From Mytilus edulis (taxonomy: Eukaryota), in NCBI RefSeq assembly GCF_963676685.1, contig NC_092347.1, positions 62,620,001-62,684,000 of the forward strand: a stretch of 64,000 nucleotides of DNA, in the 5' to 3' direction. Made by a program: the position numbers and the translations under genes. Below, piece by piece: positions 1 through 64,000 of this stretch. Positions within the stretch are counted from its first letter, which is position 1, and the number at the start of each line of letters is the position of its first letter. The notes under the pieces are model-generated. The model was not told where the DNA came from and searched no databases. It saw nothing but the letters and a program-made list of their open reading frames with translations.

Positions 1-436
1 ATACCGGATTGTATAACAAATGTAATAGTACTCTCTAATTAGAATGGTAATATCACGGATAGGCTAGATGCTAAAAAGGGAAGAACAGCTTCTGACAAAG
101 TTTGTAAAATACCACTGTTGTTAGATTTTTATTCATTATTATCAAGACATTATATTCAGATGATAGCCTCTGCATTTTGTATACTTAAAACTGGTATTGT
201 AAATGTTATTTCACTATTAATTATTTCTATTTAAGTCAAAACCTTAAGACACAATTTCTGTATTAGTATTTATAGATATCATTAAATGAAATTTGATACC
301 CTGCAATTACCATGTTTTTCAAAAACATATAGATAAATCACTGAAGAAAACCCTCAAAAATGATTATGAATATCATTATCCGTACATTAGTTTTGAAAGA
401 GTAAACTTTTGGTTCTTTTTTTTTAGTTTCTTTTTT

Positions 437-1205
437 AAATTAAGAATGAAAATGGGGAATATTTCAAAGAGACAACAACCCGATGAAAGGCAGAAAACAG
501 AAGAAGGCCACCAATGAGTCTTCAACGCAGCGAGAAAATCACACACCCGGAGTCGGGCCTCAGCTGGCTCCGAACTAAAAATGTGAACTAGTTCAGTGAG
601 AATATATGTCCTACTCTAAAACACCTAAATGAACTAAGATTAAAAAAATATATACAATACTTGCAAAGGCCATAGGCTCCTGACTTAGGATACGAATAAA
701 TGTGGCGGGGTTAAACATGTTTTATGAGATCTCAACCCTCCCCTATACCTTTAGCCAATTTAGAACAACGAAGCACACATTTATATGAACAGTTAAACTC
801 AGTTTTAAAGAAGTCCGATTCTGATGTCAGAACAGGCAACAAAAGAAACTAAGCAAAATGATAATGATATATAGATTAACAAAGGACTACTAGCAGTTAC
901 TGACGTTCAAGCTTCAGATCTCAAATAAACTTATTGAAAGATTATGTCTTCAACCATATTAAAACATATGAGAAAAACATAACCTGTAGTAAGCCAACAA
1001 CTGGTTTTAGAACAAATGTGTTTACGTCTGATGAGAAGACCCTATGAGAGAATCAATATTAAGACCAAAATGTGCAATCCTTAATGACATGAAAACAATA
1101 TCGTAACTATATTCCTTCTGTGTAAATCTGTTTAAAGGTTTGGTTAGATTTTGAGGTGATTGTGGATATTTTTGTGATTTGTCAAGAATATTACCATAAA
1201 AGATT
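437..1205 (-). mobile_element. Decayed 5'-truncated Penelope-like element 3' portion (ORF C-terminus plus 3' UTR), same family as 52400-53185
   Basis: Reverse complement aligns along its length with 52400-53185. Residual coding FYGNIL..SPQNLTKPLNRF..SYDIV. Contains a decayed twister fold (660-757) and the four-way junction motif (495-572). Confidence 0.8.
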
Positions 1206-2221
1206 TTAGTAAATTAATGCAGCGATTCCGGAGTCTGTGTTTTAATACAGACACGATTTTAACCCAGTATGAATGTAGTTTGATTGCCAATTAGACAACT
1301 CTCCTACAGCGTTCAAATGACGTGGATTTAAACAATGTTCACTGCAAGTGGTAACATTTACAAAAAAAAAGGAATCGTTAATTGTTTATATTAGCTTTTT
1401 TCGCTATAGGTGTATGTTATTCTAACAAGTATATTATTATTAATATATATTTTCATTAGATTGTCTATCAACAAAAATAACACCTGAGTGTACGCATTCA
1501 AATGACGTTATAAATCTATAATAATAAATAAAAGGTTACCTCCTTGGATGTATGTACATACACCATTGCATATTTATATAATATATAACACCTTAATTCC
1601 GCCAAAAAATAGATTATAATCTATTTTATTTCATAAGAAAAGCAAACAAGAATGGTACAAATAAACTGAGAGGCTAAAAGACAAACAAAATTAACAAAAC
1701 AATTATATAAAGGAACTCGTTGCAGACTGTGCAGTGACATATAGTTGCTAACTTCTACGTCATATGGTACATGGGGGCAATTTGTCTCGTGAGCAATAAT
1801 ACAACATCACATATAAAGAAAGCTAATGACTGATACGATACCAAATAAACACTGTGGGTGAACTCATCTCCCACAGAAGATTATATTTGATACTGCGTCA
1901 GTCGTTGTTGATCATTATCAGTAGAAATCTCGTGGTTTTTACATTTGGCGAATAACATATCCGTGGTCCTATTTTATATTACCCTCAAGTTATTTCGTTC
2001 AATTGTTATAACTATTTTGCTCAGTAGTTTCTTGTTTACATATCTTTCAAAGTAATCCTTACACGAAACAGACACTATGGAGTTTTTTTACCAATGGAGG
2101 GAAATGTTGTCCGAATGCAGGTGCTTCTGGAATGATTCAAGATAAACTCTGAACCTTAACAAGTGGTCATATGAAAGTTGAAAGCTAAGATAGAAAAATA
2201 AAATTTGATTGAAAAAAAATG

Positions 2222-2703
2222 TAAACAAAGGCAACAGTACTATACCACTGTTCGAAATTCATAAATCGATTGAAAAAACAAACAAATCCGGGTTAGAAAC
2301 TAAAACTGAGGGAATCACATCGAATATAAGAGGAGAACTACGACACAACAGAAACAAAACATTGAAATGTAACTCACACAGAAACGAACTATGATATAAC
2401 AATAATGGCAATTTTCCTGACTTGGCTTTATAAATATTTGATATGAGCGTCACTGATGAGTCTTATGTAGACGAAACGCGCTTCTGGCGTACTAAACTAT
2501 AATCCTGGTACCTTTGATAACTATTGGTACAGGACATTTTAAAAAAAAAACAAAATGGTGGGTTGAACCTGGTTTTGTGGCATGCCAAACCTCCAGCTTT
2601 TATGGCAATGTTAAAGATAACATTAAAATGACAACATTACATGACAGGACTACAATACAAATAAATATATGAACATATAGGACAGAAAAACACGCGAATA
2701 GTA
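2222..2703 (-). mobile_element. Short non-autonomous retroelement carrying a twister fold (family C), interrupted by a hammerhead mini-element
   Basis: Reverse complement of 40345-40690. Twister landmarks GGAGGT-TTGGCATGCCA-CAAAACCAGGTTCAACCCACC...CCTGTACCAAGTCAGGA, split at 2426-2525. Confidence 0.75.
2445..2490 (+). ncRNA. Minimal type-I hammerhead ribozyme motif (stem III mutated)
   Basis: gcgtca-CTGATGA-gtct tatgt agac-GAAA-cgcgct-TC-tggcgt. Stem I gcgtca/tggcgt, stem II gtct/agac. The family palindromic stem III ACGCGCGT carries a G>T change here. Confidence 0.8.
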
Positions 2704-3597
2704 TCTGATGGTCTAGAAGGATAAGTAGACATTTTTTTTGAAGTTCGTAATCCTCTGAATGACCAAGTATTCAAATCCAACATTGAAAAAAAGCCAGTTG
2801 TTAACATTTATGGAAGTTTTGCCATTTATTTCTTATGACAATTGGTCAATTTATAATAAAACTCTTCTGAATTCCAGGCTTATAATTTAGTAAGCCAGAT
2901 TTCGTTTTGTCTACATTTTAATCAACAGAGGCGCTCGATCCAAAACAGTTGGAACGCAAATTGATAACGAAGATGAAGAAACATTACAATGATTGGAGGG
3001 TATTAGTTACTGGAGGTTTATTAAGCTGTAGTTATTAACACATTCACTTTAAAATGGTTTATTAAAAATGTAAGTGTTTAGGAAAATGAGGTAATTACTA
3101 AATCTTACTTTTTGAGTGACTGCATATTTAAAAAAAACATATTAAACTTTGGATTTAATTGTCAAAATGTCTTGTGAAGTTTTCCATTGCTTGAAACATT
3201 GTATTGTCTTTTGCAAATTTGAGTTTTATCATTTAAATAACAGGCTTTCTTGTTTATATTTTGCAAACCGTGTTTTGTTTAAGGTATTTTTGTAAGTGTC
3301 ATAATTAGTTTATTGTGAGATTAATAACATAATTATTTCATATCTGATTTTCGGATAAGAAAACAAATAAATGTATAACTTTAAAAAATTTCTCTCCATC
3401 TTTTGTGTGTAGAAACTTCATTAGTACGTGGTGTCAAGGATTTAAGACAGCGAAAGCTTTAAAACATATTCAAAAAATGGTTCTCCATGCATGAAGAACT
3501 TATGGCTCTTAATATTATCTGCTGTGTAAAAAAAACTCACCAACGATACGAGGTTTATAATTGTGTACTCCAGACGCGCGTTTCATCTACAAAAGAC

Positions 3598-4295
3598 ACA
3601 AGGTCATGTTTTATTTCTTTCTGCCTGTGAGAAAGCATTTTTATTATTTCTTATGAGCTTTGAACTAGTTGCTAGTATCTGTGAGTACTCTCAGATCCGT
3701 ATTTAGTATCTTTTTGCAAATGTTGATGAATAAATACCCTGCCAAGTCAGTTCTGTATTTTTGTTAGTTATTTTTCTGCTTTGTACCAAGACAATGAGTT
3801 AACTCCTTTTCAACTGATGTGTTTAGGTTGTTTTCATATTGTAATGGTACATCACTGTCCTGGGTGAGAGGAGTGAATGGCGGCTTCAAACTATTTTAAC
3901 CTGTCCCAAGTCAGGAACCTGTAACGCAGTGTTTGTCGTTAGTTGCTGTATTTCATATTTGATTTTCGTTCATTGTTTTGAACATAAACCAGACCGTTAT
4001 TTTTCTTTTTTGACTTGTTTTAATTTGTCATTTTAGGGACTTTTATATGTTGTGCTTTGTGTACTATTTTTTATTGTTTGTCTTTTTTTTTATTCAACCA
4101 TGGCGTTGTAAGTTTATTCTCGATTTGTGAGTTTGAATGTCCTTCTTGTATCATTTGCCCCTCTTCCATAACTGACTATGTGGTTTGGCTCATTGTTGAA
4201 GGTTCTACGGTGATCTATAATTGTTAAGTTCTATGTCAATGGTCTCTGTTTGGGAGTTTTCTCATTAGCAATCATACCACATCTTACTATTTTTA
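3598..4295 (+). mobile_element. Decayed SINE-like/PLE-derived element (twister remnant, four-way motif, caatcataccacatctt tail) with a nested Naiad tail, inserted inside a hammerhead copy
   Basis: CCTGTCCCAAGTCAGGA at about 3900. Tail ctcattagcaatcataccacatctt at about 4261-4285. Nested ggcgttgt...cccctctt tail at about 4045-4168. The flanks rejoin into a minus-strand hammerhead. Confidence 0.6.
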
Positions 4296-5234
4296 TCATC
4301 ACTGACACTCTTATCAAACAAGTTAAAGCCAAATGAGTTACGAATAAGAATATTGTATCATTTATCGAGTTATTTTTTCACTCGAAAAGTAAGACCAACA
4401 GTTTCCAAGGTTAAACAGCAATTTTCGTCATCATACTACTTTTTTTTATCAAGGGATCATGGGAAATCATTTTAGGTTACATATATTCTAAAGTTCAAAA
4501 GAGAAACATGAAAATATTGAATTAATGTTGCTTTTTGGTGGTTTGCTTGCTGCTTATTCAAATATATTTAGCACTTGTTCTTTTGTTCGTTTTTTTTTAT
4601 GTCGGGCTTATTGAACACTCACAAAACTACGAATCAAAAGACTCTACCCCCAGTGAAATGAAAACAAGCAGATACGGAAATTGCACAAAACTATAGTACT
4701 TTGTGTATTATTTTGGAGTTGCGAATTTCTAATGGAAAATGTTTTTACTAAATACTGGTACACATTGTGATCTTCGTCCTAAATGAAGTTTCTGAAAGTG
4801 TTTTAAGATTGGGTATGTCTTAAAATTGCCATAAATTCAAAGTTTCTAAATATATGTCTGAAAATTATTATACTATTTCCTTTGCAATGATGTCGATACA
4901 ATATGTTGTATTTCCCTGCACATCATACTTCTTTTTTTTAAATGTTATAAGATTATATATTGTATTGAACAAAATCCAGTTAACGGCAACTTGTGATATT
5001 CGTATCATCCCCATAGTTAATTCAAAGTTTTAAAATAAAACAGATAAAAATATGATTTTGAACTTTCAAATATTTTTTTAATAGCATAAGCAGAACGTAA
5101 TACATATCTAAAACCATTAAGGCTGTCTTTGGAAAATTTGGCGTACAGTCTTAACGTATCTTAAGAGAGTTCAGAAATAGTTCTCACGTATTTTTTGAAG
5201 ATATATTTTAGGACATGTCCTATTCTTAAAAAAC

Positions 5235-6050
5235 AGGCTTTTGAAGCTGTATTCTGCCCTCTAAAATAATTCTATAAAGCTTATAGGAGGTACATATATC
5301 ATTGTATTTAATAAAATGTAGGAGTGAAACATATTATGACGACAATTATTATTAGGCTATTGAAGCTGTATTCTGCAGTTATATTATCCGAAAAGAGTTA
5401 CTCATACTATCATATTTAATAAAATGTAAGAGTGTAACCTTATTATGACGACAGTTGTTATCAGTCTATTGAAGCTGTGTTCTGCACTTTTGTATTATTT
5501 CATTAAGCTCATAGGAGATACTCATATTATTATATTTGATAAAATGCAGGAGTGAATACATCTTTTATGACTTTTTACCGGTATCATGTATTAAAGCTGT
5601 ATTCTACTCTCTAGAATTATACCATAAAGCTCATAGGAGGTACTCATATTGTAACATTAAATAAAATGTAGGGGTGAACACTTCCTATGACGACAATTGT
5701 TATCAGGCTATTGAAGCTGTATTCTGCTCTACAATAAATCTCATAGGTGAAACACTTACTCATATTATTTTTATTAAATAAAATAATTAAGTGAACCCCT
5801 CTTATGACGACCATTGTTATCAGGCATGGAAGCTGTATTTTGCTCTCTAAATTTCTTTGGAGGTACTCATATTATTATGTTTGATAAAATGCAGGAGGAA
5901 AAACATCATATGACGACAATTGTTATCAGGTATTGAAGGTGTATTCTACTCTCTAAAATTATACCACAAAACTCATAGGAGGATTTCATATTATTATGTT
6001 TGATAAAATGCAGGAGTGTAAACATATTATGACGACAATTGTTATCACAT
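5235..6050. repeat. Degenerate tandem repeat, ~115-120 bp unit, ~7 copies
   Basis: Recurring GAAGCTGTATTCTGC...CATAGGAGGTACTCATATT...ATAAAATGCAGGAGTG...TTATGACGACAATTGTTATCAGG. Confidence 0.85.
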
Positions 6051-8379
6051 AAGCAGAATTATTAAATATAATACTCCATATATATTAAGACGAACTGTTT
6101 ACCAATTTCATTATTGTAGAATCATTATTTGTAAACTGCTTACTGAGTAATTTGCGTCATAGTTTTCACAGGAGAAAATTATTGTATATAAAAATAAGTA
6201 CTTGAATATATAGCTTTACAATTATATCTCCAACTATATGACTATATGATGCGATAATCATGTACTACTCTTTTTTTTTCATTCATAACACCACAAATAT
6301 TTAAGTATTTTTTTACGTGTAGAATCCTTTTTCCTTGTATATTTGTACTTATTCGAATCAAACAAAACGTAATGCTTTGAATGTTAATAGGAAAAAGTTT
6401 ATTCAACATACTAGTATTTAAAATATTTTTTTACTAGTTTACATATTACCATAGAATAATATTTTTCTTCAGCGATATATTGTCTTAAATTTAGAGCTGT
6501 TGTAGACAATACTTCAAAATTTATATCTTTTTGTAAAAGTTTGCATTTAAGGACATCGTTATCTAACTGAATAAATTATAAATTCAATATTCTATTAAGG
6601 CTCAGCACTTGTATACAATTAAACTTTTACATACTTTTTTTTTAGATGGGATCACATTAGAAATTATTGTGAATATATTAAATAAAGGCAACAGTAGTAT
6701 ACCGCTGTTCGAAACTCATAAATCGATCGAGAGAAAAAAAACAAATTTGGGTTACAAACTAAAATTAATTAGAATTGTCATTAACTTATATAGTAAAACA
6801 TTAACAAATGCGGCTATATATTTAAAAAAATATAAGAGAATTCTTGTTTCAATAATTTATTATTACAATATATGTTCAATAATGAACATCCCTTTTTAAT
6901 TAAGATGTTATTACATCACCAGCTGGTTTCATTACACTGTTTAATGTCGCTAACGTTGTCTGCAATTGGTACTAATTTGTATTATGACATATTATAACCG
7001 AATCCTTGAAGCATGCACAGGGAATTGTGCTATTGAAATTCTTTTTAAATATGAAAGTACCTCTAGATTGTAAAATAAATACAGCCTTATTGGGCCTGAT
7101 AAGTCTAACAATTTGAATATATATATAACAAACAATTTACGTGTATATAACTACTGTATGTTTATTCTTATTTCTATCGATGGCTAAAATGACTGTTGTT
7201 CATTGCCACTACCCAAATTTACTGCTTTCCTGACCGACTGGTCGGCTATCTTTTCTACTCTTTTTTTTTGTCTATAGCTCGTATAATAGTCCATAAACTG
7301 TTTGCTTTGCATGCATTTCCATTATAATATAATGCTTAAATATACTTAGTTTTCATACAGTATTATGGAGAAGACTTCATAATTATGATTTTTTTGTTGA
7401 TTTTTTTAAAATATAGCAAGTGAAATATGAATAAATCAACTACAGCCGACTTTATTTTTTTCCAAATTAGTTAATTTTTTTATACTGAATATGAATTATT
7501 TTTTGGATGTACAAGAAAACAACAACACGAAAAGCTAAAAAAAAAACCAAACAAATAAAAAACGCACAGGTCGCAAATTTTATTCAATCAATTACAACAA
7601 ATAATGCAACTATATATTCGATGCTTTTAAAATTATGTATTTTCTCTTTTAGCGATGACAGACACCCACATGATCTAGGATCAAACTTATCTCTCAGAAA
7701 TATTTCAACAGCAGCTTAAATACAATAGGTCATTACATGAGATCTTCCTTTGATCATGCTCTGTCTTGTATTAATTTGATTAAGAGGATTACCTTAATTA
7801 TTTATTTAATTAATTTCCATTGGCATGAGTTACACAGAGATATACGTGACACAGGTAGTTTTAGCAGACGACGATGTTATCAGTAAAGTCTTCCATCTTT
7901 ATAAAACTTGCGCTATAAGCTTCTTTTTTCCTGAAATGGGAATTAATTTTGTTTATTCTTCCAATAAAATCAGTTTTGTTTCAAAGAATTAAGAAGTCAC
8001 ACAGTAAAATTGAAATACTAAAGTAGCTTACGTAGGAGCTGGTTGCGAGTAATTTCAAGATATCTCGTTTTCTGTCATCCATATCTCTATTTTATACTGA
8101 CTTGCACAATTATCAACAGATAACATTTGACATTTAATTACTTTTTAACAATTTCAAAATGATCCGGGGAATTTTTATATAAAAAAATATAAGGGTTTTT
8201 ATCAAGGGTTTTCCATGTTGTTATAAAATATGGTCTCGTTGTAAAATGAATCATATAAAACTTTCATCTTAACATACTTATATGCTTGTTAAGTAACATA
8301 CTGTGGTACGGGTTGTGTGCATTATAACAAATGAAACTACAAAAATGTACTTACAATAAGCAACATGATGATCGCTTAA

Positions 8380-8465
8380 TGTTGAACGGGATCTGCTTTC
8401 TCTTCCGGAGCACCTGAGCTCAACCCCAATTTTTGGTGGGATCTGTGTAGCTCCATCTTTACTTT
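8380..8465 (+). repeat. Fragment of the Naiad 3' UTR structured motif
   Basis: ggatctgctttctcttccggagcacctgagctcaaccccaatttttggtggg matches 44766-44820. Confidence 0.65.
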
Positions 8466-11400
8466 TTTAAATAATTAATCAATTGTTTGTTTTTTTTTTT
8501 TTGGTTTTTTTTTCCCATTATTTCATCTTTCATTCTTCGAATTAGAAGTTCTTCCGTGTCTTTTGAAAACATATTTTTTTTCTTTTCTTAAAACACCCCT
8601 TTTTTGCTTCTGACAGAGACATTTGGACTGAATTATAGGTTCTAAGGACAACAAAACTAAACTAAATGCAGTACACGTTAGCTGTTTCTGTCACTCTTTT
8701 AGTTTTCTCTCCTTATCACCGTGACATTATCAAATAACGTAGTGCTGGAAATACTCTTGTAAAACAATCTTGATACTAGTAATCATATCAATAATATGTT
8801 TAATAAGTGCAACCAGACCATTGGAACAATGATACAACATTATTTGCAATACGAAATCATTATAACATTTATACAGAAATCAATGTTAAGAATTTCTGCG
8901 ATCCTAGAACTGCATTCAATTTGACGTTGTGAAATGCTTTTTAAATTAACATTATTTTATATAAATATTGCGTTCATGGTCAGTTTAAAGTCACTCTTAA
9001 CTAGGTCTTAAATCACGGATACTATATGAATTGATTCGTTAAGCATTATTTGTTTATTCAATCTGATTTTACCTTTCACAAAACATTTTTCATAAACCAT
9101 ATGCTATTTTCCAGTCAGTGATAATGAAGTTTCTACTTTCCAAAAGCACGATCATCCTTAATGATTATGTCTTTGTGAAAAAGACTTGAAATGATAGACG
9201 TCAATTAGCTAGCGATAGAATGTTTCGTTAGAGTTATAACAATTGTAAAAACCTAACCTCTTGTTTAAGGGTCAGACGGTGTGTGAAATTGATGCAAATA
9301 TCCATAAAATTATGCCCCTTTTGTGGTAACAACCATTCATTTACGCAAATTGTGTTTCAATATTTGTACAATTGTCAAGAGACTTAAGTATTTTACGGAA
9401 GGAATACCGCATTGGACAGCTACATTATATTTTAAAAGCGTTCTTTAGCTAAGAAAATTGTTAAATTGACTCCTTGATTGAACATCGTGTAACACAAATT
9501 AGTCAGAAAATTGATCAAATGGGTAGGCTTAATATCTAAGTGTTGCCCGTTGGCAGTTTGCAGCTCGTTGCTTAGTCTTATGAATACAGAGTGAAAAGTT
9601 GATGTCGACAAACTGACTATTAAATAAGACGATGATGGTAAAAATCTCTTGCCCTTCAATTATAGGTTTTTAGTTAAATTAAGATACATTATTTAGCTAC
9701 ATTCAGGAAACAATTAGATTGGCTCAAAAGAGAAATTCAATGTGACAAGATTTTTACTGAGGTTTAATCACAAACATCTAAAGTAGTATATCAATATTTC
9801 CTTTGTTAACCATAAAAACAAAATAAAATGGACCATTTTGTAGTTAGACAGTCTAATACACATACAGGGAAATTTGATTAAATGAATAAATAATTAAAAT
9901 ATCCGTATTACAGAAAACAATAAGTATATTTTTACATCAAATCCAAAAAACAAATGTGTATTTAGCAAGGTAAGACTCTAAAATCTTGTTTCATTGTGTT
10001 TTATGCAGACAATTTAATTTTTGATACTTTGAAATTTTAAAAGTCAAGATTTTACAAAAATATCAGACAAGGCAACAAAAGCATATTATATATTATATAT
10101 TGTAAAACCATCATCTCTAATATTGTAAAAACTTAATCGATATTATGGTTAAACATGTTAAAGACATAAGCGTAAATATTGTAAAAGGCAGAAGCGGTAA
10201 TATTGTGTAAGATACAATTTGTTATTTTAAAAAAAACCATAAACAAGGTTCTGTAAAAATAATTGAGATTAAATTGTAAAAACAAATATAAACTGTAATA
10301 TCACAGAAACTTCATTATTTTATAAAAGAACATAAACTATTTAGGGGTGTAAAAGTATAAGCGATAATATTGCTGGTTCACGATGTTGTAGTCAGCGTCA
10401 ATTGTTACGCTTGGCTATTCAATGTAGATCAGTGTGTGACCTTAGGTCGACCATCGACTTTGGTTTGCCGATTGTTAAAATCAATTTTAATCCTTGTAAG
10501 ATAACTCGAATTTTTAAACATTAATATTGTAGCATTTGTAATTTGTATAGAAATTAAGTATATAAAAAAATATTCGTCAAATGTATTAGCGTTAAAGAAT
10601 ACTATCTCATACGTCCTATCTTTCAGCGGTTTATAATTCATTGAATTAGATAGTAAATACAAAAAAGTAGTCATACATTTTTAAAATACTAATGAATGGT
10701 GAGTGCCCATATCAGTAACAATGACAATCGTCGTTGCTCAATGTCTGCGTAAAAAATCTTATCACGAAGTCAATTTGAATTATAATTCGCGAAAACTGTT
10801 TTGGATAATCCTCAAAGTTTTAGAAGTAATAACATTTTCTTGGGTACTTTTATCATTTAATGCTGATATCGATGGTTCAAACGAGATAGCATTCCTTTTT
10901 TCTTTTTTTCTTTTTTTTTTTTAGATATATGCATAATTGAAGTCAATTCAAAGTGTACTCGTCAAATCAAAATGTAAATAAATAAGAATTAAAAAATTAA
11001 ATATTAGTACGAGCCTTTCTGATTATGCAATTAATATACAAATAAAAAGAAATAAAAAGAAAATAACAGTCTAGCTTCCTTACTTTTTTTTATTTCCTGT
11101 AAAGATCGATAAGCACAGATTTATAACTCGTTAAGGGTAAATTATCTGTGTTCGCACAAGTTAATAATGTTATCATTAGTTGACAATAGAATATTTTCAC
11201 CAGACACATTTTATTTGTAGAGTGTTTATGTCGCTAGAGACAAAAATCAGACAAAATTGTCACACCTTGTCAACTTATATTTGTAGAATTATACCTTATA
11301 ATTGTATTTGCGAACTTATTTTCTATTTTCTTTCCTTGCAAAAGAAACTATTAATTTGATAAATACATATATTTCGTAAGCACAATCTAAGCGGTCGCAT

Positions 11401-12329
11401 ATGGTCTGAACGATATTGTTCGCTGCCTAATGAAATTTGTTCACTTCACGTCAAGTGAGGGGCGCTCCCGACGGAAACTCTGCTATTGGCATCGCCAATT
11501 TGCTACAAATTGTATTCTCAACGGTGTGATAAATTAAGAGCCCGGATTATTCTAAGAAAACGCCTTTGTGTATAAACTGAAGAAATTCTCCAACAAATTA
11601 CTGCCTTTCTGATTGACTTTGAATCCATTAAAGGATAATCTTTAGTTCTTAGGTGTTATTAGTTTATAGCTGGTGTGATAAATTTACTTTAAATATAATT
11701 GAATCAGAAAATGTGTGGATTTACGAATGTTTGTGAGAATTTCTACAAACAGTATTCATAAAATATGTATCACCATATGTAGGATAATTGAAAATAAAAT
11801 AAAAATCTGATCGTTTTAATGATTTAATTTTTTAAAAAGTGAAGCTAGCATAAGTTGATGTTTGAAGTCCATTATAATTTTTGATAATTATTGAGTTCAA
11901 CAATCTTTATTTCATACAAATTAATTAGAGTAAATAATTCCTTTGACACTAAAAAATAAATAACGGATACAACAATCATACTTTTGTTTATTTTAATAAG
12001 ATATCTCCAAGGAAAAGAAAGGAAAAATTGAAAATCTTGATATTTCATATAAGTTTAATAAAGAATAATTGATGTTTAGTATTATCCAATTTAATTATCT
12101 TCGTCTAGTTTTAACCATTTTTACTCGAGTTATTTCCCTTGACAAAACCACAGCCTTTTGCTTTATATATATCAGTCTGGTGTATTTTTAAAAACGTATA
12201 CTTAAAAATGAAATGCTTCCGTTATTTTTTTTAAATATCATTAATAATATTCTGCTGACTGATAAAAACAGGCACCCTTATTATATATATTTTGCAATCG
12301 TACCAATGATACCACATCTTTTTATATCA

Positions 12330-12668
12330 GAATATTGTTTGTCGTTTCTTAGTGATTGGCATTGTAACACAATGTTGACTGCTGTATTTTTGACATTTTT
12401 ACCTATTATGTCTGTTTGTTTTGTTCACGCATCGTTGTCAAAATATTTGAATAATATGTAACTGTCATTCAAGTGAGAGATTTAGCTAGCTATAAAACAG
12501 TTTCAATCCACCATTTTCTACATTAGAAAATGCTTATACCAAGTCAGGAATATGACAGTTGTTTTCGATTTGTTTGACGTGTTTGAGCTTTTGATATTGC
12601 TATTTGATCATGGACTTTCGTTTTGAATTTTCCTCGGAGTTCGGTATTTTTGTGATTTTGTTTTTTTC
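12330..12668 (+). mobile_element. Short non-autonomous retroelement carrying a twister fold (family B); related copies at ~32080-32447 and ~34100-34462
   Basis: P5 aactgtcat/atgacagtt, GTGAGAG, palindrome TAGCTAGCTA, CAATCCACC, P3 cattttct/agaaaatg, TACCAAGTCAGGA. Three homologous copies in the window. Confidence 0.75.
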
Positions 12669-14291
12669 TGGACATCGCAAACTCGAATGGTTCTTGTACG
12701 TTCAAACAGCGTGGCACTATTGATTATATTCCCATTCCATGCTAGGGCTTAACTTAACGGACCCACCCCTACCTGCACGGTTCCTGACGAACCATGCCAT
12801 TAAAATACATATTTTGCAGTTTCTGTATGAATAGATTACCAAAAAGGTCTTATTTACACTTAACTAATTGGAGATTAAATGCGTTTATGATAGATATACC
12901 TAATATCTTTGTATTTTTACTTAACAACTCTTTTTTTCTTAATGTTATTTATTATTTTCAAACGGTGTTACAGTTTTTTTATTTAGATTATGTAAAGTAT
13001 TGGTCATGATATATTTATTTTATGTTGAATTTTAGATAAAGGAGCAACGACTACCGCTTCATATATTACTTTTTACCCATACGGTTCCCTGTAACGATAA
13101 GATGACATCAAATTTATAAAGTATAACTTAAATACAGGAAGGGGTCATCTTGAGATGTCATTTGAAATGATTAGTCAAAGAGAAAAAGTACATTCAATCG
13201 TCTCATACGACATGACACTGTCAATAAATAATGACTTTAATAATTTGATTATTTTTTCTTTACAAAAGAAGATTATTTAATTAAAAAGTGTTAAACTTTG
13301 ACAAGTTCTACTGCTAGTAATCATTGACTTTGTAACGTTTTCTACGTGATGAAATTGTACACAGAAACTGAAATTTGAACTCGGGCTAATTACAGTTGTG
13401 TCTCCAAAGATGAATTAAACGACAGAAAAACTTCATTTTTCACACTTTAATTTGATTTTCACACTCTCAAAACAAACTTGATTGATTATAAATTTCAGAA
13501 ACAAATGTCGATTTTTTGTTGTTTGTTGCAAATAGTCTTAATTATTTGAAAAGTTAATTCTGTAAGAGACCCATTAGCTTTGTTTTTACAGCTAAATTTG
13601 TTTATTTTATTGATGAGAACCATAATTTTATTGATTACAAGCTGAACATGACACAGTAAAGGTGAACAGTCGGCGGTACTATGTAGAAGGTTGTCATCAA
13701 AGATTCAAGATGCCAGTTTCACCATGCTGTATGAGGATTAAGACATGTCTTATGATAGTATTACGTTATATCTTAATCCTAAGTGGGTTTCACAAAGTGT
13801 TCCTAAATTAGGACATCTCTTAAACTTGTTCATAAACTTAGGACTACACGGGAAGTGTCTGAAGATGGTCTTATGATAGCCATAAGTTTATACATATATA
13901 TTACACTCATTTTTTATATGAATTCTTGCAAATTATCTAATAACTTATTCTTCTTTTCCTGCTTATAACTGTTTTCATTATGGGTTAACGGACTATCAGG
14001 ATGTGTTCACAATGATCATTCGATGTATTGATATAAAGAATATATGATGTTGTCCTTAAATGTTATTTGAACCATTTGATGTTTACAGTGACAAATTGTA
14101 TTTAAGTCACTTGTACAAAAATAAATGTCATACGTTTCTTCCTTTTCTCAATTTTGTATTTAAAGTTTTCCATGTATATTGGTGTTTCATCTCATAGATA
14201 ACTATCATATTTACATTTCATTTTGAACTTATTTTCATTTTCTTATTACCTTTTGTTCTGTGTTTTGTTCTCAATATACATACTTTTTTGT

Positions 14292-14532
14292 AAATAGTTA
14301 TCAAAGATACAAGGCTTATAAATTGATACACCAGGCGTGCGTTTCGTCTACAACAGACTCATCAGTGACCTTTGATCAAAATACTTAAAAGCCAAACAAA
14401 TAAAAAGTTGGAGAGCATTGAGGACTCGAAATTCCAAAACGTTGGGCCAGATACGGATAAGGTAATCTATGCCTGGGATAAGAAAATCCTTAGTATTTCG
14501 AATAATTCATACTTTTGCTAACAGTTTATAAA
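14292..14532 (-). mobile_element. Hammerhead-bearing retrozyme-like element (cleavage triplet mutated to GCC)
   Basis: Minus strand gtca-CTGATGA-gtct gttgt agac-GAAA-cgcacgcc-tggtgt at ~14328-14370, followed by the family tail ...tctttgataactattt. Confidence 0.75.
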
Positions 14533-14709
14533 TAAAACACATTCAACACTGCTCGTCACAGTTCGCCAAAATATAATGCAAAAATTAAATTAAAGACTAA
14601 GCGTAAACTATACATACTATGTATTTGATATGAATTAATGGCGCAATTACTACATACGTAAGCCGCCTACCAAAATCAATAACGACATAGATAACGTAAT
14701 TAACAAAAT

Positions 14710-15160
14710 CCGTTTACTATGCATGTTAAAAAACTTCCATTGACTATGTATATTAAAGACATTTTATTGACTATGCATATACAAAAAACATCCATTGACA
14801 AGGTATATCAAAGAAAATTTATCGACTATGCATATTAGAAAACCTCCATTGACTAATCATATCAAATACTTTTTTATTGACTATGCATATACAAAAAAAT
14901 TCCAATGACTATGTATATCACAGACATTTTATTGACTATGGATTTCAAAGAATTTCTATGGCTATGTATATCAAGAAAATTCAATTGACTATGCATATCA
15001 AAGACATTTTATTGATCATGCGTATTAAAAAAGATCCATTGACAGTGCAAATCAAAGATCTTTGATAAACTATTCATATCATTGAACTTCCATGGACTAT
15101 TCATATCAAAGAACTTACGTACACTGTGCGTATCTTGGAACTTTTAAAGACTAGCATATC
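14710..15160. repeat. Degenerate minisatellite, ~27 bp unit (alternating ~54 bp dimer)
   Basis: Recurring TTGACTATGCATATCAAAGA... Confidence 0.8.
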
Positions 15161-17341
15161 AAATTTCTTGTATAAAATATATATTTCATGGAGCTTTAGT
15201 AGACTTTCCCTATTTTCCATTTTCTGTTTTGGTTGGAAAATTTTGAAATTTTTTTTTTTTTACTTTAACATTATCATTACTTCGTATACACTCTTTATGT
15301 ACGACAAGGCTTTTAAATTTTTGCTCGAATGTTTGTATAGCGGCTCAGGGCAAACTTATTATGCAATTTTGGAAATGTGTAATATATTGTTAATTTGCTG
15401 TACCCAGTTGATTATTCCTTCCCTTAAAATCACATAAAAAATTTCAAAATTTCATCCATTAAAAAAAATGTTACCATTAATTTCTTTTTGTCACACAGTA
15501 GATATAAAACGAATACTCTTACCAAAAATCTAAAACATGACTGGATATACAATAACCGCTTGTCCAGTTTGAAATTTAGTTGTGTCTCTTTAGACAGATT
15601 TGACGTGTTACCATTAAAAACGCAAATATTATTTAATTACATGAAAACTTAACCTATATAATTAAATTGATAATCTGAATAAGCGATGTTCATCTTGATT
15701 TTCTTTCATGTTATATTTTCCATCAAGTCATCTCTGATCTAATGAATTTTTACATGTTTAATGGACTTGTAATTTCTAATAACGAGTTACCATTTGAACT
15801 CTTAACACTTAAAGTGTCCACTTAGTGACCATAAGCTGAAACACTCAATACTAAAACCCATAAGGAACCTTCGCGAGGACAAGTAGATCGCTCCACCATC
15901 TGTATAGCTAAATTTTAATTGGAAAACAATCGGAAAGTTAGCTCGCGAGTTTGACAGGCGGAGTTGTTTAAGGTGGCTCCCCACGGGTTAGTTTTGTTTT
16001 GGTGTCAAGTATATCGGCATAGTATGACAAACCATATTTTGTTCGAATGTTGTTATAGGGTGGTCGGAGTGAATGAATGACCACAATAAGCGGCATGTGC
16101 ATTGGTCAACAGGTGTACAATTGAAGTTAGACAATTTGGTTATCTATTAATTGGCTGCAGTCATGAGAACGTTGTGAAAGGTGCATAGAACTTTTTACAA
16201 GTATTTGTCAGTTTAGGAAAATGACAGACTTCGTCTTAAACAACAGTATTTGGAGTGCAAAGGCTAATACAGAATTTTGTTTAAACTTTCGAGACAAAAG
16301 AATCCATGATTTGTCTCGTGATGTCACGTTTTTATCTTGTTAGTTCAAGTAGCAACTGTCATACAATATCTAAGTCTGTCAAGATGGGATGTCTAAGGGG
16401 TAGATAGTATTCTTCTCTTTTGTAATTTCGAGATAATAAAGACATTTCTATAATTTCATTTTCTTCAATAGGTTGATTAACTCTTCCAGTTTTGACAATT
16501 GTTATATCCAATCTGTAATTTTCCGTCTGTTATTTTTTACTACTGTCTATCTGTTTCATTTTTTTTTTTTTTTTGGTCATGTTGGGGTATATCCAATTCC
16601 GATGTATGAAATTGTATTTCATTTTCGGAAATTTCGTACTTTTTTTATTATACTAGATAATGAAAATTCCCATAGCATTCAGGAATATGTTTTATTGTAT
16701 TATTTGTAGTTGTTTTTTTTATTATCTCTTATCATCCTAATAATACATTTTAAAATCAAATAGTTAAGCAAATTTATAATTTTGAAATAAAAAAGTACAG
16801 TCCAAAAATTTACCGAGTAAACTTTTCAAAATACGGGGTTATATCATTCTTCAATCTTAATTTAAAGCAGGTTCTCACTTTTTCAGTGGTTCGTTTTGCT
16901 GGGGGAACACAGCTTTTTTAGTATTCAACTGGAAAGAATTATTTTCACAATATTTTAGAATTATTTCTTTAACTTCCGTTTATTTTTTTGCAGGATTATA
17001 GATGTACTAAAACTGGTGAGGTATATGATACACTCTGAAATATTGGACGAAGAACGATCAAGAATTTCTGGTGACAAAATCAGCAATTAAAACCTTTCGA
17101 TTTTTACCACTACATCTTCGGCTGTTTACATTTAACAGTAAACTTAAAATTATTCTAGATAGAAGAAAACAAATGCATTCAATTTGTGAACTTGATAGAT
17201 ATGCAGCTGATTATTATATTATTACAGGAATGACTAAATTTGCAAATAAAGTAAATGCACTTTTCTATTGTTTAACAGTCTAGGTGTTTTTTGTATATTT
17301 TTTGCCTACTCCTCACGTTTACGCAAATTTTTATACATTCA

Positions 17342-17452
17342 TAAATAGTTATGAAAGGTACTATGATTATAATTTAGTATGCCAGACACGCGTTGTGTCT
17401 ACATAAGACTCATCAGTGACGCTCATATCAAAATATTTATAAAGCCAAACCA
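17342..17452 (-). mobile_element. 5'-truncated hammerhead mini-element (GAAA mutated to ACAA)
   Basis: Closely matches the reverse complement of 2426-2525. An empty-site paralogue lies at ~18055-18080. Confidence 0.75.
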
Positions 17453-17708
17453 CTTAGTCACCACATTCAGACCGATGACTACAAAATGCTCTAGTTATGC
17501 AAGGGGCGATTTTTCTTGGTCATTTTTTTTTCTAATTTATTGTAAAAAGTTTGATTATTTTTCTACACTAAACGACATTTAAAAAGAATAAATTAGACTC
17601 TTCTAAAAAAAGAGGATGAAAAGTTCCAATGTCGTCATCATTGCATCAAAAGTTCAAAAATTTCAATTCCCATTGAAACAACTTCTTTCTAATTTAAGGA
17701 ATGATTGC

Positions 17709-17835
17709 AATATTTGTTCTGTCTATGAAGAAATAACATCAAAAATATTATGCACACTGAATAACCTGCGTAGCAAGTAATTCAAAACTGTGCACCACGT
17801 TTTTTAGATTATTTCGAAAAGACAGAAAAATATTA
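17709..17835. mobile_element. Fold-back MITE-like palindromic element
   Basis: Imperfect inverted arms ttctgtct..gaaataa..aaaaa..tgcaca / tgtgca..ttttt..ttatttc..agacagaa. Confidence 0.6.
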
Positions 17836-18565
17836 CAGTAATATACATAAAATATTAGCATATATTTTCCTTAAATCTTAAGAAATGCAATAACACTGCA
17901 GACATGCAGCTGATTATTCAACGGTTGTTTGAGTGACTAAATGTGCAAATATAGCAGATGTTCACTTCCTTATTATTATTGTTTAATAGTAGGTGTGTTT
18001 TGTGTATTTATGTCTCGTGGCTTGCAAACTCTAGAAAATTTACGCAACCTTGTTTTATACTTATTCACAACATTCAGTCTGTTGACTTCAAAATGCTCTA
18101 CTTTTCCCACATTTTTTAGTCGAATTTCCTGGACCAATTTGCTTTCTAACTTGTTTGAATAAACTTCGAAATTTAGTTATTTTTTTATTGAATTACAGTC
18201 AAAGTAATCATGGTGTTTTGATTAAAAATATACAAATATGAATTAAATTAAAAGCCTGTTAGATATTTTGACAAAATATATGAGATATTCACTATGTCCA
18301 AGGGAACAAAATTATACATAATTCTATAAAATATGGGAAAATTTTACATTTTTGTTAAAAGAGTTGGTTTCACATACCATATGCACCCCATTCAACTTTT
18401 TTATATATGCTTACTATTTTACCTCTTGAAGGACGAGATGTGAAAACTTCGAATATCTGTCAACCAAAACATAAAAAATTGCACAAACATCTAAAATCCT
18501 TTTAAAACAGTTTTTATTTTATTAAGGAATGGATTGAACATTTGAACATTTGAACAAGTACATAA

Positions 18566-19060
18566 TTAAATTCCAATACTTTTAGTAACAGAAAGTCGAT
18601 CCTTCAAAGACTCCGTCTTTAGCTGTGCCAATTTTCCATCGACCATGCTTTTTGAACAATCCGTCCTCTACACCAGCCTCTGCATTAGCCGATGCCCTTC
18701 CTGAACGGAGACTGTGCAGTCAAATTGTTTTACTATCTAAGCCAATACTCTGTAAACTGGAAAGTAGTATTTCCCGAGCTCTCGTGTATGACAACGGACC
18801 TGTACTTCTAAGTTTATAAGTATTATTAGATTTACGAAAAATTACAGATCTAAATATAAATTCATCAGAATTTAATGTAATACTAGCTAATTTGAGATAT
18901 CGTTCAAGCATTGAGACAGGACACGTTACAAGATAAGTTCTAGATATAACCACACCCCTCCCTTCTCTGTAAATATCAGTTTTGCTCTTCGCCAAATATA
19001 AATTGACGTGTGTAGAATAAATCGTTATATAGATGCCTCTCAAATTAACTAGTTCTGAAA
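18566..19060 (-). pseudogene. Tyrosine recombinase remnant of the DIRS-like element
   Basis: ORF 18720-19043 plus frameshifted continuation HSLRSGRASA.AEAGVEDGLFKKHGRWK...LKDRLSVTKSIGI*. Confidence 0.85.
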
Positions 19061-19294
19061 TGGAGTTATATTATGTAATTAAGTCCACTAACAGAAAGCA
19101 TTACAAGCATACTGATACTTTTTACGAGTGTTCAGAGAACGTGAGCTCAAGCAAGACTCTGGTAGTCCAATGTAGAAAGTTCACTCGAAATATCTAAGTT
19201 CTGTTTCCATCTACCAACTCGAAAAATATCTGAAATATGTGTAATCGTGAAACAAACATTATTAAATGTCAAAAAATTAAAATTTATACAATTG

Positions 19295-19572
19295 AACCAT
19301 GCCACTATAAAAATAACAGGACCTTGTCCAATATTTATTTGACCATGTCAGCTACAATGCTGTATACATTACGGCCGTGTTGAATAAAACAATGCTGTCT
19401 ACAATATATATACACTAGGGCCTTATCAACAACGACCATGCCTGCTACAATACACATTCGTGTACTAGGGTCTCATCACTTAAACCTCGCCAGCTACAAT
19501 ACACATTCATGTACTAGGGCCTCGTCACTTTAACCTCGCCAGCTACAATACACTTAGTGCACTAGGGCCTTG
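19295..19572. repeat. ~47-48 bp tandem repeat in the pol-YR spacer of the DIRS-like element
   Basis: ACCTCGCCAGCTACAATACACATTC.TGTACTAGGGCCTC.TCACTT x3 plus degenerate copies. Confidence 0.75.
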
Positions 19573-19689
19573 TTATCCTTGTAGCATCTAATTTTACTAC
19601 CAAAACTGGAGCAATAAAAGGCTAAGTGCCAAAAATGGATTTACCTTTAGAACAACTGATAAAAATACCACTAGTATTTTCAAATTCAA

Positions 19690-21430
19690 TAACATCAGAT
19701 ATGTTATCTCTGTAATTCATATTCAAAAATGAATGGCCAATAGGTCGCAGATATCCATTTCGGTACAATCAAAATACCTTTAGCTTTACAAGCAATTACA
19801 TGTTTTATAGCTCTCAACATTAGGTAAATAGGTGGTACAATCCAATTGTTTTCACCAGACCAATTATGAGTAAAACAGTCTACAGCTTCTGTATTTGCGT
19901 TCCAAAATAAAGAGTTAAATCTTTCTAATTTTGTGTTACGAGAACTAGCAAAAGGTCGTTAATAAAAGTATAGAAAAATTCTGAAACACCCCGTCTTCAT
20001 AATCAATGATTTTACTGATATAATCAGCTTTCGAATTTACGCCTCTCAGAATCCATTGTATGTATATGGAGATTCCCTTTTGTAAACAAATAGAAAAAAA
20101 TGGCAATTGCTATATCTTGCAGTTTTTCTTTCATGCTGCCTGCTTGAACAATTCTGACACAATTTTGATTATCAGTTAACATTTTAAGGATTTTCCAGCA
20201 AATGCATGTTGATAAGACATTAACGCCAATTCTAAGGCTTTCAGTTCCCTCCACGTGGAACTCTCTAACATTTCAGAGGATTTCCACAAAGTGTGAAATT
20301 TTTTACTCTCCAGCTCTACTGTACATGCTCCGGCAGCTATGCTGCTAGCATAAGAATAAATCATTACATGCTACTGGCTATATTGATTTAATGTTTTGAA
20401 ATTGACAACTCAATGTTATCAAGCCAGAATTTTAATTCTGATATAACAAAACTTTTACTTTCTAAAACTAAATAACTGTCCCATGACATTCTACTTTCAA
20501 TAGACATATAACAATATCTAGTCATAATTCTAGTAATATTTCCGATCACAGGAGACATACTTATAATTCTACTCGTTACCTGGGCTAAATTTGTGGCAGA
20601 AATATATGGAATTTATCTGAAAACATTATTGATAGATAATACTCCAAATTGACAATCGAAATGATTCACACAGGCGTTGGTTCACCTCGAGGTGTTTAAT
20701 TTAATATTATTGATAGATGTTAACAATTTGTCAATTCTCCTTTGAGGAATGCTTAAAGGAAAATTACATGAATCCCAAATAAGTCCCAACCACTCTAACT
20801 TCTGTACTGTAGTAAAATCTTATTTTTCTCCGTTAAGAAGAAAACCTGCATTTAAAAGTGATTGTTTCACAAATTCAGCATCTTTGATACATTCATTATT
20901 ATTATCAATATATAAGGACCCGTGGAAATACCAAATGCTAAGACGGTGAAACAATAAAATTTGTCTTCCCACGAAAAACCAAGATACGTGTGATGCTGTG
21001 GACATATATCCAAATGAAAATAACCAGATTTCAAAGAAACTTAATACAGATAATCATTTGTCTGAAAGTATTCTACAGCAATTTTCCAATCTTCAAATTT
21101 AATCTTATCTTTTTTTCACCGATAAATTCAAAGTGCTCACATCTGAAATTAGACTCCTCTTCCCAGACTTTTGTGTAGCTACAATCAGCGGATTGACAAT
21201 ATAAGGTTGAAATGGAACCTAAATAACGCAACTTGAAAGAACAAGTTCATTTACAGATTTGCTAACACATTCATTTTTCTGAAAAGCAGATTTGTTATTT
21301 TTCATGTACATGCTCGATGGACTATCGATAAATGGAATAAAATATCTATTTTTCAGTGTGTCTAAAATAAAAGAATTTGCACCAATATGCTTTCAGTACT
21401 GAATACGTTTAGCTAACCTTCCCTTTACAC
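19690..21430 (-). pseudogene. RT-RNase H-MT pol remnant of the DIRS-like element
   Basis: Fragmented ORFs 20820-21005, 20176-20364 and 20024-20254 with DIRS pol motifs. Confidence 0.8.
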
Positions 21431-21589
21431 CAGAGAAAATACCCGTGTTAGATTTGAAATTTTCAAAAAATCTGACTTGTCTAAGCAAAATTTCAATATC
21501 GGGATTTAAACAATAATTACTATCAAAATCAGAAGATAAATATAAATTCTTATTATTAACTAACTGTTTGTTGTTAATTGTTCTGTTGT

Positions 21590-22299
21590 GTATTGCTGAT
21601 GTTGAACTGGTTGGACAAGTGGACAGTTCCTTCTCCAATGACCAAATTGCTTACAGGCATGGCACATGTCGTGCTGGGACGGCTCATGCCGTCCGCTGCC
21701 GACTCGAAAGGGAGGCGGGTTCTGACGATGATATTGATAGACATAGTTAGTATCAGGAGCTGGTCTAGAGGTTGTCTTGTAAGGGTGTGGGCGACGGGAT
21801 TTCTGGACTCCGCCTGGCGGATTTTCTTTTTATCTTCAGAATCTGAAGCGATAACATTTGCTTCATATTCCCTGACAGTAGCCCAACCACTCACTGAAGT
21901 ATCTGCAATACGTTCAAGTTTGTTTCTATCCTTAACCTTGTCTATGGGGTCTATGATGATACGCGAGATCTTGGTATCGGAACGGGGAACAAAGCTATAA
22001 TCCGTGCTTAATTCTGTAATAGTTTCCTCGTTAAATGTGTACTGAATTGTGTTGCCTGTCCTTGAATTTAAGGGAAACCTCTTCTTTTAACTTTTAGAAT
22101 TTACGTCCTGTTCACGGACCAAATCTGATTTGAGATCAACGAGCTTATTTTCAAAATACACTTTAAAAAGTTCAAATGTATCGGCTGAATCACGGCGCTC
22201 TTTTACTATGCGGTTGTTACTTTGTGATTTACCGGTTGTAATGTGTGAATGCTCAGTCTCACCTTCAGACATTGGACTTCCTTCTCTATTCTCGGACAT
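21590..22299 (-). pseudogene. Gag remnant (CCHC zinc knuckle) of the DIRS-like element
   Basis: ORFs 22087-22314 and 21574-21894; CHACKQFGHWRRNC at ~21620-21667. Confidence 0.8.
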
Positions 22300-22462
22300 A
22301 CTCAAGTTAAGCACAAGCTTGTAACTTTACTGCATCAAAAGCGAACCTCGAATGACAATATCTTAATTAAATTTGCACAACCACCAAAAGTATAGCGCGA
22401 AATATTTGAATTGACCTTATTCAAATATTGTGGTCAGTTCTAACTCGACCAATAAAAAACAT

Positions 22463-22518
22463 GTAAATAGTTATCAAAGGTACCAGGATTATAATTTGGT
22501 ACGCCAGACGCGCGTTTC
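22463..22518 (-). repeat. 3' half of the hammerhead mini-element (GAAACGCGCGTC-tggcgt plus tail)
   Basis: Consensus palindromic stem III and GTC triplet; 5'-truncated before stem II. Confidence 0.7.
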
Positions 22519-24138
22519 TATACTTTCAACACGTGTATAGTTATAAACAAATACACGTGGTAATGTAATACATACCGTTGTACGTAACTTTAATAAATAT
22601 ATTTAACATTATGTGTTTGTTTGTATATTATTATCTCTTATTATCTCCTTCACATTTGCGCACTTTACTTTTTTTAAACCTATGCAGAACCATCAATTTC
22701 AAAGCACGTGCTATTGCTTAAAATGTAAAATGGCTTTAAATTGAACGCCTGTTATATGAGGTGCCAAAAAAACAAAGATATGAGGAACTATTGATGTCAA
22801 AGGCAACAATGTCCAACTAGTTATATACATTATGGCAAAATACTACATTCTTGTATGCAAAGCAAAACGTAAGTTTATTTTTGCATAATTAACATACCTT
22901 GTGCATTCCATTATACTTTTATTTATCAATACTAACTGTTATACCTCTTAAAACAGAAGGAAGGAACAATTCCAATATTAGTATTTTTCACCATGAACCA
23001 GTAAACCAGTACAAAAATCTAAAATCCGCAGAAACGAAGTCTATGTATATTAATAAATGAATAGGAAGATTATGTTTGGTCATTTAAGTTAAGTAGTTTA
23101 ACATCATTTTCACGATTTAGATATTTAAAAATTGACATAATTTACGGAAAAATAAATCAAAACGAAATAGCACAATAGTGCCAAATATGGTTCTGAACAC
23201 TAATCAATTCATGTAAACGACATGTACGTGACGGTGCGTCCTCGCTTGATATTCTTACTTATAAGGTCAGTACCAAAAACTAAAATATAATTTTTCTATA
23301 TTTGGCTCCTTTATAATTATGTTGGATAATGATTATCATGAAATAATTTGTTATGCCTCGAATAGAAAAGACACGATCTTGAAACAGATTTCTTTTGAGC
23401 TTTTCTTTATTCTAGATCACAATCAGTTCAACGAAAACAATATAATTGTTAGTGAGATCACCCATTCATTAACACATATCTGTTTATAAAGATGAAAGTG
23501 ATAGACGCAACACGAGATAATTTTGGACCTCCTTAAACATTTACAATTAGTAAGCCATCTCCAGGAAATGATATATCAGCTAAAAACCTGATTGAAATTT
23601 TATGTACTTTTTTTATTATCTATAGTAGCAAAACTATTCCCAATTAGCCGTTTAGAAGCTAAAGGACTATGACTGATATAATTGTTCGTACCCAAAATGA
23701 AAATAACATCACGTCATGGGTTGAATTTCCATTCTGTAGGACGTCTTTAACCTACCAAGACGTGAAAGGTCAAAGATAGACGTCCATCTGCGGTATTTTC
23801 TGGAAGACCAATAATTATTATTGCAACTCTGTTATATTAGCGGCAGCAATAGGGTTCACGAAATTAACACTATCAAAATCTTAGTCATAAAAGTCAAATA
23901 TGATGCCAAAGGAAAGGCAAATGTTTGAAATGACGTTCTTCCAGAATTGACACGATTTATAGGACAATATCAATAACAATTCATGTCAACAAAAAAGTAA
24001 TTGGGATACGCGGAAACCTCTACCAAAAGCTTTTTTTTTTTTAATCTCAACTTCATATTTTCAGGTGTTGCATACACTCTGAACTTCATATGGCTTTTCA
24101 TTTCTAAGTTGATCGTTACACGCATGCATGCTCAAATT

Positions 24139-24958
24139 AAGAAAGATAAGAAGTAAGCAATATCCTTTAACTTTACTTTCCGCTATATATATGATGTTCT
24201 CTCACTAAATAATACAAAATTTGGTGACTATGTTGAACGCATCTATCTGACCGAACTAGAGATAAAGGATACAATAGATACAGTTAAGTCGGCCTCATAT
24301 CTTGACTTACATCTAGAAATTGACAATGATGGTCAGTTGAAAACAAAACATTATAACAAAAGAGATGATTTTAGCTTTCCAATTGTGAACTTTCCATTTC
24401 TAAGTAGCAACATTCCAGCAACACCTGCATACAGGTTATATATCTCCCAATTGATACGATATTCCCGTGCTTGTATATCCTATCATGATTTTCTTGATAG
24501 AGGATTGCCGCTCACAAGGAAGCTATTAAACCAAGAGTTCCAAGTGGTGAAGTTGAAATCATCCCTTCGTAAATTTTACGGACGCCATCACGAGTTGGTT
24601 GACCGTTATGGAATAACCGCTTCACAGATGATATCGGATATGTTTCTTATGTCGTAACTACAATACCCTTCTCTAGCATGAATGTGACCTACCGAATTAG
24701 ACTATTTACCGGATTTGTTATAACATGAGCAATAGGACGGATGCCACATGTAGAGCAAGATATGCATACCCTGCCGGAGCACCTTAGATCAACCCCAGTT
24801 TTTTGTGGGGTTCGTGTTGCTTATTCTTTAGTTTTCTATGTTGTGTCATGTGTACTTTTGTTTGTCTGTTTGTCTTTTTCATTTTTAGCTATTACGTTTT
24901 CAGTTTATTTTCGATTTATGAGTTTGACTGTCCCTCTGGTATCTTTCGCCCCTCTTTT
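24139..24958 (+). mobile_element. 5'-truncated Naiad-type Penelope-like element (RT C-terminal half plus 3' UTR)
   Basis: FNFTFRYI(Y)DVLSLNN...YLDLHLEID...KRDDFSFPIVNFPFLSSNIP..AY..YISQLIRYSRAC...KFYGRHHELV, then stop at 24657 with no GIY-YIG. UTR matches 44667-44963. Confidence 0.9.
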
Positions 24959-25016
24959 AGTTCATTCACAGGGTTGTAATATTGAAACAAACACTGTTCT
25001 TGTAGTCGTCTGATCT

Positions 25017-25290
25017 TTAAAAGAAGAGCGAAAGATACAAGAGAGACAGGCAAACTCATAGATCGAAAATAAACTGACAACGCCATTGCTAAAAAGTAAA
25101 AAGGCAAACAGACACACACAAAAAGGACACAATACACAACATAGAAAAATAAAGACTAAGCATCACGAACCCCACCAAAAACTTGGGGTGATCTCAGGTG
25201 CTCCGGAAGGGTAAGCATATCCTACTCCATATGTGACACCTATCGTTTTGCTTATGTTTTTACAAACCCGGTAAATAGTCTAATTCTAAT
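25017..25290 (-). mobile_element. Naiad 3' UTR copy, inverted (tail-to-tail) relative to 24139-24958
   Basis: Reverse complement of ~24695-24958. Confidence 0.85.
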
Positions 25291-25739
25291 CTAGTCTAAT
25301 ATGACAGTTATGTTTTTGAATTTTATTTTGAAAAAACCAGGTGAGCAGTATTAACAGAAATAGCAGGTTGATGTGACAATAATTGGAATATAGCAGCAAT
25401 TCATCACAGACATAAAACACTGATTTGAACATTCAAACAAACAACCAATTAAATCTAGCAAAGATGCAAACTAAAACTGTGCTGAAATTAATAGTAAATT
25501 TGAGAAAGATGCCAACAAAAAAGTATGTGTAGGTGGTAAAAATTATATAAATTGACAAAACACAGATATAAAAGAAAGGTTTTTGTTTTGTAGTTGATAG
25601 TATAAACCGTATTTAGAATCTACAGTATTTATATATATTATACAAATTTGGTGTTTGTAGTCGGTTGTTTCGTATTAATATTGCACTATTCTTCGTTTCG
25701 TATATTTTCTGAATTCCGATGTTGTATGAAAATAATTTA

Positions 25740-25936
25740 TATAAGAGGGGGCGAAAGATACCAGAGGGACAGTCAAACTAATAGATCGAAAATAAACTGA
25801 CAAAGCCATGGCTAAAAAGAAAAACACAAACAGACAAATAATAGAACACAATATACAACATAGAAAACTAAACACTAAGCACTAAGCAACACAAACCCCA
25901 CCAAAAACTGAGGGTGATCTACAGTGCTCCGGAAGT
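25740..25936 (-). mobile_element. Naiad 3' UTR terminal fragment
   Basis: Reverse complement of ~24775-24958. Confidence 0.85.
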
Positions 25937-26511
25937 GTTCAATAGTGTTTGAAGGTGGTTGTTAAATATCCTGTTTATATCAAAAATATAGTCTTCAGCA
26001 AAACATACCGACTCAAAGCAGAAAGTTAATATGTTGAATCATGAACAATGATTTTATTATTAATAATACAAAAAATCAAACTAATTTGGCCTTTGTAGAA
26101 GTAGATTTTTTTTAAAGTTCCACCCAGAGCAGATCAACTTGGAACCTTCAATATGAGAAAAGAACCTGCTTGTCTGGCAATGTGCCAGCCAGGGAATGTG
26201 GAGCGAAGGGTTTTCACCAGGAGATGTCACAACAAATAGCATCTTCCGAAAAAATAGTTTTTAACAAAGAGAATTTGTCATACCTTTTCATTATTTCAAT
26301 TCGTTTGTATTCATAATTGCGAGCATGTAGTCATCCTTAGATTATCACTATAAATATAAAATAAGGAAATATAGTTTGATTGACAATAAGATAAACATCC
26401 ACTGTTGTCCAAAGGGCTTATCACTGTAAATGAGGAAAGTTTTCACAAATACAAAAACCAACACTGTAAAAAAATCATTTTTAAATGATAAGAACACGTT
26501 ATAACTTTCAT

Positions 26512-26555
26512 GCATCCGAAACATTTTTCTGGATTAACCTTTATCACAGACGCTC
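26512..26555 (-). ncRNA. Decayed hammerhead-like motif of a second family
   Basis: Minus strand gcgtc-tGTGATAA-aggttaatcca-GAAA-aatgtt-TC-ggatgc. Stem I gcgtc(t)/ggatgc; core degenerate. Confidence 0.5.
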
Positions 26556-27957
26556 AAAGCCGAATATTTTAAATCCGAGGACGTGATAGGTATAGAACCA
26601 CTAATCCAGGCCCGGTCGGAAAGAACATACAAGAAAGTAGTACATATTTTTAACAAAATAGTTCCTACGCATAGCTGTATCTTTGTCAATAGCGGGTATA
26701 TTCGGTTAATTGTGGTATCAAATGAAAGCCTGGGAACTTGGGATCTCTGTAAAACCCTTCTTGAAAGATTTATTTGAATAATAATGGAGTATTTGAAATT
26801 TTGATAGAAGGGCACATTTGACCTGTTGTTCAGATCAGAAATTCCTGTTTTTGTACTATCAAACTTCGGGGAACCAGTACGCTGTAATATGCAATTACAG
26901 ATATGTTGATTTTGCAGCACAAGCCACGATAAGCTACAGTTTTGACATGAAATAACTGACACTCTATTTGAACTCACGACAAAGTAGCCATTAATGCTTG
27001 AAATTGCAGAATTTAACATAGAAAGTAATGGGGCTATGAATTAGTTGTATTATACCTATAAGAACTGAATCAGTTGCCAAGTAAATAAATAAGGGCATCC
27101 ACTGCAATCACGGGGTACAATCAACAGCATCAAAACAGCAGAGCAACATACCATGTTGTCAATACAAAACAATAAGTTGTGGTATGATTGCCATGAGACA
27201 ACTATCCTATCTTATTTTCCTCCTTTTTTATTTTTTTCTTCTTTTGTTTGAGTTGAGAATCAACAGAGGAACCTGAATGACTGCACTCTGGCACACAAAG
27301 TATATGTATTATATCGGAGTGTAGAGAGAAGGAGGAAGATGGACACTACCGTGCTCGGAAAATTAGAAACTCTTGATCTCCTAGTAAACTATCGATCCTC
27401 TAAATAAACCTATTCTAAGAGGTCTCCAATTCAACACTGTAATTTGATCTTTGTTTTTATTGATTTTGTTATCAGTAAATGAAAAGCAAACTAAATATTA
27501 TTGTTATATACATATTCACTTCCTTTGATCTATAATCTGTCGATACCTGTATATTGGCATTGCACACGGTCATGTTTACCCCACAACATTCTGTATGAAT
27601 GTGCTGGTCACAAGACAGATGCCTATAGTTCAGTGGTTGTCGTTGGTTCCTGTGTTACATATTTGGTTTTCGTTCATTCATTTTGTACATTAATTAGGCC
27701 GTTAGTTATCTCGTTTGAATTGATGACAGTACGGTGACCTATAGTGGTAATTTCTGTTCCATTTGTTCTCTGTTGAAGAGTTGTCTCCTTGGTAATCATA
27801 CCACATTTTGGTAAGGCAAAGCTACGCAACTAAAAGTGTTGTTTTAACAAAATCGTGTAGGTTTGTTTGTCCTGTTTGTCGCAGTATGTTAATGACCACA
27901 TAATCGCTCATGTATTTGCATGAAGCCAAGATTATCGTATACTTCCGTTGGCATTTT

Positions 27958-28431
27958 GGTGTCAGACCACCAATTAAAAATCCCTATCTGTTCAACCAAA
28001 TTTTGCAATTTTCACAGCTTTCTAAATATTTCACCTTAAGTTTAACTTCATAGAAACCAGGTATATCCTTAATTGTACATGTATCAGCTTTCTACATGCC
28101 AATTTTCACCATACCTTTAAAGCCTTCTAACAAAATAACTGACCATCAAACAGAGGTACTCAAAAACAAAAACCTGGTTTTCTGGAAATCTAAAATTAGT
28201 ATACTATGGAGCGCATTAATTCTCAATTTGTAATGCAAACTCATAGACAAGTAAATTTTGGCTCAAAATGATCTAGATATAATTTTCTTTCACCAAAAGT
28301 TTCATTTCTGCAAATTTGTTAGTTAGTTTAAGTGAACAAGGACATCAAAAGCACTATTTTGTGTCAGAGTAGGGCTACTTTTACATAAGTTCTAAATTGG
28401 AGGGAGTAATTGGTGGTGGTGGTCTGACACC
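27958..28431. mobile_element. TIR MITE (474 bp)
   Basis: 15-bp perfect TIR GGTGTCAGACCACCA / TGGTGGTCTGACACC, flanked by TTTT on both sides (possible TSD). Confidence 0.8.
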
Positions 28432-29322
28432 TTTTGTTGTTGAATATACACGTGCTAATTATTGTGTTTGGTATTAACAGCTTATCCACGTAACTTCTTT
28501 AACACCTTAAGAACATAAGATACAGAAGATATCAAACCTTGTAAAAAATGTGGACGTAGTCATGTTTGGATCTACATCTAAATTTAATACGAACTTATGT
28601 AATTATTGGAAATAGAAAGTCGTAGACAACAACCTTTTTAGTACAAATGTGTACGAAAACAGAAACTTGTTTTTAATTTCGACATTAAATTATTGAAGAA
28701 GTGCAAAGTCAATTGACAGTATAAACAAATATGCTAGTTAGTTGGGGGGGGGGGGGATATTTTATTTTAGGTGAAAGCAGAACTATGTCGCAGCTTATTA
28801 TAAATTCAATAATCGTGTACAATCATCCCCGCCGTATATCACAACGCTAAAGATCTCGTACGTATCCCAATTCTTTTTGGAACACGATTTTTTAAAACAA
28901 TGACTAGAGTCCTCATTTCCCTCAATCATTTTTCCCTAGCTAGATTTCAATTTCAATTTCTTAAAACCAAATTTACGATTACTTATAACTCAATTAGTCA
29001 ACATATTCCGTTTATTTTGGAGAGTTTTATGGCCAAATGATTATCAACCCATTACAAAGTAAGCTTGGCTTCAATATATAGATAAAGGAAGATGTGGTGT
29101 GAGTGTCAATGAGACAACCCTCGATCCGAATAACAATTTATAAAAGTAAACCATTATAGGTTATATATCTGTATGTGTAAGTTGATGACGACGACATCAT
29201 GTTTTGCTCAAGCTTTGTTTCCAGCACATTCTATAAACAGCAACTCCCTTTTCCTCAGTAACTGTTCTCGGATTCACGTTGACTTTAAACTCAATTAGTC
29301 AATGTATTTGTTAAGCAACCAA

Positions 29323-30006
29323 CAAAAAAGTAATCTGAATATAAGTTGGTTTTCCCGTTTGAGTGGTTTTACACTAGTAATTTTGGGGCCCTTTAAAGTT
29401 TGTTGTTGGTGTGAGCCAATGCTCAATGTTGAAGGCCGTACATTGACCTATAATGGTTTACTTTTATAAATTGTAATTTGGATGGAGAGTTGTCTCATTG
29501 GCACTCATACCACATCTTCCTATATCTATCGTACTATTTTTTTTATTTTAACTCTGGTAAAAAGTTGTCTCATTGGCATTAATACCACATCACTTTATTC
29601 TTATTTTATTAACCCTTTCCCTTTCAGGCATTTTAGGCCTTTACATAAATCGAAAAGACATTATCAAAAAAGTAATCTGAATATAAGTTGGTTTTCCCGT
29701 TTGAGTGGTTTTACACTAGTAATTTTGGGGCCCTTTAAAGTTTGTTGTTGGTGTGAGCCAATGCTCAATGTTGAAGGCCGTACATTGACCTATAATGGTT
29801 TACTTTTATAAATTGTAATTTGGATGGAGAGTTGTCTCATTGGCACTCATACCACATCTTCCTATATCTATCGTACTATTTTTTTTATTTTAACTCTGGT
29901 AAAAAGTTGTCTCATTGGCATTAATACCACATCACTTTATTCTTATTTTATTAACCCTTTCCCTTTCAGGCATTTTAGGCCTTTACATAAATCGAAAAGA
30001 CATTAT
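29323..30006. repeat. Apparently perfect 342-bp tandem duplication (SINE-like tail plus piggyBac left end)
   Basis: Identical ORF starts at 29482 and 29824; junction microhomology CAAA. Confidence 0.9.
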
Positions 30007-31624
30007 CAAAGTTAAAATGAATACTGAATTCGCATCAATGGTCATACACATGCCATGTTGGGCTCAAAATAGGATAATTGGTAAAATATTTCAAAAAATT
30101 AAGTTTGAAGATAATTCGTCATTTTTTGGTCACGTGGTATATTTCCAGTAGTCATCTGACTGTTGGAGAAAAAGTGAAAAAATAAGAAATCCTTGGGCAA
30201 AGAGTCGTTCAGGGACATATTGTTGAGCTAACAGGATCAGGTTTTGGTGGAAACACAATGCCTCGAGTCTGTTGAAGACATGTAAGTTATCATATTGGTA
30301 TAAAAAGACGCAAAACGTGCTATAGGCCTTGAAATATAGTTGTCCATAATATTCAAAATAACTGATTTTAGACCCTCTTTTTGCCCAATTTCAAATTTGG
30401 ACCCTAGTTATTTGTCTAATTCGTTTTCATTTAATCAGCAAGCTTAATTTTGTTTTTACAAGGGAAAGTTCATTGAATTACCAATGCTAGCTTGATCAGG
30501 TACACCCTAGACCAAGCCAAATGGAGCAAAGGGGGTAAAAGGGGGGGGGGGGGGGCAATTCGGCAAACACATTCTTTTAAAAACGTTTTTTCATGCGGCG
30601 TAAAGCAACCAACAATCAATCAATTAAAAACGTTTCGTAGGTTTTCTTTTTGACTTTTTGAAATTGAAAAGAAAAGTTTAATTAAGTTACATTTAATATA
30701 GGAAATGATTTTACCACCCCGGCAGTGAGATACGAACACTGATTCTAAGCGCCTTGTGATAGATCAGCGTACCCCTGCGCTACTGGCATTGTAAAGAATT
30801 TTTTGAAATTTAAGTATTTAAGTCTACTACTCCTGAAGAAATTCAAAAAAAAATAATATAAAGATCCTCACCCAGTTTGTTTTCTTTTAGAAATTATGTG
30901 TTTAGATGATAAAGTTTTGTTGCAAAATGACAACAAATGGAAGTTTTTAACGACCTTGACTGGCTATACAGCCCTTGCACGGTCGGCCAAATGCATGATT
31001 CTTACGCAAATCTAGGAGGAATCCACTCTTCAAAATGTAATTTTTTCATTGAAACATACATGTTCCTTTATTCAAACAAAAGTGTTTTCAACTTTATCAT
31101 ACCGCAAGATTTACGAAACCATGTTTTGTTACATCTATTTCAACTTTGCCAAAAAATTTCAGAATAGTTTAGTGTTTTTTGTCTCTTTTCCCATAATGTC
31201 TTTAAGAAATGACTTCTGATTTTTAGCCCATTTCAAGTTTGTGATTGCGCTGCTGCACTGAAAATTACATTTTCAACTAGTGTGCAAGTTAGAACTATTA
31301 GTTTAATACTATACTACAAAAACTCACTGCACAGTTATTGAAAAAAGTCAAATCCTCTTTTTGAGAATATTCCTCAAAATTCGAAGAAAAATAAATGTTT
31401 TTTACAGAAAAATTACACATCAGTAAGGGGCGACTTGACAATAAACTAATAATAATAGAAGTGTGATGTATATTACATCACATTGCTGGCTATCTGAGGA
31501 TTAATTTGAGCCCTTAACCACATCTGTACGTCAGCAAATGGCGATGTAACAAGTCTATAAAAGCCCCAAAAATATCTTGAAATTGGCTTCACCGGTAAGC
31601 TGTACCGGTATGAAAGGGAAAGGG
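29955..31624. mobile_element. Non-autonomous piggyBac-type DNA transposon (1670 bp)
   Basis: TTAA|CCCTTTCCCTTTCA ... TGAAAGGGAAAGGG|TTAA: 14-bp perfect TIR, CCC/GGG termini, TTAA TSD; no transposase ORF. Confidence 0.85.
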
Positions 31625-32807
31625 TTAAACATTTAGAAACGTGTCAATTTATGAGTTTGACTGTCCCTTTGGTATCTTTCGTCCCTCTTTTAAATATAAT
31701 ATTTCAATTCAATATAAATGTTGCTAGTCCATGATTGTACAATGGAATATACATAATACACCATTCCAGTTATTAAAAGAATACATAATTATGTGAAAAA
31801 GAAGAGAAAAAAATAAAATTTCAAAGAATACTTCTTGACTTATCTATCAAGAAACAATAAGGAAATAGAAGTCAAGTTAGAGGGTCTTTTTATCATTATT
31901 CATCCACGGAATGTCATCCGCGGAATGTCGATGTTTTAATAGACCAAAAAAGACTTCTTCATTTAAAAAAAAAATATTAAAAAATTTGAAATTAAAGGGA
32001 AATGGGATTCACATCAACTAAAATTTCCGAAAGTTGTATTTCTATAGAGTGCATAGTCATTTTTTTTTCTTTATTGATATAGTTGTTTGTATTCATAGTT
32101 ATTAAGATTTTAACAAATTGTTGACTGCTATACCCCCTGTTTTTTGGGGTTTTTTTTTTGCCTTTTTACCTACAATGTGTTTGTGTCACACATTGTTGTC
32201 AATTTAATGGAATTCTATGCTACTTTCATACAAGTGATAGATTAAGCTTTCTATAAAACTAGGTTTATTCCACCATTTTTTACATACGGTAATGTCTGTA
32301 CAATTTTTTCAAAAGTCAGGAATATGACAGCTGTTTTCCATTCGCCTGATGTGTTAGAGCTTTTGATTTTGCAATTTGATAAAGGATTTTCCGGGGTTTT
32401 TTTTTAATTTTTCTTGGAGATCGGTATATTTGATATCTTACTTTTTTCAATATTGACGTATACAAATAATGGCAGAAAATATACCAATCATTTGAGCTTT
32501 TATGACCTCAACACATTTTAAACTCGTTCTTACTAAAGAATTTTAACTCAGAGACGTTAAATGTTTTACAATTTGGAGGTTATGGCAGATGTTTGCCCTC
32601 AGTTCTTAAAGTCTGTTGCGTGTTATATATGACAATAAGAACCATATGATCTACTCATATTTCAAAAAACTGCAATGACAATCAACAGTTATAAAGTTAT
32701 CATTTTTACAAGAGAACTACAACCTAAACCAATTACAAAGCACCAAATATGAGAAAGGCTATCTCTTGTGGTTCTTTTTTAATGGTATAGAACATTTTCG
32801 TGAGTTC

Positions 32808-33089
32808 ATAGATATAGGAAGATGTGGTGTGAGTGCCAATGAGACAACTCTCCATACAAATAACAATTTAAAAAGTAAACCATTATAGGTTAAAGTACGG
32901 TCTTCAACGCGGAGCCTTGGCTCACACCGAACAACAAGCTATAAAGGGCCCCAAAATTACTAGTGTAAAACCATTCAAACGGGAAAACCAACGGTCTAAT
33001 CTATATAAACAAAACGAGAAACGAGAAACACATATATATTACAAAAACAAACGACAACTACTGTACATCAGATTCCTGACTTAGGACAG
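32808..33089 (-). mobile_element. Young SINE-like/PLE-derived tail element (twister 3' end, four-way motif, cactcacaccacatcttcc tail)
   Basis: Homologous to 29350-29530. The minus strand begins tgtcctaagtcaggaatc. Confidence 0.7.
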
Positions 33090-33481
33090 ACTGTTTTAAT
33101 ATGCTGTTCCAATTTTTAGGGTAATTGTGGTTAGTATAACTTTTAAAAAAAATACATAAAGTAAAACTTTATCTTTTAATTCCCATTTTTCAATTGTTTT
33201 CCATATTATGGGTATGAATATTTTTTAATCTAATTTCGATGAGGTGGTAAAAGTTTTTTGGTTTTGTTTTGAAGTTATTATTTTACAGTGTTTATGGTAT
33301 AAATATTTACAAGTTTAAGTTGAATAAATTCGCACACAATGATTAAAACACATGCGTTGGTATTGTTTATACATTAGAATAACTATACGTCAATAAAAAC
33401 TAGTTTGTCTCGGATCAAAACTACGTATGTTGACCACCTAACTCGGAAACATTATCTCCTTGGCTGGAAAAGGAAAAAACA

Positions 33482-35659
33482 TGTAAACAGTCAGGAAGTA
33501 CTTCCTTACAAAAGATTCAAAATCGATCACAAAGTATTTATTAATCCTGGAATAATTTTTTGATTAACGATATGAACTATATTGGTCAAACTACACCACA
33601 TTTCGTGTGTCAATCATGTCAGGTTATCTAGGCCACGACCGTTTTTTGCCTTCATTCGGAAGTCTATCTTCTCGGAGGCGCCCGTTCTTGGTTATTGTAA
33701 ATGTCCGTTGTTCTTTACATTATTTTTCAAAATACCTGCTATTCATTTTTACTTATGTAAAATGTAAAAAATGAATATTTTGTTGAAAATTAAAGGGAAT
33801 GCAGCTCAAACATTTAACACATTAACAATATCAACCAACGATCAAAGACAAAACGTTCTTACGTGTAAATTTTAGAAAAGAAGAGATAAAATTACTGCAT
33901 TATAATGCATTCAATACAACACAATTTTAAGGAAGTTGTAATAATGTGATATCCATTTGACGTGACTCTATACTAAACATCCCGTCAATGTGTTATTCTT
34001 CTATGAAACTTTTTGTTATTGTGCTATCATGATACACATTTTTGCATTTTTGTCTTTCATTTTTGCTATTGTGCTTTGTCAATATACCTTTTTGTGCTTA
34101 TTTGTTTGTTTGTTTTATGGTGATTAAGATTCAATATAACATACTGTTGACTGCTGTATCCCTATTTTCGACATTTTTATCTGATATTTTTGTTCGTTTT
34201 GTTCACATATCGTTGTCAATATAATAGAATTGAATGCGACTGTCATACAAACGGGAGGATTAGCTAGCTATAAACCCAGACTCGATCTACTGTTTTCTAC
34301 AAACGATTTTCCCCAAACGAGGATGCCTGTACAAAGTCAGAAATATGACAAGTTTAATCCATTCGTTTTGTGTGTTTGAGCTTTTGATTTTGCCATTTGA
34401 TTAGGGACTTTCCGTTTTGACTTTTCAACGGAATTCAGTATTTTTGGTGATTTTACTTTTTAAATAATTGCTAAATCATTTTTTTACAATGTTAAGGGTA
34501 TGTATATGTTCGAATCTAAGTTCAGTTGTAGAATAGTGTTTGTCTGTTGTGGTATAAGTATTAGCCAATTTAAGATCTATAAAGTCGTTTACATTTAATT
34601 TTAAAAATGCGTAGGCATTATTTATACATTTACAGCATGACGTCAATCATGAAAAAAATTAAGACTTCCGTGTTTAAGTACTAACACGTGGCGGAACAAA
34701 ATTAAGACTTCCGTGTTTAAGTACTAACACGTGGCGGAACAAAATTAAGACTTCCGTGTTTAAGTACTAACACGTGGCGGAACAAAATTAAGACTTCCGT
34801 GTTTAAGTACTAACACGTGGCGGAACAAAATTAAGACTTCCGTGTTTTAAAAGTACTAACACGTGGCGGAACAAAACAACGTTTGTTGAACTTTCAACGA
34901 CGAAACATAATCTCTCTTTTTCTGAAACATTATACGTGTAAACAGTTAAGAATTACATTTATTTAACAGTATCGCTTGGTCTATTGTACTGACTATTGCC
35001 ACTTTATTTTCTCTTAAAATCAGTACTACCAAACTCACTCAATATGTACAAAGCGTAAGGTTTTCCTTCTAGAAAAAAAGATTATTTGAAAAACAAATAT
35101 GACAGACGTGAACCAACGTTATAAGTATGTTTTCTCGGAGGCCCTTAAATGAATATTTTAAGAAAATTCTATTCTAAATACTTAGCTTTCAAACAGGAAG
35201 ACTCATGTGGTATCTAACAACCTGTTCATCAGGACATATTCTCCTTCAGTTGACGTGTAAACAGTCAGGAAGTACTTCCTTACAAAAGATTCAAAATCGA
35301 TCACAAAGTATTTATTAATCCTGGAATAATTTTTTGATTAACGATATGAACTATATTGGTCAAACTACACCACATTTCGTGTGTCAATCATGTCAGGTTA
35401 TCTAGGCCACGACCGTTTTTTGCCTTCATTCGGAAGTCTATCTTCTCGGAGGCGCCCGTTCTTGGTTATTGTAAATGTCCGTTGTTCTTTACATTATTTT
35501 TCAAAATACCTGCTATTCATTTTTACTTATGTAAAATGTAAAAAATGAATATTTTGTTGAAAATTAAAGGGAATGCAGCTCAAACATTTAACACATTAAC
35601 AATATCAACCAACGATCAAAGACAAAACGTTCTTACGTGTAAATTTAAGAAAAGAAGAG
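33482..35659. repeat. 404-bp near-identical direct repeat (33482-33885 and 35256-35659) within an older duplication
   Basis: Identical ORFs at 33582 and 35356 (offset 1774). Diverged homology between ~33290-33500 and ~34550-34960. Confidence 0.9.
34655..34876. repeat. 43-bp tandem repeat x5 with internal dyad symmetry
   Basis: AAAATTAAGACTTCCGTGTTTAAGTACTAACACGTGGCGGAAC; AAGACTTCCG at 34661, 34704, 34747, 34790 and 34833. Confidence 0.95.
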
Positions 35660-37984
35660 CACTCCTAGTCAAACAGTCATAGATCGAAATGTACGTGTAC
35701 AGGGTGTAGACACTTAGATAAGTCTTTAACAGATTCTTCGTAAGTGAATATTGTAACTTTATTGTATCACAAATGCTCAGTAAGTGAAGACATCCACTGT
35801 AGTGTAATGCAGGTATTATTCTAGTGTTTACAAAATGCCCTGTATTTTTTTTATTATTATTTTTGGCTAGGAGTGCTCTTTTCGTATAATAGGATCACAG
35901 TGTGTTGATAAATAAGTGTTGTGTATAAAGAAGCTCTATACGTGTAGGCTAATCGTGTAATGTATGTGTAAACAGTTAGTGAAATGTATGTGTCTTACTG
36001 TCTAAAAGACACTTAAAATTATAGATCACATTACTTGCAACTTATCTTTTATATATGTGTCTTGCGACCAAAAATGTTACAGTGTGTATTTAAACTAAAC
36101 TAAGGAAGATTAAAAAAAATTCAAGGTTCTACGAAACCGAACGTGATTTTTATAATACCCTTTTTTACGATATCATGAAGTGACACAACCTCATGTTTTA
36201 TTGATGATTACATTATACAAATGTTATAGTCGATGCTAATTCCGCTCAGTTTAGGACATCAGTAACCTTTGCCTGGTCGACTATGCGTCTATATCCACTC
36301 TTTGTTCCCCTCTTTCTCGGGATCATCATAATTTTTCGTAAATTGTCATCAATTTTATTTAACGGAACCATATTGATCATTGTGTAACGGCTTTTCAATG
36401 CATCCATAACACATTCTGTATCCAGGCTTCCGATCAAGTCTAGTGTCCCTTCCAAGTCAGCATCTCATAACCTGTTCATTATTTAAACCTCAAACTAGTA
36501 AAACGATGGTGCATATTTCAGCCAGGAACTTGGCTCCTTGATTTTTACAGTGCCCATGCTGAGTACATAACATTTTTGATTTTGTTATGCTGATTATTTC
36601 TTATCTATTCATTGTAAATAAACCAATATGGATTACGAGTAAGACAAACGCATGTAACGAAATGATGACGTAGGTCATAAACAATTTGTATATTTTGTTC
36701 TCACATATTCCGTAAGTTATGGCTGATGAAATGGCACCCTGCTGTATTTTCCTGTAGAGAAAACATTACTTGAGTTTGTTATTGTTCACAGTTTCTTTAA
36801 AGGCCATCTTTTGCTCAGTATAATAACCTTTATCCTTAGAATATGTGTTTTTGTATGAGTCATTGAACGAATTACTGCGATGCGGTTCATAGCTTCTCGA
36901 AATGAAACAGCAATATATTGGGTCATCCGACATAGGAAATAAAATAAAAATATATGTTCTGAACTCTAGACAAGTAAGATTTAAACATTGAGACATTAGG
37001 ACACTTCTTTATTTAAAAAGCGTATGACGACCTATAAGCATATGATCTTTCCAAAACGTTCATATGATCGCAATTAAAAGGAGGAGCGTTTGAGATCTGA
37101 AAACACCAGTTTATCCGCGCCTCATTTTCATGTGACTTTCCAAATTCAGGAACCTCATTATTCATATCTTAATTGTGTTTTGTTTTTTTATGGAAAACAG
37201 TAGTTCATGTCAAATCTTTGGTTGGTCAAAAAGCCACGGAAGATAACAAGGTGACATTAAAAAAGAAGGTTGAAAACGAAAATGAAAAACGAAAATTGCG
37301 CAAGAAGAAGCACACAAATAACCAGGTAGTGATAACTCTTTTTTCCGACACGAAGAGGAGCTCAATTGGTTCCAATATGACTGCAAACTTTTAAAGATAC
37401 ATCCTGCAAACATGACTTATGTTGCCAATCAAATATCCATATAATATTAAAAAAAAAATTTAAAAGAAGATGTGGTATGATTGCCAATGAGACAACTTTC
37501 CACAAGAGACCATATTATGACTCCTAATTATTACTTTTGACAGGGTATCATGCATCAGTAATTTTGTCACCAATCTGTCAAGGTTCTACACAACCTATCG
37601 TGGATTTCAGTTCAACTACAATTGACACGAAAACTAACGATGAATGATAGCTACATAGCCATACTAGATGCAAACGGCAATTTGGAAAAGACAACAACAA
37701 TCCGGCTTGATTGCATACAAAATTATATCACCAATTGATTTTTAACTTTCTTATCTTTTCATTTTACTCCAATTTTATCAATAATGTATAATTCTTTAAT
37801 CTTCTAGTCTTAAACATTGTCATAATTTTATTTGAACGAGGCTATATTGATCCATGTTTTAGAGTCTTAAAATACGCACATAACAAATGATGTATCGAGA
37901 CCACTTCAAATCAAGTCATGTCCCTTTGGACTTTTTAAATAGTTCAAGTAATAACATCTTCTAACAGGCATCTTATAACAGCTC

Positions 37985-39620
37985 GAACCAGACGAATCAG
38001 AACTGGACACTTTGTCTGAATGGATCAAAGCTATTCGATCGTGCATTCAGAAGCGCATTCAAACGTTACGATGTACTATGAGCACAAGAGTTACTAACCC
38101 TTTCAAGAATCCGGATGTTGTGGATGCTTTATCCTCTTTGCATGACAAATATGTAGTGTTCCAGCAGATAAAGCCTCTAATAATATTGTCTTCATATGTA
38201 AAAACCATTATTTGCAATGTCTCATAACAGAGCTTGGAATAAATAGAACAAAGGGTAATCCTACATATTCCTTAACATCATTTACCAAAGACAAAATTTT
38301 ACAAAATCACAAATCTGTCCTTTTTTCTTTTGGTATCAACATCAAAGAAAAAGAAGAAAATTTACCATCATTATACTGGATACCAAAACTACACAAACTC
38401 CATATAAAGAACGATACATAGCTGGATCGTCAAAATGTTCGACTTAACACCTTTCTAAAATACTGACTACTATTATTTCTACAGTTAAAGATAGGCTTCA
38501 AAAATATTGTGATGAGATATATTCTACTAGTGGTGTTAAGCAGATGTTGATTCTCAAAAATTCGAAAGATCTACTGCTTAATCTTCGATCAAAATCTTTG
38601 CAATTTTGCAGCAACATAAAAACTTTAGATTTTTCTTAACTTTAAACTACTATTCCCCATGTTCAGTAAACAAAGCTATTTCTATAAAAATGGGAATCGT
38701 AGATACTAATTTCTTGTTTTTGGTTACAATAGTTCATATTTTGTGAAGAACCACACTGAATCTACCAGAAAGCATACTGAAGATGATATTATCAAAATGC
38801 GGGACTTTTTGATCGACAATATATTTGTTGAGTTTGGAGAATTCATATTTCAACAGACAATCGGTATTCCAAAGAGTACTAATTGTGCACCCCTACTAGC
38901 CGATTTGTTTCTGTTCTCGTATGAAGCAGAATTCATTCAAACCCTTCTAAAAGACTAACAGAAAAAGCACCATGCGAAATTCTTAAATTTCACTTTCCGA
39001 TATATTGATAATGTCCTATCATTGAATAACTCATATTTCAGCCAGTACTTGCATCTCATAAATCCCAGTGAACTTGAAATTAAGGATACTACTGATACTA
39101 AAAGGACTTCTTCAAACCTTGATCTTTTCCTCAATATTGACACAGATGGACGACTTCACACGAAAATCTATGATAAACGGGACGATTTCAACTTCCCAAT
39201 TATCAATTTCTTATTTCTCAGCAGTAAAATACCCTCTGCCCCTTCGTATGGTGTTTACATATCTCAATTGATACGTTATTCTCGTGCATGTTCACACTAT
39301 ACGGACTTAATATACAGGAGTGTGCTTCTAACGCAGAAAATGCTCCAACAAAGTTATGAGGAGGACAGATTAAAAATGACACTCCGTAAATTTTACGGAC
39401 ACCATCACGAATTGGTTGATCCATACGATGTATCTTTATCCAAACTAACTATGGACATTTTTACCACGTGTTAGATTGTGGTTTGTCATTACGTCGTCTG
39501 ATCTTTTTATTACCGAACGTGACTTATTCCCGAATGTGACCGTTTTGCTGAGTGTGAATTCGTATTACTTTAAGACGTGGCACGGTACTTTTCCATCCCA
39601 AATTAATTTGTTGGGTTTTC
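37985..39620 (+). mobile_element. Decayed Naiad-type Penelope-like element, near-complete RT region, 5'-truncated
   Basis: LSEWIK..., DKYVV.PADKASNNIVFICK, LPSLYWIPKLHK.PYKERYIAGS.KCST, ILKNSKDLL, DNIFVEFG.FIFQQTIGIP..TNCAPLLADLFL, FRYIDNVLS, YDKRDDFNFPI, then stop at 39474. Frameshifts and stops throughout. Confidence 0.92.
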
Positions 39621-40109
39621 ATGTTGTGTTCTTTTTTGTTGTCATCGGATTTTGTCAAATGTCTTAACGTTTGTAGTTGTAAATCGTATTTTTGCTGTTG
39701 TATTAATGTGTTGTGTTGGGGATAACTACTCATCCAGTTCATTTGGTAGATTTAATTTTGGATCAACGAAATTTACACGATATATTTGGTTTGCAGTTTG
39801 ATCAGAAGAAACACCGACAAAGCTAGATAATACAATTAATTATCTAATTACTACTTACTACAATTAAATATTAATTAGTATTATAATTTTCACTGTAATT
39901 AATATAAGTTATATAAGTCATACAAATCTAATCTTGAATTTCATCTAAATTCTTTCTTGATTTTCGGCACACGTTTTAGAAATTTAAATGTGACGTCACG
40001 TCACTTTGGGCGTTGCAATGACTATGGCTAACACGGCTGTGATTGTCATGTATTCGTTTTTATTCTTTAGCTAGTCACCACTTTAGTTTAATCATGTTTT
40101 TCTATTATA

Positions 40110-40690
40110 TAGTCATTTTATGAAATTTTCTGTTTGCAAAACTATGTAATATTCTTGATAATAATGATGTTTTTGTCCAAGGCGGATAACCCTGGCCTCA
40201 CAACTTTTTGGAACTTTTGGTCCTTGGCGATCTTCAACTTTGTAGTTGTTTTGGCTTTCAAACTTTTTCATCTGAACACAGTTTTGTGTGGACGTAGCGA
40301 GCGTTTGGCGTATCAAAATATTTTTAACCTGTTACCTTTTGATGGCTATTATTCGATTGTTTCTCTGTCCTATATTTTCTCCCATTTATTTATTGTAGCC
40401 CTGTTCATGTAATGTTGTCATTTCAATGTTATAATTAACACTGCCATTAAAGCGGGAGGTTTGGCATGCCACAAAACCAGTTCAACCAACCATTTATTTT
40501 AGGAAAATGGCAAATGTTACATTATAGTTCGTTTTTGTGTATTTTACATTTCGGTGTTGTGTCTTTGTTGTGTGGTAGTTCTCTTATATTTGATACGTTT
40601 CCCTCAGTTTTAGTTTGTAACCCGGATTTGTTTTTTCTCTATCGATTAATTAATCTTGAACAGCAGTATACTACTGTTGCCTTCATTTAT
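40110..40690 (+). mobile_element. Composite short retroelement: decayed hammerhead unit followed directly by the family-C twister element
   Basis: 40110-40348 is homologous to the hammerhead element (gacgtagcgagcgtttggcgta...acctttgatggctatt). 40349-40690 is the reverse complement of 2222-2703, with the twister 5' part at 40442-40513 (P4 deleted). Confidence 0.65.
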
Positions 40691-41119
40691 CGTTTGAATT
40701 ATTAAACCCCATGAAGCATGTATATTTATGCCAAATTTTAGTCCATTTTATGATTTTCAGCGTCGATGTTGAATACAGCGCGTTTGTCGTATTCTTTCTT
40801 TCGTCCTCTTACAGCATAGTTATCAGTATTTATCATTTGAATTATTTTACCACATGAAACTTTAGTGTATACTAGTATTTTGGTAAAATATGCCCCTTTT
40901 TTTTTTTTTTAGTGCCAATGATGAGTACATGGCATGTTTCGTATTGTTTATATATTTGTTAGCAAATACACACTTAAGGGTCAAAACATACATGCATACG
41001 CTGTATAAACGTCTATGCTTTACCTATTTCGTCAATTATGTTTAACACTTAACCCCTGCTAAAACACCTGACGAGAAAACTGTTTACTGTTGTTTTTTTT
41101 CTCACAGATGTTCAAATAA

Positions 41120-41274
41120 AAATAAAATTGAGAATGGAAATGGGGAATGTGTCAAAGAGACAACAACCCGACCAAATAAAAACAACAGCAGAGGGTCACC
41201 AACAGGTCTTCAATGTAGCGAGAAATTCCCGCACCCGGAGGCGTCCTTCAGCTGGCCCCTAAACAAATATATAT
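41120..41274 (-). mobile_element. Young 3'-terminal fragment of the 52400-53185 family
   Basis: Near-identical reverse complement of ~53030-53185. Confidence 0.9.
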
Positions 41275-43533
41275 TTAAAAAAGTTCATTTTCTTCTCATT
41301 TTTTTAAATATTTATGCTTGGCATAACTACAATTTATATATGCGTATGTAAACTACGAGTTGGTGCTTAATTTGAATATTGAATCCAAAAAAAGAAATAA
41401 ATACATAACTTTCTAATTTACAATGGTCATGACCAAACACGTATTGTAAAAATACTTATATGGTCTGGAACATCCCCGTAGTGTTTAACAGGTCCTTAAT
41501 GAATATATTATATTTTCTATTTTGTTAACTTATTTATTTATTTGAAATCATACTCTAAACAGTCAAGACAAACACATTAAAACGAAAAGTTGTTATAGAA
41601 AAACATACAAGCGTATCAAAATTAAATAGTTGAATTGTGAAAAAAAAACTTCGTTTAACACTGCAACAATTTCATCCGCTCGTCCCATGTAAGAAACCTC
41701 TTAGTATTTTAGTTGATTAATAATTGATAACAGATCTTGATTCTTTCTTTAAAGTCTCAGAAAGATTTATTTTTTGAATTTTTATATTCAAACCTATCCC
41801 TTGTAGACTTTAAAGTGCCCTTTTTATGACTTTTGGGTTTCTTTTTTCTTTGGTCTTTGGATTGAAGTCTCAACAAAGTGATACCTCATCTTCTTCTCTT
41901 CATATGACACTTTGTGAAGTGTATTATTGATGCTTATAACAGTACGCACCATTTAACATTGTTCTACAACAAAAACAGATTGCCTTCAGAAATATGGTGA
42001 TTAGGTATATACAATCAATGATGTCAATCAAATATTGATTCGTAACAAATTTAATTGAACTCCAACATCTCTAATCACAATCTTTACAATTTTGCAGTTA
42101 CATCAAACCCTTTGACTTTTCTTTGCTTCACACTGCTTTTCTCAACTGCATCTTCTCATTCAACAGAGTTTTTTTCTACAAGATATGAATTCTTAAATTC
42201 CTTTCTGTTATATATAGCAAAATATTTTGATTAATACCAAACTGATTCCAAAAACAAATACATCTAAGAGGGTATCATCAAAATTTTGTGCTTTTTAATG
42301 ACAACATATATGTACTTCAAGATAAGTCATGTTTTTGTTATCCGGCTTTTATTACTTGTTTATCATTCAAAATTTACAATCTCAAAAAACTTTTGTATAT
42401 ATATATGCCAGACAGCTCAGTATTGTGTGTGTTCAGAGTCAATAATATGCATTTTTTATTGATATTGTTTACTTATTTCTATGCAATAACATCATTGGGG
42501 ACAAGGGAGAAACATACATGAATATGAAAATATAATGACATAGACAATTTAAACCTTGTATGTTTTATGTTTGCATCTGGCGCAAATACACAATTTTAAT
42601 CCCAGTATCTATGATGAGTTTATTTACTTATTTCGTTTATATAATAGTTGTGTATAACACAGTAACACTCTTTTGTACGCAACTGATGAAAAAACGTACA
42701 ACTATGTTTATTATTGTGTCTTTTCCCTTCTTTAAAGGTCATTTTCTTTTGATTGTTATAACCTTTATCATTGTTATATAGACAATTAATGTATACGTCC
42801 TTGGTGCCAAACTGTGATTTAATAAAAAGAGATCTCGTGAAAGATATCAGGTATACAATTTTGTACGCAAGACTCTTGTTTCGTCTACCAAACACTAAGC
42901 AGTGACTATCGAACAAAAAAAAGTACAACACGATAAGGTGCAGGATTTCTCGAATAGCATAGAAAATGTTTGGTCATATGGACGATAAATCTGACATTGG
43001 AAACTTTTTCTACTGATCGCCATTATAAAAAGGGAATGGTTGAGATCTGAAAAAAACAACCTTCAAAATCTTCAATCTTGTGGTCTAAGAGATCTTTCTA
43101 TACAAGCATAGACGTTTAATCTGTAAATTGACTGATTGTTTGTTGTTTCAAGTTGTGACATTTTGACTGAGTTTGAATTATGCATGGCGTTAAATGAATG
43201 CATGGAAAAAAAGTTAACATTTCAGTACACTTACTCTCGCTTCTTATAAAGTTTATGAGAGTCAACTTGTTTTTAATATTTTCTATGATTTGGTTTTGCC
43301 TAATAGATGTACGAGATTTGAACGTCGGTTATTAATGTCGCCTCAATTTACAAAAGCTTCACTTTGTCTTTCCAAGGGTTTGCCTGATATCTCTTAATTT
43401 TGATGCCAGTCGAATGTTACATTCTTTTTTTCACAAGACTATATTTTAATGATTACATGGGTTTTTTTTTGCCCTGGTGATACATTATATACCCATAATT
43501 CAAAACAAGTCCTATCCCTTTTGAACGGGCATC

Positions 43534-44963
43534 TTCCATCACTGTATTGGATACCTAAACTGCATAAGTGTCCTTACAAACAACGGTATATTGCTAGGTC
43601 TTCCAAGTGCTCCACAAAATTATTCTAAATTATTAACATCTATTTTATCAGCAAGCAAAGACGGGCTTTAAAAGTATTGTGAAACTGCCTATTCTAGAGG
43701 TGGCGTGAATCAGATGTGGATACTCAAAAATTCCAAAAATCTTTAAGAGTACATACAATCTTACTCTCTTTCATCTTGTTATAGTATTAAAACATTTGAC
43801 TTTTCTACATTTTACACAAGTATTCCACATTCCAAACTAAAAGACAAACTGAAAGAGTTGGCATTGCTTTGTTGCATAAATACAATGGCCAACGTAGATA
43901 CAAGTATCTTGTCTTAGAAGGGATAAATCCTACTTTGTAAAGGATCACTCTGATTCAAACAAAACATTCTCTGAAACTGACATTATCAAGATGCTTGATT
44001 TCTTGATTGACAACAAAGTTGTTACGTTCAGAGGACGTGTTTTTCAACAGACTATCGACATTCCAATGGGAACGAATTGTTCCCCTCTTCTTGCCGACTT
44101 GTTTCTTTATTATTATGAGGCTGACTTCATACAGGAACTTCTTAGAAAGAAAGATAAGAAGTAAGCAATATCCTTTAACTCTACTTTCCGCTATATAGAT
44201 GATGTTCTTTCACTAAATAATTCAAAATTTGGTTACTATGTTAATCGCATCTATCCCATTGAACTAGAGATAAAGGATACAACAGATACAGTTAAGTCAG
44301 TCTCATATCTTTACTTACATCTAGAAATTGACAATGAGGGTCAGTTGAAAACAAAACTTTACGACAAAAGAGATGATTTTTATCTTTCCAATTGTGAACT
44401 TTCCATTTCTACGTAGCAACATTCCAGCAGCACCTGTATACGGTGTATATATCTCCCAGTTGATAAGGTATATCCGTGCTTGCATTTCCTATCATGATGT
44501 TTTTGATGGAGGGTTGTTGCTGACAAGGAAGCTATTAAATCAAGAGTTCCAAATGGTGAAATTGAAATCATCACTTTGTAAATTTTACGAACGCCATCAC
44601 GATTTGGCTGACCGTTATGAAATAACCGTTTCACAAATGATATCGGATATGTTCCTTACGTCGTAACTACAATCCCCTTCCGTTTCATGAATGTGACCTA
44701 CCGAATAAGACTATTTACCGGATTTGTTATCACATAAGCAACACGACGTGTGCCACATGTGGAGCAGGATCTGCTTACCCTTCTGAAGCACCTGAGATAA
44801 CCCCTAATTTTTGGTGGGGTTCGTGTTGTTTATTCTTTAGTTTTCAATGTTGTGTCATATGTACTATTGTTTGTCTGTTTGCTTTTTCATTTTTAGCCAT
44901 GGCGTTGTCAGTTTATTTTCGATTTATGAGTTTGACTGTCCCTCTGGTATCTTTCGTCCCTCA
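43534..44963 (+). mobile_element. 5'-truncated Naiad-type Penelope-like element (RT plus full 3' UTR)
   Basis: LPSLYWIPKLHKCPYKQRYIA.SSKCSTK, NQMWILKNSK, IKTFDFST.YTSIPH, QQTI.IPMGTNC.PLLADLFL, FRYIDDVLSLNN, KLYDKRDDF; stop at 44666. Boundaries defined by the empty site at ~48053-48070. Confidence 0.95.
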
Positions 44964-45707
44964 TTATAACTTGATGATAATGCAAATACTTTGAAATCAT
45001 ATAGATATTAAATGCACATTCAAGTCAATCACTTGGCAACCTATTGTGTTTATTTCAGTCTCGGTGATGAGAACAGTATGTTTACGATATTGTATACTTA
45101 TTTCTTTGAAATTACATACTTTAGGGTCCAGGGAAGAAAATAGATATATAACAATATAATGACCTAGACATTCAAAGTTATATGTTTTACATATTCCGTC
45201 AGTAATATATAACGCAAAAACATCTTGCTGAACGCTACTGATGAGAACACGTAAACCTGTGTTTACTATTGTGTTGTTCTCGTCGATTGTAAGAACCTGT
45301 ATCCTTGACATATAGATAATTGATGAAAATGTCCTATATGCCTAACTGTGATAATAAAAAATCAAATACACCATGATTATTATTTTGTACGCAATATTCT
45401 CATTTCGTCTACCAAGGACTATGCAGTGACGCTCGAATCTAAAAATGTTTAGGTACAGCAATAAGATGCATGACTTCTTTAATAGCGTTACAACATGTTT
45501 AGTCATAAAGATGCATAAATCCGACAATGGAAACTAAAACATGCCTTTCTTAACGAGGAAAAAGTTATAACTTAAACCATTTTCAAGATACTTTTGTGTT
45601 GTTTAAGTCTGTATGTTTACTGTTAATGTGTACATTTGGTTTTCTACTGATCGCAATTAAAAGAGGAAATTGTTGAGATTTGGTAAAGTATCTTCAAAAT
45701 CTTCAAT

Positions 45708-46545
45708 AAGACAATAACAATCAAAAACAAGGAGAAAACAAAGACTAACAAAACCAAAGGACATTTACATAATAGATAAGAAACAACACGAACTCTACTA
45801 AAAACCGGAAGTGAAATCAGGTGCTCCGGAAGGGTAGTCATTTCCTGCACCGTATACGGCACCCGTCGTGTTATTTCTTTGTTATTTCGGTAATGATGGA
45901 AGGTTATTATGACTGAGGAAGAATATCAGATATGATTTCTGACACACTTTTGTCATAATTGCCAATCAGCTCATGATGGAGACCGTAAAATATCTTGAGT
46001 GATGACCTTAATTTGATTGATTCATAGCCCTGTCTTAGGAACTTTTGAGAAAGCAGTATTTCTCGTTCAACAAAATGAACGTACTTTGAGCTAGTTCTAG
46101 AGTAACGTATCACTTGCGACACAAATACTCCATATGCTGGTGCCGCTGGGATGTTGCTACACAGAAATGGAAAGTTGACTATAGGAAAATTAAAATCATT
46201 GCTTCTAAATATGAAGCAGAATTATCTGTGTCGGTAGTATCATTAATTTCAAGTTCACTTGGATATATTAAATGTAAGTGATCTCTGAATCTATTATTAT
46301 TTAAGAGACAGTACATCATCAATATACCGAAAGGTGAAATTAAAAGGCTAATTTCTTTTCTCCTTTCTGTACAAGCCCTTGGATAAATTCTGCTTCATAG
46401 GAATACAAAAACAAATCTGCAAATAGAGGAGCGCAATTGGTACCCATTGGGATTCCAATAGTCTGTTGGAAGACCAAACCTCCAAATTAAACAAATATGT
46501 TGTCAATTAAAAAGTCCAGCATGGCAGTGATATCTTCTTCGGTTT
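45708..46545 (-). mobile_element. Truncated Naiad-type Penelope-like element of a second family
   Basis: Minus strand TEEDITAMLDFLIDNIFV*FGGLVFQQTIGIPMGTNCAPL.ADLFLYSYEAEFIQ...FRYIDDVLS...DFNFPIVNFPFLCSNIPAAPAYGV...ILPQS* (45907), then structured UTR at 45778-45880. Confidence 0.92.
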
Positions 46546-46717
46546 TCAGTTTTGCAGTAATATCAAAACCTTCAATTTTAATACACTTTACACATCTGCT
46601 CTCCATGCCAGTTAATATTCTTATGGAACAGATCGTAAATATAAATTTCTGAATACCTTGTTTTATGTCAAGCAAATTCCTAATTTTATTTAGAACCATC
46701 CTGATCCTTACAACAAA

Positions 46718-47680
46718 TACATCAAAGAGGATATCATAACATGCTATATTTATATCGATTCTACAATATAGTTGTGGAGTTTGGTCGATTGATATTTCAT
46801 CAGACGGTTGATTTTACAATATAGTTGTGGAGTTTGGTGAATTGATATTTCATCAGACAGTTGATTTTTCAATATAGCTGTGGAGTTTGGTGAATTGATA
46901 TTTCATCAGACAGTTGATTTTACAATATAGTTGTGGAGTTTGGTAGATTGATATTTCATCAGAAAGTTGGTTTTACAATATAGTTGTGGAGTTTGGTGGA
47001 TTGATATTTCATCAGACAGTTGATTTTACAAAAAAGTTGTGGAGTTTGGTGGATTGATATTTCATCAGATAGTTGATTTTACAATATAGTTGTGGAGTTT
47101 GGTGGATTGATATTTCATCAGACAGTTGATTTTACAATATAGTTGTGGAGTTTGGTGGATTGATATTTCATCAGACAGTTGATTTTACAATATAGTTGTG
47201 GAGTTTGGTGGATTGATATTTTATCAGAAAGTTGGTTTTACAATATAGTTGTGGAGTTTGGTGGATTGATATTTCATCAGAAAGTTGGTTTTACAATATA
47301 GTTGTGGAGTTTGGTGGATTGATATTTTATCAGACAGTTGGTTTTACAATATAGTTGTGGAGTTTGGTGGATTGATATTTCATCAGACAGTTGATTTTAC
47401 AATATAGTTGTGGAGTTTAGTGGATTGATATTTCATCAGACGGTTGATTTTACAATATAGTTGTGGAGTTTGGTCGATTGATATTTCATCAGACAGTTGA
47501 TTTTACAATATAGTTGTGGAGTTTAGTGGATTGATATTTCATCAGACGGTTGATTTTACAATATAGTTGTGGAGTTTAGTGGATTGATATTTCATCAGAC
47601 GGTTGATTTTACAATATAGTTGTGGAGTTTGGTGGCTTGATATTTTATCAGACACTTGGTACTGGAATGGGTACTAATTC
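46718..47680 (+). repeat. 53-bp minisatellite (~17 copies, 46761-47654) embedded in and derived from a PLE RT coding fragment
   Basis: Unit TTTTACAATATAGTTGTGGAGTTTGGTGGATTGATATTTCATCAGACAGTTGA reads NIVVEFGGLIFHQTV. Flanks read ..EDII.ML upstream and QTLG.GMGTN downstream. Confidence 0.92.
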
Positions 47681-49829
47681 TGACATTTTGACTGAGTTTG
47701 AATTATACATGGTGTTAAATTTAAATCCATGCATGGCAAGAAAATTTAACATTTCAGTACGCTTGGTCTCGCTCCTTTTAGAGTTCATGTGATTCCATTT
47801 GTTTTCTGTTTTACCTTGATTTGTATCTGCCTAATAGATATACGACATTTGAGAATCGGAACGTTCATGTTGCCTTGATTGACAATAACCCCGCTTTGTT
47901 TCAGTGTTTCCTAGGGTTTGCTTTATATCTCATAATTTTGATGCCTATTCGAAACTCTCATTCTTTATTTCAACGAGACAATATCGTTCCCTGATTACGA
48001 GTCCTTATGCGCTCATGGTATATTATACAAAACACGTCCTATCCCTTTAGAGCGGACATCTTATAACTTGGTGTTCTTTTGAATACTTTGAAATCTCATA
48101 AACATTAAATGCATATATAAGTCAATCACTTGACAACCTATTGTATTTTTTCAGCATCAGCAATGAGTGCAGAATGCTTTCGATATTGTTTACCTATTTT
48201 TTTGATATTACATCATTAAAGGTCAAGGAAAAAGCATACATTATATATTGATATAATGACATAGACATTCAAACTTACATGTCTACATATTCCGTCAGTA
48301 ATATATAACGCAACTCATGAGAAAACGTAAAACTGTTTACTATTGTGTTTTTCTCACCTATTCGGTAAAGGCCACTCTCTTATGATTGTTATAACCTTTA
48401 TCAATGACATGACAAAAATTGATGAAAACGTCCTTGATGCCAAACTGTGATGGAAAAAAACTCATCAAATAGACCATAATTATCATTTTGTACTGTAGAT
48501 TCGTGTTGCGTCTACAGAAAATTCATCAGTGACGCTCGACTAAAAAAATGAATTGTCAGATAAAGTACAAGTAAATGTGAAGGATTTCTCGACTAATAAA
48601 GAAAAATGTTAGGCCATATATTTGCATCAATGTGACAAAGGAAACAAGAACATGATTTCTAAACTCCGGGCAAGATACGACTTGTAGCATTAAGATATTT
48701 CCCTATTGCTTAAGACTGTTTATTTACTTGCAGAATCGTGAAAGTTTGTTTATCTACTGATCGTGATTAGTTATGAGGGGTTGAGATCTGAAAGAAAACT
48801 CCTACCAAATTATCTTCCCAAAACTACAATTCGTTAGTAATGATCAATTCATAATGTTTTTCGTTATTTTTTTCTTCTTTAACTGGAGTTTACACAAAGT
48901 CGTAAGATGATTGAGTGAAACATATAGCTATATAATGTATAGAAGTCACTTTAGACAGGAGAACAATCGCCACTGCCTAATCGCCTATGTTATTATATCA
49001 CCACCCGAATAAAATTGCAGTTATTTTCACTTGTTCTGTTGACCGATACCAACAGGTTTTATTGTCTTCCATTTTTAAATTTCCCTTGGAGTTCGATACT
49101 TTGTTAAACTTTAAAGATGAAAACATTACTTAATAAATGTACTGTATAAGAAACGTTTTTCTTGATTGATCTTCCCTAGGAACGCTCAAAGTCTAATTGT
49201 TGAAAACCAAGAATGTATAAGGTCTAAAACATATAACATGTCTTATTACCTAAATTCCAAAACCTCGTGAAACTTTGATCTATATCAATTTAGATCCCTT
49301 CAGTGATTGTTTAAGTGTCGAGGCTGAGTACAGTACATAGATAATTTATTCATTAATCAATTTCCAAGTACATCTTTTGGGATCGAGGCAAAATGAGTAT
49401 AACGATAAAATAGCATTGACCCTTTGATGTAGGTACACATAAAAAGAAAAAAAGTGAATATGTGTTAACAAATCAGTTATACAAGTTTGGACTCAAAATT
49501 GTCTCAGAGGATTTCTAATGCTAGAACAGAAAGATTTTTTTTAAATAATTATCTTCACTATGGATATACCTACTGGGGTGCCTAGCTTCTATTACGGGAA
49601 TAGTTCTTATCACATAAACTAAGTTTAACCTAATTAAGTCTCACTTTGCATTTTTTAAATTTTACAAAAACATTATCATATCTAAGGTTGCTCCAAAGAG
49701 CAATAAATGAACAATTAACATAATCCCATATACATATATTGAAGTACCTATCAAAATAATTATTATTCCTGTGACTGTTTCTAACGATCCTTGACAATAG
49801 ATAATTTAGCAAATCTGCAATCAAATGAA

Positions 49830-49997
49830 TTCAAACGTTTAGGAACTTTGATACCGTCAATGCTCTTCAACTTCGTACTTTATTTTGCCTTTTTAACTTT
49901 TTTTGGATTGGAGCGTCACTGATGAGACTTTTGTAGACGAAACGCACGTATGGCGTTAATACAAAATTTTATCCTGGTATCTATGATGAGTTTATTT
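49830..49997 (+). mobile_element. Hammerhead-bearing retrozyme-like element
   Basis: Family body plus tail atcctggtatctatgatgagtttattt. Confidence 0.75.
49911..49956 (+). ncRNA. Minimal type-I hammerhead ribozyme with complete catalytic core (GUA triplet, predicted cut after 49950)
   Basis: gagcgtca-CTGATGA-gact tttgt agac-GAAA-cgcacg-TA-tggcgt; one mismatch in stem II. Confidence 0.8.
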
Positions 49998-51384
49998 CCA
50001 TCTTCATGGCTAATATATCATGAACTGTGTTACAACTCAAGTTTCTACAGACGAGAAAATGTAATACTAGGCCACCAAAAGCTGATAATCTCAATAGCAC
50101 GTGTTTGGATCCCGACTATGGAAGAACAAATATTTGCTTCCGCAGATTTAACATAATATATCAAAGAGTTTATAATTACAATATTTTAACTAATGGGTGA
50201 TGCAATGTAATAGCTTCTTCCTTACTTTTAAATGGAAAAATGAAAGCTGTCTTTTCATTTTCTTGACGAGGTCCTGGTTAGGTACATATATTTTAAGTTT
50301 CATTTTAACAAGTAACAAAATAATCAATAAAGCGGGACCAAATTTAAGGAAAAACAGTGTCAACAATTTGTTGTCTCACACATTCTTTCAATGTCATTTT
50401 CTTCTGATTCTTATGAACTTTACATTTGCACATGGACAAATAGCAAAGCAAAATATTTGGTCATATAGATGAATCTGACAATGGAAACAAAAACATATTG
50501 TTTCTAAACTCATGGCAAGTTACAGTTTGGAATATTAAGAAACTTATATTTTGTTGAAGACGTATGTTTATCTAGAAATGATTGATCTTCAAATTTGTTT
50601 TCCATTTGACTGATGTACTTTAGCTTTTGATTTTCCCATTTAATGAGCGACTTTCCGTTTTACTTTTCCTTGGAGTTTGTTTTTTTTGTTATTTTACTTT
50701 TTATTTTCGTTTTGTGATAATCTAATGATCCTGGTTAACATTCGAGGGATTCAGATCTAAACAAAAAAAACAAATAAGCTATTCACATTTCAATCTGACT
50801 TTCAATTATCAGGACCTCGTCATTATATGATAGATCTTATGTATGTGTTGAAGGCAGATCTTTAAACGTTTCTGTACAATCTATTACAACTCTTATAGAC
50901 TCGAAACAATTAAATAATTGACATATGATATATGGAGACATCTGTCGTATGTTAAAGATATGTAATTATTTGTAAACTAAAATTTAGAATTTTACGTATT
51001 ACAATGGATTTCCGACCCCATGAATAAATTTCCTCATGAGCTGTATTTGACCAAACCTTTCGGAATTTTAGGTCCTCTATGCTTTCTACGTGTTCACCTT
51101 TGTACTATATTAGCCCTAAATTGATATATTTTATTCGGGCGTCAAGTTTTTTTAAGATAAAAAAAAGCGCGTCTTGTGTATGGATATTTTAATCGTGGTT
51201 TCTATTATGAGTCCATTTACCCTCTGTATGTCTTTCGGTAATTTATATCGTTTGTGGTGCATTATGATTGATATAGAGCCCCTATATACTTTCCTTCAAT
51301 TGATTAGATGAAAATGTCACTTTTTAAATTTCGTTAGTCTGACACACGAAAATCTGGTAACTGACACAAGCATACCTGGACAGT

Positions 51385-51552
51385 ATCGTGTAACCCGTGT
51401 TATCCGACACACCAGGAAACCAGAAAAAATATCATTTTAAGCAGGGTGCCGGAATACTGCAATGATAGGCATATATTGTGACTATGAAAATGTGTCGGTC
51501 AAAGCAGGATGTTGGAATACTCAGGTGTCGGATTAGGCAGGTTACGTTGTAT
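51385..51552. mobile_element. Decayed Tc1/mariner(pogo)-like MITE
   Basis: Imperfect TIRs gtaacc.g..t.atccgacac / gtgtcggattaggcaggttac; ends in tgTA. Confidence 0.45.
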
Positions 51553-52399
51553 TTCTATAGGTAAACAACAAATTATTCGGAGTTTTAGAAATTGTTCCTT
51601 TCAACATTATTTATTTAGAATGGTAATAAATTGTACACTTTTTTCTTTTGTTTTATATATGCAAAATTCATGTAAGAGTATTTAATTTTGGTGAACTGCT
51701 GTAGCCATTTCTTACTTTGGTGATAGCATAAATAATAGATTATAAAAAAAATAATAATAATTAAGAATCCTGTTCCAATAATAGTATCACTTTTGAAGAG
51801 ACCTTTCAGCAATTGGCAAGAAAATATAAACGTTAAACAGTCGTGCATTTGGTCCAATTATATTGTAAATCGTATAATTAATGCAACTTTCGCCAGTAGA
51901 AATATAATGCGAATATAAATGATTACAAATATATTAAACGTATAACTTTCCTTATTTAACTACATCTAGCTAATTAAGAAACTGTGAAATTGAATCGTCG
52001 AAAAGTGGGATTAAAACGGCTAATTGCAAACTCAAGTATGCGCAAAAATAAGATGGTTTGTAGTATCATAGGATCATGGTGTCGTTGTTTCACTTATCAA
52101 AAAACCCATCTGGTCAAAATTAATTAATCTCATATATAGAAAATGGTTGTATGATAAGAGCCTCTATTGTGCCTGGTCGCTGACTTTGCAAAAAGTAAAC
52201 GTATTCAAGCATTTCAAAATTGTAATTTTATTTATAAGTGAACAAGTTAATTTAATTTCGACACATTGTACAAAAGGTACTTTGTAATATCACTATGACG
52301 TCTTTAGCATATAGACATTTATACATATGTTTTCAAATTGCCATTACAAGCATTTTATGGAGTGTGTGTCCGAGCGAGAACTGCTCTAGTTCATTACTT

Positions 52400-53185
52400 T
52401 AGGAATATATTACCTCAGAAACTTACAAAACCTTTGAATAGACTTATTAAGAAGGGATATGATTACGATACTGTTGTCAAGTCATTAAAGATTGCATATT
52501 TTGGCGTTAATATTGAGTCACTGATAAGGTCTTTGCATCGGAACTAAACACATTTATTCTAAAAACAGTTGTTGGCATGACACGGGTTATGTTCTTCTCA
52601 TATATGTTATGATGGTATGATACTAAACCCCTAACGGGAAGGATTGTGCCTGATGTTCATATGATGAAATCATAATCTTTCAGTCAGTTTAATTGAAGTC
52701 TGGAGCTGGCATGTCAGTTAACTGCTAGTAGTTTGTTGTTATTTATGTATTATTGTCATTTTGTTTATTTTCTTTGGTTACATCTTCTGACATCAGACTC
52801 GGACTTCTCTTGAACTGAATTTTAATGTGCGTATTGTTATGCGTTTACTTTTCTACATTGGTTAGAGGTATAGGGGGAGGGTTGAGATCTCACAAACATG
52901 TTTAACCCCGCCGCATTTTTGCGCCTGTCCCAAGTCAGGAGCCTCTGGCCTTTGTTAGTCTTGTATTATTTTAATTTTAGTTTCTTGTGTACAATTTGGA
53001 AATTAGTATGGCGTTCATTATCACTGGACTAGTATATATTTGTTTAGGGGCCAGCTGAAGGACGCCTCCGGGTGCGAGAATTTCTCGCTACATTGAAGAC
53101 CTGTTGGTGACCCTCTGCTGTTGTTTTTTATTTGGTCGGGTTGTTGTCTCTTTGACACATTCCCCATTTCCATTCTCAATTTTAT
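52400..53185 (+). mobile_element. Young 5'-truncated Penelope-like element 3' portion: ORF C-terminus (..PQKLTKPLNRLIKKGYDYDTVVKSLKIAYFGVNIESLIRSLHRN*) plus 640-nt 3' UTR with twister and four-way motif
   Basis: ORF end at 52547 conserved in the copy at 437-1205. Near-identical tail at 41120-41274. PLE assignment is inference from the shared 3' terminal motif and the 5'-truncation pattern. Confidence 0.75.
52861..52949 (+). ncRNA. Twister ribozyme, type-P5 permutation, intact core; predicted cleavage U52903^A52904
   Basis: P5 gttagaggt/gcctctggc; P2 GGGG(52873-76)/CCCC(52906-09); G-A-GGG (52877-81); U^AA; P3 gca-tttt-tgc; P4 CCTG-TCCCAAGT-CAGG-A. Matches the twister consensus (compare rice UAACACUGCC..GCCGGUCCCAAGCCCGGA..AGUGGAGGG). 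Confidence 0.85.
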
Positions 53186-54409
53186 TTTGTTTTTTTTTAT
53201 ATATGAGCTCTTACCAAAAATATTTTGACCGCTACTTAAATAAAGTAAAAAACTTTGTGTGGCAAAACAATTTTTGGTATAAAGCTGATAAGTAACAAAA
53301 CATGAAAATGAAATTATTTTGAAAGCTTTTGATATTCATCATAAAAAGTTGAAACCATGATATCAATACGTAAGACAAAGTTCAAAAAAAAAAATAATGA
53401 TATTCAATGGAATAATATATTATGGATATCGTGAAGATTTTATGTGTTAGGTTTATCATATTTAAATAGGTTTCGGATCAAATTATCGCAACATTGATAA
53501 CAATTTTAAAAAATCGAATACATTTTGGGCTGACGCCAACCACGATCTTCATTATATGAAATACACAACTGAGCGTGTATGGTCAGTTTTCCATTTATTT
53601 TTTTAGATATATGGTATAGCTAGCTTTACACTTCTTGGATGCTTTTATAAAAGATAGTCGAGTTGTATCTTAATTTGAAGTCAGAATCTTTCGAAAATAA
53701 TTTGAAACAAAAATAATGCTATCAGCTGTATAGATTATATGTCCTTCCAATTAGGGAACGAAAACATCATAAAGATCACTGAATGAGCAAAAACGCTGTT
53801 CTTTTGCTTTTGGTGTGTTTTCTTGCTGAGCATGGACTGATTTCTTTACACCATGTCCTTTGGTTTTCTATGATATGTACGAATTATTAAATTCATGTTA
53901 TCACAACTGGATCACATTTTAACCGCTACTAGTGGACTGTTACTCCTCGATAGTATCATCATCGCTTAAGGTTTTTTTAACTTGGAGTTGGATTTGTAGC
54001 GTGCTAGATCTCAATGTTACAGTCTGTAGTTATAGCGTACCAATGAAGAACGAAACAGAATATGTGTCCAAAGGGGAACAATCCCTACTCGCATTACCAC
54101 ATTTCCATGTTCTTTCAACTATCATTTGGATAATACTCTATGTTTAGCATACATAGTAAAACGTTAACATCATAATGAAAATGAGAATTGAAAAGGGAAA
54201 GAATTCGACCAAAGAGAAGAAAACAAACAGTCCTAGTTCACCAATTGGTCTTCAACACTGTTAAAAATCAAAATGCACACATGTACGTAGTTTATGTTGA
54301 TGTTATCAGAAATTAAAAGTTTCCATCATGAATCACTTTTTAACCGCTGCTGGCGGACTGATATTCCCCGATTGATCATCATCGCTGAAATCGAGGACCT
54401 GAACCGAAA

Positions 54410-54812
54410 GAATTTATACATTTCCATTTCTATGTAGCAATATTAAACCAGCTGCTTGCATTTCTTATCAGATTTCCTTAACAGAAGATTGCTGCTTTGA
54501 AGTCTTTTTGAAATTTACACCATTTTACAGACGCCATCAAGAGTTAGTTTACCGTTATGAAATATCTGTTTCAACTATGAGAGGCGAAAGATACTGGAGA
54601 GACATTTAAACACGCAAGTCAAAAATAGTCTACAATGCCTCGACAAAAACAGAAAAGACAAACAACCGTGTACAAACACATTATAGAAACAGTAGACGAA
54701 GCAAAACGAACCCAACCAGGTCTAATTCGGTAGGTCATATTCCAGGAAAAGGAGGGCGGAATTGCAGTGAGGACTATTGACACATATCCGTCGTAATCTA
54801 TGAAAGATATGT
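54410..54812. mobile_element. Highly decayed Naiad RT C-terminal fragment (+) joined to an inverted 3' UTR (-)
   Basis: tttccatttctatgtagcaatatt...ttttacagacgccatcaagagttagtttaccgttatgaaata, then the reverse complement of the UTR (gaggcgaaagatac..., ctaattcggtaggtcatattc). Confidence 0.65.
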
Positions 54813-54819
54813 AGGACTG

Positions 54820-54915
54820 AGAGGTGCGATGGGGAAGCTGAAGTGCGATGATCACGCTGGAGCGCGATGGTCTACGCCGAAGTGCGATGGTCCTTTTGCT
54901 AAAATGCGATGGTTT
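54820..54915. repeat. ~19-21 bp tandem repeat x5 (GAAGTGCGATGG core), possibly transposon subterminal repeats
   Basis: Five GCGATG-containing units after taggactgagagg. Confidence 0.6.
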
Positions 54916-55534
54916 TGTGTGACGTTTTCAAATACAGCGTTATTACAAAATCTCAAAATGCAGGCAGGAGCAAAAGATGATTTGTAGCTGAAAGTTTCAT
55001 GCGTACAAAGAAACGGAAATAGAATGAAACGAACGATTCAAGTCCCGAACGGTTTTGAACATTGGGTGTTGAGATTACCAAACTATGTTGATCAATGGGA
55101 ACAAGGTGGCTAAAGGATAAGGTGATCTTGGTCTCCATATGAGGTAACCAGTGTTCAAAAGTACAAAATGTATGCGGAAAAAGTTTTGTACGACAAGTGA
55201 AATGTCTTGAACTTTTTATTAATTTTGACTTTTTTAATGTATCCTTCACATAATTTTGTGTTGACAACTTAATAATAAGATAAAATTAATTATAAGCCTA
55301 CTTTTTCATTATATCTAGTTGCGATTATTTTGTTTTATTCAGCGGCTTGAGATGAATCCTGCTTTGTAAGAAAAAAAACAATCTCAGTATTTTTAATGTG
55401 CTTACAGTTATAATCTTTTGCAACGGGATAGGCACAAACTAAACCCGATTGGTCCCAACTTCGTCATGAGTGGAGAAGCAGCTAATTACCCGCTATGAGT
55501 CAAACATAAAACTGTTATGATATCAGATAAATGG

Positions 55535-55748
55535 ATTTAATTTTAGTTTGTTGTGTATAATTCGGAGTTTAGTATGACGTCCATTACCACTGAACTAGTA
55601 TACATATTTTAGGGGCCAGCCGAAGGACACCTACGGGTGCGGGAATTCTCGCTACATTGAAGACCCATTGGTGGCCTTCGTCTGTTGTCTGCTCTATGGT
55701 CGGGTTGTTGTCGCTTTGACACATTCCCCATTTCCTTTCTCAATATTA
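55535..55748 (+). mobile_element. 3'-terminal fragment of a sister subfamily of the 52400-53185 element
   Basis: ggggccagccgaaggacacctacgggtgcgggaattctcgctacattgaagaccc...ttgacacattccccatttcc. Confidence 0.85.
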
Positions 55749-57339
55749 TGACTGGGTGTTGTGAGCAATTTCTTGGATACAATATGACAAAAACAAATTA
55801 CTAGTATATATAATATAATAAGTTGGATCCAGCTTAGTGAACCCAGGTATAGATAATGGTGTTTTTTCTCTGCTTCAGTGTTATAACCGTCATTCTATTT
55901 CGTGTAAAGTCTAGGTACTTTTATTCTTACATTAAAAAAAGTCTTCATTGACCAGGAATACTCCTTTATTGTAGTGGTCAAACCGATATTGAAAACTGTA
56001 AGTGCATACACAAAAAAAGATACAATACAGATAACTTTGTAATTCAGACGCGAGTTCCGTCTATAAAAGACTCGCAATTAAGGATGAATCAACAATTGTT
56101 ATAGGCTAAATAAAGTACGAAGTATTACGTTCATTTCATTCAAAGGTGTCAGGCTATCAACGCACCTAATAAAAAATCTAACACTAAAGAACAAGGAGAA
56201 AAACCTAAAAACGCAACTCGGCGTGTTAATATCATAAAAGTGATAATGACTGAGTGCCCATTGGTACTATAAACTATTTATGGCCCCTAGTTCTGATCTG
56301 GAATTGGCATACTATTATGATTCATTCGGCCAGTTCTGAGATATTATGAATAAACTAGTGATCAACCGAAAATTGAAATCTGCCAACGGACGTTTAACAA
56401 ACGGGCATTGCACTTTACACATGTAATATCGTCTATAATTAGATTGCTATTCGACAAAACAATTACTTTTGATAAATATTGAGACAGAAACAGTGTGGCG
56501 GAAAATACCAAACTGATATTAATACCTAAAAGTCGAAAACAATCGGACAATGTGATAGCAAAATACCCCAACAACAAAAAAACAGTTAAAAATACACTCA
56601 AAGAGGAACAGATAGGGGTAACATTCAAGCAGCTTCCTTGATACGGCTTTGGTTAATAAGAATTCGAAAATCGGAGATAGGGGTTACTTGGGCCTTATTC
56701 GATATTTGTTAACATAAGACTCATCAGTAATGCTCGAATCAAAAGGGTATAAAGGTCAAAATAAGTATGGTGAGGACTCAAAATTCCTAAACAGTTTTCT
56801 AAATACATCAAAGATCAAATATTCTTGGGGAAGAAAAGGAGTGCCAATCACAGTTAATCAAAAACTTTCGATTGGTATCTCAGAAATGCAGGTGGGTTTT
56901 CTTAATCTTATATTCATCCCATTTATTTTCATATCTGAACAAATTTATATTAATTTGTTATAAGTTTTTGAAAGAAACTAAAGATTACAAACACGAAATA
57001 TCGAAAGAGTAATGGCAATTACAAAAAGGATACTGTTTTCATCGCCAAAACCACGACGAAATAAACCACTTAGTTTTATTTTGAATTTGCTCAGTATGAA
57101 AGATTTGTTTCTAGAATGGGTATTTTGATTTAAAGTCAGAATCTTTAAAAAAAAATACTTAGTTTTCAAGAAAGTGATCTTCTTTAGCTAAACATGCCTA
57201 TATGATAAATCTTTAAATCAGTGATTGAAAACGCTTAATTAATTAAACTGTTATCACAGAGATATGTTTCGCTTTTTTGTAATTTTGATAATGCAAATGT
57301 TAAAATTAATATATAGCAACACTTTAACATGTAACTTTT

Positions 57340-58160
57340 CGAAATATTCAAAGTCAATGAACCATGACTGAAGGTACATGACTAAACAATCTCCATGGAA
57401 ATGAGATGTGTCAATGCTAATAGAACTGCATACAAAATACCATTGACTCATTATAAGTGGTTCCCTTTAAACAAACCTAAACCCAAACTAATACATGTAA
57501 ACTTTCAAAGTCAATAAACCATAACTGAGTGGCGGGGTCATATAATCTCCATGGTAATGAGATGTGCCAATGCTAAATCAACTGCTTACCAAAATAATTG
57601 ACCTACCACTAGTGGTTCCCTATAAACCGACCTAATCACAAACTTAATGCATGAAAACTAAGCAAAAATTAAGTCAACAGACCATGACTGAGGAGGTGGG
57701 ACCAAATAATCTCCATGAAAATGAGATATGCCAATGCTTATACAGCTGCATACCAATTATCATAAACTTGCCACCAGTGGTTCTCCATAAAATGACCTAA
57801 TCACAAATTATACATGAAATTAGGCAAAAGTTCCAATGTCAATAGACCGTAACTAAGGAGGCGGGGCCAAATAATGTCCATCGTAATGAGATGTGCAAAT
57901 AATAATACAACAGCATACCAAATATGTTTGATTTACCACTAATAGTTCACCATAAATTAGACTTTATGGTTTACTTTTATAAATTGTTATTTGGGTGGAG
58001 AGGTTTACCTCATTGTCACTCATACCACATCTTCCTATATCTACTAACCACAAACCAATACATTGTTGACGCAGGCGCTGCCGTGGCCGTAATCGTCGCC
58101 GACACCGAAAAAACATACCTATGTCTTGCTTTTTGACTCCGTCAAGCGAGACAAAAATCA
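57340..58160 (-). mobile_element. HINE/DINE-like (Helentron-associated) non-autonomous element with a ~160-bp satellite core (~3.6 copies)
   Basis: Core units begin at 57351, 57508, 57671 and 57836. Terminal dyad tgtcttgc...gcgagaca-AAAA at ~58122-58157, next to a decayed GC-rich microsatellite. Nested SINE-like tail at ~57960-58045. Confidence 0.65.
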
Positions 58161-58912
58161 GTTGAGAGAATCATTGAATCGAAAAGGTATTAGTTTAATT
58201 CTACTTCTATGGCATTGCCTGTACCTTTATTTCATTTCGGCCATTTTGGAAATGTTTGTTGATTTATATTAAATGTAAGAAGTTTGAAGCCATGATGTCA
58301 ATAAATCAGACAACATTAAAAAAGATCAATACTCATGTCTGACTGATGTCCACGGGATTATCTTTTGTATCTTATCATAATCAAGAAGCAAACAAAAATT
58401 AATCCTTTATTCAATGTTTCAGATTGAAGTCGTTTGGCCAATTCCTCAAGAATTCTACGTTTTGTCATCAAAATTTTGTCAAACTGATATGTTGCATTCC
58501 ACAAATAATCATTACCGTAAATGTGTGTTGCAATCTTTATTCATAATGAAACGATTAGTACTTCCTTTTTAGCCACAGCAATCCGAATTATATTCAGTAA
58601 CTTGGGGAAACTCAGATAAATTTCAAGTTATCTGATTTTGTTTTATATGATATAATTTGTGGTAATAACATCCAGGTATGGATTATGGTATCGTATAGGT
58701 TAGCCAAAAACTAACCAAAATTACTAAAAGAGCAAAGAACTTTTATATGTAAGCCAAAGCCACAAATAGATACGAGTACGTTTCAAGTTTGTCCCTAACT
58801 AAAAATTTAAAACTTTTATGTAAATTTCATTAGTGAGTGTGAGGAAATCGCATATTTAATACAATAAAAATAATACAATGAAAAGACTTCTTATATATAT
58901 ATACATGTATAC

Positions 58913-59067
58913 AGTAAATAGGTGAAATTAGGAAATACATGTAATTACTAAAATTTAGGAATTACATGTAATTCCCGATGCACTTAGTAAATACAAGTAA
59001 TTCCTAAAACTGCCCAGTTATTACCAGTAATTACTAATTTTTAAATGATTTTTTACACCTATTTACT
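58913..59067. mobile_element. Palindromic MITE-like element
   Basis: Terminal inverted repeat AGTAAATAGGTG/CACCTATTTACT with internal palindromic subrepeats (GGAATTACATGTAATTCC). Confidence 0.6.
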
Positions 59068-59789
59068 AACTGTTAAAACAATGTTGTAATATGGTCAGCT
59101 GATCAAAAGTTATGGTAATACCTACTAGAAGATCAGTGAATACTCTTCGAAAGTGATCAACCTAAAATGTTCTTTTTTGTTATTGGTGCATAAGCTACGA
59201 AATATATAGCAAATTAAATATGATTTTTGTGTTGTTAAGTCATTAATTATAATGAAATTAGAATTCACTTTTAGCTAGCAATCTCACTGGTTCTATTTTG
59301 TTAAATATGCTGAGAAACATGGTTGATGAGTTGTGCACTTGCAAGTTAATAATTGGACCTCTTTGAATGTAAATTAATGTTAACTTGGAAAAAACTAAGA
59401 TCAGCTTTAACAGGTCGGGACCACTACCTTATATGGAAATGCAAAAATTAGCATACTTATGTTCTCGCACATGTAATTGTTTATTTACATGTGACGCAAT
59501 TTATTTTTACCTAGGTTTTTGACCAATCCACTAAATGAGTCACAATGCATGATTGACTACTACGTGTTTACAATCAACCAAGAACACGTGTTATTTACTG
59601 AAATACAACACATTTTTTCCTGCAATGCGGGATTCACAATTTCGCTTAGTTTTTCATTTTGTGTATCCTCATTTATAGTTCGTGATATAAAGTATTACTT
59701 CCATGCTCAGATTAACGAAGAGTTGTTTCTATGCGAAGAAAAAAGGGTTTGTAACTTGGATTAAAGAGTTGTCTCATTGGCATTCATAC

Positions 59790-62700
59790 AAAATCTTCTT
59801 ATATCTACTTGATAAAAAAATCTTTCAATCCGAGAACACCGATATACAAAATTTTTAAAAGATAAAAAAGGTGAAAGGACCGTTTCATCGACAAAGTACT
59901 TATTTGCCTCTGCTTTTGTTGTAAGACCCTTCCTATTCGATAATTTAAAGTCCAGCAACGGTAAAAGTTTATCTTACGACCAAAATGTCTTCATTGACAA
60001 GGAACACCCATTTATCTAACTGGTCAAATGCTATTAAAAACTGTACAAGCTTACAAAAAACTAATATTAGATACAATCATTATCATTGAGTACGCCACAA
60101 GTGCGTTCCATCTGAGAAAGACTCACCAATGAAGCTGAATCGAAACTGTTAGAGGTCAAATGAAGTTCGAAATATAAATTCAATTTCAACCAGAGGTGTC
60201 ATATAATAAACGCGCATAACAAACAATTTAGCACTGAAAAAATGCATGTGAAAAAATTAACGATAGACACAGCTTCTTCCGAGCTGGGAATTGTATACAA
60301 ATAGAATAAATAATGTCCCAGTTCTCAGATATTATAACTATAACAGAAAACTAAAACAAACGGGTGTTCAACGGATACATCTATTGGTGAGAATACTTAC
60401 TTTGAATGATTACATTAAACATGTTGGTAACGAAATAAAAAATTAAAGCACAAAACAAAATAAATATCAAAGCGCGATAGCGCTGGAAAATAAACACTTG
60501 TCGTAAACTAAGAAATGTAAATGCTTAAAAATGTCCCGTAATTTAAAAGTAGTGCAAGATCATTTCCGCTATCACGAGTCACGAATCAATTTCATACCAA
60601 ATACCATCAGAAATACAATTATCAGTGTTTACTTATATAAAATATAAAATACAATGATCTATTGACACCTGATAATTAAAAGATACATGAAATGTAAATG
60701 CGATTTCTTCCATCATTCATTATCATGTTAAAATTCCCAGTATTTCTTTATTGACTCGGACTGGCGTAGCTAGAACAGTTCCTGTGGAAATCCATGTCTG
60801 TGTCACAAATTTTTTTAAAGTTAAATAGTTGCATTCCCTTTTAATAACTATATAATCAGCACATCCTTTTTCGTCACAAAAATTCTGTGGAACAATATAT
60901 AGTAATATGGTGAAAATCTGATGACTTTTAAGTTGTCTGCTATTGTTCAATATAATATAATTTGTGGTTATTACATTATTCCTCAGGAACCCCGATTCAG
61001 ATGCCTCTGTTGTCCAATTACTGGTGCCTATTATTTACCAACATTGCTCAAAGGAGCCACGAGGTATGACATCATGCTTTGAGCCGGAGAGTTTATCAAG
61101 ATGGACCCTAGAGTATCATGTCCAATAATGTTCATTGGTAAATTCTCATTTCTTCATAAGAGAAACAAACGATATGTTTTAAAAATTATTCAAAAACATT
61201 TTCTGTGTCTTAAAGGTAAGAAAAAAATCACAAAAAGATACTAAAACGTTGCTAGTTTGTCAATATTTGTAAACTGAAAAAATTATATAAATTGCAATGC
61301 TTATATCTATGTTCAAGATGTGCGTTTTGTCTGATGTCGAGTCATCAATGACGCTGAATCGAAGCTTTTATCTTAAGACTAAAATGTCTTCATTTGAAAA
61401 ATGTACAAGCTTACAAAACCTCATCAAAGATACAAGGGTTATAGTTATGTACGCCAGGACCTTGTTTTGTCTAAATAAAATAAGACTCAAAAGTGAAGCT
61501 GAATCGAACTTAAGAAAATGTCAAACAAAATACGAAGTATAACTTAAATTTCAATCAGATATGTCATGCAATAAACGCATCCAACAAACAATTTAACACA
61601 AAAAGAATGCAGGTGAAAATATTTAACAATCAACTTAGCTTCCTCTGAACTAAGAATGGTATACTAATATTATATATAATGTCCCAATTCTCAGATATAG
61701 TAAATAGCTTTACGACACTACAGAGATTTCGTCACATTAACCATGTCGATACACGAATTGACAGTTCATTGGCAAAATAATAAACAAACAAATATAAAAG
61801 CATGATAGCCCTTGAAAAAAGTTTGTCATATACTAAGAAATATACATGCGTGAAAATGTTCCTTCATTTAAAACAAGTACAAGATTAGTTCTGTTATCAC
61901 AATTCATGAATTAATGCCATACCAAATATCACCAGTAATACAAATATCAGTCTGTACCTGTATAAAATATAAATATAATGATCTACTGGCACCTGCTGAT
62001 CAAAAGAAACATGAACTCGTAAATCCGATTTCTTCCATTGTTTATAATAATATTAAAATTCCAAGTATTTCTTCATTGACTAAGACTGGAATAGCTAGGA
62101 CAATTCCTGTGGAATTCCACTTACGCGTCATCAAATTCTTTTCAATTTAATATGTTCCATTCCACAAATAATTAATACCATAAATATGTGTTTCAATCCC
62201 TTTTAATAACTATATAACAATGTATAATCAGTACATCCTTTTCGCCACAGAAATTCCCAGAATAATAATGAGTAATATGGGGAAACTCTGATTCAATTTG
62301 TCTGTTGTTGTTTAAAATGACATAATTTGTGGTAATAACATTAGCTCTACCAGTTCATTATGACCCCATGTTGGATACCTCTGAAGCTTGTTGTCCTATC
62401 CGTAGTGCCTAAACAACATTATTCAAAGGAGACCTGGTGCATTTATATTAAGACTTGAGCTGGACAGTAAATCAAAATTGAGCCTAAAGAATACTTAGTA
62501 TGGCAACAAGTTTTCTTCTCTAGCAAAAACATGATAATAAATCTTTCAATCCGAGAACACTGAAGTACAAAATTTCAAAAAGTTAAAACAGGCGAAAGAA
62601 CCGATGAATCCAAAAGAAACTAGTTTGCCTCCTTCGTAATGTAAAGTCCAGAAACAGTAAAACTTTGTCTTAATACTACCATAATGCCTTCATTGGTCAT

Positions 62701-63375
62701 TTTTTGACGGTATATACTAGTAAGTCAGATAATGCATATTTGAAGGTTTTTCTTGTCGCAGAACACACCTTTGGGTGTCAGGATCGCCTAACGAAATACC
62801 TCCATGACACCCTTCGGTGTGTTCTACGACAAGAAAACCCTTAAAATATGCATTATCTATAACATGTTGCAAGTTGCTCACTTACTGTAAACTTAAAATT
62901 TAGACATGAGTTTGATATATTTCGAAAGTTGTATTTCAATTTAAGTCGGAAACTATAGAAGATACTTAGTATGCTAATACATGTCCTTCTTTAGCTGAAA
63001 CATGCTCCGTGTTGATTACCATGCATGCTTTGACCAATAATGGTTTACTTTTATTAATTGTAACTTTGATGGGGAATTGTCTTATTGGTAACCACATCTT
63101 TTGATATTTACCAATTAATTAATATTTCAATCTGAGAACACTTAGGAACTAAAATTCATACGTGTAAACAAGTTTACGAACCGATGTATCGACAAAGTTC
63201 TTGTTTGCCTCTGCTTCTGTTGGGTGATCCGTCTTTCTATTTCATGTAAAGTCAAGCAACGGTAAAGTTTATCTTACGACTAAAATGTCTTCATTGCATT
63301 AGTCAGGAACAACCATGTTTGGTAGTGGTCAAATAGCTATTGAAAACTGTACAAGCTTATAAAAAACTAATTAAA
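59790..63375. repeat. Old local tandem duplication (two ~1.3-kb diverged units plus partial copies)
   Basis: 60030-61130 aligns to 61395-62500; 59820-60065 aligns to 62540-62700 and 63125-63370. Confidence 0.8.
62727..62858. mobile_element. 132-bp fold-back MITE, ~54-bp arms
   Basis: AGATAATGCATATTT.AAGG.TTTTCTTGTCG.AGAACACACC...GGGTGTCA and its reverse complement. Confidence 0.8.
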
Positions 63376-63381
63376 GTTAAT

Positions 63382-64000
63382 ACCGGCGTCACACGTCAGC
63401 GTATAGCACTGGCGTACACCGGGCGTAGTCAAAAACCATGTACGCTGTCAATACGCTTGTAATTTTGGAAGCATTAAATCATATTTGTATCGAATGCACA
63501 ACGAGCTTTTAGCGTGTTTAGGGCGTACGGGAAGCGTACATAAGCGTTAATCGGGCGTTCAAGAAATGTATGTTGGCGTACGTCTGGCGATTATTTAACG
63601 TAGATGAAATGCACACTACGAAGGAAATGCTTCCCTTGACGCGTCCTGATCGTACCTAGGACGGTCATTCGTGCTTTCAGGGTGTCTGTAACGTGTAATT
63701 ATGTGGTGTTTGTACTACTTCTGGATACACATGGTCTTGTGTTCCTGCTTTTTTCATAATAATTCATTTCGATATGCTGCCCAAAGGAAGAAGCAGAGGT
63801 CAATCAGTTATTGGTCGTGGTCTGGGTCGTGGGATGACGAGTACGTCGGGAACAGTAAAGATACTGCGAGAAGAGAATACTTGGGATCAGATTCAAGAAG
63901 TCAGTCTATCAAGTAAAAGCTTTCTAATGCATTGTTAATATTGGTGCATGTTCACGTGAATTCGGTCGACATTTTGTAGAGTCATGGCTAGAAGATATGC
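63382..64000 (+). mobile_element. Possible left end of a PIF/Harbinger-like DNA transposon running off the window
   Basis: Abrupt GC increase at accggcgtcacac with many GCGTA subterminal repeats; only one end visible. Confidence 0.35.

Follow-up and report, generated by a model that had tools for sequence, protein, structure and literature searches.

Among small self-cleaving RNAs, nine classes are well studied and one has been proposed, as counted in the available part of PMC10085705. The described system closest to the RNA reported here is the dimer-type minimal hammerhead found in the pLTRs of Penelope-like elements (Cervera and de la Pena 2014, PMC4209133; PMC6765202). According to the portions of those papers available to us, these hammerheads occupy the same place in the same kind of element, have palindromic loops and cleave weakly, as dimers; the palindromic segment is predicted to make them act as dimers on tandem transcripts, as is predicted for our motif, and a route through circles and tandems has been proposed. 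Naiads are defined by an N-terminal GIY-YIG domain, a CCHH finger, CxC and DKA motifs, a C-terminal RT and an arrangement in head-to-tail tandems, and the accessible text of the paper describing them reports no canonical hammerhead (Craig et al. 2021, PMC8557442). The element considered here matches that description, and the motif itself is not described in the same text. It is a conserved pseudoknotted RNA in the Naiad 3′ UTR with a covarying closing stem (P1), a covarying pseudoknot and two palindromes. Compared with the hammerheads as they appear in those sources, it lacks CUGANGA and a conserved GAAA, contains two palindromes rather than one short loop, and has a 5-bp pseudoknot; its cleavage is predicted.

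The window, by which we mean the whole 64,000-nucleotide stretch of Mytilus edulis DNA that was analysed, contains the motif on the plus strand at 44734-44833. It follows a 5′-truncated, frameshifted RT fragment of a family A Naiad (43500-44666, the start being approximate; stop codon 44664-44666; plus strand), the pieces of which match an intact 1000-aa ORF at 86-97% in tblastn. The closing stem P1 has 13 bp (44734-44746 with 44821-44833) and covaries across families. Inside it lie, in order, a conserved CGGGTG strand (44747-44752) with possible partners at 44789-44794 or, alternatively, at 44776-44780; the 10-nt palindrome 1 (44753-44762), all five pairs of which covary and for which an intermolecular duplex is predicted; a 3-bp RGC/GCT stem (44763-44775) whose 7-nt loop is made up of a conserved AG and the pseudoknot 5′ strand (44768-44772); a conserved YACYC segment (44776-44780), a candidate part of the core or else the alternative GGGTG partner; the palindrome 2 region (44781-44788), which reads TCCGGA in the family form; a conserved CACCYG strand (44789-44794); the pseudoknot 3′ strand (44795-44799); and the P5 arm, a CCCC/GGGG hairpin of variable length (44800-44820) that abuts the pseudoknot strand and P1 without linkers. 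The rest of the family A 3′ UTR runs from 44834 to the fixed element end at 44962. Like the frameshifted RT beside it, this copy is decayed, with a G>T change at 44749, damage within palindrome 2 and an altered base at 44799, the last of the pseudoknot 3′ strand. A previous reading made from the sequence only had put the stem, palindrome 1 and the CCCC/GGGG hairpin where we find them. Its secondary structure was nevertheless incomplete, the pseudoknot and palindrome 2 having been missed, and its distance of about 70 nt from the RT stop holds for family A but not for family B. In family A the motif begins 68 nt past the stop, and the fixed 3′ end follows 130 nt after it; the corresponding values for family B are about 28 nt and 70 nt.

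An intact family A unit is found in a head-to-tail array of 3370-bp units (loci L213/L214, G000:C1:404500-420900). The array is young: its units are more than 99.8% alike, the 1000-aa frame is intact, and the first unit is 5′-truncated. The encoded protein has the Naiad order of N-terminal GIY-YIG, CCHH finger, CxC, DKA and C-terminal RT. Pfam places GIY-YIG at aa 135-172 (E 0.034) and RVT_1 at aa 645-854 (E 8.5e-5), both under the cut-off, and the translation contains CTC (the CxC linker) and ADKAP (the DKA motif); five short fragments from the window gave no Pfam match. Across the genome there are 90 exact Naiad head-to-tail junctions as well as 5′-truncated tandems (pLTR), and the head-to-tail arrays contain one motif per unit.

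A second family, B, has an RT that is 58-63% identical to that of family A in the C-terminal part. Its motif copy in the window lies on the minus strand at 45778-45879, with the palindrome at 45850-45859, an intact pseudoknot (GAAA/TTTC) and a damaged GCT strand. The closing stem differs from that of family A on both sides, as had been claimed along with the change in the palindrome; the proposed end at 45880 has to be moved to 45879, and the stem has 14 bp. A tandem array of 53-bp units (46757-47660) is located immediately upstream of the family B RT fragment. Further copies are a degenerate family A motif at 24726-24830 (plus) after an RT fragment at 24157-24657, its inverted partner at 25158-25255 (minus), a 5′-truncated copy with only the 3′ half of the motif at 25880-25938 (minus) and a strongly degenerate one at 8356-8466 (plus). 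The covariance model that we built finds four copies in the window and gives no score for the last two.

The central block, previously described as conserved, has five matches to a 20-nt stretch in the window against none in 100 shuffles; outside this genome, however, the block varies, and it holds a covarying pseudoknot strand and palindrome 2. A 16-nt part of the core matches the 1.37-Gb genome exactly at 10,861 places, and its reversed control at none. These matches belong to two main transposon families, A (as at 44734) and B (as at 45778, minus), and a small third one. Because they are transposon copies, their number is no evidence of function; the differences between families are. A sample of 120 copies included 80 family A copies with the whole core, and 34 of these 80 kept either common form unchanged. 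Two patterns for further motif families in the genome returned mostly mutated A and B copies and one small third family.

Homologues beyond the window, which the sequence-only reading had proposed to collect, are found in other animals and in metagenomes. According to a text search by eye of the PMC8557442 supplement, 12 of 54 published Naiad consensi, spread over four phyla, carry the motif at their 3′ ends (two consensi from Clytia, five from bivalves, four from hemichordates and one from a fish); line breaks in that file may hide more, and some names were assigned from file order. A gapped pattern matched at least 119 metagenome loci, and among the matches listed, 34 of 119 show a Naiad-like RT inside the 300-600 nt flank. 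Viral contigs gave no match, and one with a looser pattern, in which neither palindrome nor pseudoknot pairing was seen by eye. Three matches in GTDB genomes were taken as chance, none having palindrome 1 or pseudoknot pairing; one of them (L210) scores 22.3 bits with the covariance model because it was picked by the same pattern.

In the metagenome pattern only the conserved letters were prescribed and all other positions could vary, and the 120 hits were clustered on their flanks alone into 43 clusters, many of which are decayed copies of the same few families. As the covarying positions were left free, the set constitutes an independent, out-of-sample test. Among the matches listed, 31 of 43 clusters show perfect pairing between the 4 nt that follow GCAG and the 4 nt that follow CACCTGA (a mean of 8.7 and a maximum of 19 across 20,000 shuffles). 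The pseudoknot has 5 bp, the fifth pair being U-A, C-G, U-G or a mismatch in the published consensi as available. Among the same matches, 34 of 43 clusters have a self-complementary central tetranucleotide in palindrome 1 (shuffled 7.7), and 22 of 43 have a palindrome of at least 6 nt (palindrome 2, 6-8 nt) directly ahead of CACC (shuffled 3.4). When 20 of the 43 clusters were hand-picked as distinct families, 99.2% of cells pair, compared with 78.2% in shuffles that ignore relatedness and 29-42% when slid. In this hand-picked set all five palindrome 1 pairs and four of the five pseudoknot pairs change on both sides. The linker-free junction between P1 and the variable arm is present in 16 of the 20 representatives and beats shuffled sequences at p <=0.05 in 10 of 20. 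Covariation at free positions, together with the lack of any Rfam assignment, bears out the earlier claim of a conserved, covarying and unassigned RNA structure in Naiad 3′ UTRs.

The invariant helices show no covariation, and their invariance in the metagenome matches is imposed by the search pattern. For GGGTG, CACCYG and YACYC fit equally well as mutually exclusive partners; because covariation is absent, we infer both pairings. The YACYC pyrimidines are likewise fixed by the pattern in the metagenome set, and both occur as C or T in the 12 published consensi as far as these are available. For palindrome 1, folding energies for five sequences are 0 to -1.2 kcal/mol as a hairpin and -9.4 to -18.1 kcal/mol as a duplex. 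A hairpin could not include the innermost pairs, and the duplex is by far the more stable form; the simplest interpretation is therefore intermolecular pairing, and dimerisation through palindrome 1 is predicted.

The distribution of G-U pairs favours the sense strand. It is pertinent to the idea, to which we assign very little probability, that the conservation reflects splice signals, promoter elements or other DNA-level sites and not an RNA fold. The splice consensus resembles GTRAG and CAGGTG, and these are the reverse complements of the motif's CTYAC and CACCTG. Penelope-like pLTRs are also known to contain introns (PMC8557442, available text). Signals in DNA or at splice sites, however, fail to explain a covarying pseudoknot, the G-U pairs and palindromes of free sequence, and no spliced joint falls at these positions among the joints listed from the RNA reads, which are a weak test.

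What other elements carry in the same 3′ slot bears on the function of the motif. An element elsewhere in the window contains a twister-P5-like RNA (52873-52939, plus) whose P1 region consists of two perfect 10-nt palindromes (52883-52892 and 52894-52903). It matches Rfam Twister-P5 (RF02684) at E 0.0038 with 23.1 bits on short input, under the gathering score of 37.6, and is a candidate obligate-dimer twister as judged from its palindromes. Upstream in the same segment (52599-52939, plus) are an RT-like ORF end and a SECIS-like hairpin (Rfam E 0.017); tblastn with the family A Naiad protein found no match there. A second twister-like form scores weakly (E 0.085) and, by eye, ends five published bivalve consensi in the available file. 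The earlier statement that sister families have a twister and a 10-nt palindrome in this slot thus agrees with two sub-threshold scores and with the consensi. The twister-like tail of the published Naiad_Mgal consensus has 1385 exact matches in the genome; a search of the whole genome with Rfam Twister-P5, run without a working control, gave no match. Degenerate twister-like tails occur in the window at 12533, 34326 and 3900 (all plus) and at loci L480-L494, among which L488-L490 have the Naiad_Mgal-type tail as 207-bp tandem repeats.

By the covariance model, the motif is absent from three loci with the second twister form and from three family C loci. RT-end identity to family A is 60% for the twister-form family and 67% for family C, against 63% for the motif-bearing family B. 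The lack of the motif in close relatives (six loci in two Naiad families with RTs 60-67% identical) suggests that the slot is exchanged as a module. Portability is also evident outside Naiads. At L138 (93-479) the motif follows an ORF end that is not Naiad RT and has no Pfam match, presumably resembling an RLE-type non-LTR endonuclease, and at L136 (3-146) it follows a ubiquitin hydrolase domain (Pfam UCH E 4.4e-9). Locus L154 has two copies 425 nt apart as well as an inverted repeat; the pseudoknot strands of the two copies differ yet pair, and its 823 nt contain no RT. The locus resembles a non-autonomous, retrozyme-type element based on the motif. A third Naiad family, with intact 1007-aa frames (window 38959-39800, plus; L215-L244), lacks the motif, and Rfam finds nothing in its 3′ UTR; the near-palindrome of 14 nt that follows CTGA in these elements is possibly another unassigned motif.

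The slot holds dimer-type hammerheads in other Penelope-like elements and a twister-P5-like RNA in another element of the window. We favour, as somewhat the more probable reading, that the motif is a self-cleaving ribozyme of an undescribed structural class, which would be gated by dimer formation and cut tandem transcripts to unit length. Against this reading, some motifs near ribozyme contexts gave no cleavage on testing (PMC6765202).

Rfam returns nothing credible over the motif in the window or in the 20 representatives (E 5), nor in the intact copy (E 10), and no match to hatchet, hairpin, VS, glmS or SECIS; the one hit over the family B copy, CrcZ at E 0.79, is not credible. No known catalytic core is recognisable by Rfam or by the hammerhead blocks in the 20 representatives. 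These blocks, as defined in the available text of PMC10085705, were compared in any permutation: CUGANGA is present on neither strand in any of the 20, four published consensi, as available, have CUGG or CCGG at the place compared, and GAAA occurs somewhere in 6 of 20 but never as a conserved column.

Twister requires a U-A step in L1 and two pseudoknots (PMC5408937, available part). The motif has no such step next to P1, where CGGGTG follows in 20 of 20 representatives; T2 (GC/GC) and the conserved L4 are absent from the alignment, and there is no Rfam twister score, though the sister RNA scores. With the type-P5 twister (RF02684; PMC5408937, as far as available), including that at 52873-52939, the motif shares the 3′ slot, two palindromes and the pairing of a hairpin loop to a strand after the main stem; it differs in lacking the U-A cleavage loop, T2 and the AAGC-type loop and in that a further arm separates the pseudoknot strand from P1. 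Its 5-bp pseudoknot is topologically similar to T1, but is on the other side of the loop compared with the T1 of the twister P4 loop.

In pistol, a purine-G precedes and G40-C41-G42 follows the pseudoknot strand, and G33 and C41 pair at a three-way junction (PMC6795133, PMC6154101). In the motif, AG and GC flank the pseudoknot strand in the manner of R32-G33 and G40-C41, and there is a possible three-way junction with a two-nucleotide step ahead of a stem. The third base is U rather than G42 in 20 of 20 representatives, where the pattern fixed it, and in the 12 consensi available; the pseudoknot has 5 bp instead of 6, its partner strand lies between CACCYG and the P5 arm rather than in the P1 hairpin loop, the strand order differs, and the setting is a eukaryotic retroelement. 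The pistol-like AG/GC is the best lead to a putative catalytic core. It is improbable, in our estimate, that the motif is a known ribozyme in rewired form, in which case a non-circularly permuted pistol would be the most plausible and a twister derivative less likely. Such rewiring would draw on the AG before and GCU after the pseudoknot strand, on an alternative fold with a three-way junction, on a helix order that recalls twister P2-P3-P4-P5 with T1 (PMC5408937, available part), and on the non-circular permutations known for hammerheads (PMC10085705, available part); it is opposed by the structural differences already listed, by the lack of the conserved twister adenines, and by the fact that Rfam, given short input and a limit as loose as E 10, scores neither pistol nor twister.

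HDV-like ribozymes have a P4 and a J4/2 with the catalytic C before the P2 3′ strand. The motif has neither, its CACCYG strand running without a linker into the pseudoknot strand, and there is no Rfam score. In common with the HDV-like ribozymes of retrotransposons (context PMC6765202), it has a G-U pair close to the base of its first stem, and its second helix is a crossing one. Twister sister and lantern have a two-strand internal loop between P1 and P2 and no pseudoknot (PMC11620745, PMC6154101, available parts), whereas the motif has a covarying pseudoknot and lacks that loop. The judgement by eye that it fits none of hammerhead, twister, HDV, pistol and SECIS is upheld. The openly accessible literature, as far as searched, contains no description of the motif, and the accessible parts of a 2026 retrozyme preprint and of PMC7229834 do not mention it. 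It is an undescribed, widely conserved RNA matching no RNA catalogued in Rfam, although the HRIMA motifs of PMC10085705 may include a relative that Rfam lacks.

In the ribozyme that we favour, a transcript running from an upstream partial copy (pLTR) through the body would contain two motifs. Base-pairing at both palindromes would join them in a symmetric dimer, which would build the active site from the conserved AG, GCU and YAC around the pseudoknot, perhaps triggered by a switch of GGGTG from CACCYG to YACYC. The same bond would be cut in both copies; a pistol-like reading would place it at U/G 44751-44752 and an HDV-like reading at C/G 44747-44748. The unit-length RNA would then be ligated to a circle or copied by template jumping, yielding 5′-truncated tandem insertions, and a lone motif on the unit RNA would remain uncut.

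If a linear template started at the motif cut, 5′ ends should pile up there. Of the 90 junctions, 85 were evaluated and five inner array units set aside. At 67 of the 85 the start of the upstream copy lies 5′ to the conserved C of the motif, and the copy runs through the motif, as a circular template predicts; the ten upstream-copy ends inside the motif each fall at a different base. There is no 5′-end pile-up in the motif, with at most two ends per position, either in these 85 upstream partial copies or in 120 copies on contig C1 located through their 3′ ends, namely the first 90 from a list of 7111 matches and the first 30 from one of 1443. Such scatter means that the DNA retains no mark of a cut. 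It excludes a linear template ending in the motif and does not prove a circle: a circle made by ligation, precise template jumps and a motif without any cleavage are all equally compatible with it. RNA reads from four raw runs (6-18% of each) show no end pile-up in the motif, a weak test since they read through dead copies on both strands; most continue into unlike sequence, and they barely cover the 5′ part of the element. At position 6844 of the intact array (L213), six or seven first mates from two RNA runs of one study start 30 nt beyond the fixed element end, in the hairpin that opens the next unit; an RNA end or a single locus is possible.

The scatter of ends is relevant to the alternative that the RNA is not catalytic. 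It could be a dimerisation or packaging signal, or a site of the Naiad RT-endonuclease that pairs two RNAs for RT jumps and so gives tandem copies. We regard this as unlikely, though less so than a rewired known class. It would account for two covarying self-complementary segments, the unrecognisable catalytic core and RT that reads through the motif without a fixed stop, and precise template jumps would likewise yield head-to-tail arrays. Several features speak against it. The fixed 3′ end is another 70-130 nt downstream of the motif; Naiad families whose RTs are 60-67% identical lack the motif, and elements with non-Naiad ORFs can have it; its roughly 20 conserved core nucleotides and its pseudoknot are more than dimerisation would need; and sister elements carry ribozyme-like RNAs in the slot. 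The RT-binding role previously suggested is weakened in particular, because the motif sits 70-130 nt before the element end and also follows ORFs without Naiad RT.

A bolder form of the ribozyme reading, which we put forward tentatively and as rather less than an even prospect, is that the motif would be the first obligate symmetric-dimer ribozyme in animal genomes, with a two-palindrome lock and a strand switch, and that it may be swapped among Naiads and other retroelements with twister and hammerhead modules sharing the lock for making unit-length circles. The two-palindrome design is also seen on the twister-like RNA in the window, which suggests a general two-copy lock; such a lock would make tandem formation in Penelope-like elements directly testable. 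Shorter than 100 nt and strongly covarying from cnidarians through molluscs and hemichordates to a fish, the motif is a candidate beyond the roughly ten known classes, and cleavage, if real, would explain RNA processing in Naiads, which were reported without hammerheads. Even if it does not cut, it would represent a conserved and hitherto undescribed module for RNA dimerisation in a dominant group of retroelements.

Finally, we note that the window also contains a family of type I hammerhead repeats, represented at 2447-2490 (plus; Rfam E 0.0021) with related copies near 14300-14395, 17344-17448, 22466-22518 and 49885-49987, which are probably the known mussel retrozyme.

What the first reader, a model, noticed from the sequence alone, without database searches (positions are those of the whole stretch)
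52861..52949. Type-P5 twister ribozyme in the 3' UTR of Penelope-like retroelements, in at least three divergent families with compensatory changes
Seen: all twister core elements occur in permuted (P5-open) order: P5'-P2'-GAGGG...U^AA-P2-GCC-P3-GCCUGUCCCAAGUCAGGA-P5. The same fold recurs with different sequence. Family B (12460-12560, ~32220-32335, ~34238-34352) has P5 actgtcat/atgacag. Family C (40442-40513 and 2405-2610 minus) has P5 tgccatt/aatggca. Pseudoknot T1 covaries (GGG:CCC in family A versus GGU:ACC in family C; family B keeps ACC in its best copy but its partner strand is mutated) and T2 varies GC:GU versus AC:GU. Decayed copies lie at 660-757, 3855-3930, ~27575-27640 and ~37075-37155. 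Known: canonical PLEs carry hammerheads, Naiad-type PLEs were described as lacking canonical hammerheads, and twisters are known from other non-LTR elements. Inference: these bivalve PLEs and their non-autonomous partners use a twister to process their RNA. This copy belongs to a young family and may be active.
Basis: partly seen in the sequence, partly recalled or inferred. Interest (0 to 1): 0.9.

Follow-up and report, generated by a model that had tools for sequence, protein, structure and literature searches.

The report
Twister ribozyme motif in Naiad retroelements
An 89-base stretch in the tail of a very abundant Penelope-like (Naiad-type) retroelement has every core feature of the twister self-cleaving ribozyme, a link I found in no paper, but public RNA reads and the genome's own copies show no sign that it cuts efficiently in the animal.

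Summary
The motif at 52860-52950 is real. On a 99-base search, Rfam's Twister-P5 model aligns end to end (23.1 bits, below the 37.6 cut-off). All conserved core letters match. Both pseudoknots, P2, P3, P4 and a 10-bp P5 can form. P1 is replaced by two perfect palindromes. The exact core occurs 8,630 times in this 1.37-Gb genome.

The window copy (52408-53185) is a 5'-truncated 3' fragment. Longer copies carry an N-terminal GIY-YIG, a CxC motif, DKA, an RT, in-frame TGA codons and a SECIS. That makes it a selenoprotein-type Naiad PLE.

Between diverged subfamilies the twister core is an island of conservation. One pseudoknot pair covaries completely (G-C versus U-A). Families B and C, however, do not keep P2 in register and get no Rfam twister hit.

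Four RNA-seq runs show no pile of molecule ends at U52903/A52904. There is also no excess of genomic copies starting there.

Verdict: a twister-class motif newly linked to PLEs. Cleavage is plausible, perhaps conditional, but unproven. First readers of this scan noted the same reading on other DNA of this genome (s1-835458, s1-834624). No paper in the searchable library links twisters with PLEs.

The parts
52408..53185 (+). 5'-truncated copy (778 bp) of the family A Naiad-type PLE: end of the ORF, 3' UTR and 3' terminus (ends ...CTCAATTTTA, no poly-A)
   Evidence: Alignment and BLAST against 30 genomic copies: shared 3' end at 53185, variable 5' ends, and longer copies continue upstream of 52408
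52413..52547 (+). Remnant of the ORF's C-terminal 44 codons with TAA stop at 52545-52547
   Evidence: Translation; 97.7% identical to the C-terminus of the long copy L031
52599..52663 (+). SECIS-like element, 52 nt after the stop codon
   Evidence: Rfam SECIS_1 32.3 bits (cut-off 35), full model, E 2.2e-4 on 801 bases
52860..52869 (+). P5, 5' strand (pairs with 52941-52950)
   Evidence: MFE fold; P5 differs in sequence but pairs in families A1, A2, B and C
52873..52876 (+). P2, 3' strand GGGG (pairs with CCCC 52906-52909)
   Evidence: Aligned to P2 of Rfam Twister-P5
52877..52881 (+). GAGGG: predicted general base G52877, then A, then the GGG strand of pseudoknot T1/PK2 (pairs with C52929-C52931)
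   Evidence: Matches the GAGgG consensus; role of the first G as general base from PMC11662667; pair 52881-52929 covaries G-C / U-A
52882..52902 (+). 21-nt substitute for the P1 hairpin: palindrome 52883-52892 and palindrome 52894-52903, with no P1 pairing
   Evidence: Palindromy checked; Rfam skips its 20-position P1 here; other subfamilies have different palindromes at the same two places
52903..52905 (+). U^AA: predicted scissile bond between U52903 and A52904 (general acid A52904, then A52905)
   Evidence: Aligned to UAA of Twister-P5; cleavage not observed
52906..52912 (+). P2 5' strand CCCC, then GCC (G52910-C52911 form T2/PK1 with U52935-G52934)
   Evidence: pair counts (AU 25, GU 18; CG 43)
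52913..52922 (+). P3 hairpin (optional twister stem)
   Evidence: aligned as canonical P3 of twister-P1 in subfamily A2; three pairs with changes on both sides
52924..52939 (+). P4 stem with loop L4 (UCCCAAGU)
   Evidence: 95% of cells paired across 45 copies
52941..52950 (+). P5, 3' strand
12460..12560 (+). Family B copy of the homologous module (degenerate twister core)
40442..40513 (+). Family C copy lacking P4, about 1.1 kb downstream of a Naiad RT remnant at 38362-39360
2405..2610 (-). Family C copy whose L4 loop is split by an insertion of about 100 nt that carries a hammerhead
656..776 (-). Decayed family A copy

Best explanation
The stretch is a twister-class self-cleaving ribozyme motif. 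It is of type P5, with the optional P3 stem. It sits about 280 nt before the 3' end of a very abundant Naiad-type Penelope-like retroelement that codes for a selenoprotein.

In the sense RNA it should fold as follows (inferred):
- P5 (52860-69 / 52941-50) closes the domain.
- P2 (52873-76 / 52906-09), P3 and P4 form.
- The P4 loop docks through two pseudoknots: 52879-81 with 52929-31, and 52910-11 with 52934-35.
- G52877 (general base) and A52904 (general acid) cut between U52903 and A52904. This leaves a 2',3'-cyclic phosphate and a 5'-OH.

The usual P1 hairpin is replaced by two palindromes. As a monomer, the scissile bond and the GGG pseudoknot strand can instead be locked in an 8-bp hairpin (52879-86 / 52901-08). 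I therefore expect cleavage to be slow or conditional. One possible trigger is two copies pairing through the palindromes, in tandem transcripts or in particles, as described for the dimeric hammerheads of canonical PLEs.

Shown here: the motif, its copy number, its host element, the conservation island and one covarying tertiary pair. Inferred: the fold, the cleavage, its conditionality and its role in processing element RNA.
For: - Rfam Twister-P5 aligns over 58/58 positions with every upper-case consensus letter matched. The 3' half of subfamily A2 aligns to twister-P1, including a canonical P3.
- P1 is dispensable for twister cleavage, and insertions next to it are tolerated (PMC11662667).
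- The exact core is kept in 8,630 copies.
- Between subfamilies A1 and A2 the 3' UTRs are otherwise unalignable. Only the twister core (52874-52944) and a coding stretch give hits.
- Across 45 copies of families A, B and C, 80.5% of cells pair, against at most 50.6% when partners are slid. The T1 pair switches G-C to U-A with 100% pairing. T2 is A-U or G-U. P3 and P5 covary.
- A1, A2 and the general-base G are kept in all three families.
- The host element is a Naiad PLE. Naiads were reported to lack canonical hammerheads.
- Tandem arrangement: a partial copy plus a full copy, with the two motifs 3,968 bp apart.
Against: - The score is below Rfam's gathering cut-off. The motif is not found in whole-window or whole-genome Rfam scans.
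- There is no P1.
- In four RNA-seq runs (depth 200-650, core letters intact in most reads) no place at 52903/52904 reaches the 'many molecules begin or end' criterion of a fifth of the depth. Depth does not dip there.
- The 27-mer just 3' of the site is not more frequent than the 27-mer just 5' of it (8,135 against 9,143). Seven incidental truncated copies start at scattered places, none at 52904. Cleaved 3' fragments were therefore not common templates.
- Families B and C lose the P2 register.
- The MFE fold hides the cleavage site.
Confidence: 0.55

Rival explanations
1. A twister-derived fold that no longer works as a ribozyme. The compact double-pseudoknot domain is kept in the 3' UTR as a structural signal. 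It could be a binding platform for the element's telomerase-related RT, or serve for packaging or dimerisation of template RNA. Cleavage plays no part.
For: - No ends at the predicted site in RNA-seq.
- No excess of copies starting at the site.
- All copies carry sequence on both sides of the site, so templates were uncleaved.
- Families B and C keep P4, its loop, both pseudoknots and P5, but let P2 drift. They get no Rfam hit.
- Short ORF-less units of about 620 bp in family C keep the module.
- Family-specific palindromes favour RNA-RNA pairing.
Against: - The catalytic A1, A2 and general-base G are invariant across families, although a purely structural role would not obviously require them.
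- Family A has no core defect by the rules of the large-scale twister assay.
- Internal hammerheads of canonical PLEs pose the same 'uncleaved template' paradox and are still active ribozymes (PMC6765202).
Confidence: 0.33
2. No function. The motif is a neutral relic or a chance look-alike, and is carried along only because the family is young.
For: - The Rfam score is below threshold.
- Most copies are young and near-identical, so identity among them proves little.
- Searches for further compensated T1 variants found only scattered decayed copies: 58 and 8.
Against: - The core is the only alignable part of the 3' UTR between diverged subfamilies.
- There is a compensated tertiary pair, and P3 and P5 covary.
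- About 17 fixed letters in the right order plus four helices are far beyond chance (my estimate).
Confidence: 0.07

Closest known systems
Type-P5 twister ribozyme (Rfam RF02684, clan CL00120; Roth et al. 2014 as cited in PMC11662667)
   Same: Same order of elements: P2', GAGGG, P1 position, UAA, P2, GC(C), optional P3, P4 with a GUCCCAAG-type loop, closed by P5. Same two pseudoknots. The 21-nt segment stands exactly where the model has its 20-position P1.
   Different: No P1 helix; two palindromes stand in its place. T2 has a G-U wobble. The score is 23.1 bits against a cut-off of 37.6. Cleavage has not been shown.
[quoted passage not shown] 2021, PMC8501958)
   Same: A twister-class motif carried by a retrotransposon and present in very many copies.
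   Different: In Perere-3 the ribozyme is at the 5' end, target-site duplications abut the cleavage site, and cleavage was shown in vitro and in reporters. Here the motif is internal, in the 3' UTR about 280 nt from the end. The host is a PLE, not an RTE-type element. No copies end or begin at the site.
Hammerhead ribozymes in the pseudo-LTRs of canonical Penelope-like elements, many active only as dimers (Cervera & de la Pena 2014; Lunse et al. 2017; reviewed in PMC6765202)
   Same: Same kind of host, same position near the 3' end inside a region repeated in tandem copies, and palindromic sequence that could pair two copies.
   Different: A different ribozyme class. Naiad-type PLEs were reported to lack canonical hammerheads (PMC8557442). 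Dimer dependence is only a hypothesis here.
Selenoprotein-coding Naiad PLEs of clams and spiders (Craig et al. 2021, PMC8557442)
   Same: N-terminal GIY-YIG, CxC, DKA, an RT, in-frame UGA at conserved cysteine positions and a SECIS just after the stop codon.
   Different: That paper reports no ribozyme in these elements and does not mention twister (0 occurrences).

Membership tests
Twister ribozyme (Rfam CL00120 / RF02684) | Covariance-model score at or above the curated gathering score | tested here: not met
   23.1 bits against 37.6. No hit at gathering score or in whole-window or whole-genome scans. Families B and C: no hit at E<=10.
Twister ribozyme (Rfam CL00120 / RF02684) | Conserved internal-loop letters: N^AA on the 5' side, and G (general base) A on the 3' side | tested here: met
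   U52903 A52904 A52905 and G52877 A52878 align to the consensus. Kept in families B and C.
Twister ribozyme (Rfam CL00120 / RF02684) | P4 hairpin with a GUCCCAAG-type loop | tested here: met
   52924-52939. P4 is paired in 95% of cells across 45 copies.
Twister ribozyme (Rfam CL00120 / RF02684) | Two pseudoknots between the P4 loop and (i) the GGG of GAGGG, (ii) the GC after P2 | tested here: met
   Complementary in all families. One pair switches G-C to U-A (27 UA, 16 GC, 1 UG). T2 is AU 25 / GU 18 and CG 43. This is only one independent covariation event.
Twister ribozyme (Rfam CL00120 / RF02684) | P2 helix flanking the internal loop | tested here: inconclusive
   Four G-C pairs in family A. 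In families B and C the register is not kept, and 62.6% of cells pair overall.
Twister ribozyme (Rfam CL00120 / RF02684) | P1 helix next to the cleavage site | tested here: not met
   The 21 nt between GAGGG and UAA cannot pair as P1. P1 is reported as dispensable for cleavage (PMC11662667).
Twister ribozyme (Rfam CL00120 / RF02684) | Site-specific self-cleavage | tested here: inconclusive
   No accumulation of read ends at 52903/52904 above a fifth of the depth in four RNA-seq runs. These were not end-specific libraries, and no in-vitro assay is possible with these tools.
Naiad-type (N-terminal EN+) Penelope-like element | GIY-YIG endonuclease N-terminal to the RT, joined by a CxC motif; DKA instead of DKG | tested here: met
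   Read directly from the natural copy L031: YVGETGR..EH, then CNC, then PADKAANN, then RT YLDD. This holds for the family, not for the truncated window copy.
Naiad-type (N-terminal EN+) Penelope-like element | RT recognised by profile or homology searches | tested here: inconclusive
   Pfam RVT_1 gives only E 0.11. The nearest Atlas clusters are invertebrate proteins with RVT_1 / HTH_animal. Related RT remnants in the window are 36-67% identical per aligned segment.
Naiad-type (N-terminal EN+) Penelope-like element | Partial tandem (pseudo-LTR) arrangement and 5' truncation | tested here: met
   A 570-bp 3' fragment is directly followed by a full copy, with motifs 3,968 bp apart. 5' ends are variable.
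Naiad-type (N-terminal EN+) Penelope-like element | Selenoprotein subtype: in-frame UGA plus a SECIS in the 3' UTR | tested here: met
   The stops inside the conserved stretches of L031 are TGA (three in the endonuclease region, one after DKA). One TAG in frame 0 coincides with a frame change. The terminal stop is TAA. SECIS_1 scores 32.3 bits, slightly under the cut-off of 35.

The most novel reading that the evidence does not exclude
Naiad-type PLEs carry a dimerisation-gated twister. P1 has been replaced by two family-specific palindromes. A single RNA is held in an off-state hairpin that buries the scissile bond. The ribozyme fires only when two copies pair, either in tandem pseudo-LTR transcripts or as two RNAs in one particle. 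This would mean that PLEs recruited two unrelated ribozyme classes (hammerhead and twister) to the same dimer-dependent role.
Probability: 0.2. Interest if true: 0.85.

Novelty: new variant of a known kind. Interest (0 to 1): 0.62.

Why it matters
Canonical Penelope-like elements always carry hammerhead ribozymes. The deep-branching Naiad clade, which dominates bivalve genomes, was reported to lack them, and this was taken to mean that PLEs can do without a ribozyme.

A twister at the equivalent place in Naiad 3' UTRs would point the other way: PLE biology needs some self-cleaving or twister-like RNA. It would add a third retroelement class to the hosts of twisters. It would also supply thousands of natural sequence variants of a P1-less twister for study.

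The negative RNA-seq and copy-end results are informative too. If the fold is kept without cleavage, this would be a case of a ribozyme scaffold reused as a structural signal. In either case the question becomes testable with a simple transcription assay.

Tried and rejected
- Rfam at gathering score on the whole window: nothing.
- Rfam E<=10 on the whole window: no twister.
- Rfam on 401 bases: only a partial twister-P1 hit.
- Rfam RF02684 on the whole genome: no match, with 79 of 31,236 candidates scored. Uninformative.
- BLAST-type DNA search of the genome with the motif: empty, because very common words are skipped.
Later searches gave counts but no loci. I did not try another route.
- Pfam on the ORF pieces: no significant family.
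- tRNA head for a SINE: none.
- Search for further compensated T1 states (GGA/UCC, GGC/GCC): only 58 and 8 scattered decayed copies, so no second covariation event.
- Cleavage in public RNA reads: no support.
- A step in copy number at the site: none.
- Strand ratio across the site: it fluctuates as much elsewhere in the element, so I read nothing into the 40-50% rise after about 52915.
- A cis or trans P1 between the two flanks of the 21-nt segment: the strands are not complementary.
- Supplementary tables of the large twister survey, to look for bivalve candidates: not held.

Full report
**Observation**

In order they are:
- a 10-nt strand (52860-69) complementary to 52941-50;
- AUA, then GGGG (52873-76), then G52877 A52878 GGG (52879-81);
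- 21 nt (52882-52902);
- U52903 A52904 A52905, then CCCC (52906-09), then GCC;
- a small hairpin (52913-22), then G;
- a 4-bp hairpin with loop UCCCAAGU (52924-39), then A52940.

The minimum-free-energy fold gives P5, P3 and P4. It also gives a long hairpin that pairs 52879-86 with 52901-08 (z = -2.4 to -2.6).

**Comparison with Rfam**

- At gathering score the window has no RNA family at all.
- The whole-window scan at E<=10 lists no twister.
- On 401 bases, only P3 and P4 match twister-P1 (13.3 bits).
- On the 99-base stretch itself, where filters are laxer, Twister-P5 (RF02684) aligns over all 58 positions at 52873-52939. The score is 23.1 bits, the cut-off is 37.6, and E is 0.0025 for that small search.
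- In that alignment every upper-case consensus letter is matched: GAGgG, UAA, GC and GUCcCAAG.
- The 21-nt segment falls exactly where the model has its 20-position P1, which is skipped. P3 is treated as an insertion.
- In subfamily A2 (locus L014) the 3' half aligns to twister-P1 with P3 as a canonical stem (19.5 bits).
- A whole-genome run of RF02684 scored only 79 of 31,236 candidates and found nothing. That says little.

The formal family test (score at or above cut-off) is therefore failed. The reasons are visible: no P1 helix, an extra P3, and a U in place of C in the loop.

By the published dissection of about 1,900 natural twisters, P1 is dispensable and insertions beside it are tolerated. 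The indispensable letters are A1, A2 and, less strictly, the general-base G in the internal loop, together with the pseudoknots (PMC11662667). Family A has all of these.

**What it belongs to**

The exact core pattern occurs 8,630 times in this 1.37-Gb genome, and the reversed control occurs 0 times. Alignment of 30 copies shows a sharp common 3' end at 53185 (...CTCAATTTTA, no poly-A) and variable 5' ends.

The window copy spans 52408-53185. Other copies continue upstream of its 5' end. There is no ORF of 80 aa or more directly upstream in the window. The copy does begin with the last 44 codons of an ORF, with its TAA at 52545-47. A near-threshold SECIS follows at 52599-52663 (32.3 bits against 35).

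In the long natural copy L031, read as it stands, the ORF region shows:
- a zinc-finger/GIY-YIG block (YVGETGR...EH);
- a CxC motif (CNC);
- PADKAANN;
- the RT motifs, including YLDD.

In L031 the stops that interrupt the conserved stretches are TGA: three in the endonuclease region and one after DKA. The copy also changes frame twice, and one of these changes coincides with a TAG. The terminal stop is TAA.

These are the diagnostic features of Naiad-type, N-terminal-EN PLEs and of their selenoprotein subtype as described by Craig et al. 2021 (PMC8557442). Profile support is weak: Pfam RVT_1 gives E 0.11, and the nearest Atlas clusters are invertebrate RVT_1/HTH_animal proteins.

In L031 a 570-bp 3' fragment is directly followed by a full copy, so two motifs lie 3,968 bp apart. 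This is the partial-tandem layout typical of PLEs.

Family C's module lies about 1.1 kb downstream of a second Naiad RT that is about 46% identical, both in the window (RT 38362-39360, motif 40442) and in loci L036 and L051. Family C also exists as ORF-less units of about 620 bp.

**Is the fold under selection?**

Copies of one young family prove little, so I compared families.

- Between subfamilies A1 and A2 the 3' UTRs are otherwise unalignable. Apart from a neighbouring A1 tail, only the twister core (52874-52944, E 5e-13) and a short coding stretch give hits. Between A1 and C only the P4 region does.
- In a MAFFT alignment of 45 copies of families A, B and C, the twister structure including both pseudoknots pairs 80.5% of cells. 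With partners slid it pairs at most 50.6%. None of 500 shuffles reaches the observed pairing or covariation score.
- The T1 pair 52881-52929 is G-C in family A and U-A in families B and C (16, 27, plus one U-G; 100% paired).
- The T2 pair is G-U in A and A-U in B and C.
- P4 is invariant. P3 has three pairs with changes on both sides. P5 has a different sequence in each family but pairs.

Against this:
- P2 is kept in register only in family A (62.6% of cells overall). Family C subfamilies read GUGC, GCGG or GGGG before the general-base G, opposite a constant CCCACC.
- Rfam finds no twister in family B or C copies.
- A search for further compensated T1 states found only 58 and 8 scattered decayed copies.

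The tertiary covariation therefore rests on one event.

**Does it cut in the animal?**

Four raw-read RNA-seq runs of the same species label were laid on 52250-53350 at 95% likeness or better.
- The element is covered at depth 200-650 in both directions.
- The only frequent variants inside the motif are at 52862 (P5 wobble to Watson-Crick), 52893 (the spacer between the two palindromes) and 52913 (P3). Most reads therefore carry an intact core.
- No row for 52903/52904 appears among places where many molecules begin or end (threshold a fifth of the depth). Depth does not dip there.
- One direction rises 40-50% after about 52915 in three runs. The rise starts too late for 52904, and the strand ratio fluctuates as much elsewhere in the element.

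As a genomic test I compared copy counts on either side of the site. The 27-mer just 5' of the site occurs 9,143 times. The 27-mer just 3' of it occurs 8,135 times. Seven incidental truncated copies begin at 52951, 52970, 52995, 53033, 53092, 53111 and 53115. Tail-only copies are very common: one 34-mer variant of the 3' end occurs 6,891 times. Run-off cDNAs starting at A52904 are nevertheless not enriched.

Efficient constitutive cleavage in vivo is therefore unlikely. Slow or conditional cleavage is not excluded. These libraries are not end-specific, and rapidly degraded products would be missed.

**The P1 substitute**

Positions 52883-92 and 52894-52903 are perfect 10-nt palindromes. Other subfamilies have different palindromes at the same two places:
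- first place: GGGAUCCC, GGCGCC, AGCUAGCU, AGCGCU, GGCAUGCC;
- second place: AACAUGUU, AAACUAGUUU, AACC-A-GGUU.

Palindromy that includes the central letters is not needed for a hairpin. It is what an intermolecular duplex requires. RNAcofold favours homodimers by 8-17 kcal/mol in all families, though any palindrome would give this.

The monomer hairpin buries the scissile bond. Canonical PLE hammerheads provide a precedent for dimer dependence (PMC6765202). Together these suggest a gated ribozyme. This is inference only.

**Literature**

No paper in the searchable library links twisters to Penelope-like elements or Naiads. Craig et al. do not mention twister. Twister variants are known at the 5' end of Perere-3 elements in Schistosoma (PMC8501958) and were announced for RTE elements (PMC7761336). 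Bivalves are listed among taxa with predicted twisters, without genomic context (PMC11662667).

**Verdict**

Family A carries a bona fide twister-class core inside a selenoprotein Naiad PLE. Families B and C carry a diverged version of the same module. Activity is unproven, and bulk data argue against efficient cleavage.

I rate it a new variant of a known kind: twister, in a new host class, without P1.

First readers noted the same reading on other DNA of this genome (s1-835458, s1-834624). Those notes are not independent evidence.

All statements on the ORF come from natural copies read as they stand.

Noticed in passing
window 52599-52663 (+); L031 3403-6260: SECIS-like element 52 nt after the ORF's TAA stop. 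In L031 the stops inside the conserved ORF stretches are TGA, at positions where PLE endonucleases have cysteines and after the DKA motif; one TAG coincides with a frame change. This genome therefore holds a very abundant selenoprotein-type Naiad family.
   Followed up: partly
window 2447-2490 (+), inside 2405-2610: Near-threshold type I hammerhead (30.1 bits, cut-off 34). It lies on the strand opposite to a family C copy, within an insertion of about 100 nt that splits that copy's P4 loop and is flanked by a CCAA duplication.
   Followed up: partly
window 52883-52892 and 52894-52903; same places in loci L001-L063: Two perfect palindromes replace twister P1. Each family or subfamily has its own palindromic sequence at both places, which suggests RNA-RNA pairing of two copies.
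   Followed up: partly
window 38362-39360, 43533-44552, 24166-24543 (+), 46024-46534 (-): Remnants of further Naiad-type RT genes, 36-67% identical per aligned segment to family A's RT. No GTCCCAAGT-like loop sequence (one mismatch allowed) turned up on the + strand in the ~2 kb downstream of the one at 43533-44552, so not every Naiad family here seems to carry the module.
   Followed up: partly
window 53152-53185 and genome-wide: Tail-only copies are extremely common. One exact 34-mer of the 3' end (plus a following T) occurs 6,891 times, so most insertions are truncated downstream of the twister motif.
   Followed up: partly
window 53051: In run X22, 112 of about 530 molecules begin at 53051 in one direction. 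This was seen in one run only and is unexplained.
   Followed up: no
window 14342-14380 (-): Weak type III hammerhead match (24.9 bits, cut-off 48.5, E 0.62).
   Followed up: no
window 52879-52886 with 52901-52908: An 8-bp helix predicted by the MFE fold pairs the GGG pseudoknot strand and the following letters with UUUAACCC. This would bury the predicted scissile bond. Families B and C can form an analogous GGUUU/AAACC helix.
   Followed up: partly
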